DNA from: a virus
Strand: one strand, 5' to 3'
Virus record (IMG/VR): IMGVR_UViG_3300022602_000033
Length of the DNA: 64,000 bases
Part shown: positions 1 through 64,000 of the stretch, one piece after another
How positions within the stretch are numbered: the stretch's first letter is position 1
Layout of the letters: every line of letters starts with the position of its first letter
Made by a program: the position numbers and the translations under genes
Notes under the pieces: model-generated
The model's database searches: none
What the model was told of the DNA's origin: nothing
The model's input: the letters and a program-made list of their open reading frames with translations, nothing else

Positions 1-1920
1 AACAGCATAACCAGCAATACTATTATACAAGGTCAGGCTGCAGGTATTTTTGGTTCTCTGTACAGCAACTCGTTCATTCAATCGCCTGGGTCAGCAATCG
101 TTGGTAGCTTGGCCAGCAACAGCTACATACAGGCTCCCAATACCATAACAGGCGGCGTTGTAAACAGCAATACTTCGATCACTGCCAACGGATTGATACT
201 GGGTGCCAGCTTGGTGAGCAACAGTACCATACAAGCAGCACAGACTGCCACAGTTGGCAGCTTGGCCAGCAACGGCGCCATCAGCGGCGACAGCTTGGTC
301 ATAAGAAACAGCACAACCACCAAGGATCTCACTGTCAATGCCACCATATCCGCCAGCAATCTCACGGTATCTAACTACACCGTATTCAACGTCATAGTCA
401 GCAACACCAGCGTGACAGCTGGTACCTACATCAATGCCAACCAATTCATAGCCAATGTGAACGTGGGTATTGGCACGGCCACAGTGCGGTATCCGTTGGA
501 CATCTATGGCAACATACACATAGGCAACACGGCCAGCACCACCAGCGGCATACTGTTCCCAGATGGCACGTTCCAGGATACCGCTGCTTTCTATACTCCA
601 AGCTTTGGTTACCAGAACACCATACAGTTTGCAGGCAATGCCAACACCTTCAGCGGCGACAGCAGCCACCTAGTCTGGGATAATGTCAATCTGGCTCTTA
701 ACACCAGCAACCTTGTGGTGATCAACAATGCCAACATTGGTGCAAATGCCAACATTGGCATGAACGCTACCATTGGTAACAACATCAACTTGCTTGGTAA
801 CCTCAATGGCAGCAACACCACGGTCATGCAGGGCAAGACTGCCATACTGCAGGGCGGAGCGGGGGGATTTGGTGCGCTCTATGCCGGTGTTCAGGACTAT
901 ACCAACTATCAACCCAACACAGTGGCTCTGTTCGCAGGCAATGCCAATGCCACTGTGCAGATAGGCGTTCACAATGACAGCAGCGGTGGCACAGCCAGCG
1001 GCGACATAGTGATCACAGCCAACAACGGATCAGCCTACGATACCTACATCAACATGGGTATCAACAGCAGTGGTTGGAACCAAAACACAGTTGATGGTGC
1101 CAACGACGGCTATCTAGTGGTGCATGGTAACACTACCACAGGCGGTGGTAATCTCATACTGGGTACCATACTCAACAATGACATCATATTCACGCAAAAC
1201 GGAGTGAATGCTGCCAATGTGGCTGCCAGACTGGTATATGGCCAGGGATTGGTAGTGTATGGCTCTGCCAACAGCTACAGCACTTCCACCGGCAGCTTGG
1301 TAGCGGGAGGCGGATTAGGTGTTGGTGGCAATGCCTACATAGGTGGGGCTCTTTCTGTGGTCAACAGTGCTGTGTTCAACAGCAACATCTCTGTGGCCAC
1401 AGATGGTGCATTCGGTGGCAATGTCAGCCTGCTGGGCAATCTCACAGTTGCTCAGAGCAGCAACATCGCAGTTGATCTGGTGGTTGGCAATAATCTCACA
1501 GCATATTCAGGCAGCATAGGCAGCTTGGATAGCATCAACAGCCGAGGCTTTGCCAACGTGCAGGTTCTGCAGAGCAATGGCCATGTGAGCGGCAACACCT
1601 GGGTGGTAGATGGCAATGCCTACACCAGCACCAGCAGCTTCCAACAGGTGGTAGACAGCTGGAGCACCAACAGCTTCCGCACAGCATGGTACATGCTGCA
1701 GGTAACCAACACAGTGAACAGCAGCTATCAGGCCAGCCAGATCATGCTGATACAGGATGGCACAGATGTGTGGCTCACCGAATATGCAGACATCAACACC
1801 AACGGTGTGCTGGGTCTCTGGGAAGCTGACATCGTGGCCGGCACCATAGAACTGCTGTTCACTCCAGTCAGCAGCCAGAACATGGCCATCAAGGTAGTGC
1901 GAACCACAATAGATATCTAA
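1..1920 (+). CDS. Virion structural/fibre protein, 5'-partial
   Basis: The frame is open from base 1. It has N/G/S/T/V-rich beta-strand repeats, and its C-terminal module (VDSWSTNSFRTAWYMLQV...EYADI...IELLFTP...VVRT) resembles those of T4-like phage structural proteins. Confidence 0.7.
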   Translation, partial: NSITSNTIIQGQAAGIFGSLYSNSFIQSPGSAIVGSLASNSYIQAPNTITGGVVNSNTSITANGLILGASLVSNSTIQAAQTATVGSLASNGAISGDSLVIRNSTTTKDLTVNATISASNLTVSNYTVFNVIVSNTSVTAGTYINANQFIANVNVGIGTATVRYPLDIYGNIHIGNTASTTSGILFPDGTFQDTAAFYTPSFGYQNTIQFAGNANTFSGDSSHLVWDNVNLALNTSNLVVINNANIGANANIGMNATIGNNINLLGNLNGSNTTVMQGKTAILQGGAGGFGALYAGVQDYTNYQPNTVALFAGNANATVQIGVHNDSSGGTASGDIVITANNGSAYDTYINMGINSSGWNQNTVDGANDGYLVVHGNTTTGGGNLILGTILNNDIIFTQNGVNAANVAARLVYGQGLVVYGSANSYSTSTGSLVAGGGLGVGGNAYIGGALSVVNSAVFNSNISVATDGAFGGNVSLLGNLTVAQSSNIAVDLVVGNNLTAYSGSIGSLDSINSRGFANVQVLQSNGHVSGNTWVVDGNAYTSTSSFQQVVDSWSTNSFRTAWYMLQVTNTVNSSYQASQIMLIQDGTDVWLTEYADINTNGVLGLWEADIVAGTIELLFTPVSSQNMAIKVVRTTIDI

Positions 1921-1923
1921 CAC

Positions 1924-1952
1924 TTGAAATAATCAGCGATCTGTGTTATCAT
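1924..1952 (+). promoter_or_regulatory. Sigma70-type promoter
   Basis: TTGAAA-N17-TATCAT with an extended TG; GGAG SD before ATG 1971. Confidence 0.55.
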
Positions 1953-1970
1953 CATACGATAACATGGAGT

Positions 1971-2363
1971 ATGATTATGACTGATCCACGCAAGAGAATG
2001 ATCTGGGTTCGGTTCCAGAAAGAAGGCATCCACAAGTATCCAGCAGCATTGACAGATCCTGCGTTGGCCACGGGCGACGAGTATGACGTCAGCTTCCTGG
2101 GCTATCCGCATCGCCACATCTTCCACTTCCAAGTTTGGATCTCAGTCACGCACAATGACCGTGACGTGGAATTTTTACAGGCAAAAAGATGGCTTGAGAA
2201 GCTATATGATCAAAAAACTTTACAGCTAAACTATCGCAGCTGTGAGATGATTAGTGAAGAACTATATGAGAAGATAATAGATAAGTGGCCAGGACGCGAA
2301 GTTTGGATCGAAGTCTCAGAAGATGGAGAAAATGGATGCATACTTAAATGGGATGCAGAATGA
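1971..2363 (+). CDS. QueD-like T-fold protein (DpdL-like, candidate CDG decarboxylase)
   Basis: PTPS/QueD-like features (GIHKYP, HRHIFH, DRDVEF, SCEMISE, VSEDGENG). The QueD CxxxHGH motif is replaced by LGYPHRHIF (LxxxHRHxF). A canonical QueD lies separately at 8104. Confidence 0.7.
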   Translation: MIMTDPRKRMIWVRFQKEGIHKYPAALTDPALATGDEYDVSFLGYPHRHIFHFQVWISVTHNDRDVEFLQAKRWLEKLYDQKTLQLNYRSCEMISEELYEKIIDKWPGREVWIEVSEDGENGCILKWDAE

Positions 2364-3290
2364 TCATAATTTCTTAATGAGATATCTACCCTTAAATGGT
2401 GCAGTGCTGTAATTTGCCATCCAACGGGCAGAGGATACTGCATATCCGTTAACACTGCACCAATCGGTTATCGAAGGTATATCATATGTCTCATGCGTAA
2501 CAAGATCCGTAATCCGATATCTGTTTGATTGTTTGATCCTCTTGTGATATAGCGCCAGGTCATCTAATGGGTTAGTGAGTACGTTGTTTTCATCAAATGA
2601 TGATATAGCATCGCATGAGATGACACCCTTGCGTTGATTGTCCACAGCAGGAATAACCCTCAGATTTTGAGGTGCTGCTATATCTTCTGGTGGTATATTC
2701 TGGATGAACCCAGACATTATTGATGTAATATGATCAAGGTGGTATTCATTGCCGCGCGGTAATCCTGTTGAGTTAATGTCGTGATAATATTTGATGTAAT
2801 TTATATTGGATAGTTCTCGTACCTTACGTCTGTACTCTTCAAACGGTTTCCTTTCTGTCGGCGAAGTGATTTGTCCATCCTTGATCTTTGTATCCAATTG
2901 CTTTTGGAATCCACAGCGTCGGCATCCAAACCCATCTAGATGGCTCGCAGGAATTTGACTAAAGACACCATGTATTGGACATACGATGTCAACCTTCTTC
3001 CCTGACCTCTCATAACGTACCATCGAATAATCATATAAATCGCCATGGACAGCTTTAGCCTTGGTGATAAATGTCGGAGTGTCATATCGGAACTTCTTGC
3101 TCAGTCTATCATAATGGCAGTGTCGGCAACCAGCTCCCGAGAGATGCGTAGATGGTAGTATGTTGATATTACCATGTGTCTTACATGTTATTACCACCGA
3201 GGTTGTGCTATTGACGTATACCGTATGGTCATAGGTGTAACGTGAGCTATGAACCTCTTTGGCTCGAGTCAGGAATTCTTCTGATGTCAT
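2364..3290 (-). mobile_element. Free-standing HNH homing endonuclease with two DUF723-like Zn-binding repeats
   Basis: Two repeats of F..KAK.VHG..YDY...Y......V.I.C..HG......HL.G.GC..C, followed by an HNH core (YHLDHITS...NLRVIPAVDNQRKG). It is AT-richer than the flanks, antisense to its neighbours, and has TAAATA upstream (3329-3334, - strand). Confidence 0.8.
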
Positions 3291-3362
3291 GCGACGCACT
3301 TGTGTTTACTCCGATGCTATGTTATAGTTATTTATCATATCGAGACATATCGGAGTGGCGAG

Positions 3363-4460
3363 ATGCCAAACATTTATATCGTCGGAATAGAGCCGCTTGA
3401 TACCCGATACACGAAACAGTGGTATCACCACATACCCAAGCTGCTGGATGCAGCCGGTGCTGACGTGGTAATCATCGAAGGGGAGGACGTTCCTGCCACG
3501 CCAACACCGGGTGCGTTCCTGGACTTTGGTGCAACCAACATCTTCAAGAGCAGCCAGCTGATGATCATAGCCCAGCTGTTCCGCGAAGACAAGATCCAAG
3601 ATGGTGACAAATTCCTCTATACAGACGCGTGGAACCCCACGGTGATCCAGCTGCGCTACATGGCTGAATTGCTTGGCAAAAAGATTGAAATACATGGTCT
3701 TTGGCACGCCGGCAGCTATGATCCGCAGGACTTCTTAGGGCGGCTAGTAGGCGATAAACCCTGGGTACGCAATGCTGAATGCAGCATGTTCTACACCTAT
3801 GACACCAACTGGTTTGCCACACGTTTCCACAGCAATCTGTTCCTGAGACAGCTGCTGGGTGTAGAGACACTGTTTGCCGAAGATGAGACCGAAGAGTTCA
3901 TCGTGGGCTGCCCAGACTCTGAGATCAACAGGCTCAAGCTCACGGGTTGGCCCATGGAATATCTACCAGCAGTGTTAGAACCATATCGATCGGTGCCCAA
4001 GCGTGACAAGATCATATTCCCGCATCGTCTGGCACCAGAGAAGCAGCTGGAGATATTCAAGGACTTGGCTGAAGCCATGCCAGAGTATGAATGGTTTGTG
4101 GCACAGGAACAAAAGCTCAGCAAAGATGAATATCACCATCACTTGGCAGAGAGCAAGATCGCGTTCAGCGCCAACCTACAGGAAACACTGGGCATCAGCA
4201 TGTACGAAGCAGCACTGGTTGGAACCTATCCCATGGTTCCAGGCAGGCTCAGCTACACCGAGATGTGGAGCGAATGCTATCCCAGCGAGTGGACCAAGAA
4301 CTGGGACAGCTATCTGGCCAACAAGGACAAACTGATCACTCACATACGCTACCTCATGAACCGCAACAGTCTAGCCAGCCATGCAACCGCAGAAGCTGTG
4401 CAGGTTGGTGCCAAGTTCTTCACAGCAACTCCATTGATCCAAGAGCTGGTTCGTGCTTGA
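3363..4460 (+). CDS. GT-B fold glycosyltransferase (GT4-like)
   Basis: FPHRLAPEKQ and FSANLQETLGISMYEA (E-x7-E) motifs; GGAG SD before ATG 3363. Confidence 0.8.
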   Translation: MPNIYIVGIEPLDTRYTKQWYHHIPKLLDAAGADVVIIEGEDVPATPTPGAFLDFGATNIFKSSQLMIIAQLFREDKIQDGDKFLYTDAWNPTVIQLRYMAELLGKKIEIHGLWHAGSYDPQDFLGRLVGDKPWVRNAECSMFYTYDTNWFATRFHSNLFLRQLLGVETLFAEDETEEFIVGCPDSEINRLKLTGWPMEYLPAVLEPYRSVPKRDKIIFPHRLAPEKQLEIFKDLAEAMPEYEWFVAQEQKLSKDEYHHHLAESKIAFSANLQETLGISMYEAALVGTYPMVPGRLSYTEMWSECYPSEWTKNWDSYLANKDKLITHIRYLMNRNSLASHATAEAVQVGAKFFTATPLIQELVRA

Positions 4461-4485
4461 CAAGATCACCGCCATAGGCCATACT
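4457..4485 (+). promoter_or_regulatory. Sigma70-type promoter, probably giving a leaderless transcript
   Basis: TTGACA-N17-CATACT, then 5 nt to ATG 4491, with no SD. Confidence 0.6.
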
Positions 4486-4490
4486 GATAC

Positions 4491-6149
4491 ATGAACAAAG
4501 ATTTCCAGAGATTCAGTTTCAATACTGACCACCTTGCCTTCAATGACAAGTGCAGGAACATGGCCGCCACGCAGAGCGATTATGCCCTGTTCCTTCCCAG
4601 CATCAGCATGATTTACGCCAAGATCGTCAGCATGGTGCAGTACAACATGCGAGACACGATGCCCGAGGGCCTGCCACAGGGACTCAAGGATCTCAACTTC
4701 CTTGATCCGGCCAACAGCTTGTTCTACTATCCAGTGAGCCTCTACTCCGCCGGGCATGCCATACTGGATCCACAGGAAAGCTGGGTACAGGAAAGCATGG
4801 TACAACAGCGCGATCGTGCCAACACCATATTGTTGGGCGACAGCGGCGGCTTCCAAGCTGCCACAGGCGTGCTCAAGTATCCATGGCATGCCAAGCCCAA
4901 GCAGACACCAGAAGAACATCAGCACGACAAGGATGATGTGCGCATGAAGCTGCTGCGTTGGCTGGAAGCCACGGCAGATTACAGCATGGTCTTGGATTGG
5001 CCTACCTATGCCCTGGTCAAGTATGGCTTGGATCCTGTCACAGGAGCCAGCTTACATCCAAGTCTCAAGAGTTTCAACGATTGCTTGACTGGTAGCTTGG
5101 AGAATCACCGCTTCTTCATCAAGAATCGCAAGGAAGGTGCTACAAAGTTCCTCAACGTGTTACAGGGACGCAACATGGAAGAAGGCGATGTTTGGTGGGA
5201 ACACACCAAGGACCTGCCATTTGAGAGCTGGGCGTTCTCCAACGTTCAGGCTTCAAACTTCACCATCAACCTGCGTCGACTGATCATCATGCGCGATGAG
5301 AACTATCTCGCAGGTCGCGAATGGCTGCACTATCTGGGCAATGGCAAGATCAAGGCTGGATGTGCGCTCACATCTCTGCAGCGTGCGCTGCGCAAGCATG
5401 TGGATCCTCAGTTGACCATCAGCTTCGACGCAGCCAGCCCATTCGTGATGACTGCCAAGGGGCAAGGTTATTACGGGCACGAGTTAAGCGCCAACAATGT
5501 TGGATTCAAGGGTGGGCCTATACCAGACCGTAAGGAGCTCAAGAACGATCCGCAGCTGCTCAACGATTGGTTGGCTGCGAACTTGCCCAAGAAGACGATA
5601 CCAGTGCGCAGCAGGATTGGCGACCAGGTATCAGTTGGAGACATCTGCATCAGAGGGTATGATGATCTCGAGAGCAAGAAGGTAGCATTCACCAAGAACG
5701 AGATTGACAGCGGATACTGGGCTTCAACTCCAGAAGGCAAGGCCAATGATCCGTTCAAGTGGACCAAAGCCTACAAGGAATACATCATACACAGCCACGA
5801 GAACGGCGGTGTGTTTGATCTAGGTATCAACCAATTCGCAGATGCTCACAGCAAGTACCAAGAGAAGTGGCCCAGCAGCCTAGACGGATTCAGTTACCTG
5901 TTGATGATGAATCACAACACAGAATTGCATATCAATGCCATACAAGCAGCTAACAGGGCACAGGATCTTCCAACAAGCGAAGCCAAAGAATATCTCACAC
6001 CTGATCTGTTAGAGTTCAAGGATCTAGTAGAAGACATATTCACCAGCGAGCGCCCCATGGATCTGATCAACAAGCATGAGAAGATGCTGCAGAGCATCAC
6101 GGGCATGGATGCAGACAATTCAGTTTCAATGTTAGTAGAGGACATGTGA
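4491..6149 (+). CDS. TGT-family guanine transglycosylase, probably DNA-directed (DpdA-like)
   Basis: TGT motifs LGDSGGFQ, MVLDWP, VLQG, HYLG, SFDAAS and a C-terminal HN; it lies near folE, queD and queE. Confidence 0.8.
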   Translation: MNKDFQRFSFNTDHLAFNDKCRNMAATQSDYALFLPSISMIYAKIVSMVQYNMRDTMPEGLPQGLKDLNFLDPANSLFYYPVSLYSAGHAILDPQESWVQESMVQQRDRANTILLGDSGGFQAATGVLKYPWHAKPKQTPEEHQHDKDDVRMKLLRWLEATADYSMVLDWPTYALVKYGLDPVTGASLHPSLKSFNDCLTGSLENHRFFIKNRKEGATKFLNVLQGRNMEEGDVWWEHTKDLPFESWAFSNVQASNFTINLRRLIIMRDENYLAGREWLHYLGNGKIKAGCALTSLQRALRKHVDPQLTISFDAASPFVMTAKGQGYYGHELSANNVGFKGGPIPDRKELKNDPQLLNDWLAANLPKKTIPVRSRIGDQVSVGDICIRGYDDLESKKVAFTKNEIDSGYWASTPEGKANDPFKWTKAYKEYIIHSHENGGVFDLGINQFADAHSKYQEKWPSSLDGFSYLLMMNHNTELHINAIQAANRAQDLPTSEAKEYLTPDLLEFKDLVEDIFTSERPMDLINKHEKMLQSITGMDADNSVSMLVEDM

Positions 6150-6673
6150 TGCAAAGAGATTATGCAGATGGCGTGAAGACAGACGTGATCTTCTTCACAG
6201 GTTATGAAGTAGAACACACACCGCAGCGAGGGGCTCATACCTTGTTCGTGGTAGGTCGCCAGGATGTGGACGACATTGATCAGATGGCACAGCTCAAGGT
6301 GTGCAAGCACATCTATCTGGGTGCCAACCAGAGCTTCAAAGTCAACGGCTACGAGGACTTCCATACCTGGAAGCTCTGGGACGATCTCTGTGTGGCACTG
6401 CTGGACAGAGGTTACTGGGTCACTCTGGACTTTGATCTAGAGCATTGGCTGGGTGTGGCCGAGATGAGTGCTATTAGCCACAATCAGTTCATTCCGCAGA
6501 TTTCTGTGAAGATACCTTACGCTGCGCTGGGCAACTACAACACCTGCGTGAAGATTGATGATGTGGGATTCAAGGCCAGCAATCCAGGTGTGTGGGTGCA
6601 CAGCCTACATGATCTCATGGATCGCAAGGTGTTCACGCCCTGGGCTGCCTATAGCAAGGACGAACAAGCATGA
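6149..6673 (+). CDS. Hypothetical protein, translationally coupled to the TGT-like gene
   Basis: TGATG stop/start overlap; alpha/beta pattern (FFTGYEVEHTP, HIYLGAN, KIDD.GF). Confidence 0.75.
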   Translation: MQRDYADGVKTDVIFFTGYEVEHTPQRGAHTLFVVGRQDVDDIDQMAQLKVCKHIYLGANQSFKVNGYEDFHTWKLWDDLCVALLDRGYWVTLDFDLEHWLGVAEMSAISHNQFIPQISVKIPYAALGNYNTCVKIDDVGFKASNPGVWVHSLHDLMDRKVFTPWAAYSKDEQA

Positions 6674-7266
6674 ATGACGCACAACGACTGGAAGCAATGG
6701 ACAGCTACTTTGGCCGTTATCGCAAACTGACGTCTAGGTTAAAGGAAAATGAACAGGAAAACGACATAGCTCGCAAAGCCTATGATCAGCGCCGCACGGA
6801 ACTGCAGGAAGAACGCCATCGCATCTCACGCGACCTAGCCAACATGAGGCAGGTCATCACCAAGATGATAGACGATGGCATTGATCCTGTGATGGCTGGT
6901 CTGATCATGAACGAAGAGGATGCTACGACCAGCACCATATGGCAACAGCGTGACGAGGACGGCTTTGGCATGACCATGAACACTGATGACATCATGAAAC
7001 GCATGGGCAAGATCTCAGCCTTGACCACAGCTGACATCAGCACTCTGAGCATGGGTCAGCTGAGCTGGCCAGGAGCCACAGGTGCAACTGGTGCCATAGG
7101 AGCACAGGGATCGATCAGCATGGGCCCCAATGGCGGCTATCAGCAAGGATACGGAGCGATTCCGCCTATATCTAACCATCCAGGAGTCACGGCAGACATG
7201 CGTGGATTTGTGGATGGCCATGGCGACTATCATGAATATGCATGGACAGGCACAGCAGAGCTGTAG
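6670..7266 (+). CDS. Hypothetical protein (N-terminal coiled coil, short Gly-X-Y stretch)
   Basis: ATGA overlap with the upstream gene; contains GATGATGAIGAQG. Confidence 0.65.
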   Translation: MNDAQRLEAMDSYFGRYRKLTSRLKENEQENDIARKAYDQRRTELQEERHRISRDLANMRQVITKMIDDGIDPVMAGLIMNEEDATTSTIWQQRDEDGFGMTMNTDDIMKRMGKISALTTADISTLSMGQLSWPGATGATGAIGAQGSISMGPNGGYQQGYGAIPPISNHPGVTADMRGFVDGHGDYHEYAWTGTAEL

Positions 7267-7336
7267 TTGCGCATACCGCCTAAATAGAGTACAATAACAC
7301 ACGCAACCCCACTGCGACAACATCGGGAGACAATCA

Positions 7337-8023
7337 GTGACAGTTAGTGATACGATAAGACAGCGCATCAGAGCAGCAGGTGCCAGCTTCAACGCCAATG
7401 ACAACATCAGCGCCTACATAGAACCAGGTGAGACTGATCAGCTCATAGAAGAGCTCAACGCACGCTTTGATGCCGTGTTGGACAGCTTGATCATCGATCG
7501 TGAGAACGACCCTAACAGTCATGACACAGGCAGGCGCTTGGCCAAGATGTATGTGCGAGAGCTGATGAGCGGGCGTTACACAGCACCGCCCAAGGCCACA
7601 AGCTTCCCCAATGACAGCAACGAACGCTATGAAGGCATGTTGGTTGTGCGCAGCGAGCTCAAGAGCGTGTGCAGCCATCATCATCAACCAGTCACAGGCG
7701 TGGCCTACATTGGCATCATCGCAGCACAGAAGCTGATCGGTCTCAGCAAGTACAGCAGGATAGCACAGTGGTGTGCACGTCGCGGTACGCTGCAGGAAGA
7801 GCTGTGCAACGACATTGCCAAGGAGATCATGCGGGCCACTGACTCAGAGAACGTGGGAGTGTACATCCAAGCTTCCCATGGATGCTGCGAAAATCGGGGC
7901 CTAATGGCACATTCTAGTTTGACACAGACCACTGTGCTGCGCGGTGCGTTCTTTACAGATCAGAGCACCAAGAAAGAATTCTTTGACAACATCAAGCTGC
8001 AACAGGAATTCGCACCAAGATAA
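7337..8023 (+). CDS. folE: GTP cyclohydrolase I
   Basis: SVCSHHHQP, IGLSKYSRIA, TLQEEL and HGCCENRG motifs; GGGAG SD. Confidence 0.95.
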   Translation: MTVSDTIRQRIRAAGASFNANDNISAYIEPGETDQLIEELNARFDAVLDSLIIDRENDPNSHDTGRRLAKMYVRELMSGRYTAPPKATSFPNDSNERYEGMLVVRSELKSVCSHHHQPVTGVAYIGIIAAQKLIGLSKYSRIAQWCARRGTLQEELCNDIAKEIMRATDSENVGVYIQASHGCCENRGLMAHSSLTQTTVLRGAFFTDQSTKKEFFDNIKLQQEFAPR

Positions 8024-8031
8024 GTATGACA

Positions 8032-8096
8032 AGCGGCGCTTTGGGCTTCACTCCCGCTATAGAAATTCTGCAGCCTATGGTATAACAACATAGGAG
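8032..8096 (+). promoter_or_regulatory. Candidate structured cis-regulatory RNA (preQ1-I-like fold) with an SD-sequestering hairpin
   Basis: Stem AGCGG/CCGCT followed by ATAGAAA; loop GGGCT is complementary to downstream AGCCT; hairpin CCTATG/CATAGG covers the AGGAG SD of queD. Confidence 0.4.
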
Positions 8097-8103
8097 CGCG
8101 ACC

Positions 8104-8553
8104 ATGGCAAAACATTATTCAACCAAGCATTACGGACACAACATTGGCCTCAGCGCAGTGTTCAGACAACCCAACGCAGACCACAGTCACTGTCACCTGT
8201 TGCATGGTTACAGTCTGGCATTCACATTTACATTTGGATGTGAAACACTGGACAATAAAAATTGGGTGGTGGATTTTGGCGGTCTCAAACCACTCAAAGC
8301 TTGGCTTGAGGATCACTTTGATCACAAGCTGGCATTAGACAAGGCTGACCCGTATTTGGCCAAGTTCCAGGAACTGGAACAACTTAATCTGGTTGAAATA
8401 CGCATATTTGACGGTGTGGGCGCAGAGAAGTTTGCAGAACATGCCTTCAATTTTGCTGATCAATTAATTCGAGAAAAGACCAACAACCGTTGCTATTGTG
8501 TAAATGTGACATGCGCAGAACATGGAGCAAATTCAGCAACCTATGAAGGATGA
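8104..8553 (+). CDS. queD: 6-carboxy-5,6,7,8-tetrahydropterin synthase
   Basis: HCHLLHGYS (CxxxHG), VVDFGGLK, FDHKL and CAEHGANSATY motifs. Confidence 0.92.
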   Translation: MAKHYSTKHYGHNIGLSAVFRQPNADHSHCHLLHGYSLAFTFTFGCETLDNKNWVVDFGGLKPLKAWLEDHFDHKLALDKADPYLAKFQELEQLNLVEIRIFDGVGAEKFAEHAFNFADQLIREKTNNRCYCVNVTCAEHGANSATYEG

Positions 8554-8581
8554 TCACTGGACAGCGAATGGAGAAAAGTAT

Positions 8582-8875
8582 ATGAAATGGTTTGACAAGT
8601 GGTTTCAACGGCAAGCCAAGAAAGCCTGGGACAATTACGACGACAATCCAAGGCCGGTAACAGTGGGTAAGCCAGGGAGAATTAGTCAAGAATTGGACAG
8701 CCGCGGTGCTGCTACCATACGCATACATGCTGCCCATGGTGGCAAGGTCATAGAGATCAGCAACTGGGATGAGCGCAAAGGCGAGCATGATCGCGATCTC
8801 TACATCGTGCGCGATGATGCTGAGCTTGGTCCAGAACTGACCAGCATCATCATGCAGCATAGCCTGAGGTACTGA
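8582..8875 (+). CDS. Hypothetical protein
   Basis: GGAG SD before ATG 8582; coupled to the next gene. Confidence 0.65.
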   Translation: MKWFDKWFQRQAKKAWDNYDDNPRPVTVGKPGRISQELDSRGAATIRIHAAHGGKVIEISNWDERKGEHDRDLYIVRDDAELGPELTSIIMQHSLRY

Positions 8876-9393
8876 TGGCAACCACAGTCACACTGCCCAC
8901 AGCTGCGGTCACCAATGGTGGATTTGGCATTGGTACCTACACTGGGACTGGCACAATACACACCATCTCACATGGTGGCACAGGCTACGTTAACAACACT
9001 GCCATCACTCTCACAGGTGGCGGTGGAGGCGGTGGTACCTATCTCACCACCAACACCACAGGCGGCACCAGCTGGCAACAGCAGGGGCGCGAGGTCATGC
9101 GCATCAGTGCCGACGGTGATATCTTCCAAGGTGGCAGCACCAATGCTGATGATGGACTGTTCGCAAGATTAGAACGCTTGGAACGGCTCATGGGCATCAT
9201 GCACCGCGATCGCAACTTGGAACATGATTACGAACCCATGCGCCAGCTGGGTGATGCCTATGATGATGCTGTGGATGCTGCCATACAGACCATCATGGAT
9301 GTCACGCTGCACAAGCTGCGGCACATGGAAGCCGAATACGACAGCATGCGAGAACAAGCCAAGGTATGGCGAGCGCTGAGCAAGGACGACTGA
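8875..9393 (+). CDS. Hypothetical protein (Gly/Thr-rich N-terminus, helical C-terminus)
   Basis: TGATG coupling at both ends. Confidence 0.65.
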   Translation: MATTVTLPTAAVTNGGFGIGTYTGTGTIHTISHGGTGYVNNTAITLTGGGGGGGTYLTTNTTGGTSWQQQGREVMRISADGDIFQGGSTNADDGLFARLERLERLMGIMHRDRNLEHDYEPMRQLGDAYDDAVDAAIQTIMDVTLHKLRHMEAEYDSMREQAKVWRALSKDD

Positions 9394-9623
9394 TGAAACC
9401 CAAGAGTGCCAATGGTGTTACCGGATGCCTGCTACCCATAGGTGAAGTCTGGGTGTTCAGAGTATACGATGATGAGGGCTCGTACACAGACTATGACATC
9501 TTCCACAGCGATCTCTCTGTGACCATCACAGATGAGGATGCATACTTTTATGAACGTAGAAGCGGTGAACCATACTTGGATCATTCGCCAGCTACACTAG
9601 GCAAGGAAACCAACGATGACTGA
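9393..9623 (+). CDS. Hypothetical protein
   Basis: TGATG coupling with an AAGGA SD. Confidence 0.65.
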   Translation: MKPKSANGVTGCLLPIGEVWVFRVYDDEGSYTDYDIFHSDLSVTITDEDAYFYERRSGEPYLDHSPATLGKETNDD

Positions 9624-9810
9624 TACCAAACGCACCATGATAGTTGATGTCCAAGAGGACGAGAACGGTGAGCTGTTCCTGCAGTTCCCAGATGATCTCA
9701 TGGCTCAGCTAGGTTGGAAAGAAGGCGATACCGTCAACTGGGATATTGATGAGAACACAGGCCATATCACAGTACGCAGGGTTGAATCAGATGGTCCAGT
9801 TGGTCCCTGA
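9616..9810 (+). CDS. AbrB/MazE/SpoVT-like DNA-binding protein
   Basis: LFLQFPDDLMAQLGWKEGDTVNW...ITVRR pattern; 64 aa. Confidence 0.75.
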   Translation: MTDTKRTMIVDVQEDENGELFLQFPDDLMAQLGWKEGDTVNWDIDENTGHITVRRVESDGPVGP

Positions 9811-10028
9811 TGCCCTTGATCTACGAAAGCCCAGATAAAGGTGTCACAGTATATGGCCGAGAGCTGGGACACATGGATCGCCATCTGGTCAAAGGCGATC
9901 CCACAGATCCCTATGAACATATCTATCTGTGGCACGACATAGTGCACGCAGCCAAGGACAATCCAGCCTTGCGCGAAGTGCTGGATCAAGCTATAATGAT
10001 CTATAAGCTGAGCAAGGAGCAACCATGA
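9810..10028 (+). CDS. Hypothetical protein
   Basis: Coupled ORF beginning IYESPDKGVTVYGR. Confidence 0.7.
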   Translation: MPLIYESPDKGVTVYGRELGHMDRHLVKGDPTDPYEHIYLWHDIVHAAKDNPALREVLDQAIMIYKLSKEQP

Positions 10029-10936
10029 GCACTGCCAAGAAGTACCGTTACAGCGAGATATTCGGTGGTAACGACGGTCCAACTCCCACCATACAGGGCG
10101 AAGGTTGCTATGGCGGACATCCCACTGTGTGGATACGTTTTTGGGGCTGCAATCTAGTGTGCGGAGGCTTTGGTCAAGTTAATCCTCGCGATCCCAGCAC
10201 ATATCAGTTGGATTATCTGGACTATGATCCCATCGCAGCAAACATCCAATCCATGGACCAGTTACCCGTGTGGAAGACAGGCTGCGACAGCAGCTACAGC
10301 TGGAGCACCAAGTATGGTCATCTAGCACACCAGAGCACTGCTGAAGAGATCTGCGCAGACTTCCGCAGCAGGCTACAGGGTGGTAGCTTCACACATCCTC
10401 GCAGCGGACAGGATGTGCATCTGGCATTCACCGGCGGAGAGCCCATGATGAGCCAGACTGGTATCGTGGACATCATGCACACGCTGCGTGCACAGAATGA
10501 CAGCCCAAAGCACATCACCATAGAAACCAACGGCACACAAGCAGTGCGCAAGAACTTTGATGAGTTCTTTACCAATCAGGGCATGTACAACGGCGAACTG
10601 TTCTGGAGCGTGAGCCCCAAGCTGGGCACGTCAGGCGAAAACTGGGACGATGCGATCAAACCAGCAATCGTGCGAGACTATAGGTTGATCAGCAACGTGG
10701 GACAGCTGAAGTTCGTGCTGGATCGCAATCCCTTGACCTGGGACGAGCTGGAGCGAGCGGTTGATGCTTTCCGTGCTGTGGACGTGAACTGGCCAGTGTG
10801 GATCATGCCAGTGGGCGCTACCAGAGAAGAACAAGAAGACGTGCAGATGTGGGTCACAGAAGAAGCGCTCAAGCGCGGTTACAACGTGGCAGCTCGCATA
10901 CACTGCTGGATCTTCAGCAACGTGATAGGACGATGA
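10025..10936 (+). CDS. queE: 7-carboxy-7-deazaguanine synthase (radical SAM)
   Basis: YSEIF..TIQGEG, IRFWGCNLVC...GCDSSYSW, FTGGEPM, IETNGT, SVSPKL and ARIH motifs. Confidence 0.9.
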   Translation: MSTAKKYRYSEIFGGNDGPTPTIQGEGCYGGHPTVWIRFWGCNLVCGGFGQVNPRDPSTYQLDYLDYDPIAANIQSMDQLPVWKTGCDSSYSWSTKYGHLAHQSTAEEICADFRSRLQGGSFTHPRSGQDVHLAFTGGEPMMSQTGIVDIMHTLRAQNDSPKHITIETNGTQAVRKNFDEFFTNQGMYNGELFWSVSPKLGTSGENWDDAIKPAIVRDYRLISNVGQLKFVLDRNPLTWDELERAVDAFRAVDVNWPVWIMPVGATREEQEDVQMWVTEEALKRGYNVAARIHCWIFSNVIGR

Positions 10937-10937
10937 C

Positions 10938-11531
10938 ATGAACAAGATACCGTTTTCATGGTTACCCGCCAGCTGGGGACTCAAAGGCAAGAGCAGAGAA
11001 CTGGCTGAAGCAGAATACTACCTCACAGGCTATGATCTGGACATTGCCAAGGCACGCATCGAGCATGGGCTCGAAAGCCCAGCATTCACCAAGCGTGTGC
11101 TGGACATCACCCTGGCATATGGGAAAATCAGTGCCTATGATCACGACATGAGATTGGCAGAGATAGACCACACCGATGAAGTCGCGCTAGCATTGGCCAA
11201 GCTGGATGCGGATCTCAAGCACAACAAGATCAGTGCCCAGGAACACGAGCGCAAGACCGCAGATATCAAGAACGAACCCTACATGGCCATGCCCAAGATC
11301 AGCTGGGATCCGGTTGATCCCAGCAAGACATTCTTTGAGCTAGACTACAATGATGCATTCGTGCAATCACTGAGGGCCAACAGCTATCAGGGCACAGACG
11401 AGGACGTGATCAATCGTTGGCTCAACGATGTGTGCAACAGCATATTGTCAGAGATGGCACCAACTGATCCAGAATTCGTCAGCAATGTTCGACGAATTAG
11501 GCGCGACGACGGCAAGACAGAACACAGTTAA
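10938..11531 (+). CDS. Hypothetical phage protein
   Basis: 197-aa ORF with AGGA SD and typical codon usage. Confidence 0.7.
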   Translation: MNKIPFSWLPASWGLKGKSRELAEAEYYLTGYDLDIAKARIEHGLESPAFTKRVLDITLAYGKISAYDHDMRLAEIDHTDEVALALAKLDADLKHNKISAQEHERKTADIKNEPYMAMPKISWDPVDPSKTFFELDYNDAFVQSLRANSYQGTDEDVINRWLNDVCNSILSEMAPTDPEFVSNVRRIRRDDGKTEHS

Positions 11532-11536
11532 CACCA

Positions 11537-11542
11537 TAAATA
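11537..11542 (+). promoter_or_regulatory. Late promoter core TAAATA (gp55-type)
   Basis: TAAATA recurs in intergenic positions before genes: + strand 7281, 11537, 13950, 18799, 59220 and 63865 (full TATAAATA); - strand 3329, 21993, 34790, 35545, 50471 and 57213. It matches the T4 late consensus core. Confidence 0.7.
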
Positions 11543-11546
11543 TGCT

Positions 11547-12128
11547 GTGAACCAGACACTTACCACACTGTTTGACAGCCCAGAATGGCCCTTGATTTAT
11601 AGGCAACAGGCCAGCAGAGGCATGCTTGACGAGCTCAAAAGCCTGCCTCATCCAGCTATCGGCATAGAGATAGGTGTGGGACTAGGCATGAACAGCTGGT
11701 ACATGCTCACCGAATGCCAGAACATAGCCAGACTCACGGGTGTGGACCACTATGCTCCCTATCACGACTGGGATAAACCAGTCACACGTCCAGAAGCAGA
11801 AGCCAATTATGCTATATTGCAGGCCAACATGCCTCTGATGGGAGACAGATTCCATTTCATCAGAGAAGACAGCCAGAAGGCTGCAGCGCTTTTAGAAGAC
11901 GAAGCCTATGATTTCGTGTTCATAGACGGCGGGCACAGCATGAAACAGGTGCTGGCAGATCTGGACAGCTGGGTTCCAAAAGTTCGAGCAGGTGGGTTGG
12001 TTGCTGGGCACGATGCCAATCTGTTCTCAGTGAATTTTGCCGTGACCAGCTGGGCCAAGGCCAACGGTATCCCTGCCAAATCTGTGCGCATGGTTGCCAA
12101 CGACGGTTGGTACTGGCGCAAATCTTAA
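11547..12128 (+). CDS. Class I SAM-dependent methyltransferase (Methyltransf_24-like)
   Basis: IEIGVGLG, GVDHY, YDFVFIDGGHS and GGLVAGHD motifs. Confidence 0.85.
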   Translation: MNQTLTTLFDSPEWPLIYRQQASRGMLDELKSLPHPAIGIEIGVGLGMNSWYMLTECQNIARLTGVDHYAPYHDWDKPVTRPEAEANYAILQANMPLMGDRFHFIREDSQKAAALLEDEAYDFVFIDGGHSMKQVLADLDSWVPKVRAGGLVAGHDANLFSVNFAVTSWAKANGIPAKSVRMVANDGWYWRKS

Positions 12129-12258
12129 CAGATCTAATATACGCATTCATATCCGGGAAAAGGTTGGCAGTTAGGAAGAATCAAAAAGCAGGTTGATGGA
12201 TCTATTGACATGTAGTAATATACTAATGTTATAAATTACATCACGAAGGTAAAATGCG

Positions 12259-13248
12259 GTGCACACATATCTAGTAATAGACTGCCAAAATCTCTTCATG
12301 AGAGTGCGCCACGGTATCAAAGCACCCAGCACTGACCTACAGCTGGGCATGGCGCTGCACATCATATTCAGCAGCATCAAGAAGGTATGGTCTGATTTTC
12401 AAGGCAGCCATACCGTTTTTTGCTTGGAAGGACGCAGTTGGCGCAAGGATGTTTATGCTCCTTATAAGGCCAATCGCAAGGTGGCTGCTGCTCAGCGCAC
12501 CGAGCGCGAAGTGGAAGAAGATGCTGTGTTTTTTGAAAGCATGGACGGTTTCATCGACTTCATCAAGACCAAGACCAATTGCACAGTGCTGCGACATCCA
12601 AACGGCGAAGCAGATGACATGATCGCACGTTGGATCCAGCTGCATCCAGACGACAAGCATGTGATCATCAGCAGCGACAGTGATTTCCAACAGCTGATAG
12701 CAGAAAATGTCATACTGTACAATGGCATAGCCAGCCTGCTGTACACTCACACAGGCATCTATGATCAGGATGGCAATATAGCTGTGAACAAGCAGGGCAA
12801 GCCCATGCCTGTGCCCAATCCAGAATGGATCCTGTTCGAAAAGTGCATGCGCGGAGACGACAGTGATAACGTGATGAGCGCATTCCCCGGCGTGCGCAAG
12901 ACCAAGCTGGAAGCTGCGTTTGAAGATCGTCATAACCGTGGATATACGTGGAATAACCTCATGCTTAGCAAGTGGTTAGATCATGAAAACACAGAACACA
13001 GAGTGCGGGACGATTACGAGAGAAATCGCATGTTGATCGATCTCACACAGCAGCCACCAGACCTCATAGAAAAGTTTGATCGCACCATCATCGAAGAAGT
13101 GAATCAGGCACCAAAGAAGCAGGTGGGATTGGCGCTGATGCGATTCTGCAACATCAACGGATTGGTGCGCATCGAAAAGAATGTCAATGACTTCAGTCCC
13201 ACGCTGAGCGCATTATACGAGGGACAGCTCAAGATGGAGACAGCATGA
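12259..13248 (+). CDS. rnh: T4-type RNase H / 5'-3' exonuclease
   Basis: LVIDCQNL, SWRKDVYAPYKANR, EADDMIA, SSDSDFQQL and GDDSDNV..FPGV motifs. Confidence 0.9.
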   Translation: MHTYLVIDCQNLFMRVRHGIKAPSTDLQLGMALHIIFSSIKKVWSDFQGSHTVFCLEGRSWRKDVYAPYKANRKVAAAQRTEREVEEDAVFFESMDGFIDFIKTKTNCTVLRHPNGEADDMIARWIQLHPDDKHVIISSDSDFQQLIAENVILYNGIASLLYTHTGIYDQDGNIAVNKQGKPMPVPNPEWILFEKCMRGDDSDNVMSAFPGVRKTKLEAAFEDRHNRGYTWNNLMLSKWLDHENTEHRVRDDYERNRMLIDLTQQPPDLIEKFDRTIIEEVNQAPKKQVGLALMRFCNINGLVRIEKNVNDFSPTLSALYEGQLKMETA

Positions 13249-13724
13249 GCATCTACAAGATGAAAGAAGTGACTGAGACCAGCTACATCCTTGAAAAGGA
13301 TGGCAGCAACACCGGACTGGTAACCATCACAATCGAAGGCATCAAGGTCATAGGACCGTTTGATCGCAAGCTGTTTGCAGATGCTGACGAGCTTACTGCG
13401 TATCTGGGTGGCGATCTCACCATCGAAGCACGCGAATCCGAGGATGACAAGGAAGATGAGATCGGACAGATCAATGGCTACCCAATCAAACACAAAGCAG
13501 TGTTTGATGTGGAAGAAGGTACCATCGTGACCTACAGCAAGACTGCCAAAGGCAAAGCCAGATTCGCAGCAGGATATTATGCGCTAGACTTTGAGCATGG
13601 TTGGACTGGCAGCTACTGCCCGCGCACACAGACTCTGGAAGAGAATGAGTTCATAGGTCCGTTCCGCACCAAGCTGGAGATGCAGAATGCCATGGCCCAA
13701 AAGAAGAGGGTGAGCAAGCTATGA
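13245..13724 (+). CDS. Hypothetical phage protein
   Basis: ATGA overlap; GGAG SD. Confidence 0.7.
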   Translation: MSIYKMKEVTETSYILEKDGSNTGLVTITIEGIKVIGPFDRKLFADADELTAYLGGDLTIEARESEDDKEDEIGQINGYPIKHKAVFDVEEGTIVTYSKTAKGKARFAAGYYALDFEHGWTGSYCPRTQTLEENEFIGPFRTKLEMQNAMAQKKRVSKL

Positions 13725-13942
13725 GTGATGAAGTAAACCAAGTGCGCAGTTTCCTAGAGAAGCATCGCGTGGCCAAGATGGCCAACAGCCGTGAGATCAG
13801 ACTGACCATGCAAGAAGCCGATGTGCTTGCTGCCAGCATTGCTGTGATGTTATCGCGAGAAACTGAACTGGCTGCCAAGGTAATTGACCTACAAGCACAG
13901 ATCATGAGCGCAGAGATCAAGCAAGACGGCGGTCACTTCTAA
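13721..13942 (+). CDS. Hypothetical protein
   Basis: ATGA overlap with the upstream gene. Confidence 0.65.
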   Translation: MSDEVNQVRSFLEKHRVAKMANSREIRLTMQEADVLAASIAVMLSRETELAAKVIDLQAQIMSAEIKQDGGHF

Positions 13943-13959
13943 CCACCCTTAAATATGGG

Positions 13960-14376
13960 GTGACAAAATCAGATTGGCCTCATCAAGATCTCTGGGATCA
14001 CGGACCCTATGGTCCCCTCAAATGGATACAAGAACAGGGCATGGCCAGTGCCATAGTGCATAACCTGTTAGATGAGCAGGGACCTGTGAGCGAAGATGAA
14101 TTGTTAGCCACTCGCAAGACACTGTTCGTGAATCAAGGTTGGCGGTTGACACCCACAGGCACCAAGCTGTTCATGGACTGCTACAATCACTATAAAGCGC
14201 TCAGCGATGAGAACGAGATCATGACAGGTCGGGTGCTGATAGGCATGGATAAAGCAGTGCGAGGACCATGGGCCTATCGCGGCAAGACCATCATAACCTT
14301 TGATGCCCAGACTCATTTTGAGCTGCAGATGGTTGGCGGTAGCGCCAGAGCATTCGTGGAATTCAAAAGCGGTTGA
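13960..14376 (+). CDS. Hypothetical protein
   Basis: GTG start 4 nt after TAAATA. Confidence 0.65.
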   Translation: MTKSDWPHQDLWDHGPYGPLKWIQEQGMASAIVHNLLDEQGPVSEDELLATRKTLFVNQGWRLTPTGTKLFMDCYNHYKALSDENEIMTGRVLIGMDKAVRGPWAYRGKTIITFDAQTHFELQMVGGSARAFVEFKSG

Positions 14377-14400
14377 CAGTGTGCGTAATCATGCTATTGT
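14373..14400 (+). promoter_or_regulatory. Early sigma70-type promoter
   Basis: TTGACA-N16-TATTGT, with TGC immediately before the -10. Confidence 0.75.
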
Positions 14401-14406
14401 GTGAGC

Positions 14407-14598
14407 ATGAGATGGAAACACGCACACAGCCCAGAACTGCCCAGTGATGAACCCTGCTACGAGGTCAATCCAGACCTGTGGTCAGCGTTCAAAACCAGCT
14501 TTGACTTGCGTTTTGGATTTGGTCCAGCTGAAAAGCCAATCTACTCAGAAGCATTCTGCGCACAATGGATGGATCACGAGGTTCCCATTGACCAGTGA
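14407..14598 (+). CDS. Small hypothetical early protein
   Basis: ATG 6 nt after the -10 box. Confidence 0.55.
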   Translation: MRWKHAHSPELPSDEPCYEVNPDLWSAFKTSFDLRFGFGPAEKPIYSEAFCAQWMDHEVPIDQ

Positions 14599-14923
14599 TC
14601 GCGATTGGGGTTGGGCAGCACATCTGTACAGGACTACCATAGATGTTGCTCAATCCGATGAGCGCTATGGCGATGTGCTGGGGCGCACTATATCACAATG
14701 CGATTACAGCGAGATCACCGCAGATGACATTGCCACAGGCTGTGCAGTACGCGAATATTGGGCTGGTAAATTGGATGAAATCCTAGCAGAAACTGCAGAC
14801 AGATACACCAGAGAATGCTGGGCGATGGCCGCAGGAAAACGTGCTTTCGTGCCTATTTTTGCTGTCAGTATGACGCTTAGCTACTTGAAAAACAAGGCAA
14901 AAATACCGGTTGACAGCCTATAG
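14588..14923 (+). CDS. Hypothetical protein
   Basis: TTG start with a GAGG SD, in frame with ORF 14444-14923. Confidence 0.55.
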   Translation: MTSDRDWGWAAHLYRTTIDVAQSDERYGDVLGRTISQCDYSEITADDIATGCAVREYWAGKLDEILAETADRYTRECWAMAAGKRAFVPIFAVSMTLSYLKNKAKIPVDSL

Positions 14924-14937
14924 ATACATGCTATTGT
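14910..14937 (+). promoter_or_regulatory. Early sigma70-type promoter
   Basis: TTGACA-N16-TATTGT, with TGC immediately before the -10. Confidence 0.75.
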
Positions 14938-14955
14938 GTGTAAACAACAGGGAGT

Positions 14956-15237
14956 ATGCCTATGCTGTACACAATGGAAATCTACAAAACAGACCGACGC
15001 TCCAAAGCAGGTGAGCGACTCTGCGGCAAGTACGAATACGATCGCCCAGATCTGGATGCCATGCAGCGTGAGGTTCGTGAACTGAATTCGTTATATCCTG
15101 CCGCACAGGGCTATCGGTTTGAGATCCGCGAGACCTTGGTTACTCGCAAGAATCTGCTCACCGGACAAGAGTTCCAAGAGCGATACGACCGCCCATATCA
15201 CTGCAGTCCGGCCAGCGAAAGCTACTGGAGCGCCTGA
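14956..15237 (+). CDS. Hypothetical early protein
   Basis: GGAG SD; ends in PYHCSPASESYWSA. Confidence 0.7.
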   Translation: MPMLYTMEIYKTDRRSKAGERLCGKYEYDRPDLDAMQREVRELNSLYPAAQGYRFEIRETLVTRKNLLTGQEFQERYDRPYHCSPASESYWSA

Positions 15238-15246
15238 TCTTTCCCA

Positions 15247-15274
15247 TTGACACATCCTCGAATCGTGCTATTGT
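15247..15274 (+). promoter_or_regulatory. Early sigma70-type promoter
   Basis: TTGACA-N16-TATTGT, with TGC immediately before the -10. Confidence 0.75.
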
Positions 15275-15300
15275 AGCACATCAAACAACGGAGCAAGCAT

Positions 15301-16488
15301 ATGGCTACAGCAACTAAGAATCGTGTTCTTGAGAACACTGGCATTTCCCCGTCGCGCTTGAAAATGGCGCTTACACACAGCATCAACCGCAAGCGCCCTG
15401 TGTTCGTTTGGGGTCCCCCAGGCATTGGCAAGTCTGACATCGTTGCTGAGGTAGCACGCGAACAGAATCGTCCACTGATTGACATCCGACTGCCTCTGAT
15501 GGAACCCACAGACGTGCGTGGTATCCCTTACCTTGCTGAGGTCAAGGTCTATGACGCACAGGGCAACTTGGTGCGCGACGAGCAGAATGTTCCGCTCACT
15601 GAGAAGGTGTTCAAGTGGTCCAATCCCAGCGATTTGCCCACAGATCCCAACAGCCGCGCATTGGTGTTCTTTGACGAGATGAGCGCAGCACCTCCCAGCG
15701 TGCAGGCAGCTACCTACCAGGTTATCCTCAATCGCAAGATTGGTACCTATGAACTGCCAGCAGACGTTGTGATCGTGGCTGCAGGCAATCGCGTGAAAGA
15801 CAAGGGCGTGGCATACAACATGCCCATGCCGTTGGCTAACCGCTTCTCGCATGTCACGCTGGACGTGAGCATCGACGACTGGAAAGAGTGGGCGCTGCTG
15901 AACCGCGTGCACAAGGACGTGGTTGGTTATCTCAGCTTCCAGCCCAACGACTTGATGAACTTCCAGCCCAGCACAGACAGCTATGCGTTTGCCACGCCTC
16001 GTTCGTGGTACTTTGCGTCAGAACTGCTGCAGGAGCCCAACAAGGACGGCGACATGGTAGACGTGCGCTTGCCTGACGAGGTCTTGGGCGATCTCATCAA
16101 GGGCACCGTGGGCGAAGGTCCGGGCATCAAGTTCATGACCTATCGCAAGCAGGCAGCTAACCTGCCCAATGCCAAGGATATCTTGGAGGGCAAGGTCACC
16201 AAGCTCAACAGCAAGCAGATTGACGTGATGTATGCATTGACCACCGCGCTGTGCTACGAGCTCAACGATGCTGCCAAGCACGTGAAGACCGATGCCAAAG
16301 CAGATGATGCGTTCCAGAGCAAGGTAGACGTGTTCTTCCGCTTCATCATGGACAACTTCGAAGACGAGTTGGCTGTGATGGGTGCCAAGACCATCCTTGG
16401 TACCTACAAGCTGCCTATCAAGGCACCAAAGCTGAAGACGTGGACGGAATTTTGTAAAAAATATTCTGATTTGATCCCCTCTATCTAA
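15301..16488 (+). CDS. MoxR-family AAA+ ATPase
   Basis: Walker A GPPGIGKS, Walker B VFFDEM, AAGN, PLANRF and ATPRSW motifs. Confidence 0.9.
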   Translation: MATATKNRVLENTGISPSRLKMALTHSINRKRPVFVWGPPGIGKSDIVAEVAREQNRPLIDIRLPLMEPTDVRGIPYLAEVKVYDAQGNLVRDEQNVPLTEKVFKWSNPSDLPTDPNSRALVFFDEMSAAPPSVQAATYQVILNRKIGTYELPADVVIVAAGNRVKDKGVAYNMPMPLANRFSHVTLDVSIDDWKEWALLNRVHKDVVGYLSFQPNDLMNFQPSTDSYAFATPRSWYFASELLQEPNKDGDMVDVRLPDEVLGDLIKGTVGEGPGIKFMTYRKQAANLPNAKDILEGKVTKLNSKQIDVMYALTTALCYELNDAAKHVKTDAKADDAFQSKVDVFFRFIMDNFEDELAVMGAKTILGTYKLPIKAPKLKTWTEFCKKYSDLIPSI

Positions 16489-16494
16489 ATAACA

Positions 16495-16541
16495 CAGGGC
16501 GTCAGCTTAATGGTTGACGCCCTGGCAATACGTGCTATTAT
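16495..16541 (+). promoter_or_regulatory. Hairpin overlapping an early promoter
   Basis: Inverted repeat CAGGGCGTCAGC/GTTGACGCCCTG whose right arm contains the -35 TTGACG, followed by N16 and TATTAT. Confidence 0.65.
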
Positions 16542-16561
16542 GGTTTATCGGAGGTACACAC

Positions 16562-17836
16562 ATGTCAATTCAACGAGATCCAATTGCCAAGAAGATCAGC
16601 CAGGCACGCTTAGAACTGCTGTTCAAGACACCATTCTTTGGCACGCTGACCATGCAGCTGCCGTTAGTAGATGCCACTGACGCAGGTTGGTGCACCACAG
16701 CAGCCGTGGACGGACGCAACATCTATTACAATCGTGACTTCTTCAAGGATCTGGATGTGGACGAGATCAAGTTCGTGCTGTGCCATGAGGTGCTGCATGT
16801 GGCGCTGGACCACTTTGGTCGCCGCACACACCGTGATCCCAGCTGGTGGAACATGGCCAATGACTACATCATCAATGGCATGCTCACCACAGACAAGATT
16901 GGCAAGATGCCCACAAAGAAGGTCACAGACGTTGACGAGAAGGGCGAGACCAACCAGCGTGTGGGCTTGTATGATGAGAAGTATCTGGGTTGGACCTCTG
17001 AGGCAGTGTACGACGATCTGCAGAAGCGCAAGGTCAAGAAACAACTGACCATGGACGTGCATCTGGAGATGGGCGGGGACAGCAATGGCAAGGATGGCAA
17101 GGGTCGCCAGGCTGTGGACAAGGACGGCAATCCCATCAAGGTCAGCAAGGAAGAACTGGACAAGATCCGCGAAGAGATGAAGAACAAGGTCTTACAGGCA
17201 GCACAGGCCAGCGCAGGCAAGATGCCAGCCAGCTTGCAGCGTCTGGTGGACGATCTCATCGAGCCCAAGATCAACTGGCGCGATCTCCTGCAGCAGAACA
17301 TCCAGAGCTGCATCACTGACGACTTTACCTGGATGCGTCCTAACCGCAAGCACATGTATGGTGGCATCTTCCTTCCCACGCTGGACAAGGACGATACCAT
17401 TGACATTGCCATTGCCATTGACATGAGCGGTTCAATCAGCGACAGCATGGCCAAGGACTTCCTCAGCGAGGTCTATGGCATCATGCAGATGTACAACGAC
17501 TTCGCCATCAGCATCCTCTGCTTTGACACCCAGGTCTACAACTTCCAGAAGTTCACCAAGGACAGCGCAGACGATTTGCTGACCTATGAGTGCAAGGGAG
17601 GCGGCGGCACAGAGTTCATGGCATTCTGGAACTACTGGATGGAAGAGCAGATTGAACCCAAGAAGGCAGTGATCTTCACAGACGGTTATCCGTTTGGTAC
17701 ATGGGGTCCGGAGAGCTACTGCGACGTGCTCTGGATCATCACTGAGGGTCACAAGACTCGCGTGAAGCCACCGTTTGGTCAGTATGCTTACTATGACCAT
17801 GACACGGGTGTGGCAGAGATTGGACAGGCTGCGTGA
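16562..17836 (+). CDS. Metallopeptidase-like + vWA domain protein (DUF2201-like), MoxR partner
   Basis: TAAVDG, CHEVLH (HExxH), MIDAS DMSGS, GGGGT and FTDG motifs; GGAGG SD. Confidence 0.88.
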   Translation: MSIQRDPIAKKISQARLELLFKTPFFGTLTMQLPLVDATDAGWCTTAAVDGRNIYYNRDFFKDLDVDEIKFVLCHEVLHVALDHFGRRTHRDPSWWNMANDYIINGMLTTDKIGKMPTKKVTDVDEKGETNQRVGLYDEKYLGWTSEAVYDDLQKRKVKKQLTMDVHLEMGGDSNGKDGKGRQAVDKDGNPIKVSKEELDKIREEMKNKVLQAAQASAGKMPASLQRLVDDLIEPKINWRDLLQQNIQSCITDDFTWMRPNRKHMYGGIFLPTLDKDDTIDIAIAIDMSGSISDSMAKDFLSEVYGIMQMYNDFAISILCFDTQVYNFQKFTKDSADDLLTYECKGGGGTEFMAFWNYWMEEQIEPKKAVIFTDGYPFGTWGPESYCDVLWIITEGHKTRVKPPFGQYAYYDHDTGVAEIGQAA

Positions 17837-17845
17837 GCAGCCTGT
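17824..17845 (+). terminator. Stem-loop (possible terminator or stabiliser)
   Basis: ACAGGCTGC-GTGA-GCAGCCTGT with a GNRA loop at the end of the vWA gene; the U-tract is weak. Confidence 0.45.
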
Positions 17846-17864
17846 GCTTAACAGGGAGGTATAG

Positions 17865-18056
17865 ATGAGCCTAGAGAATCACATCAATCGTTTGATCACA
17901 GAACACCAGGCACTGGACGATGAGATCGATCGTGCAGAGCGCACAGGACGTTACGATGATGACGCACTGCACCAATTGAAAAAGAAAAAGTTGGCTCTCA
18001 AGGATGAGATCGCTAAACTTATGGCAGGCGCAGATAACAAGAAGGCAGGCGACTAA
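17865..18056 (+). CDS. DUF465/YdcH-like coiled-coil protein
   Basis: L..EH..LD.EI...LKKKKLALKDEI pattern. Confidence 0.8.
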   Translation: MSLENHINRLITEHQALDDEIDRAERTGRYDDDALHQLKKKKLALKDEIAKLMAGADNKKAGD

Positions 18057-18334
18057 TGCAAGGTACACCCGGAGAATTCCGACCACAGCTGGGACAGCTC
18101 AGTGCTCAGCTGTGTGCTATGGTAGCAGAGAGATTGGCCATGTGGAGCCGAGACATGCCGCCTCAGGAGCGACAGAAGATCATTGATATGATCGAGGACA
18201 AACTGCCCACGGTGGTTACCAACAGCATCGAAAAGACTGCCAGCCTGCACAGTGCGCAGGGTGTGGCCTATCTGGAAGAGCACTTGGAGGAATGGGCCGA
18301 ATCATGGGCTCGCAAGTTCATAGGCAAGGATTGA
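18056..18334 (+). CDS. Hypothetical protein
   Basis: TAATG coupling. Confidence 0.65.
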   Translation: MQGTPGEFRPQLGQLSAQLCAMVAERLAMWSRDMPPQERQKIIDMIEDKLPTVVTNSIEKTASLHSAQGVAYLEEHLEEWAESWARKFIGKD

Positions 18335-18555
18335 TACAACATAGCCAGCTCAACGGCAGCAACGTCATCGTGGACATGCCACAGGACAGCTTTGCTGTGA
18401 GCATGCTGGAGCAACACCTGCAGCTGAACTATCCCACGGCTCATATACAAGGCATGGCACATCAGATACACTGGTCCACCAACATAGCCAAGCTGAAGAT
18501 CGCATTTGATAACCTCGAAGACGCTATAGATTTCCATCTCAGGCACAGCGAATAG
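18331..18555 (+). CDS. Hypothetical protein
   Basis: TTGA overlap with an AAGGA SD. Confidence 0.5.
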   Translation: MIQHSQLNGSNVIVDMPQDSFAVSMLEQHLQLNYPTAHIQGMAHQIHWSTNIAKLKIAFDNLEDAIDFHLRHSE

Positions 18556-18564
18556 GAGACACAC

Positions 18565-18777
18565 ATGAATGCACAGCAACTAGGCAGAGAGATGATGACA
18601 CGCAGCGGTGACATCACTGATGATCGCCAGAGCTGCGATTGGGCAAGGATTGGTCAGATCTTGACCATGCTGGGCACACCCAAGATGCCAAAAACTGTTC
18701 GTGATATGAAGCTAGAAGATCGCACAGTGGTTATGGACGCTATCACAACGCTGCAGTATCTCCGATCGATAAGATAA
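18565..18777 (+). CDS. Hypothetical protein
   Basis: AGGAG SD. Confidence 0.65.
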   Translation: MNAQQLGREMMTRSGDITDDRQSCDWARIGQILTMLGTPKMPKTVRDMKLEDRTVVMDAITTLQYLRSIR

Positions 18778-18842
18778 CACTGATACAGGGAAAAACATAA
18801 ATAATTACAGCGTTGTTACCAGCGTACCACAAGGACCTTGAT

Positions 18843-19028
18843 GTGAAAAAACTTGTCAAAAAGATCTGCGTGCCGCTGGCGCTGTTTGCGATATTCTTCT
18901 TGTCTGGGATGATAGGATTGGCATGCGAGCAAGTGCACAACGATCTAACGCTGAGCACTGGGGCATTCATTACCAGCTTTGGCAGCATGTCAGGCTTGGT
19001 GCTCAGAGCTTATATAGCCCTTGCTTAA
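18843..19028 (+). CDS. Small two-TM membrane protein
   Basis: Basic N-terminus (KKLVKK) followed by two hydrophobic segments; AAGGA SD; TAAATA upstream. Confidence 0.55.
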   Translation: MKKLVKKICVPLALFAIFFLSGMIGLACEQVHNDLTLSTGAFITSFGSMSGLVLRAYIALA

Positions 19029-19097
19029 AAATAATTTGGTTATGTTCATAATCTTGCTTAATACTGTGATAGAATCTCGTATCAAGGAGTCACAAGC

Positions 19098-19313
19098 ATG
19101 AACGATCAAACTGCACAGGCAGATTCAACCATCAATCTCGCAGATCTACAGAACATCTTGACGGTGTTGGATCTGGCCAGCAGCCGCGGCGCGTTCCGTG
19201 GCCCAGAGCTAGAACCAGTGGGTCAGCTCTATAACAAGTTCAAGAAGTTCGTGGACACTGCAGCAGCACAGCAGCAGGGCAGCGACGCAGCAGCCGGTGC
19301 TACCAATGGCTGA
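19098..19313 (+). CDS. Hypothetical phage protein
   Basis: AAGGAG SD; contains LDLASSRGAFRG.EL..VG.LYNK. Confidence 0.75.
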   Translation: MNDQTAQADSTINLADLQNILTVLDLASSRGAFRGPELEPVGQLYNKFKKFVDTAAAQQQGSDAAAGATNG

Positions 19314-20019
19314 GATGATGAAACACATCGGCCAGATGGAAAACACTGGCAAGCAGGTGGTGGTAGTGTTCATGAGCTTACCAGGTGATGACGAACACGC
19401 GCTGGTCATAGACACAGATGCACTGCCTGATCAGTACAACGAAGCACTGCGCAAGATAGTGGAGAGCGTGGAAGGTCAGCAGAGCAAGGATCTGGGCGAG
19501 CTGCTGGGCCGTCGCCCTGCTCCAGATGGCACTGGGGCTACCATGCTGCAGAAGCTGCATGCTGCTCAGCGCTTGGACAAGGTGCCTGTGGATCTGGTCC
19601 ACATGACGCCTGCACGCGGCATGAAGTTCCCACTGCGGCAGATACTAGCTGCCATGAAGACTGTTGACGACAGCACTCCGCCAGACCTCAACGATCTGGA
19701 TCCTGTGACTCGCGCACAGGTCATTGCTGAGATGGGCAAGTTCAACGTGCATCAGAGCAACATGGAAGGCACCACTGCTGACGGCAAGGCACAGGAAGCA
19801 CGCGATCTCATACGCATGGCAGAGATGTTGGAAGCCGATGCCACTGCACGCCGTGCACAGGCCTATGCAATTGATCCCACTCTTAACCCAGGACACAAGG
19901 CCAAAGCCAAGAGCAGTTCATGGTTAGAAGAAAATGTTGCTGCACCGACTGCTAAAAAAGCAGCACCCAAGGCCACAGCCAAGAAACCAGCAGCTAAAAA
20001 GACAGCTGCCAAGAAATAA
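19306..20019 (+). CDS. Hypothetical protein with a Lys/Ala-rich histone-like tail
   Basis: Begins MAEMMKHIG and ends AKKAAPKATAKKPAAKKTAAKK. Confidence 0.75.
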   Translation: MAEMMKHIGQMENTGKQVVVVFMSLPGDDEHALVIDTDALPDQYNEALRKIVESVEGQQSKDLGELLGRRPAPDGTGATMLQKLHAAQRLDKVPVDLVHMTPARGMKFPLRQILAAMKTVDDSTPPDLNDLDPVTRAQVIAEMGKFNVHQSNMEGTTADGKAQEARDLIRMAEMLEADATARRAQAYAIDPTLNPGHKAKAKSSSWLEENVAAPTAKKAAPKATAKKPAAKKTAAKK

Positions 20020-20047
20020 TATCACTTAAAAATTGATATGAGAAACG

Positions 20048-20076
20048 AGGACGGATTATAACAATCCGTCCTTTTT
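20048..20076 (+). terminator. Rho-independent terminator at a convergent junction
   Basis: AGGACGGATT-ATAAC-AATCCGTCCT followed by TTTT. Confidence 0.75.
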
Positions 20077-20439
20077 CATTTGCTTGCGCACAGCTGTAGC
20101 AGAAATGCTATGGATGTCTTCATCAAACACTTCTTGTTCTATCTTGTAGCCAACATCGCGTCCGTATGTCACGTTGACGATGTTTGGCACTAACATGACC
20201 ACATACTCGTCACCGTGCATGTAACCCTTCTTGCCCAGCTCTGTGATGATCCTATCACGTACCACATCGTAATAGAACGGATTCTTGTCGTCAGTGCCGC
20301 CCGTGTCTCTGACCATGATAGCAACCTGACCTGTCTTGGCCACTGCTCGCTCAAACAGCGCAAAGTGGCCATCGTGCCATGGCTGCCAACGGCCCAAAAG
20401 TTGCGTAGTTGGCTTGTTGTTTTCCCACTTCTTTCTCAT
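20056..20439 (-). CDS. HxGH-family nucleotidyltransferase (cytidylyltransferase-like)
   Basis: LLGRWQPWHDGH, NPF and ISATAVR motifs. Confidence 0.8.
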   Translation of the reverse strand: MRKKWENNKPTTQLLGRWQPWHDGHFALFERAVAKTGQVAIMVRDTGGTDDKNPFYYDVVRDRIITELGKKGYMHGDEYVVMLVPNIVNVTYGRDVGYKIEQEVFDEDIHSISATAVRKQMKKDGLL

Positions 20440-20918
20440 CCGCCGTTCCTCCATCCATGTAGCATTGCCTTGATCCAACTGGGCTTATCATCAAGGTCAA
20501 GCTGTTCCCAGATGTACTTGGCCCAGAAGTCTGCGTCCTGTGTGTCCACGCGGTAGGCATACTGTCCGGGTTCAGGTGGCACGAACATCTTGTTGGTATC
20601 TGCGAAACGACCTTGCTTTATCGTATCTACCCAGATGATCGTTGCTGGTCCAAACGCAGCACGGGTAGCTGGAGTTGGACAGATAAAATCTGCTATTGTC
20701 CAATGTCCTGCTTCCACTGCCTTGTCGCATAGCCATCCCATGCGGCGAGCTTGCTCTATCCTATCAGCTTCACTAAAGCCCAGATCCTTGTTGATCTGCG
20801 CACGCACATCATCTGCGTTCCAATGCACGGCCTTGAGTTTGGTTCTCAGAGCTCTGGCCAACATGGTCTTGCCGGCGCCCGGCAGGCCCATGATCAGTAT
20901 CTTCTTGTTAGGTTTCAT
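20436..20918 (-). CDS. Adenylylsulfate kinase-like P-loop kinase
   Basis: MGLPGAGKT, NADDVR, DLGFSEADRIEQARR, ADFICP and FVPPE motifs (CysC-like). Confidence 0.8.
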   Translation of the reverse strand: MKPNKKILIMGLPGAGKTMLARALRTKLKAVHWNADDVRAQINKDLGFSEADRIEQARRMGWLCDKAVEAGHWTIADFICPTPATRAAFGPATIIWVDTIKQGRFADTNKMFVPPEPGQYAYRVDTQDADFWAKYIWEQLDLDDKPSWIKAMLHGWRNGG

Positions 20919-21564
20919 TGTGTTCTCCAAGCATGGGAAATTGCTGTGTAACTATGTCCCAGCATGCATCTGCTATCTCGCGATGCTCCTTCTGCGTACC
21001 GTTGGCACGGCGTAGGTCGCAGTAGTGTACCCAGCTGCGCAAGCTGCCTGCCATGTACAGCTTGCTCTCTGTGAGCCCCTCTGGCAGCAGCGCACGGGCC
21101 TGTTCCTTGGCAATGCCCATGTTGATGGCCTTGGCATATTGGCGCTGCGCATCAGCTATGGCCAGCTCTTGCATGCTTCTCCACAGAGATTCGAGATCTG
21201 CATCATCTGTCTGGATGCTGTTCTGGCGGTTCTTGGCATCATGCAGACGTGCTTCTCTGGTTACGAAACCCAGGCTCTTGGTAGGATCAGCATAGCGTTG
21301 GCTGAACTCTTGGAAGCTGAAGCTGCGATGCCGCAGTATCTGCCGCGCTATGTCTCTGGTGGTGTTGATCTCCATGGTCATGTGGACCATTTCCAGAGGA
21401 GACCAGTGTGCGTTGTTGATGAGGTATCGTATTAGCTTGGCGCTGGTACCGTGGTTGTTTTGGTTGGCTGGGTTTGATACCCTGGCACAATATGCCACCA
21501 ATTCTTCTGCTGTGGCACACTCGTCAATGGTAGGCTTGCTTATGGCTACGAGTTTCACTGTCAT
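20908..21564 (-). CDS. thyX: FAD-dependent thymidylate synthase
   Basis: HWSPLE, RHRSFSFQEFSQRY, KEQARALLP and TQKEHR motifs. Confidence 0.95.
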   Translation of the reverse strand: MTVKLVAISKPTIDECATAEELVAYCARVSNPANQNNHGTSAKLIRYLINNAHWSPLEMVHMTMEINTTRDIARQILRHRSFSFQEFSQRYADPTKSLGFVTREARLHDAKNRQNSIQTDDADLESLWRSMQELAIADAQRQYAKAINMGIAKEQARALLPEGLTESKLYMAGSLRSWVHYCDLRRANGTQKEHREIADACWDIVTQQFPMLGEHNET

Positions 21565-21569
21565 AGCAT

Positions 21570-21598
21570 ATTATTGTTGGCTGGGATCAGCTAGTCAA
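21570..21598 (-). promoter_or_regulatory. Sigma70-type promoter for leaderless thyX
   Basis: TTGACT-N17-AATAAT, then 5 nt to ATG, with no SD. Confidence 0.55.
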
Positions 21599-21963
21599 TT
21601 TCCAGTCTTGCGTTTGGCACGTTTGGCTTTAGATTTCACAGTAGTCTTGAAGGCATCGGCTGAATTAAGATTCCCCAACAGATCAGCAGCCCAGCTGTCT
21701 ATGTCAGAGCGCAGTTTGGGGAAGTTGATGCTCATCCTACAGCTGCGTATCTCGCTGTCTTCGGGACTGAGATCTCGCTCTTGCTCTATGATCTCAGCAA
21801 AATGCTTGCCACTGACCTTGATGGTGCTGCCATCTTTGGTCTGTATGATCACGCTGCGAATGTATCTGGTTGGAGGTTCGTTTTCGATGGTTAAGCTATC
21901 AAATATCTCGTCCCAGGCAGCATCAGCTGCCTTGTCAACGATCTTTTTGGGGGAAGTTGCCAT
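21595..21963 (-). CDS. Hypothetical protein
   Basis: ATG 21963 with an AGGGA SD and TAAATA upstream. Confidence 0.7.
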   Translation of the reverse strand: MATSPKKIVDKAADAAWDEIFDSLTIENEPPTRYIRSVIIQTKDGSTIKVSGKHFAEIIEQERDLSPEDSEIRSCRMSINFPKLRSDIDSWAADLLGNLNSADAFKTTVKSKAKRAKRKTGN

Positions 21964-22027
21964 TACGGTGATCCCTGTTGAACTAACACTGCTATTTATG
22001 GTACCTGGCATTCCCCACTGCATTGAT

Positions 22028-23431
22028 TTACTTTCTATCTAACAGCCCAGACAGCTCTGGGAAAGTGTCCACAAAGCTCTGCGATCTCTGCTTGTCTAAC
22101 ACTCTAATCCATTCCTGTAGCTCAGGCATGCGTTCGCTCCAATCTTCCTTGTCCATGAAATCCAGCAGTCCTCTTAGGCGCTTGATACCATAACCTGCTG
22201 CCAAGAAATCATCTTTGCTGATACCAGATTGTGTGGCACCTGTAGCGCTTTGCCAATTATCTTCTAACCAAACAAAGAACTCTTCAAACTTGTCACGTAC
22301 CATTTGCTTGGCCCACTTGGGCAGCACCTTGACGTTGAGCTGCGGTGGCCAGTAGGCCAAGTGCCAGTTGATCATGCCAGCGCCGTTGGGCCATGTGTTG
22401 AATTTCTTGAAGTCTTGGCTCAGCTTCCACTTGATCATGTCTGGTATGTAATAGATGTTCAGTGCCATCACAGTCACTGCAGTGGTCACCATGACATTGT
22501 CAGGTGTAGCATCTAACCTACGCATGTTGACCAACAGCTGATCCCAGTCACTGGGATAGCGTATGTAATCATTCTTGTCTCCGAAGCTGTCTATGCTGAA
22601 GTGGAACTTGACCCTGCGGAAGTGGCTCCAGATGTCAAACAAGCGCTGTGGTAGCTCGACTGCGTTGCTGTTATAGCGTAGCTCTATGTTTGCTGCATGT
22701 CCACGACGTATGACTTCTTCCAACAGCGTGTAATGCTCTTCTATGATGGTGCTTTCGCCGCCAGCAAAATACAGCTGCTTCATGTGCGGTATCTGATCGT
22801 AGAGCTGAGACCAAAATTCTGGATTGTTCATGTGCCAGTTGTAGCTGGCACCGTGTTTTTTGCCCTTGTCTGCCCAGTTCCAGCTTTCCTTAAGCCTGGC
22901 ATTTTCTATCTTGGGATAGATCTCGTTCCACTCTTTGACCCAACCGCTGCTGTCGTGAGGGCTGCACATCACGCAGGCCAGCTGACACTTGCTGCCCAAT
23001 CTCAGATCTAGATAGCGTATTCTTGGACTGACTGCACCATCGTCTGTGGTATCACCTATGATATCATCTAAGCCCAGCTGTTCTATCCAGTAGGCAGTTT
23101 CCCAGTTGCGCTTGCTCTGCACGCCCGCATCTTCTTCCTTGTAACATTTGAGACAGCTGGGCGGTTTCTCTCCGCGCAGCATCATCTTGCGCACGTTGCG
23201 CATGTAATCGTTGTTCCATGCTTCCATCAGCGTGCTGTTATTGAGATTAGCTGGTATTCCATCAGCTGTGCGCAGCACACCAATCTGGCCACCACCACTC
23301 TTTTTGGTGCTGTCTGGATCTTGCACGCTGCTGGCATTGGCAGTGCAGCAAACTCTCATGGCGCCATCTGGACGGCTGCTGAGATGCACCCAGGGCAGGG
23401 CACAGAAGGTTTTGCTTGATAATTCTGTCAT
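22028..23431 (-). CDS. Radical SAM protein with an N-terminal SPASM/twitch-like domain
   Basis: CALPW...CC...C..C, then CQLACVMC and FAGGES. Confidence 0.88.
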   Translation of the reverse strand: MTELSSKTFCALPWVHLSSRPDGAMRVCCTANASSVQDPDSTKKSGGGQIGVLRTADGIPANLNNSTLMEAWNNDYMRNVRKMMLRGEKPPSCLKCYKEEDAGVQSKRNWETAYWIEQLGLDDIIGDTTDDGAVSPRIRYLDLRLGSKCQLACVMCSPHDSSGWVKEWNEIYPKIENARLKESWNWADKGKKHGASYNWHMNNPEFWSQLYDQIPHMKQLYFAGGESTIIEEHYTLLEEVIRRGHAANIELRYNSNAVELPQRLFDIWSHFRRVKFHFSIDSFGDKNDYIRYPSDWDQLLVNMRRLDATPDNVMVTTAVTVMALNIYYIPDMIKWKLSQDFKKFNTWPNGAGMINWHLAYWPPQLNVKVLPKWAKQMVRDKFEEFFVWLEDNWQSATGATQSGISKDDFLAAGYGIKRLRGLLDFMDKEDWSERMPELQEWIRVLDKQRSQSFVDTFPELSGLLDRK

Positions 23432-24531
23432 GATTTATTTACGGTTTCTTGGAACTGGCTGGCAAATTGATCGAATCCAGTACCACAAGTTTTAGCACAA
23501 ACTCGTAGCTTGCCATCGCTGATGCTGGGCTTTGACCAACTGTCTGCTATCTTATTGAAATATGGTCCTTTTATTATGGATTCTAACGGGTTAACAAGCG
23601 CACTGAGGTTGTTAATATCGTGATCCAACAGCGTCCACATCTCGCTCTGTTTATGGGGCCAATACCACACATAAAGCTGGTTGGCTGTCCAGCAGCAGGG
23701 GAAAACTAGACCCTCGGCGCTGATATAGAGGCTCTTGTCCTCAGCCACCTTGCACTTGACGCATGTCTGGTCGATGTACCCTTGCATGCTGCCAAATTGT
23801 TCGATCAAAGCCTGCTCTTTACTGAGGCTATCATTGTGATATGCTGGGTTTTTTGGTTTTTCTATGTGATATTCAACCTCACCATTGCGGCTCCAAACTT
23901 CCTGGCTATCCTTGCCCTGTAGCTTGGTGTTGCTGAAAAAACGCCCGGTCTTCTTGGTGCGGAACTGTGCAAATCCCATCTGTTCACTCAAAGATCTAGC
24001 AGCTTCTACCTGATGTTCGTTGTGTTTGAACACGATGTATTCCCAGTGTGCTATACCACCAGCAGCTATGAACGCCTGCGCATTGTCCATGATCTTTTGC
24101 CAGTTGGTACCTCGTCTATAGATGTGATTGCTGTCTGCCAAACCATCCAATCCAAACTTCACATAATCGCCTGGCTTACAGAGCATGGTGCCCAGCTTTG
24201 CCCACCAAGCCGGAGTCCTAGCACTAGCATTGGTGTGCATGCCCAGTTTGATATCTGGATTGATTTGGCGCAGCCATTGATATACTTCTAGTGTATCATT
24301 TGCTGCGATTGGATCGCCGTAGTTGCCGCACATGTACAGGCGCTTCAACTGCTTAACAAATGACTCAGGCATGATCACTTGTAGGTCTGACAGGCTCAGT
24401 TCAGTCTGCGGCAAGAATTCATTGTCAGGACCGCCAAACTTGTTTCGCCCGCACTGAGGACAGCTGGCATTGCACTTGGCTGTTATCTCCAAATGCACAG
24501 TGTTGATATCATTATAATCATATATCATCAA
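23428..24531 (-). CDS. Radical SAM protein with a C-terminal SPASM/twitch domain
   Basis: CNASCPQC, CGNYGDP and YISAEGLVFPCCW...CAKTCG motifs. Confidence 0.88.
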   Translation of the reverse strand: MMIYDYNDINTVHLEITAKCNASCPQCGRNKFGGPDNEFLPQTELSLSDLQVIMPESFVKQLKRLYMCGNYGDPIAANDTLEVYQWLRQINPDIKLGMHTNASARTPAWWAKLGTMLCKPGDYVKFGLDGLADSNHIYRRGTNWQKIMDNAQAFIAAGGIAHWEYIVFKHNEHQVEAARSLSEQMGFAQFRTKKTGRFFSNTKLQGKDSQEVWSRNGEVEYHIEKPKNPAYHNDSLSKEQALIEQFGSMQGYIDQTCVKCKVAEDKSLYISAEGLVFPCCWTANQLYVWYWPHKQSEMWTLLDHDINNLSALVNPLESIIKGPYFNKIADSWSKPSISDGKLRVCAKTCGTGFDQFASQFQETVNKS

Positions 24532-24757
24532 CTGTGTCCAGCAGCAGTTTGACAGATTGCCCCGGTCCGATCTTGCTGGGAAGGTCGCCGTGTTGCTCTA
24601 CATACCATGCAATCACTGCCTTGTACCAAACATGGCTATCATGGTGGGCTAGCTTATTAAACTGAACCAACTCATGATTACCAAAACCGCCACTGCTGGC
24701 CAACACCCTTGCAGCTTCTTTTTGTAGATCTCGCAGAGTGAATTTATCAAACGTCAT
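24518..24757 (-). CDS. Hypothetical protein
   Basis: Overlap-coupled to both neighbours. Confidence 0.65.
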   Translation of the reverse strand: MTFDKFTLRDLQKEAARVLASSGGFGNHELVQFNKLAHHDSHVWYKAVIAWYVEQHGDLPSKIGPGQSVKLLLDTVDDI

Positions 24758-25497
24758 TTACGTCCTATGAGCATGTACCTTGTATAAAGTGTACAGTCTA
24801 ACTCTCCGGCATATAGTAATTCAGTCATTGGATAGTTGTTCTTAAATTCGTCAATGCTGCTCACAGTGTTATTATGCTGATCGTTGTCAGACCAATCGTT
24901 ATTTTGAAGAACGGTTATTGTACCAATAGGAATATTATCCCACCAGGCATTATTACTACCCATGTGATCGCAGCTCGTATTAACTATAGTATCAGCTGAT
25001 TCGTAAAGGGGTTGTATGCTGCCATCATATCTCAGAGTTTCGTACGTAAAATCAGTGTATATCAAAGAATTTACGTCAATAGTAGTTGCCTTAAAACGCC
25101 AACTGTCTTTCACATCAAATCGATTAAGTTCGTCGGCTAATGCTGTGCAAGATTTATCAATATCAAAGCTACGCACAGTAGATATAGCAAGCAAATCCCT
25201 GCGTTCAAGCATTAGATAGCTCAGCGTGCCTATCCATCCGCATAGTATCCAAGTTCTTCCAAGCTTGAGCTCAAGTTCTAAACATTGATTTATTAACCAT
25301 ATTTTGCTCGTTATCTGCCCCCGACTCCATGCATCCATACTGTCTATAAGTATTGAACTAGGATGGGCATATAGTGCTAGATAACGTTCAAAGAATTTTT
25401 CTCTGTCTAATACATGATTACAAATATGAGATAGATTAGAAAGATGCTTTTTAATGCCGGTTAATATAGCATCATCGTTGCCAAGTGTTGGGTTCAT
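24754..25497 (-). CDS. Class I SAM methyltransferase-like protein (paralog 1)
   Basis: DAWSRGQ..SK.WL, ILCGWIG, RSFDID, IVNTSCDH and YMLIGRK motifs. Confidence 0.65.
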   Translation of the reverse strand: MNPTLGNDDAILTGIKKHLSNLSHICNHVLDREKFFERYLALYAHPSSILIDSMDAWSRGQITSKIWLINQCLELELKLGRTWILCGWIGTLSYLMLERRDLLAISTVRSFDIDKSCTALADELNRFDVKDSWRFKATTIDVNSLIYTDFTYETLRYDGSIQPLYESADTIVNTSCDHMGSNNAWWDNIPIGTITVLQNNDWSDNDQHNNTVSSIDEFKNNYPMTELLYAGELDCTLYTRYMLIGRK

Positions 25498-26348
25498 TTT
25501 ACACCTATGAGCATGTGGCGAGAATACTCGCCGCAATCTAACGTGCCCTTATATAAAACTCTCCTGCATTTAGCTCTATATGAAAGCTCATACATGTTAT
25601 TCATGCTATTCACATGGCCGTCGTATGATTCGTGATCACTGCACTGCAGAATTATCAATTTCCCGTCTGGTATGTTGAAAAACCACCGTTCAAAATCAAC
25701 AAGATGTTCACAACTAGTGTTGATAATGGTATCAGCAGTTTCGCAAACTCTCTCCGTTGATCCATCTGATTTTTTTGTATGCCAGAAGCAGTCGTCATAA
25801 GTTAAATCCATGACATCTATGGTACTGGCTTTAAATTTCCAGTTCTGTTTTACTTCTCGGTTGTTTAATCTATCAGCCAAATCTGCACAAACCGGATCTA
25901 TATCAAAACTACATATAGATTCTAGTTTTAATCTAGCTTGTTTTTTGAAAATGAGATACGCAAGCAATCCTATCCAACCACACATTATCCAAACTCTACC
26001 TAGATTTCTATCAAGCTTAATCAATGCATCAATCAACCATATCTTGCTGTCAATCTGGCCTTGGCTAAAGGCATCTAATATGCTGAGCTCTCCAGCAGTT
26101 TCGTGATAATAGATATCAAAATAAGATTTTATAAATTCATCTCTATCAGGTACTATCGGCCACATCCTATGTAATACCCGCATATGTTCGGGTTGATCTC
26201 GCAGCTTGACCAAAAGGCTGGGTGACCAACGTATAATGGTCAAAAATGACTCTATTTCATCAGGTCGTAGTTTTAATAAAAATTCTAAAACATTAGAATT
26301 ATTTGCCAGCTTAGATAAAATATCTCGGTTTTTAAGATCAGTGATCAC
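25494..26348 (-). CDS. Class I SAM methyltransferase-like protein (paralog 2)
   Basis: DAFSQGQ..SK.WL, IMCGWIG, CSFDID, IINTSCEH and HMLIGVK motifs. Confidence 0.65.
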   Translation of the reverse strand: MITDLKNRDILSKLANNSNVLEFLLKLRPDEIESFLTIIRWSPSLLVKLRDQPEHMRVLHRMWPIVPDRDEFIKSYFDIYYHETAGELSILDAFSQGQIDSKIWLIDALIKLDRNLGRVWIMCGWIGLLAYLIFKKQARLKLESICSFDIDPVCADLADRLNNREVKQNWKFKASTIDVMDLTYDDCFWHTKKSDGSTERVCETADTIINTSCEHLVDFERWFFNIPDGKLIILQCSDHESYDGHVNSMNNMYELSYRAKCRRVLYKGTLDCGEYSRHMLIGVK

Positions 26349-27214
26349 AGCATCATACCTTTACGAGGCGGATGCAAATAATTCTGTTTTAACCACAAAC
26401 TGGTAGAAGCATCTAATTCTGGTACGAACAATCCAAACTCATTCTGTAATAGATCTGCATATCTCTTCAGCACAGTTTCTATGTCTACGTGTTTGGTTTT
26501 CTTCCAGTGTCTGTCAAACCAATGGTAATCATTAATCACGGTATTGTCTATTATGTTCGCATACAGCTCATAGAAACCCTGTCTAGCTCCTAACATAGCC
26601 CATGCACCGTTCTCAACATCTCTACCTACTGTCATCCATAAGTTAAGCTTGCTTAGATTTCCCTGATAAAGTAGAGAAATATCTGTTACAGGATTCTTCA
26701 TCGGAAGGCCATTGAGATAACTCATTTTCACACCTTCTCGATAGCCTGCACGCCATGCTTGATAGGCACTCGAATTATTCACGCTAATACTAGCAAGTGT
26801 ATCTATCTGGTAATAGCGCAATGCCCAACAGAAATCTGTGGTGTTGCTGCTTTCGTGTGTATTACTGGCTAGTAACACATCTCTGTTCCAGCATTTTAGT
26901 CCACCATTACCATATTCTAGGCCATTGATTATGTTTTTGCTCTTTAAGCTAAACACAACATCTTCCATACCAGCATCATCTAGGAAAGTGTCCAATCCGC
27001 TATCTAATAGATAATTATCGCCATCTATGGTCAAAAATCGGTCAGCTAAGGCCGCCTGAGCACATATCTTGTGTGCTGCTTCAAAACCTATAACACCTTG
27101 TATATGAGTAGCGTTCGGTAATAATTCCTGTACTCGTGCCCAGTTCGATTCCCTGTTAGGTTCGTCGTAACTTATATAAAAAACTTCTAGGTCTCGCATC
27201 CATGCAGCAGTCAT
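26345..27214 (-). CDS. GT-A-like glycosyltransferase (paralog family A)
   Basis: FYISYDEPN, AAH, TIDGDN, NGLEYGNGGLK and AWRAGYREGVK motifs. Confidence 0.65.
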   Translation of the reverse strand: MTAAWMRDLEVFYISYDEPNRESNWARVQELLPNATHIQGVIGFEAAHKICAQAALADRFLTIDGDNYLLDSGLDTFLDDAGMEDVVFSLKSKNIINGLEYGNGGLKCWNRDVLLASNTHESSNTTDFCWALRYYQIDTLASISVNNSSAYQAWRAGYREGVKMSYLNGLPMKNPVTDISLLYQGNLSKLNLWMTVGRDVENGAWAMLGARQGFYELYANIIDNTVINDYHWFDRHWKKTKHVDIETVLKRYADLLQNEFGLFVPELDASTSLWLKQNYLHPPRKGMML

Positions 27215-27897
27215 GCCATGGTTCTTTCATATTGACTGCGTAACCATTGCCAATCATTTATTTTCATTAATTGGTCAGTACCTTTGTTTTCAAATCCAAA
27301 TTTACGGCCAGCCTGAGCGCCGAGCAATGCCCAATGGCCATATTCTCGGTCTTGGCCTTTTATGCACCATGTTTCTAATCTCTGTTGTGTCTCAGTGTTA
27401 ACTTGTCCATCTATCACTCCGCTGGCCAGCTTGGCACATTCCCGAAACGCACTGCGCCATGTAGTATATGGATCTGTGTTGAACGCAGTGACATTGCTAA
27501 GCTGGTGTATGATCTTGTATTTGCGATTGATGCTGCTGGTCATGTCAGGTTTGAAATCTCTGTCTACCAGTCGCTTGACATCGGCCACCGGCAGCAGTTT
27601 TACTGCGCCATAGCCATATACGAGATCATTGATCGGATTCCTAGCACGAAATACATGCACGTGATCCAGCTGGTGATCGGGTACCGCATAGTCAAAATTG
27701 AAATCTGGTTCAACCACTGCATCACCGTCTACCACATAAAACATGTCTGTCTCAGCCATGTTGGCTGCTGTAATGTGTGCCTGGTGCAGGCCTGTGACGC
27801 CATGCACACGTTTTACTGCAGGGAATCTGGTTTTCAACAGCTGCCAGTTCTGGTCTGCATTGGTCTCTTCATAGCTGATGAAAACTATATCATACAT
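27211..27897 (-). CDS. GT-A-like glycosyltransferase (paralog family A)
   Basis: DIVFISYEE, QAH, VVDGD, NDLVYGYGAVK and WRSAFRECAK motifs. Confidence 0.65.
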   Translation of the reverse strand: MYDIVFISYEETNADQNWQLLKTRFPAVKRVHGVTGLHQAHITAANMAETDMFYVVDGDAVVEPDFNFDYAVPDHQLDHVHVFRARNPINDLVYGYGAVKLLPVADVKRLVDRDFKPDMTSSINRKYKIIHQLSNVTAFNTDPYTTWRSAFRECAKLASGVIDGQVNTETQQRLETWCIKGQDREYGHWALLGAQAGRKFGFENKGTDQLMKINDWQWLRSQYERTMA

Positions 27898-27900
27898 TGA

Positions 27901-29334
27901 TTAATCTCTTAATGCTGTAACAATATCTGCGCGAGTTGGCTCTGTCAATGACATGTTACTACTATTGAATCTATCAGCCAACCAATCAAAGTCATTTATC
28001 TTAGACAGCTGTGCTGATTTTTTTGCACGGTGGCATTCTAAATAATATTGAACACCGGCTCTTGCTCCCTGAGCACTGGCCGCTGCATATTCTGCAGTGC
28101 TATCTGCTGATAACCATACCAACAATCTGCTGAGGCTCTCCATCTGATCGCCGTTATACACGTTGTTGCAGAGCTTGACAGCTTCGCGAAATCCGCTGCG
28201 CCAAGTGCTGATCTCGTCACAGTTGTAGTTGGTGGTGGCTATGACATCTGGTATGATCTTGATGTTGCCCACCGTGGTGGTGAAATCTAACCAGTTGGAT
28301 TTGAACTCGCGAACCAATCTGGTTGGCCAAAGCTTGACTGCTCCCCATCCATAGCTTAGACCATTCACAGGGTTCCTGCTGTGCCACAGATGCAGATATT
28401 GCCTATCATGATCTGGTGGCCTATAACTGAAAGTAAAGCTATCGTCTGCTATAGTGTCAGCATCTACTGTCCAAAACATGCTAGTCTTGCTTAGTTCCGC
28501 GCAACGCATGTGTGCGTTGTGTATGCCCTTTATGCCACTGACATGCTGCGCTCGTGGGAATCTGTCATTGAGCATTTTGAAATTACTATCTGCATTTGAT
28601 TCACGATAGCTGATGAAGAATATGTCATAGGGCAGGGTATAAGATGCGAACTGATCCATCAGTTTCAGCGAGGCAAAACTGCCTTGCTGCAGTTCTTCTC
28701 CAGTTGGCTGATAGTTTCTTGGTATCAGATAAACCCCGGTGTGTATGCCTTCAGATGTTTTCCAAATGTGCACATAGTCTCGATCCCACAGCGGCGGACG
28801 CCAAGTGAAGTCCCAGTTTTCTGTCAACTTGACATCGTCCATGATCAGCCAATACATCTCCGTGGCACAGGAAGATCTAACGCTGTCGCATGCAGCCACA
28901 GCATCAGTATGTTGATCATAGGATGCTGTGATGACTTGGTATGATCTCATGACCTGTGTTGGTCCAGTCATGGTCTTATGCTTCAATAATGAATCAGTCT
29001 CTAGCTCCTCTGGTACCAGTCTGTACCGGTTGGGTATGAGGTAAATACCAGAGAATTCGTTCACAGGATTGCCCAGTTTATCAAACGTTGGCCAAATGTG
29101 TACGTAGGGCCTATCCCAGCTTTCAGCCTTCCATGCAAAATCAAAATCCCCTGCGATGTCCACATCGTCGGTGATCAACCACCGCATGCTGGTCATGCAC
29201 ATTTTAGCTGATTGATCTATTGCTGCGGTCAAGGTTTTGACATTGGGTAACCATTTAGCGCTGGGATAAGCTGCAGAGAATTTCTCAAACGCTGCACTAT
29301 GGTCATGCTTGCTGCAGAAAATAATGTCGTACAT
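27901..29334 (-). CDS. GT-A-like glycosyltransferase with three tandem repeats (family A)
   Basis: Three copies of Y.I...S...W.(I/V).(D/A)D.....F.W/Y....D..Y.H.W; only the last copy carries the C-terminal part. Confidence 0.65.
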   Translation of the reverse strand: MYDIIFCSKHDHSAAFEKFSAAYPSAKWLPNVKTLTAAIDQSAKMCMTSMRWLITDDVDIAGDFDFAWKAESWDRPYVHIWPTFDKLGNPVNEFSGIYLIPNRYRLVPEELETDSLLKHKTMTGPTQVMRSYQVITASYDQHTDAVAACDSVRSSCATEMYWLIMDDVKLTENWDFTWRPPLWDRDYVHIWKTSEGIHTGVYLIPRNYQPTGEELQQGSFASLKLMDQFASYTLPYDIFFISYRESNADSNFKMLNDRFPRAQHVSGIKGIHNAHMRCAELSKTSMFWTVDADTIADDSFTFSYRPPDHDRQYLHLWHSRNPVNGLSYGWGAVKLWPTRLVREFKSNWLDFTTTVGNIKIIPDVIATTNYNCDEISTWRSGFREAVKLCNNVYNGDQMESLSRLLVWLSADSTAEYAAASAQGARAGVQYYLECHRAKKSAQLSKINDFDWLADRFNSSNMSLTEPTRADIVTALRD

Positions 29335-30242
29335 CAGACAGCCGTTAGATGCCGTATCTGGTCATATCCAACCAATGGTCGCGGAGGATTGATATAGATT
29401 TTCTTGAAAAACCTGCTGTGCTCGGCATCGAGATCAGCAATGTCTATGCCAAGCCCTTGCCTCAGCTTGTCTCCCAACAGTCTGGATCCTTCCATTGGAT
29501 CGGTGTTTTTTACCAATTGCCATTTTTCTGCAAACCAGTCGTAGTTACTGATGTTGGTATGGTCATCCTCTGTGAGATTGCAGTCATACGCGCCCAATCT
29601 AGCACCATAGATGCTCCATACGCCATTTTCCACATCGGCGCCAACACTGCACCATATCAACAGCTTGTGAAGATTATAGATCCATATCTTTTTGGCAAAA
29701 TCCTGTGGTGAAACCTTGTTGCCGTTCTCTAGGCTCATCTTAACACCTTCGCGATAGCCACTGCGAAATGCTTGGTATGGACTACCGTTGATCATGCTGG
29801 TGCTGTAGGTCCCAAACACTTCATGGTATTTTGCGTTCCAACAGAAGTCCACTTTGCTGGCATCTGATGTGCTGTTTTCATGGCTGTTCATGCTGCGCAC
29901 GAACTGCTTGCTCCACAGCTTGAGTCCGCCGTTACCGTAGATCAATCCGTTGACATGATTCCTACCAGCCCAGGTCCAAGCATGATCATCCTGTCCTTCG
30001 CTGATGTTGATCTTAACGCTGAGGAACTGTTCAGATATCCGGTTATCTCCATCTACTGTGACAAAGAAATCAGTGTCAGCTGCATCAGCACAGGCCCTGT
30101 GCGCAGCATCAAATCCTTTCACACTGTGTACTCTCTTGGCCCAAGGTACTACATTTATCAACTCTGCATACAGTGTTTCTGCATTAGGCTCGTCGTAGCT
30201 GAGAAACACGAAATCAAATTCACTTATCTCACGTTGCATCAT
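29334..30242 (-). CDS. GT-A-like glycosyltransferase (paralog family A)
   Basis: FLSYDEPNA, AAH, TVDGDN, NGLIYGNGGLK and AFRSGYREGVK motifs. Confidence 0.65.
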   Translation of the reverse strand: MMQREISEFDFVFLSYDEPNAETLYAELINVVPWAKRVHSVKGFDAAHRACADAADTDFFVTVDGDNRISEQFLSVKINISEGQDDHAWTWAGRNHVNGLIYGNGGLKLWSKQFVRSMNSHENSTSDASKVDFCWNAKYHEVFGTYSTSMINGSPYQAFRSGYREGVKMSLENGNKVSPQDFAKKIWIYNLHKLLIWCSVGADVENGVWSIYGARLGAYDCNLTEDDHTNISNYDWFAEKWQLVKNTDPMEGSRLLGDKLRQGLGIDIADLDAEHSRFFKKIYINPPRPLVGYDQIRHLTAV

Positions 30243-30768
30243 ACCTCACATATATGCTGTAATCGCCTTTGACATCAACAGGTATAGTCAAGTCCAATGT
30301 CTGACCTGCGTCTGCTGCATAAGGATACAGATCTATCTTTTTAATGAGATAGTTTGGATCATTTCGCATGGTTATGTAGAACACTATGTTCTTGGCGCGA
30401 CCTACCACGTCAACCACAAATCCATTGTCATTGCGGTTTTTAATCACCACCGGGCTCATATTTCCATTTACTGAATCAAAGTATGAGCTCACGCCCAATT
30501 TTTCTGGATCAATGAGTTGCCAAAACTTCTTGAATGCCATCTGACGTTTCTTATAAGCAATGATCAGATTGTCGTGATTCTTGGTTAACTCGTACTCAAA
30601 CAATCTGCTCTTGCCGGACATGATATCCAATGCTGACTCGTAATTCATAGCAATTATACCGAGGTCAGAACCGTAATCAGCTTTTGGATTGAACCCAACA
30701 TGCCTGAGTTCTAGCGTATCTAAGTCGTACCATGCCCAGGCAGCTTTATCGTCCAAGTTTTCGCTCAT
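30229..30768 (-). CDS. Hypothetical protein
   Basis: Overlap-coupled within the operon. Confidence 0.65.
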   Translation of the reverse strand: MSENLDDKAAWAWYDLDTLELRHVGFNPKADYGSDLGIIAMNYESALDIMSGKSRLFEYELTKNHDNLIIAYKKRQMAFKKFWQLIDPEKLGVSSYFDSVNGNMSPVVIKNRNDNGFVVDVVGRAKNIVFYITMRNDPNYLIKKIDLYPYAADAGQTLDLTIPVDVKGDYSIYVRYDAT

Positions 30769-31624
30769 AGTATCCTATCATCTCATCTGTAATGAAATCT
30801 TTGACATGATAATGCAACGGAAAAAACTGTAGATAATTTCCTATCTTGCATTCAAGTTCTGGATTGAAGAAAATGCTGATGTGTTTCGTCCAATCTTCTG
30901 TGATATCAGATAAACCCCAACCCTGCAGATGTGTTTTCATGTGCGTGAACGTCGGTATTTGATTAGTTCTGTAGTATTTTTGATCTAAATCCAGCAGTTT
31001 TAATGCTACTGCAAATATCACATCTGTACTGGGATATTGCGGGCGGTGTTCAAGCTTTAATGTAGCACTAAACATCAACTGCCAATTGAAAAATATGTAT
31101 TTCACGAGATCAAAAAGTTCAAATGTATTTGGAGTTTTCTTGAAATACATGAATGCTGTATACACATCTGGCAGATTGTTCTCTGTGAAGGTTTTTCTAT
31201 AATAATCACTGGTAACCACATGAGATCTGTAGTCTATCACGCTGTTGCAGATAGCAAAATCATTCTGGCTTATTGTTTGCCACCACGGACCTATGTCATT
31301 GAAGAACAGCATGTCGCAATCCAGCTTGATGGTCTCGTTGTAGGGGCTCATGTGTATGGCCTTCCACTCATTTTCCAACTTCCACGCACTGTCTGCTGCG
31401 TGATCTCCCCACGGTGTTTCGATGATGTTGTCAAACGCCCATCTGTATTGTTCAGGCACTGTGGTACCAGGCGTCACACCTATTGTTAGATATGACACAT
31501 CTCTCTGGCTCTGTTTTAGGCTCAGGGCCAGTGCATACGCTAGACGTATGTAATCCGTATCATCTGTGTTCTGCGCGAACGTGAAAAATCCGCGCTGGCG
31601 ATTGTTGATATCAGCTGATGGCAT
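30746..31624 (-). CDS. GT-A glycosyltransferase-like protein (family B, GT8-like)
   Basis: AYALALSLK, SPYNETIKLDCDMLF (DxD), TDVIFAVA and FTHMK motifs. Confidence 0.7.
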   Translation of the reverse strand: MPSADINNRQRGFFTFAQNTDDTDYIRLAYALALSLKQSQRDVSYLTIGVTPGTTVPEQYRWAFDNIIETPWGDHAADSAWKLENEWKAIHMSPYNETIKLDCDMLFFNDIGPWWQTISQNDFAICNSVIDYRSHVVTSDYYRKTFTENNLPDVYTAFMYFKKTPNTFELFDLVKYIFFNWQLMFSATLKLEHRPQYPSTDVIFAVALKLLDLDQKYYRTNQIPTFTHMKTHLQGWGLSDITEDWTKHISIFFNPELECKIGNYLQFFPLHYHVKDFITDEMIGYYERKLGR

Positions 31625-32516
31625 AGGAGATTATCTCATCCTTGTGTCGCAATATAGCACGCTTGTTCATCATATGTATGTTGGTATCAACTGAGTGAAG
31701 ATGGAAATCACCCTGCGAAGGTTCGCTGGTAATCAGGCATCGACCATCTTTGAACTGGTGCAGCTCATCATCTTCCATGCTGAATCGTATGTGATCAACT
31801 GGTAACGAGCTTACCGTGCCATATTCCATGAGATTGTTGGCCATGTGTATGGCAATGCTCAAAGCATAGTCGTTGCGGAAATAACCGCTGTGCGAGAAGC
31901 GATAGAGATACTGGTAATATGCATAGTTCTCTTTGATGAAATTCATAAGGTCAAAGATCAGCTTGCTCTTTTCAGATTTACGGAAATACACAGCAGTGGC
32001 CCAATACAAGCTGATGCTCATCTCATTGAAACGATTGTTGAATCCAAAATTGTTGACCTTGTGATCTAGGTCAATGGTCTTGCGATTGCACATGAATTCT
32101 TCTCTGTTTCCCCATGCCAAATCCATGGTATTGTCCAACATTAGATAATCAGAATCCACAAGCACAGTCTCTTCAAATGGACTGAGATTGTAGACATTGG
32201 GTCTATTGGTATTGTTATACACGTCTGTGAAGCTGGTGTATCTAGTGTCGTGGAATCTACGAGTGGCATCAGTTGATGGCGTATCGTCTAAGATTATCCT
32301 ATCAAACGCCTTGCGTATCACAGAACTGCTGTAGAAGTGGTCCATATATGCTGCAGTGTCTTCGTCTGTGATCAGTGCTACTGCGTTCTCAGCAAGATGT
32401 TTCTTGATCAGCAGGGCGTTACAGATAGCTAAACCACTATAGTCTATGTTTGAATTATTGTGAGCATATATCACGTAACCACGAGGTAATGAGAAGCCAT
32501 CCGGATGCTCAATCAT
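31611..32516 (-). CDS. GT-A glycosyltransferase-like protein (family B, GT8-like)
   Basis: SPFEETVLVDSDYL (DxD), RNDYALSIA and IHMMNK motifs; paralog of the adjacent gene. Confidence 0.7.
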   Translation of the reverse strand: MIEHPDGFSLPRGYVIYAHNNSNIDYSGLAICNALLIKKHLAENAVALITDEDTAAYMDHFYSSSVIRKAFDRIILDDTPSTDATRRFHDTRYTSFTDVYNNTNRPNVYNLSPFEETVLVDSDYLMLDNTMDLAWGNREEFMCNRKTIDLDHKVNNFGFNNRFNEMSISLYWATAVYFRKSEKSKLIFDLMNFIKENYAYYQYLYRFSHSGYFRNDYALSIAIHMANNLMEYGTVSSLPVDHIRFSMEDDELHQFKDGRCLITSEPSQGDFHLHSVDTNIHMMNKRAILRHKDEIISYAIS

Positions 32517-32865
32517 CTACGAACTCATGGATGCTTTTGACCGACCGTGCGCTTCTCAGCTTGCTATATTCTGTGTGATAGTAATTGGTAGCTTCAAAAT
32601 ACTTGCTGACTATCTCATCTAGGAATGCTGGAAGATCATTGACTTCAATTGGATTACCATTCTCATCTATCAGGACCATGGTATTATAGTTTTTATCTAC
32701 CATGAGATTGACAAACGTGATAAGCTCTTTTGTTATCCTGAAGATCCCTCCGTTCTCAGCATGGATTAACATGTTGTTAACTTTTAGCTTGAGATCTTCT
32801 TTGTTGTTAAACAGCGCTATGCGATATTTGGAAAATTCAAGAGCTTTTTCTAGTCGCTCGTCCAT
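32509..32865 (-). CDS. Hypothetical phage protein
   Basis: Begins MDERLEKALEF; GGAG SD. Confidence 0.75.
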   Translation of the reverse strand: MDERLEKALEFSKYRIALFNNKEDLKLKVNNMLIHAENGGIFRITKELITFVNLMVDKNYNTMVLIDENGNPIEVNDLPAFLDEIVSKYFEATNYYHTEYSKLRSARSVKSIHEFVDD

Positions 32866-32874
32866 GTAGATCTC

Positions 32875-32918
32875 CAATCGTGTTATACGATTGTGCTAGA
32901 AACTAGAAGTTTAGTCAA
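32875..32918 (-). promoter_or_regulatory. Sigma70-type promoter plus a hairpin adjacent to the SD
   Basis: TTGACT-N17-CACAAT; hairpin CAATCGT-ATAAC-ACGATTG overlapping the GGAG SD. Confidence 0.55.
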
Positions 32919-32922
32919 CTTG

Positions 32923-33849
32923 TCAGAGTGGCGTAGTGGTGGTAAAGGTTGGACTTGCGATAGCCAGCACGCCGCCAGCCTTGTATTGATTTATCGCGCT
33001 GGTCGTGGTACCATCAACGTTTCCAGTGCCACCCGATGCGTCACTGAACGTGACTGTGCAGTTAATCAAACTGCCGTTTCCACCGTTGGCACCCACATAA
33101 TTGCCGCGGCTGACCTGTATGCTATAATAGATACCACTATATGGAGCATTAGCGCCATAATGTATGAAGGTCTGAACCAAAGAATCGGTTAAACCATAAT
33201 AACCAACGTTATTGGTAATAGTACCACCTGACCCTGTATAGGTTGTGGTATTAGAATCCATCTTGATAGTGCCCATGACCGAGAGCAATGCTGCCCAGGC
33301 TGCTGCGCTACCTGTGCTTCCGCCTGTGTTAGAACCACTCCAACGTATCTGTCCACCGCTGTTGAAGAAATATCTTGCTGCATTTTCACTGCCAAAATCT
33401 ACTGTGAACACATGGGTTATAGTGCCGTTCCATGGTGTGCCAATGCTGCTGGTCAGCACGCTGCTCACTGTCATCTGTGTAACATTAGCTAGCAAACGAT
33501 TGGTATCGAGAGTGGCTATGTTAGTCGGTATGCTTGATTGATAGGTGATTGTGCCACCACTGGCCACAGTTGGTTGTAGTGTGAGACCTGATCCCTGATG
33601 AGTGTTCAAAGTGCTCATGGCATTTAGCAGGTTATTCCATTGCACTGCAGTTATAGTATTACCTGCAGCAACGTCAGCTAATGTTGTAGATGTCTGTCCA
33701 TATCCGCGGTCTCCATAGCCAACACCGATCAGCGCAGCTACTTTATCAGTGGCTGCACCACTAGAGGCATAAGGCGCGTTAACAGCTGTGGTACCCACAA
33801 AGCCGTTGTAGTCAGCTGCCTGTATGGTCCCACCGACACTGTAAGTCAT
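32923..33849 (-). CDS. Virion structural protein (tail/baseplate-associated)
   Basis: T/G/S-rich; contains ARYFFNSGGQIR; lies in the structural operon. Confidence 0.7.
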   Translation of the reverse strand: MTYSVGGTIQAADYNGFVGTTAVNAPYASSGAATDKVAALIGVGYGDRGYGQTSTTLADVAAGNTITAVQWNNLLNAMSTLNTHQGSGLTLQPTVASGGTITYQSSIPTNIATLDTNRLLANVTQMTVSSVLTSSIGTPWNGTITHVFTVDFGSENAARYFFNSGGQIRWSGSNTGGSTGSAAAWAALLSVMGTIKMDSNTTTYTGSGGTITNNVGYYGLTDSLVQTFIHYGANAPYSGIYYSIQVSRGNYVGANGGNGSLINCTVTFSDASGGTGNVDGTTTSAINQYKAGGVLAIASPTFTTTTPL

Positions 33850-33850
33850 A

Positions 33851-34762
33851 TCAGGCGCGTCCTATCACTATTTCAACTAAACCGACTTCGTCAGTATGCT
33901 TGTCTGCCAAGGCGCGACCTATGATGCACAGAGGATTTTCTCCGCTGTCAGCGGCTCTGGCCACACCCTCAGTGTCGCTTGAAACCAATCTGCAACCTTT
34001 GCCAACTGGTCCAATTACCTTGCAGGGTGTGCGTCCAAGAAGAGCAACATATGGGTGCGTGGCGTCTGTACCAGCCTTGCTGTTCATCTGCAGTGCTGGT
34101 TTATCTGATATCACACCAAATACGAAAGTATCGCAGTCCACAGTGGTCTTGGTTATTTCAGCAGCACCGCCTAGAGTCACAACATCGCCAACTTCCATTT
34201 CAGAATCAGCAGCGTAGCGTTCTGCAACGTCTGCGTACTGCGCCTGTGTTGCTGTACCGTTAAACGTAGTAGCATATACTGTGTTGAATAGGTAGCTTGC
34301 ACTACCAAGATTATAGGTGTTATTCACAGCTGGCAAATTTGTTTGAGTAGTAGTAAATAGGTTGGTTGCACCTGTGATATTAGAAGCGATTATGTTGGTG
34401 GCATGCACAGTTCCAGTGTAGATGTTGTTGAACTGTAAGCCGTTGGTACCGAGATCATAGGTTAGATTGGCAGCAGGTGAATTGGTTTGATTGTCCTTGA
34501 ACAGCGCCGACCATGTGGTGCCTGTGTATACCTGCAGTTCGTTTGCGTTAGTGTTGTACCAAACCACGCCTTGCAGCAGAGGAGTTGGTGCCACAGATCC
34601 AGCAAAATGCTGCATGTCCCAGAGTTGATTCTGTAGAACAGGCGCACCGTAGTTGGTATAGCCCTTACCAGGAAACGCTATAGGTGCAGCACTGGTATTG
34701 AGCGCACCGTCTGCTACGCTGACCAGCAGCGATCCGTTAAATTGATAAATGTTCTCTGACAT
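33851..34762 (-). CDS. Tail fibre-like structural protein with a C-terminal chaperone/peptidase-like domain
   Basis: GKGYTNYG...FAG...P..GVVWY, then YADVAERY...GVISDKPA..MN...VALLGRTPCKV. Confidence 0.7.
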   Translation of the reverse strand: MSENIYQFNGSLLVSVADGALNTSAAPIAFPGKGYTNYGAPVLQNQLWDMQHFAGSVAPTPLLQGVVWYNTNANELQVYTGTTWSALFKDNQTNSPAANLTYDLGTNGLQFNNIYTGTVHATNIIASNITGATNLFTTTQTNLPAVNNTYNLGSASYLFNTVYATTFNGTATQAQYADVAERYAADSEMEVGDVVTLGGAAEITKTTVDCDTFVFGVISDKPALQMNSKAGTDATHPYVALLGRTPCKVIGPVGKGCRLVSSDTEGVARAADSGENPLCIIGRALADKHTDEVGLVEIVIGRA

Positions 34763-34803
34763 GTCGTTCACCTGTTATGATTAGCAGCATATTTAGCAGC
34801 TCA

Positions 34804-35400
34804 TTACACCGTCTGTATTCGAATGGTATAGACAATCTGAATCTGCCTGTTCAAGCTCTTCTGTACCGGACTGAAGATCACATGAGTGAGCAACCTTCCA
34901 GTGTTTGGTCCGTTCGCGCTGTAGGCTTTGAGACCTAGTTCATTGAAAACATATGTTCCTCCTATGTTAGTAGCTGTATCAAACGCATCCTGACCGGATG
35001 GTTGACCAAGATCTAACAAGCAGGTCACTATGACGTCTGTATACGTTGTGCCATCAACATGTGCAGTGCTGATGTAATTCTGTGTGGGATTTATATCCAA
35101 CGGGCTTTGATCATTGACAACTTGATAATAGGTCTGATTGTATAATTCTGCAGTTTGACCCACAACGTTTGGTGGGAGATAGGTTATGGTGCCAATCTCA
35201 CTGACTGTAGCAGCTCCGTTACCAAAACACATCTCTTGTATCCAACTGTCTGGACGATCTGCTATGGTACGTGCCAAACTGATGGAAAAATTCTCATAGT
35301 TGATAGCATTGGATTTATCAACCAATATCTCACCAGTGAGATGATCACGAATCAGCACATGACCTTTTATCCAGTGATTGCTCTTATCCACAATAGACAT
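34804..35400 (-). CDS. Virion structural protein
   Basis: FNELGL and LTHVIFSPVQKSLNR.I.I.YT motifs; baseplate operon. Confidence 0.7.
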   Translation of the reverse strand: MSIVDKSNHWIKGHVLIRDHLTGEILVDKSNAINYENFSISLARTIADRPDSWIQEMCFGNGAATVSEIGTITYLPPNVVGQTAELYNQTYYQVVNDQSPLDINPTQNYISTAHVDGTTYTDVIVTCLLDLGQPSGQDAFDTATNIGGTYVFNELGLKAYSANGPNTGRLLTHVIFSPVQKSLNRQIQIVYTIRIQTV

Positions 35401-35404
35401 CTTA

Positions 35405-35539
35405 TCAAGCTCTCGTGTTCACTAGGACCTGTCCGGTCTGTGCATCGCGTATCTGTAGGAATCCATAGATCATCACGGTACCGTCTTCATCTGGCAGTTT
35501 GGTCTCTGGTTGTTTGCTGTTTTGGTTCTGTTCAGGCAT
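35405..35539 (-). CDS. 44-aa microprotein missing from the ORF track
   Basis: MPEQNQNSKQPETKLPDEDGTVMIYGFLQIRDAQTGQVLVNTRA fills the intergenic gap; ATG is 5 nt after TAAATA. Confidence 0.7.
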   Translation of the reverse strand: MPEQNQNSKQPETKLPDEDGTVMIYGFLQIRDAQTGQVLVNTRA

Positions 35540-35547
35540 GATGTTAT

Positions 35548-38500
35548 TTATGTCCTGGTTCCCGGGTGGTCTAGCAGGAACTTGGCTAGACTAGTGTTGC
35601 TATACTGTAATCCTTTCGGTGCTGATATCCAATTATACCCGCCTTGGATTGTTTGTTCATTGCCTGCTGATATCACTGTGCTGCCAACTGGATGGCTTAC
35701 TGGACTAGACACCTGCACTTCCAATCTAGGACTTGCTAATCTCACATTGCGCCATCCTACAGCAGGTGGTGCTGTAAAGCTTACATAAGTTCCAGCTGGA
35801 TAACCAACTGGGTTATCAACTATTGCATAGGAACCAACTCCAGCATCTATAGCAGTATCAACTTCCACAACAGTTCCTACATTTACTACTACATTGCCAC
35901 CAGCAGGACGCCCGCCTGTAGCAGTGGGGAACAGAGTGGTTACTCCGTCGCCGTCATAGAATACAGTGTCATATAGAACACTGACATTGCCTATTGGCGT
36001 GTTAAACGAACCTCTGTTCAGCTGTTCGAGCAATCCTCTATTGGGGAATGTATTGGTTGGGACAGCATTGACCATCCAATAATCTATGCGCTCGTCGCCG
36101 ATCCATATCACACCAGGTTGTGTAGCTGTAGGTTTAGAAAGCACTGAGATATCTGCAACTTCTATGCTGTTGCTATACACAGTGACTTCTGACAATGTAA
36201 AAGTTTTGTTAGCATTGCTTATAACAGTGCTGGTTTGATAAGAATCGCTCATAATGGTGCGCCAAGCTATGGTAGGACGTGCTGGTAAACCACTCATGTA
36301 TTGTGCTGTGACTGTATCGCCAGGGTGTATCACAATATTATGAGCAAAAACTATTGCGGGAACCGTAACAGCCTGGGTATCCCATCCATACACATCCCAG
36401 GTATCTGTGTTCCAGCCGCCAAAGTACTCTAATTGATAATCGTACAATAATGTCTGCATTTGTCCATTTATCCACACCATCAACGTGCTGCCGTTATATG
36501 GATAATCTATTAGCACGTAGCTAGTGTCGCTGCTTCCGCTCCACGATTGTGTCCTAAATTTATAGCTCACATCTTGGCTATAGCTGATGAATTTCACCAC
36601 TTGTCCAGTTGACGGGTTAGGATCGAGCGGTGACCATCCATAGTAATTGTTCCACGCGCCTAAACCAAAACCTATCGGAGGATCAATAGGGAATTCAATG
36701 TTATTGTTGATTATCTGATAACCATATCCGTAGTTAGGGTCTACCAGTACCAAAGACACAACTGCTTGCGCAGAAGGTGGGGTGAAGAAGAGGACATTAT
36801 CACCACTAATGGTATAATCTGTCAAATATGTCTGGAGATAATTTCCAGCATATACCAAAAGATAGCCATAGTTAGCGGGTATGTAGCCAGCTAGGAAAGA
36901 ATTTGTAACGCCGTCGCCTAGATAGACATCCATGTTTGGACCACGGAGATACGAACCACCTAGAGATACAGTAGTACTCAGATATGGCGGTAGGGTACTG
37001 AATGGCAGGCTAGTAAGCTGGTAAACAAACACTCCGGTCTGCAGCAGTATCTCTTGATCTTGCACGATGCTGAAATCAGTGTTTTCAAACAATGCAATGC
37101 TCACAGTGCTGTTGGCAGGAGGAGCAGGTGTGATGGTTATTAACCTACCGTCTACCATGATATCACTGTTTGAACTGTTAAGAACTGTGCCGTTTTGGGT
37201 AACAAACAGCAGATTGGCATCGTTATTAGGTACTGCAGCTGATATCACAAAATCAGTGTTGCTGCCATCACCAGTAAAACTATCTTGACTGATCTGACTG
37301 TCATAGATGCTGTTGAATGTAGCACCGATTCCGTTGCCACTGGTGCTAGCTTGTGCCATTGGCTGAGCAGGATGCACACTATAGATGCCAGGACTGGTCA
37401 CTGTGATGGTATCAATGCCCCAATCAACAGCGATGTTAGCTCCGGACCCGTTACCAGATGTTTGGTAACCAAACGTGCCGGGCGTAAAAGTATATTGGCC
37501 AGGTTGCACGAGATTTACAGCTGTAATCGAACCGCTGAGAACTGAGACATTGGTTACTGTCAATTCCACAGCACTTGTATTCGAACTCTGATAATCGTTG
37601 GCTAAGATCAGTGTATCACCGACATTGTAACCAATTCCACCGGCAACTATAGCTACGTTCACAGCCTGTACTGTGACTACCTGCACTCTGGCTGGATCAT
37701 AATCTACGGTTTGACCACCTGCCAGCGTGATGGCATCTCCAGGCTGATAACCAGATCCAATCGTCACTGGTACGATGGTCTTCATCCCTGTGCCAGTACC
37801 ACCAGTTGATATTGTCAATATTTGCAAAGTAGCACCAGTTGGTGCATCTAAAAATACCAATGTATTGGTAGCCCAGTTTATCACATAATCATTGGCAATA
37901 CCATAATTCAAAATCTTACCATCAAGCTGTGCTATTACGCTAAACTGATCCATTGGCTGGATGCCCAGTGGGAAGTGATCGCGGTGGCCGTCTGGCTGAT
38001 AGATGCGCATGTAAATTAAAGGAGCGCCGCCGACTGCTTGCTGATATGTATCAATGCGTACACTGCTGGGTAGGTTAAACTTATAAAGCTCTTCTGGATG
38101 GTCGTTATCAACATACGGTTGCACGAAACGGTTACCGTCGTTTATGATATCTATTGCCCCAGTTGGTGCTGGCACAAACGTTGTACCAACATATAGCACA
38201 AATATGTTTGGTGCTGCATTACTGTTCGGTGCGTCATAGAATACCAAAGTGCTACCGCCCCATGTTGGTTGAAACAGTGCTCCGAATCCAACTCCGGTTG
38301 AATAAGGCGGATAAACCACCCCAACAGGTCCAGATGGGAACAGGTCATATGATCCGGTACTTTCTAAGATAACACTTAGTATTGATCCGTTGTTATCAAC
38401 ATCAGTTACTGTGATCACTGTTGGTGACACAGACGGAGCTATATCCAAATTAAGTGAATCACCTATGGCGTAACCAGATCCTCCTGCTGCTAAAAGCACA

Positions 38501-41500
38501 CCAGTTACCCAATTTGGTATTATCCAATCTATGCCATACTGACGCAAGATGCCGTCTGACCATACCACAGGAGTTTGGGGGCTCTGTGGTATGTTACTAA
38601 GCTGGAAGGTACGCCTAGAACCTGTACCATAGAATTTATCATAGACTGGCGCCACACCACCTTGTACTATCACATCAATATAGTTAGAGAATGTGGCCTG
38701 AGAAGCATCAAAACCTGTTGGCGAATCCCATGGGGTGAAATCCCAACCAGGACCAAACCGGAAACCAATAGCGTCCATGATGATGCCACGATAATCGCTG
38801 TTAGGTATTAGGTTAGGATCATCCTGGCGAATCATATCTGATGTGGGTGCGTAGAAATCTTTGATTCTGGTAAACGCTCCCCAGGTTGGTTGATAGTATG
38901 TGTTATTTTCAAACTGCCAACCGTTGACGCTCCATGATCTGCTGTTCCAGCCAACCGAGCTGCTAGCTACTCGGTCAAATAGCAAGCTTATCTTCAAAGT
39001 CCTAATAAGTTCAGGATTGGTTAGATAGTTTTGTTTCCATGCTAGATTGCTGGTGTTACCAGCGGCTTCATTATCAAAATCAGTGGTATACACAGTGGCA
39101 TTGTCTTGCCATGTGCGCTGAGTGACGAACGCTCGTACCTTGGCATGGTAAGGTTTGACTTCATTTAGATAAGCCAGCAAAGCATCACTATAGTCTGGTT
39201 GATATAGCTGACTGGTGCTAAGTGGCAGATTGAATCCTCTGAGATAGATGAAACTGGTCTTGAACAGCCAATCTACAAACCCTTGCTCTACTAGCACATA
39301 GTTGATCATAGTGAAAAACAACTGATTTAGATAAACACTTTCGCCGGGCACAGCAGGATTTGGATTGTTGAATATAGCATATACTAACCCGTCTATCATG
39401 CTGGCAAATTCAACATGTGGGAAGATATCAAATCCTGTGCTATCAAACGGTGTGTTACCAAACAACATGGTATTGATGCTGCCATCATATACGCCTGTGC
39501 TGATCTGTATGGTACCATTTTGGTAACCAACTGTGATCCAGGACCCAATGGTACTACCAGCCCATTGGTATAGAGCCCAATAACCATCGCCTCGATTGAG
39601 TACTTTGACTATCGTACCGTTCACTCCGGCATACTGATCTTTATCGTTCTCAGTTTGTACCACGTACTTTGGTATGGTAAGGCTGTTCACTGCACTGTTT
39701 GTCAAGTACCAATCTACATAATACCAATAATTTGGAGTGTTATATGCCTGTACACTTAGTTCTGTCCAGAGATAGTTGCCCCCGTTGAATTGATACTGAT
39801 ACAGCTTCCATAGATTATTGGTATCCGATCCACCTAGCACCACTACTGTGCTATTTTCTGGTATGACTCCTCCTAGCGCATTTCTGCTGCTGATTGTACC
39901 AACTGTATAATCCGCGCTCGGTGCTGCTTGTGCTACGCTGAAATACTTGATCCAACTGCTGCGATTGATATCTGGTACCAAAAGTATGGTTCCTAGCAGT
40001 TTGTTAGCTTCGGCTACATATGTCTCAGCAGCTATAGTGCGATACTTAAACCAGCTTTGACGGGGACGTATCAGCGTACCATAACGCATTATTTCACTGA
40101 GATAGGGATCGGGCACATTCTCGTCCTGCCCGTCCTTGCCAGTGAGACTGTTCTTGAGTTTGGTCCAGAAAAAATCACTTGGCAAGCTGGTCGGATCATT
40201 TGGTCGCAAAAGATCATATTGCTTGTAATCTATCTGATTGTTTTGCTGATGAGTGTACAGCAAGCTAAGGACCGTGTCTGTGCCACTGAGATATTGCCCA
40301 ACTCCACTAACCAATATGGTACGACTGTCTATGGCAGCATACCAACGCACCCCGTAGCTTGTTGGATAGTGAATGATGTTACTGATCTGCAATGTCGTTA
40401 TGGTACGACCAGGAGGTAGCGGCAATGTTGTGGCGTTGGCAACCCAGAAATAATATCTGGTCACAGCTATGTTAGCAGCATTGTATTTTGTTTCTGTGGT
40501 ATAAGCAGGATCACTGGCATTGAGCACGAATCCAGTAGGAGTGTAGTTGTAACCATATTGAGCAAAACTTGTGCCGTTGGCCACATAAGTGGCCCACATG
40601 TCCGGTGATACTGGACTTTCAACCCACTCATAGACATCAACAGAAGTACCGGGAGCTATCTGACCCCAGTGCTGCCAACGATAGCTATTGTCGCTTATTT
40701 CATAATCATAATATCGCACACTGGCTAGATTCCACCAGGTCTCTCCTATGTGTTCTGGACCCCAAGAACGTGTGATATTAAGCGGATATATTGCTACATT
40801 GCCAGTGTTATAGCTGGCAGGATCATAGATACTGATGCGATCAAGATTCTTACGAGCTTCGCTTGGGATGAAACCCTTGGCAGGATCATAATACTCAAGA
40901 TAGGCATAGACTGTACCATTGCTTTCACTATACAGCTTGCCCTGCAGCATGAGGCTGGCATCTACGTCATAGGTCTGAGTGCGTGTTGGCATCCATTGAT
41001 TGTCAATTCTCTTGTATACGGTCCAGCCGTTAATGCCGTAATTGCTCTTATCAACATACGCTATGTCACCTGTCTGCCAACCATTCAGCGGAGGGTAACG
41101 ATCACGATCAGTGACGTTATCAAATCGCGTGCTCTTGTAGGCTGTAACATTACCACCGGCACCAATAGTGAAGGTGTTTACTCCAACCGTGAAGCTGTTG
41201 CCGTTACCAGTGATGTTACCAACAGTGAATGTACCCTGTAAAGCACTGACATTGCTGATACCATCTAGCACAACTATGTCACCTGGGCTCAGGCCAACAT
41301 TGCCACTGCAGTTAATAACAGTTGGTTGACCAGTTGAGATGCTGGGCGTTGTGTTAACGATGTTAACATTAGCAGTGCTAAACTTCCACACATCCCAGGT
41401 CTGAGTTGGTGTTATAAACTGCCATACGGTATCACCGTTTACTATAGGATTGCCTGCTGTGTTTTGGCTTTCCCAGAGAGTGCTTAGAACTGCAGCGTTG

Positions 41501-44500
41501 GTTATGGTAAAGTTAGTTTCTCCCACTAAAACGTAGCCAGCTGTGGGCAAATCGGTCTGGAAGTTTGGCGCTGTGGTATCTAAAAGAGGGAATAGAGGAT
41601 CATTCTCGCTGCTGTAGCTGATAGGAGGTACCAGTATCAGCGGATCATTTGGTATCAGTGTGATCACACTAGTAAGCTCTCGGTCAGTGCTCTGCACACC
41701 AAATACCTGTATCTGCTGAGGATCGTTTAGGTATTGATTCTGAGGAATGATAAAATCAATGCTGGTGTTTATTGCAGTGCTACCAAACCTTGATGCACGC
41801 ACAGCATATTCTTCATAGTATTCATAGGCACTAGGCGGCGGCACGATAGCAGCATTGCGTAATAGAGCATTAAATGAACTGACTGTGCCTTTCTGCTTGA
41901 TGAATCCCTGATAGAACTGGAATTCTGTGCCTTCTTCCAGCAGCAAGTTTGCTAGATACGGCCTGTGTTGGTATCCGATCTGATGCTTGGCCATGTCGCT
42001 GATAACCTGGACATCAACCGCAGCAAGCGTGGTCTCAGCTAGCACTAGATTGCCAGTGACAGGATCCACTGTGGTATAATTCTTGGGCTGGTCTATGTTG
42101 TAGTATTTGGTAAAGTCGTTGGCCGTCTTTTCAAAATTGGTAACCAACGTCCATTGGTTATCTGTGCCGTTTTGATAGAGGAAATATCCAGGTGCATCCA
42201 CACGACCATCCCAGTCATTGGTCCTGTAAGCAAACAGCTTGAGACGCGGTTGATAAAGATTGTACAGAGGATCGTAAACTGTGTCAAAGAAACTGGTGAC
42301 ATTGTCTATGACTAACACGCTCTCAATGGTGTTGGCAAAAAGTCTTATACCATAGATAACTTGAGTGCCAGTTGGCGTAACTGTGATCACATCATCATAG
42401 CGCAGCACTGTGAGGTTTGGTCCATCTATGCGATTGCCTGTCTTGTCTATCACTGGATAGGTTCCACCTACCACAGCGTTAACAAACTGAACGCTGCCAA
42501 ATGTCTGATGGAATTTGATGTTCAAAGCCAGAGGGCTAAGCGCAATAAAATTGCCATCGGCCCAATTACCTTGGCTCCAGAACAGGAATTCGCGACCACT
42601 CTGCATCCAATCCAGTGTGCTGTTATTGTCTGAGTTGTATTGATCAAACATAAATCCTTGATATTCTTGATAACGTTGCAGACTCACTAGGAAATCAAAG
42701 ACTTCTTGTTTAGAAGTGTAGACCGTACCATATGGCACTTCTTGGGCGGCATCAACGGGTATCTTGTACCAATATACTCTGTCATTACCAACTACCACTG
42801 TGGTCTTGGCGCCGCTGAGATTGCTTGGTATGGTCAGGAAGAATTGATTGATACCATCGTATCCAACCACTCTCCAACCATTGTATACCTGAGTTATGAT
42901 AACACCGCTGTAGAATGCTTCCTTGATGCTGGCACTCTTGTAGAGATATGTCTTGACATTCTCGCTTGGTATGATCTGGCTGGTATAACCAATTTGACCA
43001 AAGCTGTCAGCTGTGAGATAAAGGTTGCTGGCCACAAATCCGCCTGCTTGGTGAGCCAACTGTGCGTTTGTCCCACGCACAATGCCGCCAAAATATTGTG
43101 TGACATTGAGATTTTGACTGACCACATATTCAGTGATCCAATGCTGAATGCCACCGCTGCCATAATATGTCAGCGTGCTCTCGTTTGGTACGTTGATATT
43201 ACCACCTATTGCGCTGGGATTTTCCCTGTGAACATACAGTTCACTGTTTGGACGCCTGTTATAGGTATCTATGTATATGCTTTGCGATGTTGGTTGTTCA
43301 GGAAACACAGTAAGCTGACGCAGAGTGTCCCAGTTGTATTCTATGAACTGAGCCGGTTTCATGAGATAGCTGTATTGTGCAGTTACAAAGCTGTAATCAT
43401 TGCTGTAGATCCACACAGATTCAATTGGGCTACCATCGCCAAATACCCAGGCTGCTGACGCCTGTGCTTGGCTTGGTTGTCCGACAACGGTGCCAGCTAG
43501 TATCGGAGGTAATAAGTTGCCTTGATCATCAACCGGTATACAGCCGAGGAGTCCTGGACGTACTCCTGGTGTGTACACACCGCGGCGAGGGCCTTGTCTT
43601 ATCAACCCAGCAGCGAGATCTCGCCACATATAGGTATTACCACGAGTGTATGGTGCCGGACCGTATTCTTCAGTCCACCAAGGCGGCTGCTGGCTGAATC
43701 CCAGCATTTCCCATGGAGCGATATGCGGGCGATCAGTGTCGTAGAACCAACGATATATACCCTGCCAATAGCCCGGAACTGCTTGGCCGTTCTTGTCTTT
43801 GATATCAGAATAGTTCCATGTGAAAGGATCTGTTGCTTTATAGGTAGTATTAGCACGGTAATCAACTTGGTTACCGATCACCCATCTATCAAACATCGGA
43901 TAGGTAACCTGCAGATACTCGCTTAGAGTGTAGTCACTCGATCTCCATTTGCCCGGAGTATAGGCAGTGATATCAAGAGCCAGTATAGCCTGTGGATTTG
44001 AATACGCATCTGGCATGTTATTGAATAGATCTAGCTCCCACTGCAGCCATGCAGCAGCCACCGGATTTGATAACAGCACAGGGTCGCTGGTGCTGGACAG
44101 TCCGTAGTTTATGGTACCTAGCGGCACGCCATCCTTGGCCATTACGAATCTCGCGCCATCATGGCACTGTATCACCAAGTTGTATCCAACTTCTAGGGGT
44201 TCGTAGTACACAACTGGCATGTATGCTTTGGTCACCCCTAATCTAGTACCAGTTGGTGGTACATATGTGGGAACCGTGCTGCGCAGATAGGTATAACCTG
44301 CCTGTGGTCCGTCTATACCACTGTTGGCCCATGGACTGTTTGGACTCTTGCCTAGATTGATCTGTGTCAATGCTGTGGTAACCCATGTCTGCGGCGATTC
44401 AACTGCAGTGTAACCATTGGCGCTCAGAGTGAACAGTGCTTGAATAAATCTATTATAGAAACGTGTGTATTGGTTTTGCGCATACTGTATGGCCTGCATG

Positions 44501-46626
44501 GGCTCAGTATTGTTCATGACCGTGTTGATACCAACAGTGATGTTACCACTGCTCAGTATCATTGGTTTGGTCAGCGGTGCCTTGTGCTGCAGGATATACA
44601 GTCCAAGACCCAAGATGCGGGGAGTGTCACGATAGTTGTTGCTACCCAGAGGGGACCCAACTAATCCGGGTTGATTCAAAATGATGCTTTCAAACTGCTG
44701 CGCAAATTGGCTCTGGCTTATGGTATTGACTTGTTGATTATCACTATTGGCTGTTAGATTAGGAGGCAGCTCATAATACCCCGTTAGATGTATCGGCGCA
44801 CCGCGACTCCAGCTGCGAATTAACACTCGCTGTCCTGGAGCAGCTGGCACCGTGAGCGTGACTATGTTAGACGATACTGAATAATCAATGCCATTAGTGA
44901 GCAGTGTTCCACTTTGATCCTGTATGAGAGTCACATAGATGCTAGATAGCAGGCCAGGATTTGGTTCTGGTACTTGGTCTATAGTGAAACTATAGGTAGG
45001 TAGATACACTGTAAAATCATTGACGATATACTGCCTGCTAGGTTGCGGCGACTTATACCATTCATTGTTGTACTGAGGCACAGTCGTTGAATTATCTTTG
45101 TAATAAGCAAAGCCCTCTATTGTCTGTGTAGTCACAGCATTGTACTGATAGGCATAGGTTTCTGTGACTATATTATTGTTAAAAACAAAGTCGCCAAATT
45201 GATCCAGACGCGGACTGAAACCAAGTTCTAAATCCAGTTGAGCATATGAATCTGTAGCATAGGTAAAGATAGCATTGCCAGCAAAAGTGCTACTTGGATA
45301 GATGCTTGGATCAGCTAGATAATTGCCATCATAATCAAATAGATCAAACAGCGGCGCAGAGTACAACACTTTCTGTTGTGCTCTCAACCAAGCAGTACCG
45401 TTATACCAGTACTGCACATTTCCAGTATAGCTGATATTGTCAACAGTAAGCGTGCCAAACAACACCAATATCGTATCGCCTAGAACTGGCTGTCCGCCAA
45501 CTTCTGTGAGAGTTATCACGCCTAGTGTTGCTAAACCGCCTACCTCATATACCTTGTTATTGACCAAAGGATCTGAATCGCCCGTAACTAGGATGGTCTG
45601 TCCATCCTGCAGCAATACACCTTCGCTTATATAGTAGCTGCTCTGCCCAACTATAGTTCCTAACACATCGGGGATGTTGCTCAGCACATATGTGGCATTT
45701 GGTCGGCCGCGCCAGCCGCTGTTGTAAAGCTGTAGCCCTGCTTGGAATTCTATGATTGCACGCTCTGCTCTGCTTTGATAGATAACCGTGCTAGTAGTGC
45801 CGCTGAGTGTCAACACATCTATGTGGAACCAACGGTTGTTGGCACTCCATTGGTTGCTGGGATTTGGCTGTCTAGCAACTGTTAGATAATCTTTGAGATA
45901 AATCTCAGCATTGCCGCCCCAGGCTTCTGTGTCCCAACCGCGGTTGTCCCAGTTTGGGTCGTTATAGCCGCTCAGCGTTAAAAGCTGTATTTCTCGACCA
46001 ACATTGTTGACGATATACGGTATGTTGTTGATAGCACTAGTAGCATCATCAGTTGGCGTAACTATCAATCCAGTGCTGAACACCAGCTTACCGGTCACGA
46101 TCTGGCCGTTACTGGTTAGCTGGTACGCACCATCATAGACATACTGAGATTTTCCCGCAGCATCGGCCAATAGATCGGTCTTGGATAGCAACAGTATGGG
46201 ATTTGGTCCACTAGGGACCCAGTAATACTTGGTATAGTTTACCAGCTTGTCGAGGTCAATAGGCGGAGACCAGCTGTAATATTCCTGCTCAAACAACCTG
46301 CTTTGATTGGTGACAACAGCTCCCTGGAACTGCAGGTTGTTCACGTAATCATGATAGAACATGATGTTAGTTGCTGCGCCGCTGTAGGTATTCTTGCTTA
46401 CCGCCGTCACAGGCAGCTGATAATCTGCCCTGCTCTTGGTTGGCTCACCCACATAGAAATCTGTTTTAGGGTTGTAATAGACAGGTTTGGTACCTATGTA
46501 TCCGCTGAGAAATTCCACGCTCTCCGGTTGGAACATGTGGTCCACTGTCGCAGCAAAGAATTTGGTCAGAGTATCGGTCTGATTAACACCGGGAAGTAGG
46601 GTTATTACCCTGCGCTTATCAACCAT
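35548..46626 (-). CDS. Giant (3692-aa) baseplate/virion structural protein
   Basis: Follows the gp6-like gene in the position of a gp7-like wedge gene; contains repeated GDG..(T/N).F beta modules and a YLNEVKPYHAKVR motif. Confidence 0.75.
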   Translation of the reverse strand: MVDKRRVITLLPGVNQTDTLTKFFAATVDHMFQPESVEFLSGYIGTKPVYYNPKTDFYVGEPTKSRADYQLPVTAVSKNTYSGAATNIMFYHDYVNNLQFQGAVVTNQSRLFEQEYYSWSPPIDLDKLVNYTKYYWVPSGPNPILLLSKTDLLADAAGKSQYVYDGAYQLTSNGQIVTGKLVFSTGLIVTPTDDATSAINNIPYIVNNVGREIQLLTLSGYNDPNWDNRGWDTEAWGGNAEIYLKDYLTVARQPNPSNQWSANNRWFHIDVLTLSGTTSTVIYQSRAERAIIEFQAGLQLYNSGWRGRPNATYVLSNIPDVLGTIVGQSSYYISEGVLLQDGQTILVTGDSDPLVNNKVYEVGGLATLGVITLTEVGGQPVLGDTILVLFGTLTVDNISYTGNVQYWYNGTAWLRAQQKVLYSAPLFDLFDYDGNYLADPSIYPSSTFAGNAIFTYATDSYAQLDLELGFSPRLDQFGDFVFNNNIVTETYAYQYNAVTTQTIEGFAYYKDNSTTVPQYNNEWYKSPQPSRQYIVNDFTVYLPTYSFTIDQVPEPNPGLLSSIYVTLIQDQSGTLLTNGIDYSVSSNIVTLTVPAAPGQRVLIRSWSRGAPIHLTGYYELPPNLTANSDNQQVNTISQSQFAQQFESIILNQPGLVGSPLGSNNYRDTPRILGLGLYILQHKAPLTKPMILSSGNITVGINTVMNNTEPMQAIQYAQNQYTRFYNRFIQALFTLSANGYTAVESPQTWVTTALTQINLGKSPNSPWANSGIDGPQAGYTYLRSTVPTYVPPTGTRLGVTKAYMPVVYYEPLEVGYNLVIQCHDGARFVMAKDGVPLGTINYGLSSTSDPVLLSNPVAAAWLQWELDLFNNMPDAYSNPQAILALDITAYTPGKWRSSDYTLSEYLQVTYPMFDRWVIGNQVDYRANTTYKATDPFTWNYSDIKDKNGQAVPGYWQGIYRWFYDTDRPHIAPWEMLGFSQQPPWWTEEYGPAPYTRGNTYMWRDLAAGLIRQGPRRGVYTPGVRPGLLGCIPVDDQGNLLPPILAGTVVGQPSQAQASAAWVFGDGSPIESVWIYSNDYSFVTAQYSYLMKPAQFIEYNWDTLRQLTVFPEQPTSQSIYIDTYNRRPNSELYVHRENPSAIGGNINVPNESTLTYYGSGGIQHWITEYVVSQNLNVTQYFGGIVRGTNAQLAHQAGGFVASNLYLTADSFGQIGYTSQIIPSENVKTYLYKSASIKEAFYSGVIITQVYNGWRVVGYDGINQFFLTIPSNLSGAKTTVVVGNDRVYWYKIPVDAAQEVPYGTVYTSKQEVFDFLVSLQRYQEYQGFMFDQYNSDNNSTLDWMQSGREFLFWSQGNWADGNFIALSPLALNIKFHQTFGSVQFVNAVVGGTYPVIDKTGNRIDGPNLTVLRYDDVITVTPTGTQVIYGIRLFANTIESVLVIDNVTSFFDTVYDPLYNLYQPRLKLFAYRTNDWDGRVDAPGYFLYQNGTDNQWTLVTNFEKTANDFTKYYNIDQPKNYTTVDPVTGNLVLAETTLAAVDVQVISDMAKHQIGYQHRPYLANLLLEEGTEFQFYQGFIKQKGTVSSFNALLRNAAIVPPPSAYEYYEEYAVRASRFGSTAINTSIDFIIPQNQYLNDPQQIQVFGVQSTDRELTSVITLIPNDPLILVPPISYSSENDPLFPLLDTTAPNFQTDLPTAGYVLVGETNFTITNAAVLSTLWESQNTAGNPIVNGDTVWQFITPTQTWDVWKFSTANVNIVNTTPSISTGQPTVINCSGNVGLSPGDIVVLDGISNVSALQGTFTVGNITGNGNSFTVGVNTFTIGAGGNVTAYKSTRFDNVTDRDRYPPLNGWQTGDIAYVDKSNYGINGWTVYKRIDNQWMPTRTQTYDVDASLMLQGKLYSESNGTVYAYLEYYDPAKGFIPSEARKNLDRISIYDPASYNTGNVAIYPLNITRSWGPEHIGETWWNLASVRYYDYEISDNSYRWQHWGQIAPGTSVDVYEWVESPVSPDMWATYVANGTSFAQYGYNYTPTGFVLNASDPAYTTETKYNAANIAVTRYYFWVANATTLPLPPGRTITTLQISNIIHYPTSYGVRWYAAIDSRTILVSGVGQYLSGTDTVLSLLYTHQQNNQIDYKQYDLLRPNDPTSLPSDFFWTKLKNSLTGKDGQDENVPDPYLSEIMRYGTLIRPRQSWFKYRTIAAETYVAEANKLLGTILLVPDINRSSWIKYFSVAQAAPSADYTVGTISSRNALGGVIPENSTVVVLGGSDTNNLWKLYQYQFNGGNYLWTELSVQAYNTPNYWYYVDWYLTNSAVNSLTIPKYVVQTENDKDQYAGVNGTIVKVLNRGDGYWALYQWAGSTIGSWITVGYQNGTIQISTGVYDGSINTMLFGNTPFDSTGFDIFPHVEFASMIDGLVYAIFNNPNPAVPGESVYLNQLFFTMINYVLVEQGFVDWLFKTSFIYLRGFNLPLSTSQLYQPDYSDALLAYLNEVKPYHAKVRAFVTQRTWQDNATVYTTDFDNEAAGNTSNLAWKQNYLTNPELIRTLKISLLFDRVASSSVGWNSRSWSVNGWQFENNTYYQPTWGAFTRIKDFYAPTSDMIRQDDPNLIPNSDYRGIIMDAIGFRFGPGWDFTPWDSPTGFDASQATFSNYIDVIVQGGVAPVYDKFYGTGSRRTFQLSNIPQSPQTPVVWSDGILRQYGIDWIIPNWVTGVLLAAGGSGYAIGDSLNLDIAPSVSPTVITVTDVDNNGSILSVILESTGSYDLFPSGPVGVVYPPYSTGVGFGALFQPTWGGSTLVFYDAPNSNAAPNIFVLYVGTTFVPAPTGAIDIINDGNRFVQPYVDNDHPEELYKFNLPSSVRIDTYQQAVGGAPLIYMRIYQPDGHRDHFPLGIQPMDQFSVIAQLDGKILNYGIANDYVINWATNTLVFLDAPTGATLQILTISTGGTGTGMKTIVPVTIGSGYQPGDAITLAGGQTVDYDPARVQVVTVQAVNVAIVAGGIGYNVGDTLILANDYQSSNTSAVELTVTNVSVLSGSITAVNLVQPGQYTFTPGTFGYQTSGNGSGANIAVDWGIDTITVTSPGIYSVHPAQPMAQASTSGNGIGATFNSIYDSQISQDSFTGDGSNTDFVISAAVPNNDANLLFVTQNGTVLNSSNSDIMVDGRLITITPAPPANSTVSIALFENTDFSIVQDQEILLQTGVFVYQLTSLPFSTLPPYLSTTVSLGGSYLRGPNMDVYLGDGVTNSFLAGYIPANYGYLLVYAGNYLQTYLTDYTISGDNVLFFTPPSAQAVVSLVLVDPNYGYGYQIINNNIEFPIDPPIGFGLGAWNNYYGWSPLDPNPSTGQVVKFISYSQDVSYKFRTQSWSGSSDTSYVLIDYPYNGSTLMVWINGQMQTLLYDYQLEYFGGWNTDTWDVYGWDTQAVTVPAIVFAHNIVIHPGDTVTAQYMSGLPARPTIAWRTIMSDSYQTSTVISNANKTFTLSEVTVYSNSIEVADISVLSKPTATQPGVIWIGDERIDYWMVNAVPTNTFPNRGLLEQLNRGSFNTPIGNVSVLYDTVFYDGDGVTTLFPTATGGRPAGGNVVVNVGTVVEVDTAIDAGVGSYAIVDNPVGYPAGTYVSFTAPPAVGWRNVRLASPRLEVQVSSPVSHPVGSTVISAGNEQTIQGGYNWISAPKGLQYSNTSLAKFLLDHPGTRT

Positions 46627-49600
46627 TGTTTATCCCCAACTGTGCCTCTGTGAGGCTTCCCACTATCACTATGTTCTGCACCGTGGCGCAACTGATGAAG
46701 ATCTCATCAGGGTTAGCTATGATCTCAAAGAGATCACCAAATTTGGCACTGCCACTGGTGGGAACCATCACTATGGTAGCAACTATGGTTGCAAGATTCA
46801 TCTGTATGAATGTACTCATCTCTGTGAAATAAAAGTTCTGACCAAAGTCCCAGTTTGCCAAGCTGAAATATGTGTCAATCTGCTGTTTGACCAAGCTCTT
46901 AACTTCATTGTCGCTGTTGCTGGTTCCTGGTACCTTGACCACTTTGAATATTACCTGATATTCTGGTTGAGCTTGTGTTCCAAACAGCAATCGATAGGTC
47001 ACTGGATGCCAAACGATCTGATCAGTCATCATCTTGTATTGTTCAAAGTATGCAAATGTGGAATTTAGATCACTGATTGTTGGAGGCTGTGGTTCTGTAT
47101 CTGCGCTGCCTCCAATGGCTATCCAATTACGTAAATCAGCATTGTATGTTGCTGTCAAGATATAGGTATCTATGATGTTCATGATAGCAGGATTGATGCG
47201 TTGATCATAGGCAGCATAGTGTTGCCACAGATAGCTTATATTGTTGCGTCCCATTCTAACCTTGTAATCTGCGGTAACGTCTGTGAGCGTTCCGTTCTCG
47301 TAAAGCAAGAATGCACCAGTGGATATAACATAAGCCACTTCTCCATTCTGCCAGTTACCATATGGAGGTGTTGGGACAGCGCTGGGAGTGCTATAGATTC
47401 TATAATCTGGTATGTCGATGGGTTGGTAATATTGGTAACCCTCGGCACTGGTGTACCTAACCCAGAACACATACTTGGCAGGTGGCGTTACGTCTGGATT
47501 GACTATGGTCACGAACTCATCTGGATTGTTTGGTAAAGGTGCGTCCTGTGAGCTCCAGAATGTCACACGCACACTTGCAGGATCTGCGTAGCCATCTGGA
47601 TATATCTCTTGTCCATATACCTGCCATAGATAGTCTTGGCCCAATGCCGGAGCCGGTGCTGGCGGTAGAGGTGCTGGATTTACCCCTAACACACTCACAG
47701 AATCGTACAGCACTTTGCCTGTGCTGCTATCGATTGTCTTTTCACTATTGCTGAAAAAGAAACGTACCTGATCAACGCTTTCAAACACATAACGTTGTGC
47801 ACGACTTTGGATTATCCAACTGTTGGTGTTGTATATCACTTTGATTAGCCAGCTTGCATCAGCATTGGTTCCTGTGGTATCCTGTGCGTTCTGCAGGCTA
47901 AAGCCAGGACCTGTGCTAAGGTTGGGATTGGTTATAACATACCAAATCTGATATAGTTCAGAATATCCTATACCAAATGTCTGCTTATAATCCATAGCTG
48001 CTGCGATAGCAGTCTGTTCACTGGATGTCAATGTCGTTTCCCAAGGTCCGCAGATGCTGTCTAATCTGCTAAGATCTGGTACAACTGAGCTCAGCGTAAC
48101 AGCTCCGAGACCACTAGCGATGATTCCAGTGTTGTTAATACCAGTACCATCTCCCACCACGCTAACCACACTGGTCCAAGATGTAACATTACTGACACTG
48201 GTAAATTTAATCAAACTGCCAGCTGCAATGTAAGCTTCGCCGCTACCAGCTGTGGCATCTTGACCTAGCCTCTGAGCAAAACCACCTACATCTATGCTTC
48301 CTGTGCTACTACCAATATTAGCAGTTACCAGATTCCAATAAGATCCAGAAGCTGTATAACGAGGATAATTCTTGTAGAAGAAGTTTTGTAGTTCAAGAGC
48401 TGCGCTAGCAAAGGTGCTGTTGCTACCACCGTTTATCATTGGTTGTATGTTATCGATGACATACACAAGATTTGGTGTACCTACACTGATAACAACTTCT
48501 TGTGCGTTGAGTTCATATTCTTCATAGAGTATTCCGTCTGTGGCAAACACGTTTATGTTTTGATAGGTACCGGTGGGATCGTTGATATCTAAATAACGGC
48601 TTTGGCCGCTATAGGTACGATTGATAGCCTTAACCTTGAGTGCCTGGCTGCTCTGCAGCGGAAACAGGTTGTAGTCTTCACCGTTGACCATGCGGTCTTG
48701 TGTGTAATATACCTGCTCTGCTGCCAACTGTATCTGCTGATTGCTCTGAGTCGTCTGACTGTTCGCAACTGTATACTGTAGATTGGTGTTGAATGCCACG
48801 CTGTAGGTATTGAACAGATTGTCATTGTAGCTGAAGTTGAACTTGAGATTGGTGAGATCAGTTGGACGTATCTGATACTGCAGGCCGTTGCTTACCCTGT
48901 ACCATACACGCAGCAATCCCACAGGCACTGTACCAAAGTTACCGTCAGCAAAACGCAAGCTGATTTGGTCAGCCCCGTTGAAATCGCGAGTGATCACACT
49001 GTAGATATTGCGTACATTGTTATTAATGCTGTTGTATATAACATTGAAGCCGTTGACATTTGGAACCAGAGTCCAATTGGCAGTGACCAGTCCAGCTGTG
49101 TTGATGTTCTGTACCCATACATCAGTTTGGTTAATACCGCTTACTGTGACATCTATCACTCGATTGGCTATTGGAAGATCAAGCTGATAATCAGCAAAGC
49201 CCATGGTACCTTGCTTGAAGAACAAGAAGAATCCAGTATTGGCGCTGTCGTACCCATTGCCATCGTTCTGATATATGATGTACCAGCTGTTGATAGGGTT
49301 TGGAGATCTTTCAAAGAAATACCCCGTGGTGCCCAGCACTGTGGCGTTTCCGCCCGTGGCACCATTAAAGTCTGGATTGGCCAGCTCAAAATTCATGTTA
49401 TTACCGCCAACCACAGCAGTGAACGGAACCACGCTTGTAGGTATGGCAGTGTTGTTTAGCGCATATAACTCAGTGGGTATGTTGTTTACCACTCCGCTCT
49501 TAGAAGGATTCCCAAAATAGTTGGTGCTGTTCAGTGATGCGTTTAGCACCAATGTAAACTGCTCTTGCCAGTCTGCGTTGTTCTGGTCATTCCAGTTGAT

Positions 49601-50029
49601 AGGAGTGTTTTTGAGATTCAATCCATTGGCATCATAGATATCTTCATTGCTGACTATCTGAGAAACCTTAAGGATACCTGCACTTGGTATGCTGCGTTGA
49701 GGCTGATAGTTGAGCATGCGTGCCAAACGAAATATGCTGTCACGGCGTTGAGCAGTGTCTAAGAAGTTCTCACGAGTGTTGAGATCCATCCTGAACGCAA
49801 GGCTTTGACCCAGATAAGCCAGCAGATCAATGATGGCCACGAATTCGCTGCTCTCTGTCCAGTCGTTGAAATCCTCAGGATAGTTGAGGCGAATATATTC
49901 TACCATTGCTGTGCGTATGGTTGGGAAATCATATGCACTGAAGTTTACCTGTGTAAAAGCTTGGTAGATGACCTGCCAGTCTTCTGCTGCAAACAGCTGC
50001 TTCTGACGTTGTTGTTGACTTACTGCCAT
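46619..50029 (-). CDS. Baseplate wedge subunit (gp6-like)
   Basis: YDFPTIR, ESSEF..IIDLLAY, ENFLDTA.RR.S..RLA..LNY.P, FADGNFG and QDRMVNGEDY motifs. Confidence 0.85.
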   Translation of the reverse strand: MAVSQQQRQKQLFAAEDWQVIYQAFTQVNFSAYDFPTIRTAMVEYIRLNYPEDFNDWTESSEFVAIIDLLAYLGQSLAFRMDLNTRENFLDTAQRRDSIFRLARMLNYQPQRSIPSAGILKVSQIVSNEDIYDANGLNLKNTPINWNDQNNADWQEQFTLVLNASLNSTNYFGNPSKSGVVNNIPTELYALNNTAIPTSVVPFTAVVGGNNMNFELANPDFNGATGGNATVLGTTGYFFERSPNPINSWYIIYQNDGNGYDSANTGFFLFFKQGTMGFADYQLDLPIANRVIDVTVSGINQTDVWVQNINTAGLVTANWTLVPNVNGFNVIYNSINNNVRNIYSVITRDFNGADQISLRFADGNFGTVPVGLLRVWYRVSNGLQYQIRPTDLTNLKFNFSYNDNLFNTYSVAFNTNLQYTVANSQTTQSNQQIQLAAEQVYYTQDRMVNGEDYNLFPLQSSQALKVKAINRTYSGQSRYLDINDPTGTYQNINVFATDGILYEEYELNAQEVVISVGTPNLVYVIDNIQPMINGGSNSTFASAALELQNFFYKNYPRYTASGSYWNLVTANIGSSTGSIDVGGFAQRLGQDATAGSGEAYIAAGSLIKFTSVSNVTSWTSVVSVVGDGTGINNTGIIASGLGAVTLSSVVPDLSRLDSICGPWETTLTSSEQTAIAAAMDYKQTFGIGYSELYQIWYVITNPNLSTGPGFSLQNAQDTTGTNADASWLIKVIYNTNSWIIQSRAQRYVFESVDQVRFFFSNSEKTIDSSTGKVLYDSVSVLGVNPAPLPPAPAPALGQDYLWQVYGQEIYPDGYADPASVRVTFWSSQDAPLPNNPDEFVTIVNPDVTPPAKYVFWVRYTSAEGYQYYQPIDIPDYRIYSTPSAVPTPPYGNWQNGEVAYVISTGAFLLYENGTLTDVTADYKVRMGRNNISYLWQHYAAYDQRINPAIMNIIDTYILTATYNADLRNWIAIGGSADTEPQPPTISDLNSTFAYFEQYKMMTDQIVWHPVTYRLLFGTQAQPEYQVIFKVVKVPGTSNSDNEVKSLVKQQIDTYFSLANWDFGQNFYFTEMSTFIQMNLATIVATIVMVPTSGSAKFGDLFEIIANPDEIFISCATVQNIVIVGSLTEAQLGINNG

Positions 50030-50041
50030 CTCATTCCCTCA

Positions 50042-50440
50042 TCACGCTATCATATCTAAGTTTACTGCATCTTGATCAAATTGGACACTAAATGAATCAA
50101 TAACTCCAAAAGGTTGATAAAACAGCGTCATCTGCACCAACAGTCCCTGATTTATCTGGTTCACTATTATGCTCTGCAGCACCACTCGGCTGTCCGTATT
50201 CACTATGCGTGTGGCTTCTGCTATCACTGCCTGTATCAGTGCATCATCGTATGGTTCAAACAACATGTCCCAGATTCTGCAACCATATGTGGGCATCATC
50301 ACTCGTTCACCTGGTAGCGTGTTGAAATGATTGTATAGATCACGTTGGATCAGAGGCACATCAGCAAACGCTTGATTCTTGGCGTTTGTATCAAAGGTGC
50401 TGAATCCGTAGAATACTCTGCTTGGTGCAACTATGGCCAT
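50042..50440 (-). CDS. Baseplate wedge subunit (gp25-like)
   Basis: DL.NHFNT.PGERVM.P.YG..IWD.LFEP and D.RV motifs. Confidence 0.88.
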   Translation of the reverse strand: MAIVAPSRVFYGFSTFDTNAKNQAFADVPLIQRDLYNHFNTLPGERVMMPTYGCRIWDMLFEPYDDALIQAVIAEATRIVNTDSRVVLQSIIVNQINQGLLVQMTLFYQPFGVIDSFSVQFDQDAVNLDMIA

Positions 50441-50512
50441 AGATGTAGATAATACCTTTGTTTATCATGATATTTAGCCATGTTTTAACCGAGGAATTTT
50501 TGGTCAGAGATG

Positions 50513-53455
50513 TTAGACGCCGCCGCTGTTGATGGGATTGCCACCACAGAAGTTGGTGCATTCAGCACGCCGACGGTTCTGTAAGCCAGGTATCACCTTG
50601 CCAGCAGCATGGCAATAGCTCATCCACTTCTCCGTAACATCAAAGCTCCCGGTATTGATTATTGCTGCTAGACTGGTGCAGTTGCCGATGTTATATGTGA
50701 AGCTTACCAACATATCAAACTGTGTCTGGCTAATCTTGGCTGTGATTGATTTCTGCACCTTGGCTTCGCGCGGCGCTAGGTCTTGTTTGAACAGATCAAA
50801 TATTTCAGCTTCGCTCAGAGGTGATGTCAGTGGACGTTTAGCCCCGTTAATTGTAACATAGTTGCCAGCTTTCTCATCAGGCAAAAGCAGGTGTCCTATT
50901 CCAATGGTTGGTAATCCGGCACTGTCTAGATAGGTCTGGGATTTCTTGCCTTCAAACTTGGCTATGAATTCAGCTCCAGCTTGGCTGGTACGTAAGCTGC
51001 CAGCTGACTGTTGATCACCAGCAGCACCTTGATAGCTGTATTGCGGTTGACCTTTGTTGTCATATCCTTCGCCCTTGTAGTTGCCCTGAGGACTGCCACT
51101 GTTTGGTGCTCCCTTGAGATCAAGAGGTTTGCTCTGGGTGCCTAGCACCTGTCCAGGTAACAGAGGTTGCCCTGTGTAGGGATCAGTGCTGCTGCCAGTC
51201 TCCACATGGCCATTGAAACCCTGTGCAGTAGCAGCATGCCCTTGCCAAGGTTCATGAGAAGGCAACTGGCTCACTATGGTGTTCAGTAATGTGAAGGTCA
51301 GCTGTGCGGGCGCAGTGATAACAGTGTTTTTCTGTTGACTATCTATGGGTTTAAGAGCTGGTGGAGCAGCTTTAGCACCGCTTGGAGCCGGGCCGTTTAG
51401 ATCTATCCTGCTGGCCCCCATGACAATGTTGTTTGACGTACCTATGCTTAGAAGGCCGTTGCTCTGCATGGTCAGATATCCGCCCACAGCTAGATCATAG
51501 CTGCCATAGGCATAATCAAACATGTTGGTCTGTGCCGTGCGAGACATCAGGCCCGTGCTTTGAATGTACATGTCGCGATCACTGGTGATATGCATGTCAA
51601 GATGCGCATTGATCATGATTAGACCAGCTTGTGTGGTATTGTTATTGGTCACGGTAATAGGAGTATTAGTGGTCTCATTTTGAAGAGTACCCACTATGGT
51701 GCTAGCGTTACTGATAGTGCTTTGGTTACCAGGACCGAATGTGATGTGTAGATAGGTTAGGCTGCCATCCTCATTGGTAGTCACATCTCCAAGCGTGGCC
51801 TTTGGAGTTTTATTGGTAGCCGTGCTCTGTGTGCTTGTGGTGTTAGGAGCAGGGGTAGGAGTGACTATCTGGCCAATGTTGCCTTCTATGTTTTGATTCA
51901 GAGTGGTATAATCCACCGTACCATCATTGTTAAAAGTTATATCTTGAGTAGCATCACCATACCCTGTGGCAAATCCAAATACTGTGGCTCGCGCATCAGG
52001 ATTATCCGGTATGACCCAGATGTATTGTTGGGCATTCAGGGTGCTGCGTATGTTCTCTAGATTGGCAGTGGTCGCACCTGGTGTTCCCTGACCATCATTG
52101 TAGTCATTACCACCCACAGATATCACAGCATACTGAGGATTTTGTAGACTGGCGTTGTTGGTCACAGTGGTCAGCACGTCGCCTGTGGTAGCACTGCTGC
52201 TGTTGTTGGTGATGGTACCAGGATACTTGTCTGCTATGCCTGGTCCTATTCCGCCAGCTACGTTATCTCCCACGACTACAACTGGTGCGCCGCTACCAGC
52301 TGCAGGTGTGGTAGTCCCTGACACAGGAGTAGTCGGAGCAGCAGCACTGGTAGTGGGATTGCCCCAGGGTATACCGGTTATATCCATACCAGGAACAAAC
52401 GTTCCAGTGATACCGCTGGTAGGAGCTGTGATCATCACCTGAGTGTCTTGTGTCCTGATAGCAGGTACCTGTGCATTGTTGCTGGTCTCAGCTTTGATCA
52501 CTGCACCGCTGTTGGGATTGGCTGGCGGACTAGCATTGTTGAGTATGCTGCTGACTTCGCCTCGAGCTTTCATGAATATGCTGCGACCAGCTTCAATGTT
52601 GATGTCTAGATCTGCATGTAGATTGAGAGTACCCTGGCTGCGCACGCTGATATCGCTGCTGCCATAGATGTTGATCGCACCGTTGACCCCAAGCTCCATC
52701 CAGCTGTTGCCATCTCGGCTGATCATGTAGATGTAGCCTTCGGTATCGTTGATCAAGACCTGTGTACCAGACTGTGTGCGCAACCTAATGTATTTCTCAT
52801 CAAGGTTGTCATCCATCACAAACTGGCTACCACCAGGTGTCAATATACCAAATGCTGCATTGATTGGTTGATCTCTGCGTGCACCAGCAGTGGTTATGCC
52901 TCGGCTGGCATCCTTATCCAAACCTTGAACCTTTAGCTGCTCAGCTAGCGGAGCATATACTGGTCCATTAGCAGTGCTGACTGATATATCAGTTTTGATC
53001 TTGTTGTATTCTGCCACCGGTAAACCGCTGCTGCCGCTGTCGCCCGGTATGCCAGGTACCATGTGGTTCATATTCTGTTGATAAAGGCAACCAAACCATA
53101 TACCGCGGCCAGGATCACCGTTGATGAAACAACACACAACTTCGTTTTCTAGATCAGGCGGCACAAACCAAAAACCGTAACTGCGCTGAGTGTTCAGCCA
53201 AGTGGGTCCAGCTGTGTTATTATAGACACTGGTAGCACCAGCAAATGGGCTGGCATAGCTGCAGATGAACCACTGGTCTGGATCCAACGGATCGCCGCTG
53301 ATTTCTGGGATCCAAACCTTGATCCTACCCATGCGGGTGCTGTCATCAACTGCTTTGATGAATCCCACATAGATTCCGTTAAGCTGGGTGGCACGCCCAT
53401 CAGATGACAGATTGTATGCGTCTGGAGTGTCTACTGTCCTGGTAGGTAAAACCAT
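50513..53455 (-). CDS. Baseplate hub/spike with tail lysozyme (gp5-like)
   Basis: N-terminal OB fold (D..RMGRIKVWIP), beta-helix-like segments, and a C-terminal GH24 lysozyme FEG...YLDSAGLPTIGIGH (E-x8-D-x5-T). Confidence 0.88.
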   Translation of the reverse strand: MVLPTRTVDTPDAYNLSSDGRATQLNGIYVGFIKAVDDSTRMGRIKVWIPEISGDPLDPDQWFICSYASPFAGATSVYNNTAGPTWLNTQRSYGFWFVPPDLENEVVCCFINGDPGRGIWFGCLYQQNMNHMVPGIPGDSGSSGLPVAEYNKIKTDISVSTANGPVYAPLAEQLKVQGLDKDASRGITTAGARRDQPINAAFGILTPGGSQFVMDDNLDEKYIRLRTQSGTQVLINDTEGYIYMISRDGNSWMELGVNGAINIYGSSDISVRSQGTLNLHADLDINIEAGRSIFMKARGEVSSILNNASPPANPNSGAVIKAETSNNAQVPAIRTQDTQVMITAPTSGITGTFVPGMDITGIPWGNPTTSAAAPTTPVSGTTTPAAGSGAPVVVVGDNVAGGIGPGIADKYPGTITNNSSSATTGDVLTTVTNNASLQNPQYAVISVGGNDYNDGQGTPGATTANLENIRSTLNAQQYIWVIPDNPDARATVFGFATGYGDATQDITFNNDGTVDYTTLNQNIEGNIGQIVTPTPAPNTTSTQSTATNKTPKATLGDVTTNEDGSLTYLHITFGPGNQSTISNASTIVGTLQNETTNTPITVTNNNTTQAGLIMINAHLDMHITSDRDMYIQSTGLMSRTAQTNMFDYAYGSYDLAVGGYLTMQSNGLLSIGTSNNIVMGASRIDLNGPAPSGAKAAPPALKPIDSQQKNTVITAPAQLTFTLLNTIVSQLPSHEPWQGHAATAQGFNGHVETGSSTDPYTGQPLLPGQVLGTQSKPLDLKGAPNSGSPQGNYKGEGYDNKGQPQYSYQGAAGDQQSAGSLRTSQAGAEFIAKFEGKKSQTYLDSAGLPTIGIGHLLLPDEKAGNYVTINGAKRPLTSPLSEAEIFDLFKQDLAPREAKVQKSITAKISQTQFDMLVSFTYNIGNCTSLAAIINTGSFDVTEKWMSYCHAAGKVIPGLQNRRRAECTNFCGGNPINSGGV

Positions 53456-53480
53456 TGATTAACCTCTATCTATGTAAAAT

Positions 53481-56087
53481 TTATCCATAAGTACCAGCAG
53501 GTGCATCAACTTGTTGTTCAAAACTTTTCTGTAAGGCAGTCCCTAAACTAGGTGCTGCGTTTGGTTCTTTAGCACTAGAAATAGGATTCTGTGACAGCGT
53601 GTCCTTCATGGCTTTAAGCATCTGAGTAAACTTGCCTTCTCTAAAAGAGTTAGTAACTTCTAACACTGCATATATACCAGTGAAGAAATCAGCCCCTTGA
53701 TTATTAGATCTAGCTAACCCTGTTTCTTCATCTATGACCACTCCAACTCGCATCTCCAAGAGGAAACAGTTGTCACCGCCTAGGTAACTGGCCTGTGCTT
53801 GCGCCGAATTGGTGGCTGGCGAACTGCTGGTGGCATTGCCAGTTAGCTGAAGTGCTAGGCTATTGAGTTTTATATTGCTCTGAGCTATCCACCACGGATC
53901 ACCTCTGATGCCTAGCTCAATCATCTGAAACTCTTTGACTGGATTGGAAAATATATTGCCGAATATAGCACCAACAAATCCAGTGCCGTTGGAAAAAGCC
54001 TGTGCGTCCGGATCAGCATTGGTCTTGGTCTGATCTGCGTTCTGTTGTGCATTCTGTTGCGACGGTTTTGGATCAAAGATTGCTACCAAAGGCAGCGGCG
54101 GATTGTTTATGATGTTGGTATTGACATTGGTGTCTTCAACATATGCTGTGGCCAATCTGGCAGCCCGGCTGTTGACATAGTTGTTAACAGTGTTAGCTAA
54201 CTGCCTAGCTGCTGGATTCTTTGCTTGAGCGGCAGTGAGAGCCAGTTGTCCACTGCTCTGATCAAACCTAATTATGTTATCAGACGCTACTGCTTTGGTC
54301 GTTGGATTTAGCGTACCGTTGGCAATAGCCCGCTCCAGGGATTGAGTGTTGCCTGTCAGCAATCCAAGGTCATTGGTTGCACCAGGTGTCTGTGAATCAA
54401 CATTGGACGGTTGCCCGGATGCAGCACCAACCTTGTCCTGAGGAAGAGTGCCTTTTAGCTTTTGATAATCTTGGCTGGTAGTGTTTGCTAACGCACCTTG
54501 AGCATATTGGCCATAGCTGTTGCCTTGGTTCCAGGTGGGCTGTTGGAATGCCCAACGCATGTTCATCTTGAAATCAAACGTCAACACTTCGGTGTTCAAA
54601 CCTGTGTAGATATAATCGTAGCGCTTGACCAACCTGCCATTTTGAACCAAATATCGCAATTTGGCTTCTTGTGTTGTTGGTTTCTGCGCATCAATAGCAC
54701 TCTGCATGTCCACATATGACTTGAGGCTTTCTGTGCGAAACATGGTATATGTCACTTCTTTGACATAATCCCTGGTTGTAACATCAAACCCAGTTATCTT
54801 GGTTTGCCCATACACTGACACATATCCTATTATGCCGTGATCGCTCTGTGTAGCACCACCAGGGGCTGAATTGTTAGCACCAGTGATCCAATCCTGTGCT
54901 TCCTTGCACAGATATACCACAAAGTTGATTATGCTTTCTATGGCCTGGCCCTTGTTGATCTTGATGGTAGTGCCGTTGGTAAACCAATGACCGTTGCTAT
55001 CCATGCCACTGTTTCTGCTCACATGCTTATCGGTGTCAGCCGGGCGTATCTTCCAATTTCTCCATGTGCTGGGATATTGGAACTTGTAGGTAATGCGTTG
55101 AACGCCATCATTGTTCAACGCTCCTTGTTGTATGTTCATGCCTTTTTCAAGATTGTCAAAAAAGTCACCCAGAGTAACACAATCAATGTTTAACCCAGCC
55201 TGAGGAGTAGCTACTTGGTTCACTTCGCTCATGCTGTTGTCCACGGTCATCTTGAAATGATAGGTAGTACCGACCTGCGTGGTAGTTGCTTCGCAGTCAC
55301 TGAGAATGACCCTGTACATGTTGTAGAACAGATGATTAGCAGCTATGGTTCCGTCCTCTGCATAGCCCGTGAACCATACCTCTATGAAGTAGGGGCACAG
55401 CATGTGATTTACGATGCCTATCTCGGTTGATGCGAAATATATCTTGTCAAACAAGCTAAGTCCCAGTGGCTCGGTCACCGTCATTTCAAAATCATGAGCT
55501 GCCCACATGTTGCGCTTTTTGGCATTGGCACCGGCACTGGATTTGATCTGGAGATCAACTATGTTGAATCCTGCAGTGACACCGCTTTCGGCGATCACAG
55601 TTTTGGTCATGTTGCTGCTGTTGGGATTCTGTTCGTTGACATTGCTGTAGGCTTCTCGCTCGCTGGTCATGAACCATCTGATATGATAGGTGTAATTGGC
55701 ATAGGCGTTCAAAGGATTCTGTGCGGGATTGAAACTGATACCGTAGGTTGCCAGTCGGGCATCTATGCCACCATTGGCTGGCTGTACAGTGGGACCGCCC
55801 GAACCATATAACAGAGCGGAATTAGACGTTATTCCCTGCCTATCTCTGTCGGTAAACGCATCTGTTGGTCGCGTAACTTTGTTTACCACTGCGGCATTCT
55901 TGTCTAAAACCTGAGGATTTGTAGGAGCTATAGCTACAGTGTTTACATCTTGTCCAGTGGCAGCAGCAACTTCATCTTCAAATGCTTTATTAACTGCCGC
56001 CGACCGCTTGGCTTCCTCTGCTTGTAAGGCGTTGAACTGTTCTTCGGTGACTTGCTGCGCGCCATCTTTGGTAAGTATAAAAGCCAT
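53481..56087 (-). CDS. Probable baseplate hub protein
   Basis: Lies between the gp53-like and gp5-like genes; NPL..YANYTY, IRGDPWW and F.G.Y.V..V.N.F..GKFTQ.L motifs. Confidence 0.65.
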   Translation of the reverse strand: MAFILTKDGAQQVTEEQFNALQAEEAKRSAAVNKAFEDEVAAATGQDVNTVAIAPTNPQVLDKNAAVVNKVTRPTDAFTDRDRQGITSNSALLYGSGGPTVQPANGGIDARLATYGISFNPAQNPLNAYANYTYHIRWFMTSEREAYSNVNEQNPNSSNMTKTVIAESGVTAGFNIVDLQIKSSAGANAKKRNMWAAHDFEMTVTEPLGLSLFDKIYFASTEIGIVNHMLCPYFIEVWFTGYAEDGTIAANHLFYNMYRVILSDCEATTTQVGTTYHFKMTVDNSMSEVNQVATPQAGLNIDCVTLGDFFDNLEKGMNIQQGALNNDGVQRITYKFQYPSTWRNWKIRPADTDKHVSRNSGMDSNGHWFTNGTTIKINKGQAIESIINFVVYLCKEAQDWITGANNSAPGGATQSDHGIIGYVSVYGQTKITGFDVTTRDYVKEVTYTMFRTESLKSYVDMQSAIDAQKPTTQEAKLRYLVQNGRLVKRYDYIYTGLNTEVLTFDFKMNMRWAFQQPTWNQGNSYGQYAQGALANTTSQDYQKLKGTLPQDKVGAASGQPSNVDSQTPGATNDLGLLTGNTQSLERAIANGTLNPTTKAVASDNIIRFDQSSGQLALTAAQAKNPAARQLANTVNNYVNSRAARLATAYVEDTNVNTNIINNPPLPLVAIFDPKPSQQNAQQNADQTKTNADPDAQAFSNGTGFVGAIFGNIFSNPVKEFQMIELGIRGDPWWIAQSNIKLNSLALQLTGNATSSSPATNSAQAQASYLGGDNCFLLEMRVGVVIDEETGLARSNNQGADFFTGIYAVLEVTNSFREGKFTQMLKAMKDTLSQNPISSAKEPNAAPSLGTALQKSFEQQVDAPAGTYG

Positions 56088-56395
56088 CAGCTCACCTTAA
56101 TCAGGCTGTCCCTAGACGGAACATAGATGGTCAGTCCCGAAACAAAATCCCAGATTGGATCTTTGATGCTGTTTGGATTGCGCAGTGCAAACACCCACCA
56201 AAGCTGGCTTGTGCTATAAAACTGATAACTGACTAAATCTGGCCTGTGCTGATAAGTCTGTTCTATCAGATAGAGACTGTCAGTGCTCTGAGGTAGTATG
56301 TATTGCCCATTCCAAAAGTCCAGATAGCTCACATAATTGCTGATCTGAGGCGTTTGGTAGTAGGTGCTGTATTGGCCGTAGGTTACTTGGGTCAT
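56087..56395 (-). CDS. Baseplate wedge protein (gp53/LysM-like)
   Basis: HRPDLVSYQFY....LWWVFA.RN....DPI.DF..G..IYVP pattern. Confidence 0.85.
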   Translation of the reverse strand: MTQVTYGQYSTYYQTPQISNYVSYLDFWNGQYILPQSTDSLYLIEQTYQHRPDLVSYQFYSTSQLWWVFALRNPNSIKDPIWDFVSGLTIYVPSRDSLIKVS

Positions 56396-57189
56396 ATCCA
56401 CCTACCTTCTTTCATCAGCGCACCTGTTCTAAAGGCATCTAGATTGAATGCACGCAGTCTAGAAGCAGTGTTCTGCACAGTCAGACTCACGCTCAGCGTG
56501 AACACTGCTGGCAACCACACATAACCGCTCTTGCCCTGTAGGCTGGTTTGAAACATGCTGCTTGATATGAAAGCAGCATCTGTGGCAGTCTGTTGGCTTA
56601 GCAACTGAGGAGTTATCTGCACTTTGCTATAACCAGGTAGATTGGTTTTGGTCTGAGCAGCAGTGTATGTCTGTGCCAGAGCCAGATCCACTGGCACATA
56701 ATCTATGTCATCTGGCAAGCTCACGCTGAAATTGGTGATGATCACAGGCAGCTGGTTGAACATGTATTGACCATACGCATCAAACAACAGCACAGGAGGC
56801 GGAGTACCCAGATCAGCACCAGTACCAAAATACATCTTGGTTGTGGTGCGCATGAAATGTATGGCCGCTAAAGCATATACACCTTCTTGGTTGTTCTGCA
56901 CGCTGAAGTTGCCGCTTACTGTGAACTTGGCCGCCGGAGTCTTGGTATAGGCCATGATCTCTTGGTTGACGTGAACCATGTCAATGCTGCTGTAGTCTAC
57001 TGGCTGCTCCCAAGAGATGGTGGGGGTGTAAGGCCATACCACGCCGTTGGTAGCACGCAGTGGCTGTAGTAAGCCGCTTCCACCATATACCTGCGCAGCC
57101 GCCAATGGTTTAGGCCGTAGGCGCACTCGGCGACCTTGTGCGTCACTGTCATTGCTGAACGAAGGCGGGGCTCTAAAATCGTCAACCAT
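56392..57189 (-). CDS. Tail tube initiator/baseplate protein (gp48/gp54-like)
   Basis: PYTPTI, GTPPPVLLFDAYG..MF..LPVII..F...LP.DIDY motifs; real start at ATG 57189 after TAAATA. Confidence 0.7.
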   Translation of the reverse strand: MVDDFRAPPSFSNDSDAQGRRVRLRPKPLAAAQVYGGSGLLQPLRATNGVVWPYTPTISWEQPVDYSSIDMVHVNQEIMAYTKTPAAKFTVSGNFSVQNNQEGVYALAAIHFMRTTTKMYFGTGADLGTPPPVLLFDAYGQYMFNQLPVIITNFSVSLPDDIDYVPVDLALAQTYTAAQTKTNLPGYSKVQITPQLLSQQTATDAAFISSSMFQTSLQGKSGYVWLPAVFTLSVSLTVQNTASRLRAFNLDAFRTGALMKEGRWI

Positions 57190-57255
57190 AAATATCCCAG
57201 ATGTTTCCAAACTATTTATGGTGTAAAAATCACCAATGATTTCTGTGTTATCAAT

Positions 57256-57283
57256 TTGACACAGCTGGCATATCTGGTACAAA
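57256..57283 (+). promoter_or_regulatory. Sigma70-type promoter for the late sigma gene
   Basis: TTGACA-N16-TACAAA with an extended TG. Confidence 0.5.
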
Positions 57284-57334
57284 TTAGCAACAGTGCGTTT
57301 GGGTCGCACAGATAACCAAGGCGATGTGAATACT

Positions 57335-59194
57335 ATGGCTGCAGTGGCTAAGATCAAATACCTAACTAACAAAGATTTGCTAGAAGAAATACATCGCAGC
57401 AAAGGCACCTATTGTGAATATATCGAAACAAAATACGCAAGTTACGATATCATCACCAACGATCTCAGCAAGGTCACAGCTGAGAGATTATCAGATGCAC
57501 GCAATAAGAAGATGGACCAAAGCATTGCAGCAGCCAAGAAGGCTCAGGTTGCAGCTGGCATTCGAAATCCAATAATCAACATTACCCTGGATGATGTACC
57601 GCTAGAAGACATTGTGGTGCGGTTAATGACATTTGATCACATACCAATCAATGAAGAAAAGCTGGCCAAAGCCAAGACCGAAGCCGAGAGACATGTCAAA
57701 TGCAACTTCCCGCCCTATCAGCATTTCATATTCAGAGACGGTGAATTTGTGTGCGTGGGCAAGAGCCACTGGCAGGGTGGTCTTGAGAACGGGCACTTCA
57801 GCGTTACGCATGGCAAGATGACTAACAAGCTGGCCATGATGTTCATGAAGCTGGTAGAACGCTACGGACATCGCGGCAACTGGCGGGGGTATTGTGTAGA
57901 TACCGCAACAGAAGCACTGACCAAGAGAGGTTGGTTAAACATAGATGACATCTGTGAAGATGACACGATCCTGTCATACTCAGATGGTTCACTGACCTGG
58001 AGCAGCATCAAGAGCATATACCGCGGCCAATACGACGGTCTCATGCACTATCTCACAGTGCGCGGCATGGATGCATTGATAACACCAAACCACAAGCTGG
58101 TTACCGAAAGAGGACTGGTTAAAGCTGAACATCTCATAGAATCTGACAGGGTAATATTGATGGGAGATGCAGTAGAAGATGGATCTGGCGTATATGAAGA
58201 CAGCTTGGTTGAGCTAGCAGGTTGGATAGTAACAGAAGGCTGCTACGAATCAAACGAAAACGGTATCAAACGCATCACTATCTACCAAAATTCTGGATCA
58301 AACGCAGATCGAATACGCAACTGTTTGATCAAGCTTGGATATAAGTTCAGTGAATCAACACCAAGAAGTAAGAACATAACCTTTGCTGTATGCCGCAAAG
58401 ATTCTCGCATGATTGCGAAATTGTTACCAAACAAGAATCTCACGATGGATTTCGTGTTATCATTGACCAATGCTCAGCGAGAACTGCTGATCAACACGAT
58501 GATTGACGGCGACGGATGGCGAGTAAATGGACATAGGCGCTATGTGCAAAAGAGCAAAGATGGCATAGACATGCTGCAGGTTCTGTGCACACTTGCAGGT
58601 ATCAAAACCAACCATCATCTGGTAGTAGATCATCCGTCATACGGCAAGACTTCAACTTTCTATCAGGTGAATTTATTCTCAGAACGAGGAAATACCACAC
58701 GAGTAGAATGCATTGATTTCCATGGAGGCAAAAGAAACGGTAGAAATGCACGCGGGCTCGGATCAGGTCGTGGCAAAGAACATCATCCAAATGAACCAAC
58801 CACTCAGTATAACGGTCGGGTTTGGTGCCCAGAGACTGAATACGGTTGCTTTGTGGCACGTAGGAACGGCAAGGTCTATCTCACAGGTAATACATACATA
58901 GATGAAATGAAGAGCCAAGCTCTGCTACAGCTCAGCCAGATCGGACTGCAGTTTGATGAGAGTCGGTCAGAAACTCCTAATCCGTTTGCTTATTATACTG
59001 CCGCAATTACCAATAGCTTCACTCGCGTTCTAAACATAGAGAAACGCAACCAAAACATACGCGATGACATCTTGATCATGCACGGCGCGACACCAAGTTA
59101 TACACGACAGACCGAAAACGACATGAAGAACCAGCAGGCCAGGGCTGCCGCAGATGCCGCAGCAACTGCTGCCAAAGCCAGTACCAACGAATAA
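57335..59194 (+). CDS. Late-transcription sigma factor (gp55-like), intein-containing
   Basis: YLTNKDLL, NWRGY|TYIDEM, QFDE.RS..NPFAYYT....NSF.R...EK motifs; lies upstream of gp47/gp46 as in T4. Confidence 0.85.
   Translation: MAAVAKIKYLTNKDLLEEIHRSKGTYCEYIETKYASYDIITNDLSKVTAERLSDARNKKMDQSIAAAKKAQVAAGIRNPIINITLDDVPLEDIVVRLMTFDHIPINEEKLAKAKTEAERHVKCNFPPYQHFIFRDGEFVCVGKSHWQGGLENGHFSVTHGKMTNKLAMMFMKLVERYGHRGNWRGYCVDTATEALTKRGWLNIDDICEDDTILSYSDGSLTWSSIKSIYRGQYDGLMHYLTVRGMDALITPNHKLVTERGLVKAEHLIESDRVILMGDAVEDGSGVYEDSLVELAGWIVTEGCYESNENGIKRITIYQNSGSNADRIRNCLIKLGYKFSESTPRSKNITFAVCRKDSRMIAKLLPNKNLTMDFVLSLTNAQRELLINTMIDGDGWRVNGHRRYVQKSKDGIDMLQVLCTLAGIKTNHHLVVDHPSYGKTSTFYQVNLFSERGNTTRVECIDFHGGKRNGRNARGLGSGRGKEHHPNEPTTQYNGRVWCPETEYGCFVARRNGKVYLTGNTYIDEMKSQALLQLSQIGLQFDESRSETPNPFAYYTAAITNSFTRVLNIEKRNQNIRDDILIMHGATPSYTRQTENDMKNQQARAAADAAATAAKASTNE
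57893..58891 (+). mobile_element. 333-aa intein with LAGLIDADG homing endonuclease
   Basis: Starts CVDTATEALT; block B ITPNHKL; LAGWIVTEG and LINTMIDGDG helices; ends VWCPET...RNGKVYLTGN, followed by Thr at +1. Confidence 0.92.
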
Positions 59195-59244
59195 GCATTT
59201 GATTTTTGCTGCGTCCTGCTAAATACTAAACAAAAGGATTTAGC

Positions 59245-60978
59245 ATGGCTCTGCTGGACGAATGCCACACACTTTGGTCGCTGAAGAAACTTCGTGCTGA
59301 GCACTTAGAATCTAGCCAACACAGCCAAGAATTCGCAGATATCTCTGCTGCATTACAGATAGAACATCCCAGACAGATACTCTGGCATGCGATGAATGAT
59401 CAAAAAATACCAAATTGTGCGTGCGGCAATCCATTGGCTTGGCATGCCGATGGCCGCAAATACCGGACGTACTGCAGCAAGAGATGCACAGCAGTCCACA
59501 GCCAAAGCAAAATCAAGGCAACCAATCTTACACGCAGGGGTGTGGCTCATCACAGCCGGACGCAATCATACAGAGACAAAGTCAAGCAAACCAGCTTGAC
59601 TCGTTTTGGTAGCACTCATTACAGCAAGACCGAACAGTTCAAACACAGCGTGATCGCAGCTAACCAAGCAAGATTCGGTGTGAATCATCCAGCACAAGAT
59701 GCTGCTATACGTGCGAAGATTAACCAGACCACGTTTGATAACCACGGCGTATATAATCCCATGCACAGCCCTGAGATAAAAGCCAAACAAGCAGCCACTA
59801 ACATGGCTAGATATGGTAAATCCAACCCGTTGGGTGCAGACAGCATCAAATACAAAGTAGCAGCTACCATGATCGAACGCTATGGTCACCAGCATGCCAT
59901 GCAGGTACCAGAGATAGCAGAAGCAGCGGGCCAAAAGCGTAAGCTCAATCACTATTCAGCGTATGCATATGAGAAGATACACGACAGAGCTTGGCTGTCA
60001 GAACAAAACCAATCCGGCAAGAGCATAGGTGAGATAGCCGACGAACTGGGCGTCAGCAGCAGCAATCTCTGCAAGTACTTCCATCATTATGGTTTAGACA
60101 TCAAGAAACACTTCCGCAGTGCCATGGAAAGAGACATTGCTCAGCATCTGGAAGAACTGGGCATTGATATTGTCTGCAACAACAGGCGTGTGATATCGCC
60201 GTTCGAGATAGACATATGGATACCAAATGCCAAGCTAGGTATAGAGCTCAACGGTGCATATTATCACAGCGAGCTGCAAGGTAAGCTACAAGATTATCAT
60301 CTAAGCAAGACCAATGCTGCAGCACAAGCTGGTATTAATCTGTTGCAGTTCTTTGACTGGGAAGTGTTTGCCAAACGCCCAATCATACTGGATAAGATAG
60401 ATCATGCGCTGGGTCTTAATGCCAGCATAGGAGCTAGAAATCTCACGCTAGCAACCGTAGATAAGCAAACAGCATGGAAGTTCTTTGAGGATAACCACTT
60501 GCAGGGTGCATGTCCTGCCAGCATGACGCTAGGACTGTTTGATCAAGACGGCAAGCTCCTATCTGCTATGAGCTTTGGTAAGAGCAGATATAATAAGAAA
60601 TATCAGTATGAACTGCTGAGATTCTGCTGTGCACTGGGACTATCGGTGCCAGGTGCAGCCAGCAGATTATTGAAAAGATTCTCAACGGAAACATCAAGAA
60701 CAGGCGAGAAAATCGTGAGCTATTGCAACCGGCGGTGGAGCAACGGTGGTTTGTATGAAAAGCTGGGCTTCATACACACCCATATAACACCCCCCGGATA
60801 TTATTACATCCAGCGCAACGGACAGTATGCAGGGACCAGGCAACAATGGCAGAAACATCTGTTGAGAGACAAGTTGCCAATCTTTGACGAGACTCTCAGC
60901 GAAGCCGATAACATGTCGGCCAACGGTTATACCAGAGTCTGGGATTGCGGACAGCTGGTTTATGAGCTGACCACTTGA
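59245..60978 (+). mobile_element. Free-standing Hef-like homing endonuclease
   Basis: Zn-finger (CACG...YCSKRC), repeated T...RYG..H units, nuclease motif EIDIWIP..LGIELNG.YYH, and a C-terminal NHLQG...ELLRFC...ASRLL...LY..LGF domain. Confidence 0.75.
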
Positions 60979-61011
60979 TCATTCTGTGCTGATGCCGTAA
61001 CATACTAGTGC

Positions 61012-62031
61012 ATGGCAAAAGACATAGATTTTTCAAAGACAGTGTACTTCACAGATCTGCATTATGGTCTCCGCAACAACAGCAGAGAACACAATGCCAG
61101 CTGTGAGCAGTTCATCGAATGGATGATTGAGCAAGCCGAAGAATGGGGCAGCAAGAACTGCATTTTTGGCGGCGATTGGCATCATAATCGCAGCGTTATC
61201 AACGTGAGCACGCTCAATTACTCAGTGAGCGGACTCAAGAAACTCAACGATTATTTTGATAACACATTCTTCTTGCTGGGCAATCACGATCTGTTCTACA
61301 GAGACAAGTATGAGATCCACAGCATACCGTACATCAAGGAATTCCCCAACATCCACTTGATCGAGACACAGCAAGTGTTCGACGGCGTTAGCTTCGTGCC
61401 GTGGATGGTCGGTGACGATTGGAAGTCAGTTCCGGGAATAAAGGCTCCTTATCTGTTTGGACACTTTGAGCTACCTCGCTTCAAGATGAATGCCATGGTA
61501 GAGATGCCAGACCACGGATTGCTGAACGAGACACACTTTGCTAACCAACAGCAGGTGTTTACTGGACATTTCCACAAGCGACAGAATCGTGGCAAGATAT
61601 GGTACACAGGCAACTGCTTCCCGCATGATTATTCAGATGCCTGGGACGATAATCGAGGCATCATGCTCTGGGAACCAGGCAAAGATCCAACGTTTAAAGC
61701 ATGGCCGGGTGCTCCCAAGTATCGCGTGGCACCACTCAGCAAGGTATTAGAGGATCCAGAAGCAGTGATTGACCACAAGACCTATGCTCGCATCGCAGTT
61801 GACCTTGATATTAGCTACGAAGAAGCCAACTTCCTCAAGGAACTGTTTGAGCGCGAGCTTGACGCTCGAGAAGTCAACCTACAGGTTGCTAAAGCAGACG
61901 CACAGGGTGCCATACCAGAAGATGGTATCAACTTTGAAAGCGTGGACACCATCGTGATCAGCCACCTACAGAGCATAGAATCCAACACCATAGATCGGCA
62001 GCAGTTGATCCAGATCTATCAGAGCATATGA
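61012..62031 (+). CDS. Recombination endonuclease subunit (gp47/Mre11/SbcD-like)
   Basis: FTDLH, GGDWHH, LGNHD, GHFE and TGHFH phosphoesterase motifs. Confidence 0.92.
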   Translation: MAKDIDFSKTVYFTDLHYGLRNNSREHNASCEQFIEWMIEQAEEWGSKNCIFGGDWHHNRSVINVSTLNYSVSGLKKLNDYFDNTFFLLGNHDLFYRDKYEIHSIPYIKEFPNIHLIETQQVFDGVSFVPWMVGDDWKSVPGIKAPYLFGHFELPRFKMNAMVEMPDHGLLNETHFANQQQVFTGHFHKRQNRGKIWYTGNCFPHDYSDAWDDNRGIMLWEPGKDPTFKAWPGAPKYRVAPLSKVLEDPEAVIDHKTYARIAVDLDISYEEANFLKELFERELDAREVNLQVAKADAQGAIPEDGINFESVDTIVISHLQSIESNTIDRQQLIQIYQSI

Positions 62032-62032
62032 T

Positions 62033-63817
62033 ATGTTGAAGATCAAATCAGTTTCACTCAAGAACTTCTTATCAGTTGGCGCAGTTACACAAGCAGTTGA
62101 CTTAGATCGCAACGGATTAACCTTAGTATTAGGTGACAATCTAGATCTGGGTGGTAATGGTTCGCGCAACGGTGTAGGCAAGAGCACCATACTGCAAGCC
62201 ATCAGCTACGGCCTGTATGGCGAAGCACTGACCAACATCAAGCGAGATAACCTGGTCAACAAGATCAACGGCAAGAACATGGCCGTGAGCATCGAGTTTG
62301 AACTCAATGGTCACACTCACAAGATAGAGCGCGGCCGCAGGCCACAGTTCTTCCGCTGGATGGTTGACGACGAGAGCAAGGTAGGCGAAGAAGCCACTGA
62401 TGAAGCGCAGGGCGATGCTCGTGACAGCCAGAAAGACATCGTCAAGCTCATAGGCATGAGCCACACGCTGTTCAAGCACATCGTGGCACTGAACACCTAT
62501 ACAGAGCCTTTCTTGGCCATGGGTGCTGCCAAGCAGCGCGAGATCATCGAAGAACTGTTGGGCATCACGCTGCTGAGCCAGAAGGCTGAGAATCTCAAGG
62601 AACTGATCAAGAACACCAAGACTGACATTGATCAGGAAGAGTTTCGCATACGCACTGTGAAAACTGCCAACGACAAGATAGCCAAGACCATCGAGGATCT
62701 ACAGAACAAGATCAACACCTGGGATCACAAGCATCTACAAGAGATTGCTACTCTGGAAGCTGCTATTGAGCAGCTAGAGCTGCTGGATATTGAATCTGAG
62801 CTTGACAACCACAAGCTGGTAGAAACACACAAGGAACTGGGCAAGGCGCTCACACAGCTGCGCAAGGATCAGAGCCTCAAGCACAGGCATGCCAGCCAGC
62901 TGACCACTCAGTTGAACGGACTGCTTACTCAGTTTGAACGTGCCAGTGTGCACAAGCAATGTCCCATGTGCGAACAGCAGATCAAAGACCACAAGCACGA
63001 AGACATCATAGGCGAGCTTGAAGGTAAGATTGCCACATTGGATCAGCAGGTCAATGCTGAGAACCAAGAAGTTGCCGATCTACAAGCTCAGATCAACGAA
63101 GTTGAACCTGTTTACACAGCTATGGGCACACCGCAGACTTTCTATCCCACGCTGCGAGAAGCAGTGAATCACAAGAGCACAGTGGAATCTCTGCACAAGG
63201 ATCTGGTCAAGGAACGTGCTGCTGAGAATCCGTACCTTGATCAGGCAGACAGCTTACAGAGTACAGTACAGGAAGTCAGCTATGATCATCTCAACAGTTT
63301 GGTAAAGAGCCGAGAGCATCAAGAGTTCTTGCTCAAGCTGCTGACCAACAAGGACAGCTTCATACGCAAGCGCATCATTGATCAGAATCTGGCTTACTTG
63401 AACAGCAGATTGAACGATTATCTGGACAAGCTGGGCCTACCTCACAGCGTGAAGTTCCTCAATGATCTCACCACAGAGATCAGCTTGCTTGGACAGGATC
63501 TAGACTTTGACAATCTATCACGCGGCGAACGCACGCGTCTCATCCTTGGATTGAGCTGGAGCTTCCGTGACATATTCGAAAACATGAACCAAGCAATCAA
63601 CCTGTTGTTCGTTGATGAATTGCTGGACAGCGGGCTGGATCCTGCTGGTCTGGAAGGTTCAGTTGCTGTGCTCAAACGCATGGAACGCGAGCGTGGCAAG
63701 AACGTGTTCGTGATATCGCACAGGGAAGAGCTCATAACTCGTGTCAGTAACGTGCTAAGCGTGATTAAAGAAGGAGGATTTACCACCTTCAGCTATGAAC
63801 ATGAGATAATTACCTGA
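62033..63817 (+). CDS. Recombination ATPase subunit (gp46/Rad50/SbcC-like)
   Basis: KNFLSVG, Walker A NGVGKST, Zn hook CPMC, signature LSRGE, Walker B LFVDE and ISH motifs. Confidence 0.93.
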   Translation: MLKIKSVSLKNFLSVGAVTQAVDLDRNGLTLVLGDNLDLGGNGSRNGVGKSTILQAISYGLYGEALTNIKRDNLVNKINGKNMAVSIEFELNGHTHKIERGRRPQFFRWMVDDESKVGEEATDEAQGDARDSQKDIVKLIGMSHTLFKHIVALNTYTEPFLAMGAAKQREIIEELLGITLLSQKAENLKELIKNTKTDIDQEEFRIRTVKTANDKIAKTIEDLQNKINTWDHKHLQEIATLEAAIEQLELLDIESELDNHKLVETHKELGKALTQLRKDQSLKHRHASQLTTQLNGLLTQFERASVHKQCPMCEQQIKDHKHEDIIGELEGKIATLDQQVNAENQEVADLQAQINEVEPVYTAMGTPQTFYPTLREAVNHKSTVESLHKDLVKERAAENPYLDQADSLQSTVQEVSYDHLNSLVKSREHQEFLLKLLTNKDSFIRKRIIDQNLAYLNSRLNDYLDKLGLPHSVKFLNDLTTEISLLGQDLDFDNLSRGERTRLILGLSWSFRDIFENMNQAINLLFVDELLDSGLDPAGLEGSVAVLKRMERERGKNVFVISHREELITRVSNVLSVIKEGGFTTFSYEHEIIT

Positions 63818-63889
63818 TGGCGGTTAACGAAAGAAAAAATAATCCAAAATAAGCTACAGTATTATAAATACTCGATAGCGGAGTTTATT

Positions 63890-64000
63890 ATGGATTATGG
63901 ACATTGGCAATATTCAAAAGAATTCAACTCCGACGATTGGTTTGGATTTGTCTATAGGATAGTTGATCTAACCAACAACATGGAATATATAGGCAAAAAA
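63890..64000 (+). CDS. GIY-YIG endonuclease, 3'-partial
   Basis: MDYGHW...FGFVYRIVDLTNNMEYIGKK; preceded by TATAAATA and a GGAG SD. Confidence 0.75.
   Translation, partial: MDYGHWQYSKEFNSDDWFGFVYRIVDLTNNMEYIGKK

Follow-up and report, generated by a model that had tools for sequence, protein, structure and literature searches.

The locus considered here raises the question of what occupies the 80 bases between folE and queD in a viral DNA stretch of 64,000 nt (IMG/VR record IMGVR_UViG_3300022602_000033; the whole stretch is called the window below). The neighbouring genes were assigned from their open reading frames and from Pfam/PHROGs matches. The gene folE, encoding GTP cyclohydrolase I, lies at 7337–8023 with its TAA stop codon at 8021–8023, and queD, encoding a protein of the QueD/PTPS (6-pyruvoyl-tetrahydropterin synthase) family, lies at 8104–8553 with its start codon at 8104–8106. 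Upstream of this start codon, a Shine–Dalgarno (SD) sequence, AGGAG, is read at 8092–8096 (+), and queE is found further downstream at 10025–10936 (Pfam/PHROGs match). A previous sequence-only reading placed in the gap a candidate variant of the class I preQ1 (preQ1-I) riboswitch controlling queD translation, with an extended −10 promoter as the alternative. The comparative analysis reported here shows that the gap encodes a small RNA pseudoknot, and there is little doubt in our judgement that it is a conserved pseudoknot switch which is specific to queD and restricted to phages.

The pseudoknot is of the H type, and all of its parts lie on the plus strand. The 5′ strand of P1, AGCGG (8032–8036), pairs with the 3′ strand CCGCU (8054–8058), and the closing pair of this helix, G8036–C8054, is invariant. 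The P1 loop contains L1 (CGCUUU, 8037–8042), which varies in length and has a non-conserved first base, the P2 5′ strand GGGCU (8043–8047), and L2 (8048–8053), which is conserved in relatives and consists of UCACU followed by the unpaired C8053 abutting P1. Downstream of P1 comes L3, AUAGAAAUUCUGC (8059–8071), a 13-nt segment that starts with ATAGAAA and has the family consensus nUAnAAAyUCUGC. It leads into the P2 3′ strand AGCCU (8072–8076), which pairs with 8043–8047 through four Watson–Crick pairs and one G·U pair. This last strand is the switching strand, since it overlaps at 8074–8076 with the 5′ arm of a sequestor hairpin, CCUAUG-N9-CAUAGG (8074–8094, arms 8074–8079 and 8089–8094), in which the opening AGG of the SD is base-paired. 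The elements named in the sequence-only reading, i.e., P1, the unpaired C, the ATAGAAA tail, P2, the hairpin and the SD, were each recovered at their places in the window.

Taken alone, the window leader does not fold better than chance, and the evidence is comparative. The single-sequence fold of the 87-nt window RNA has a minimum free energy (MFE) of −19.8 kcal/mol, versus −21.1 ± 2.9 kcal/mol in shuffles (z = 0.43). The unconstrained MFE structure favours, over P1, a helix between the window's L1 (CGCUU; 8036–8041) and the complementary GAGCGC at 8094–8099, at and just 3′ of the SD. The only relative seen with the window's L1, locus L292, is missing the partner strand, so this helix was treated as unproven; it may be a chance complementarity or a lineage-specific additional sequestor.

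Relatives of the locus were picked from IMG/VR by protein alone. A protein-guided scan returned at least 593 loci matching the window QueD, and the motif was located upstream of queD in about 78 of the 80 loci fetched. A second QueD subfamily, which is 38–40% identical to the window's, accounts for at least 600 more IMG/VR loci; when these were likewise chosen by protein only, the motif was found in 77 of 80 (46–71 bits), and two of the three loci missing it have no upstream DNA. A scan that ignored the genes and searched only for a pattern of the L2-P1-L3 core gave at least 120 stretches, about 105 of which have a complementary 5′ arm of P1 and count as true copies, while about 13 match by chance. 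Among the matches listed, all true copies precede queD directly or precede an operon in which one extra gene is followed by queD. This extra gene, present in a few cases, encodes a SAM-methyltransferase-like protein of 236–243 aa, a small cupin or a second PTPS. The tie of the element to queD, which the sequence-only reading had proposed from a single locus, therefore holds in both of the protein-selected samples, and 211 distinct copies of the motif were seen in IMG/VR phage contigs.

In a search of the 64 kb with a covariance model built from 139 relatives, the copy in the queD leader scored 50.8 bits (E = 2e-15), and the second-best match reached only 8 bits. Five genomes of 93–100% completeness (320–357 kb) contain one strong match each (54–68 bits), which adjoins a PTPS gene; the next-best match in them scores at most 18.8 bits (L207) and does not have the motif structure. 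With one copy per genome, a generic phage promoter or repeat was ruled out. Searches with megablast and blastn returned no close cultured relatives of the window at the DNA level, the nearest cultured-phage QueD proteins are at most 52–53% identical, and the model did not find the motif in five inspected cultured-phage queD loci, where queD is packed against the upstream gene. A search of 185,579 species genomes gave a single occurrence of the core pattern, located before queD at L201:106–162 (CAZXGO010000106.1), on the basis of which a cellular origin of the motif was rejected. The contig that carries it is 8 kb long and was assigned to a Chitinophagales MAG; it is either a hint of the host or mis-binned phage DNA.

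The base pairing of both helices was examined through covariation. P1 is 5 bp long in the family, and its variants in relatives include AGCGG/CCGCU, UGCGG/CCGCA, ACCGG/CCGGU, AGAGG/CCUCU, AGUGG/CCACU, AUCGG/CCGAU and AGUCG/CGACU. Among 139 distinct copies, P1 showed 44 cells with two-sided changes, versus 4.2 ± 1.9 after shuffling, and a covariation score of 0.233, versus at most 0.034 for slid registers. The pattern-scan copies in this set had been filtered for perfect P1 (two other copies, L086 and L188, carry one mismatch each), and the P1 count was therefore redone on the protein-selected set. There, pairing in P1 reaches 100%; 13 two-sided changes were counted versus 0.9 in shuffles, and the covariation score is 0.181 versus at most 0.039 in slid registers.

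The P2 helix, which is 4–7 bp long across the family, was analysed in an alignment (A2) whose 5′ strand is anchored at the base before UCA and whose 3′ strand is anchored at the base after L3; neither strand was constrained by the pattern scan. The P2 covariation score is 0.588, versus 0.238 ± 0.018 in shuffles and at most 0.197 in slid registers, and 175 two-sided changes were counted versus 76 ± 6 in shuffles. The shuffle controls overstate independence because the sequences are related, but the slid-register controls keep this relatedness and still agree. The closing pair of P2 occurs as all four Watson–Crick types (UA 32, GC 18, AU 17, CG 11). G·U pairs in P2 outnumber A·C mismatches (67 vs. 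29), which assigns the RNA to the queD strand. Both helices of the earlier reading are thus conserved in queD-upstream regions, with compensatory changes well beyond the controls. A further comparison of L1 length with P2 length, meant as a test of three-dimensional consistency, was dropped because its outcome was a measurement artefact.

The unpaired segments are constrained as well. L2 reads UCAU plus the junction C in 122 of the 139 copies and takes the window form, UCACU plus C, in six, and all 139 have an L3 of 13 nt. In the protein-selected set, six L3 columns of alignment A3 (A35, A38, A40, U42, C43 and C46) are invariant, and the 54 distinct sequences of this set all contain the unpaired junction C and the closing G–C pair (54/54 each). 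Altogether, about 17 unpaired positions across L2 and L3 are nearly invariant. The first base of L1 in these 54 sequences is C in 19, U in 19 and A in 16, and the second is C in 52.

How the pseudoknot is connected to translation is indicated by four types of expression platform, in all of which the 5′ arm of the sequestor is, or overlaps, the P2 3′ strand. The SD is buried by the CCUAUG/CAUAGG platform of clade a, which includes the window, and by the GUCUU/GGAGAC platform of clade d. The AUG is buried instead by the clade b platform, UGCCAUUG/CAAUGGCA, and by the clade c platform, UGUCRUC/GAUGGCA (UGUCRUC...GAGAUGGCA). Of the 150 distinct platforms, 145 have an MFE structure in which four or more of the 7 nt directly following L3 are base-paired to the SD/AUG zone, compared with 46% for shuffled heads, and the mean ΔG is −8.2 versus −4.2 with shuffled heads. 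Compensated sequestor variants were also found, i.e., CCUAUA/UAUAGG, CUCUAUU/AAUAGAG and UGUCAUC/GAUGACA, the last of which has ACA instead of GCA as the second codon. Since P2 and the sequestor are mutually exclusive and a locked knot leaves the ribosome-binding site (RBS) free, this wiring is of the ON type. The mutually exclusive SD hairpin noticed in the window is, accordingly, one instance of an arrangement that recurs in all four types of platform, and it fits an ON switch.

Based on this wiring, the H-type pseudoknot with which the queD leader begins would act in cis as a three-strand translational switch, in which the strand 3′ of L3 would pair either with the aptamer loop (P2) or with the ribosome-binding region (sequestor). 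Locking of the knot, most likely by a small molecule, would leave the SD and the AUG free so that QueD is made; if the knot is not locked, the more stable sequestor would form and translation would be off. That a small molecule gates the switch and turns queD translation on is, in our estimate, somewhat probable. The same competition between aptamer and RBS for one strand is found in ON-type translational riboswitches such as the add adenine riboswitch, and in both the add-type switch and the proposed queD switch a stabilised aptamer frees the SD and the AUG. However, the add aptamer is a three-way junction, whereas the queD motif is a pseudoknot in which the switching strand itself is part of the pseudoknot helix.

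In the window, the P1 hairpin, the sequestor and the P2 duplex were calculated at −5.3, −7.3 and −5.8 kcal/mol, respectively, and across the family the sequestors range from −6 to −13 kcal/mol and are usually more stable than P2 (about −6 kcal/mol). These values fit a fold-then-refold process, in which the switch would be a ligand-free kinetic timer: the knot would form first co-transcriptionally, the RBS would be open briefly, and the stabler sequestor would then close it. Alternatively, the same pseudoknot/sequestor switch could be gated by a protein, either QueD itself or a RegA/gp32-style regulator. Protein-bound pseudoknot operators in phage mRNA are an established precedent, as in T4 gene 32, whose autoregulatory leader resembles the queD leader in being a phage-encoded 5′-leader pseudoknot with translational control (proposed in the case of queD). 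Such a protein-gated or timer switch is equally compatible with all of the structural evidence and would leave the same sequence signature, and we regard it as the main rival, unlikely but with a chance that deserves weight. Against it stand the roughly 17 nearly invariant unpaired positions of L2 and L3 and the fixed length of L3. T4-type operators are bound by protein and belong to one gene or lineage, whereas the queD motif, with its many invariant unpaired bases, is kept across QueD proteins that are only 38–40% identical; that the RNA stays constant while QueD diverges speaks against autoregulation by a protein surface co-evolving with it. Also against this rival, the unpaired C beside the G–C floor resembles a nucleobase pocket (PMC11625349).

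If a small molecule gates the switch, the conserved C next to P1 suggests, by analogy, that the ligand would present a guanine-like face. Given the ON logic, this ligand would be a precursor in the FolE–QueD–QueE pathway, or would signal demand for it, rather than being its end product; ON switches typically follow feed-forward or demand logic. We infer that such a ligand exists and that it stabilises P2; candidates for its identity would be 7,8-dihydroneopterin triphosphate, and CDG or another 7-deazapurine. The five near-complete genomes with the motif (G001–G005, behind L035, L038, L044, L070 and L102) carry folE-queD-queE-type genes. A Pfam search for QueC gave no match in three of the five and weak N-terminal PP-loop matches in two, and the Pfam TGT model had no match in the five, so preQ1 is not an obvious product of these phages.

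The relation to preQ1-I deserves closer comparison, since the sequence-only reading regarded the element as preQ1-I-like. The preQ1-I family (RF00522) forms an H-type knot with a P1 of 5–6 bp, a G–C floor and a cytosine as the specificity base, while an L1 uridine and an L3 adenine read the other edge of the ligand and the adenines abut P2 (PMC10622847, PMC11625349). It is divided into types I–III, e.g., B. subtilis queC, T. tengcongensis and E. coli yhhQ (PMC10622847, PMC11625349). Its SD is located in P2, hence repression, and all described preQ1 classes repress (PMC11625349, PMC10622847). The queD motif shares with preQ1-I the small H-type pseudoknot, the 5-bp P1 with a conserved G–C closing pair, the strictly conserved unpaired C at the L2/P1 junction, the A-rich start of L3, a 7-deazaguanine pathway gene downstream and a translational mode of action, the last as predicted here from sequence.

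These shared features would be explained if the element were a genuine, diverged class I preQ1 riboswitch binding preQ1 or preQ0. Some copies even read CCCUCUAUAAAAAUU, close to the B. subtilis preQ1-I aptamer, which we take to be CCCUCUAUAAAAAAC. Nevertheless, Rfam does not place the motif in this family or any other catalogued one: cmscan of the 64-kb window at the gathering threshold gave no family match, and no preQ1 model matched at E ≤ 10 in either 231 nt of the window or 101 nt of the copy with AGAGG/CCUCU as P1. The only match in the Rfam scans, to CPEB3, was dismissed as a chance match on the wrong strand. The anatomy differs in that the first L1 base is variable (C in the window) where preQ1-I has its conserved ligand-contacting U, and an invariant UCUGC stands between the adenines and P2 where the adenines of preQ1-I directly abut P2. 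The earlier reading took the C of the window as a departure from this U; since the first L1 base varies within the family, this C does not replace a conserved U. Furthermore, L3 is fixed at 13 nt and P2 (4–7 bp) is longer than in preQ1-I, and the SD lies outside P2, 16–30 nt downstream, rather than in or next to the P2 3′ strand. The P2 3′ strand serves as an anti-sequestor with ON wiring, in contrast to the OFF wiring of the repressing preQ1 classes (PMC11625349, PMC10622847). Unlike preQ1-I, the motif was found only in uncultured phages and on one short MAG-binned contig. There is also no clear phage route to preQ0 or preQ1, given the QueC results in the five genomes. Membership in preQ1-I is therefore not upheld, and a diverged preQ1 or preQ0 riboswitch is considered very improbable.

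The other alternative of the sequence-only reading, the extended −10 promoter, calls for an account of the promoter signals around the motif. Upstream of P1, a candidate promoter box, GATAAGTA, is located at 8018–8025 (+), where it overlaps the folE stop codon and would start a transcript about 6 nt before P1. In clade a, 89 of 111 loci have a box of the ATAAATA/ATAAGTA type whose end lies 5–11 nt before P1. A canonical TTGACn-N17-TATAAT promoter ending about 7 nt before P1, from which the transcript would begin with the aptamer, was found in 26 of 34 clade-b loci and 24 of 60 clade-c loci (e.g., L292), compared with only 3 of 111 clade-a loci for an upstream promoter of this kind. The position of these promoter-like boxes, 5–11 nt before P1, suggests that the element sits at the start of the leader.

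Within the leader of the window, a sigma70-like signal spans 8058–8086 (+), with a −35-like TATAGA at 8058–8063, a 17-nt spacer and TGG-TATAAC (TGGTATAAC) at 8078–8086. The corresponding −10 element is conserved in the 112 clade-a platforms, with TG in 110, T1 in 112, A2 in 112 and T6 in 106, while the middle of the hexamer is variable. The most frequent hexamers are TATAAT (69) and TAAAAT (24), and the spacer is 17 nt (79 platforms) or 18 nt (33 platforms). A TGnTA[T/A/C]AAT sequence is present inside the sequestor loop in 96 of 111 clade-a platforms. The −35-like box, (T)TTACA/(T)ATACA, spans the junction of P1 and L3 and lies 17–18 nt upstream. No comparably strong internal −10 element was found in clades b and c. 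In a separate count, 35 TGnTATAA-like sites were found in the window versus 16.2 ± 3.5 in shuffled sequence (e.g., at 36806, 40493, 42068, 42345 and 60927), which suggests that the phage uses extended −10 promoters widely.

These observations could be taken to mean that, in the window's clade, the functional element is the extended −10 sigma70 promoter at 8058–8086, that queD mRNA starts near 8093 with the pseudoknot outside the queD message, and that CCTATG/CATAGG is an operator or incidental. The −10 signature is evidently under selection while the other loop bases vary, a −35-like TTTACA/TATACA box stands at 17–18 nt, and the clades are partitioned, with clade a nearly devoid of the upstream sigma70 promoter and clades b and c having it and no internal one; the surplus of TGnTATAA-like sites in the window points in the same direction. 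However, a promoter accounts neither for the compensated base changes of the two helices, which clade a itself also shows (GGCG/CGCC, GGUG/CACC, GGGC/GUCC), nor for the G·U strand bias, and the same aptamer is present in clades without the internal −10. The window's own copy is also a weaker one, with a TATAAC hexamer that does not have the key final T and a −35 box, TATAGA, that matches in three of six positions. A promoter as the only functional element is thus implausible. The extended −10 alternative stands in part, since a conserved promoter-like element does exist in clade-a relatives, but it cannot explain the covariation.

The RNA switch and the internal promoter probably coexist in the window's clade, as judged from the conservation of both signals, and the chance that the internal one works as a second promoter beside the switch is about even. 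With a strong sigma70-like promoter signal between the aptamer and the SD in clade a, part of the queD mRNA may be without the aptamer. The internal promoter would give a short, unregulated queD transcript, and the long, gated transcript would come from the upstream promoter or from folE read-through. The most far-reaching form of the preferred small-molecule reading, i.e., a new riboswitch class of giant uncultured phages which senses a guanine-faced intermediate of the phage-encoded FolE–QueD–QueE pathway (e.g., dihydroneopterin triphosphate or CDG), turns QueD on and is paired in clade a with an internal promoter, is put forward tentatively, at slightly less than an even chance. If true, the new class would represent feed-forward control of a DNA-hypermodification pathway, and in one clade the short transcript would yield QueD without regulation, while QueD from the long transcript would be under ligand control.

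In the open-access literature, no description of the queD-leader motif was found, and the word "riboswitch" was absent from the phage deazaguanine papers that the search retrieved. Nor was a riboswitch found described there for the pathways by which phage DNA is modified with 7-deazaguanines and thereby protected from restriction. To our knowledge, phage-encoded riboswitches are rare, and the queD-leader motif is probably a new, phage-only riboswitch that activates translation. The clade-wise partition of the promoters, the penetrance of the motif in the second QueD subfamily under protein-only selection and the one-copy-per-genome result are new here. At about 50 nt the motif is short, and it is also abundant: the two QueD subfamilies comprise more than 1,000 IMG/VR queD loci and nearly all of those sampled carry it. 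A preQ1-I-shaped knot wired to activate would show the rewiring, and possibly the ligand retargeting, of a minimal aptamer fold. The identity of the ligand would, in turn, indicate the product into which these phages, having no recognisable QueC, convert CDG.

Several loci depart from the simple arrangement of one motif and one queD. Two complete tandem copies of the motif are present in L020 (2132–2182 and 2929–2979) and in L022 (2137–2188 and 2927–2977); in each locus, one copy precedes a gene of 235–236 aa and the other precedes queD directly downstream. The two copies of L020 are near-identical, suggesting that the regulatory module was recently duplicated as a unit. A gene inserted between motif and queD was seen at L138:4432–5160 as well as at L020:2205–2912 and L022:2210–2917. 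This inserted gene had no Pfam match; its atlas feature scores of 0.97, a TM of 0.5 to Methyltransf_11 folds and a weak PHROG match make it look like a phage-specific class I SAM-dependent methyltransferase. Being under the same switch as queD, this methyltransferase-like gene may act in the same pathway. Finally, some QueD genes (L069, L072 and L077, at about 2745–3447) have an N-terminal extension of about 60 aa, for a total of 208 aa, and in L069 and L072 the motif is located upstream of the extended QueD start.
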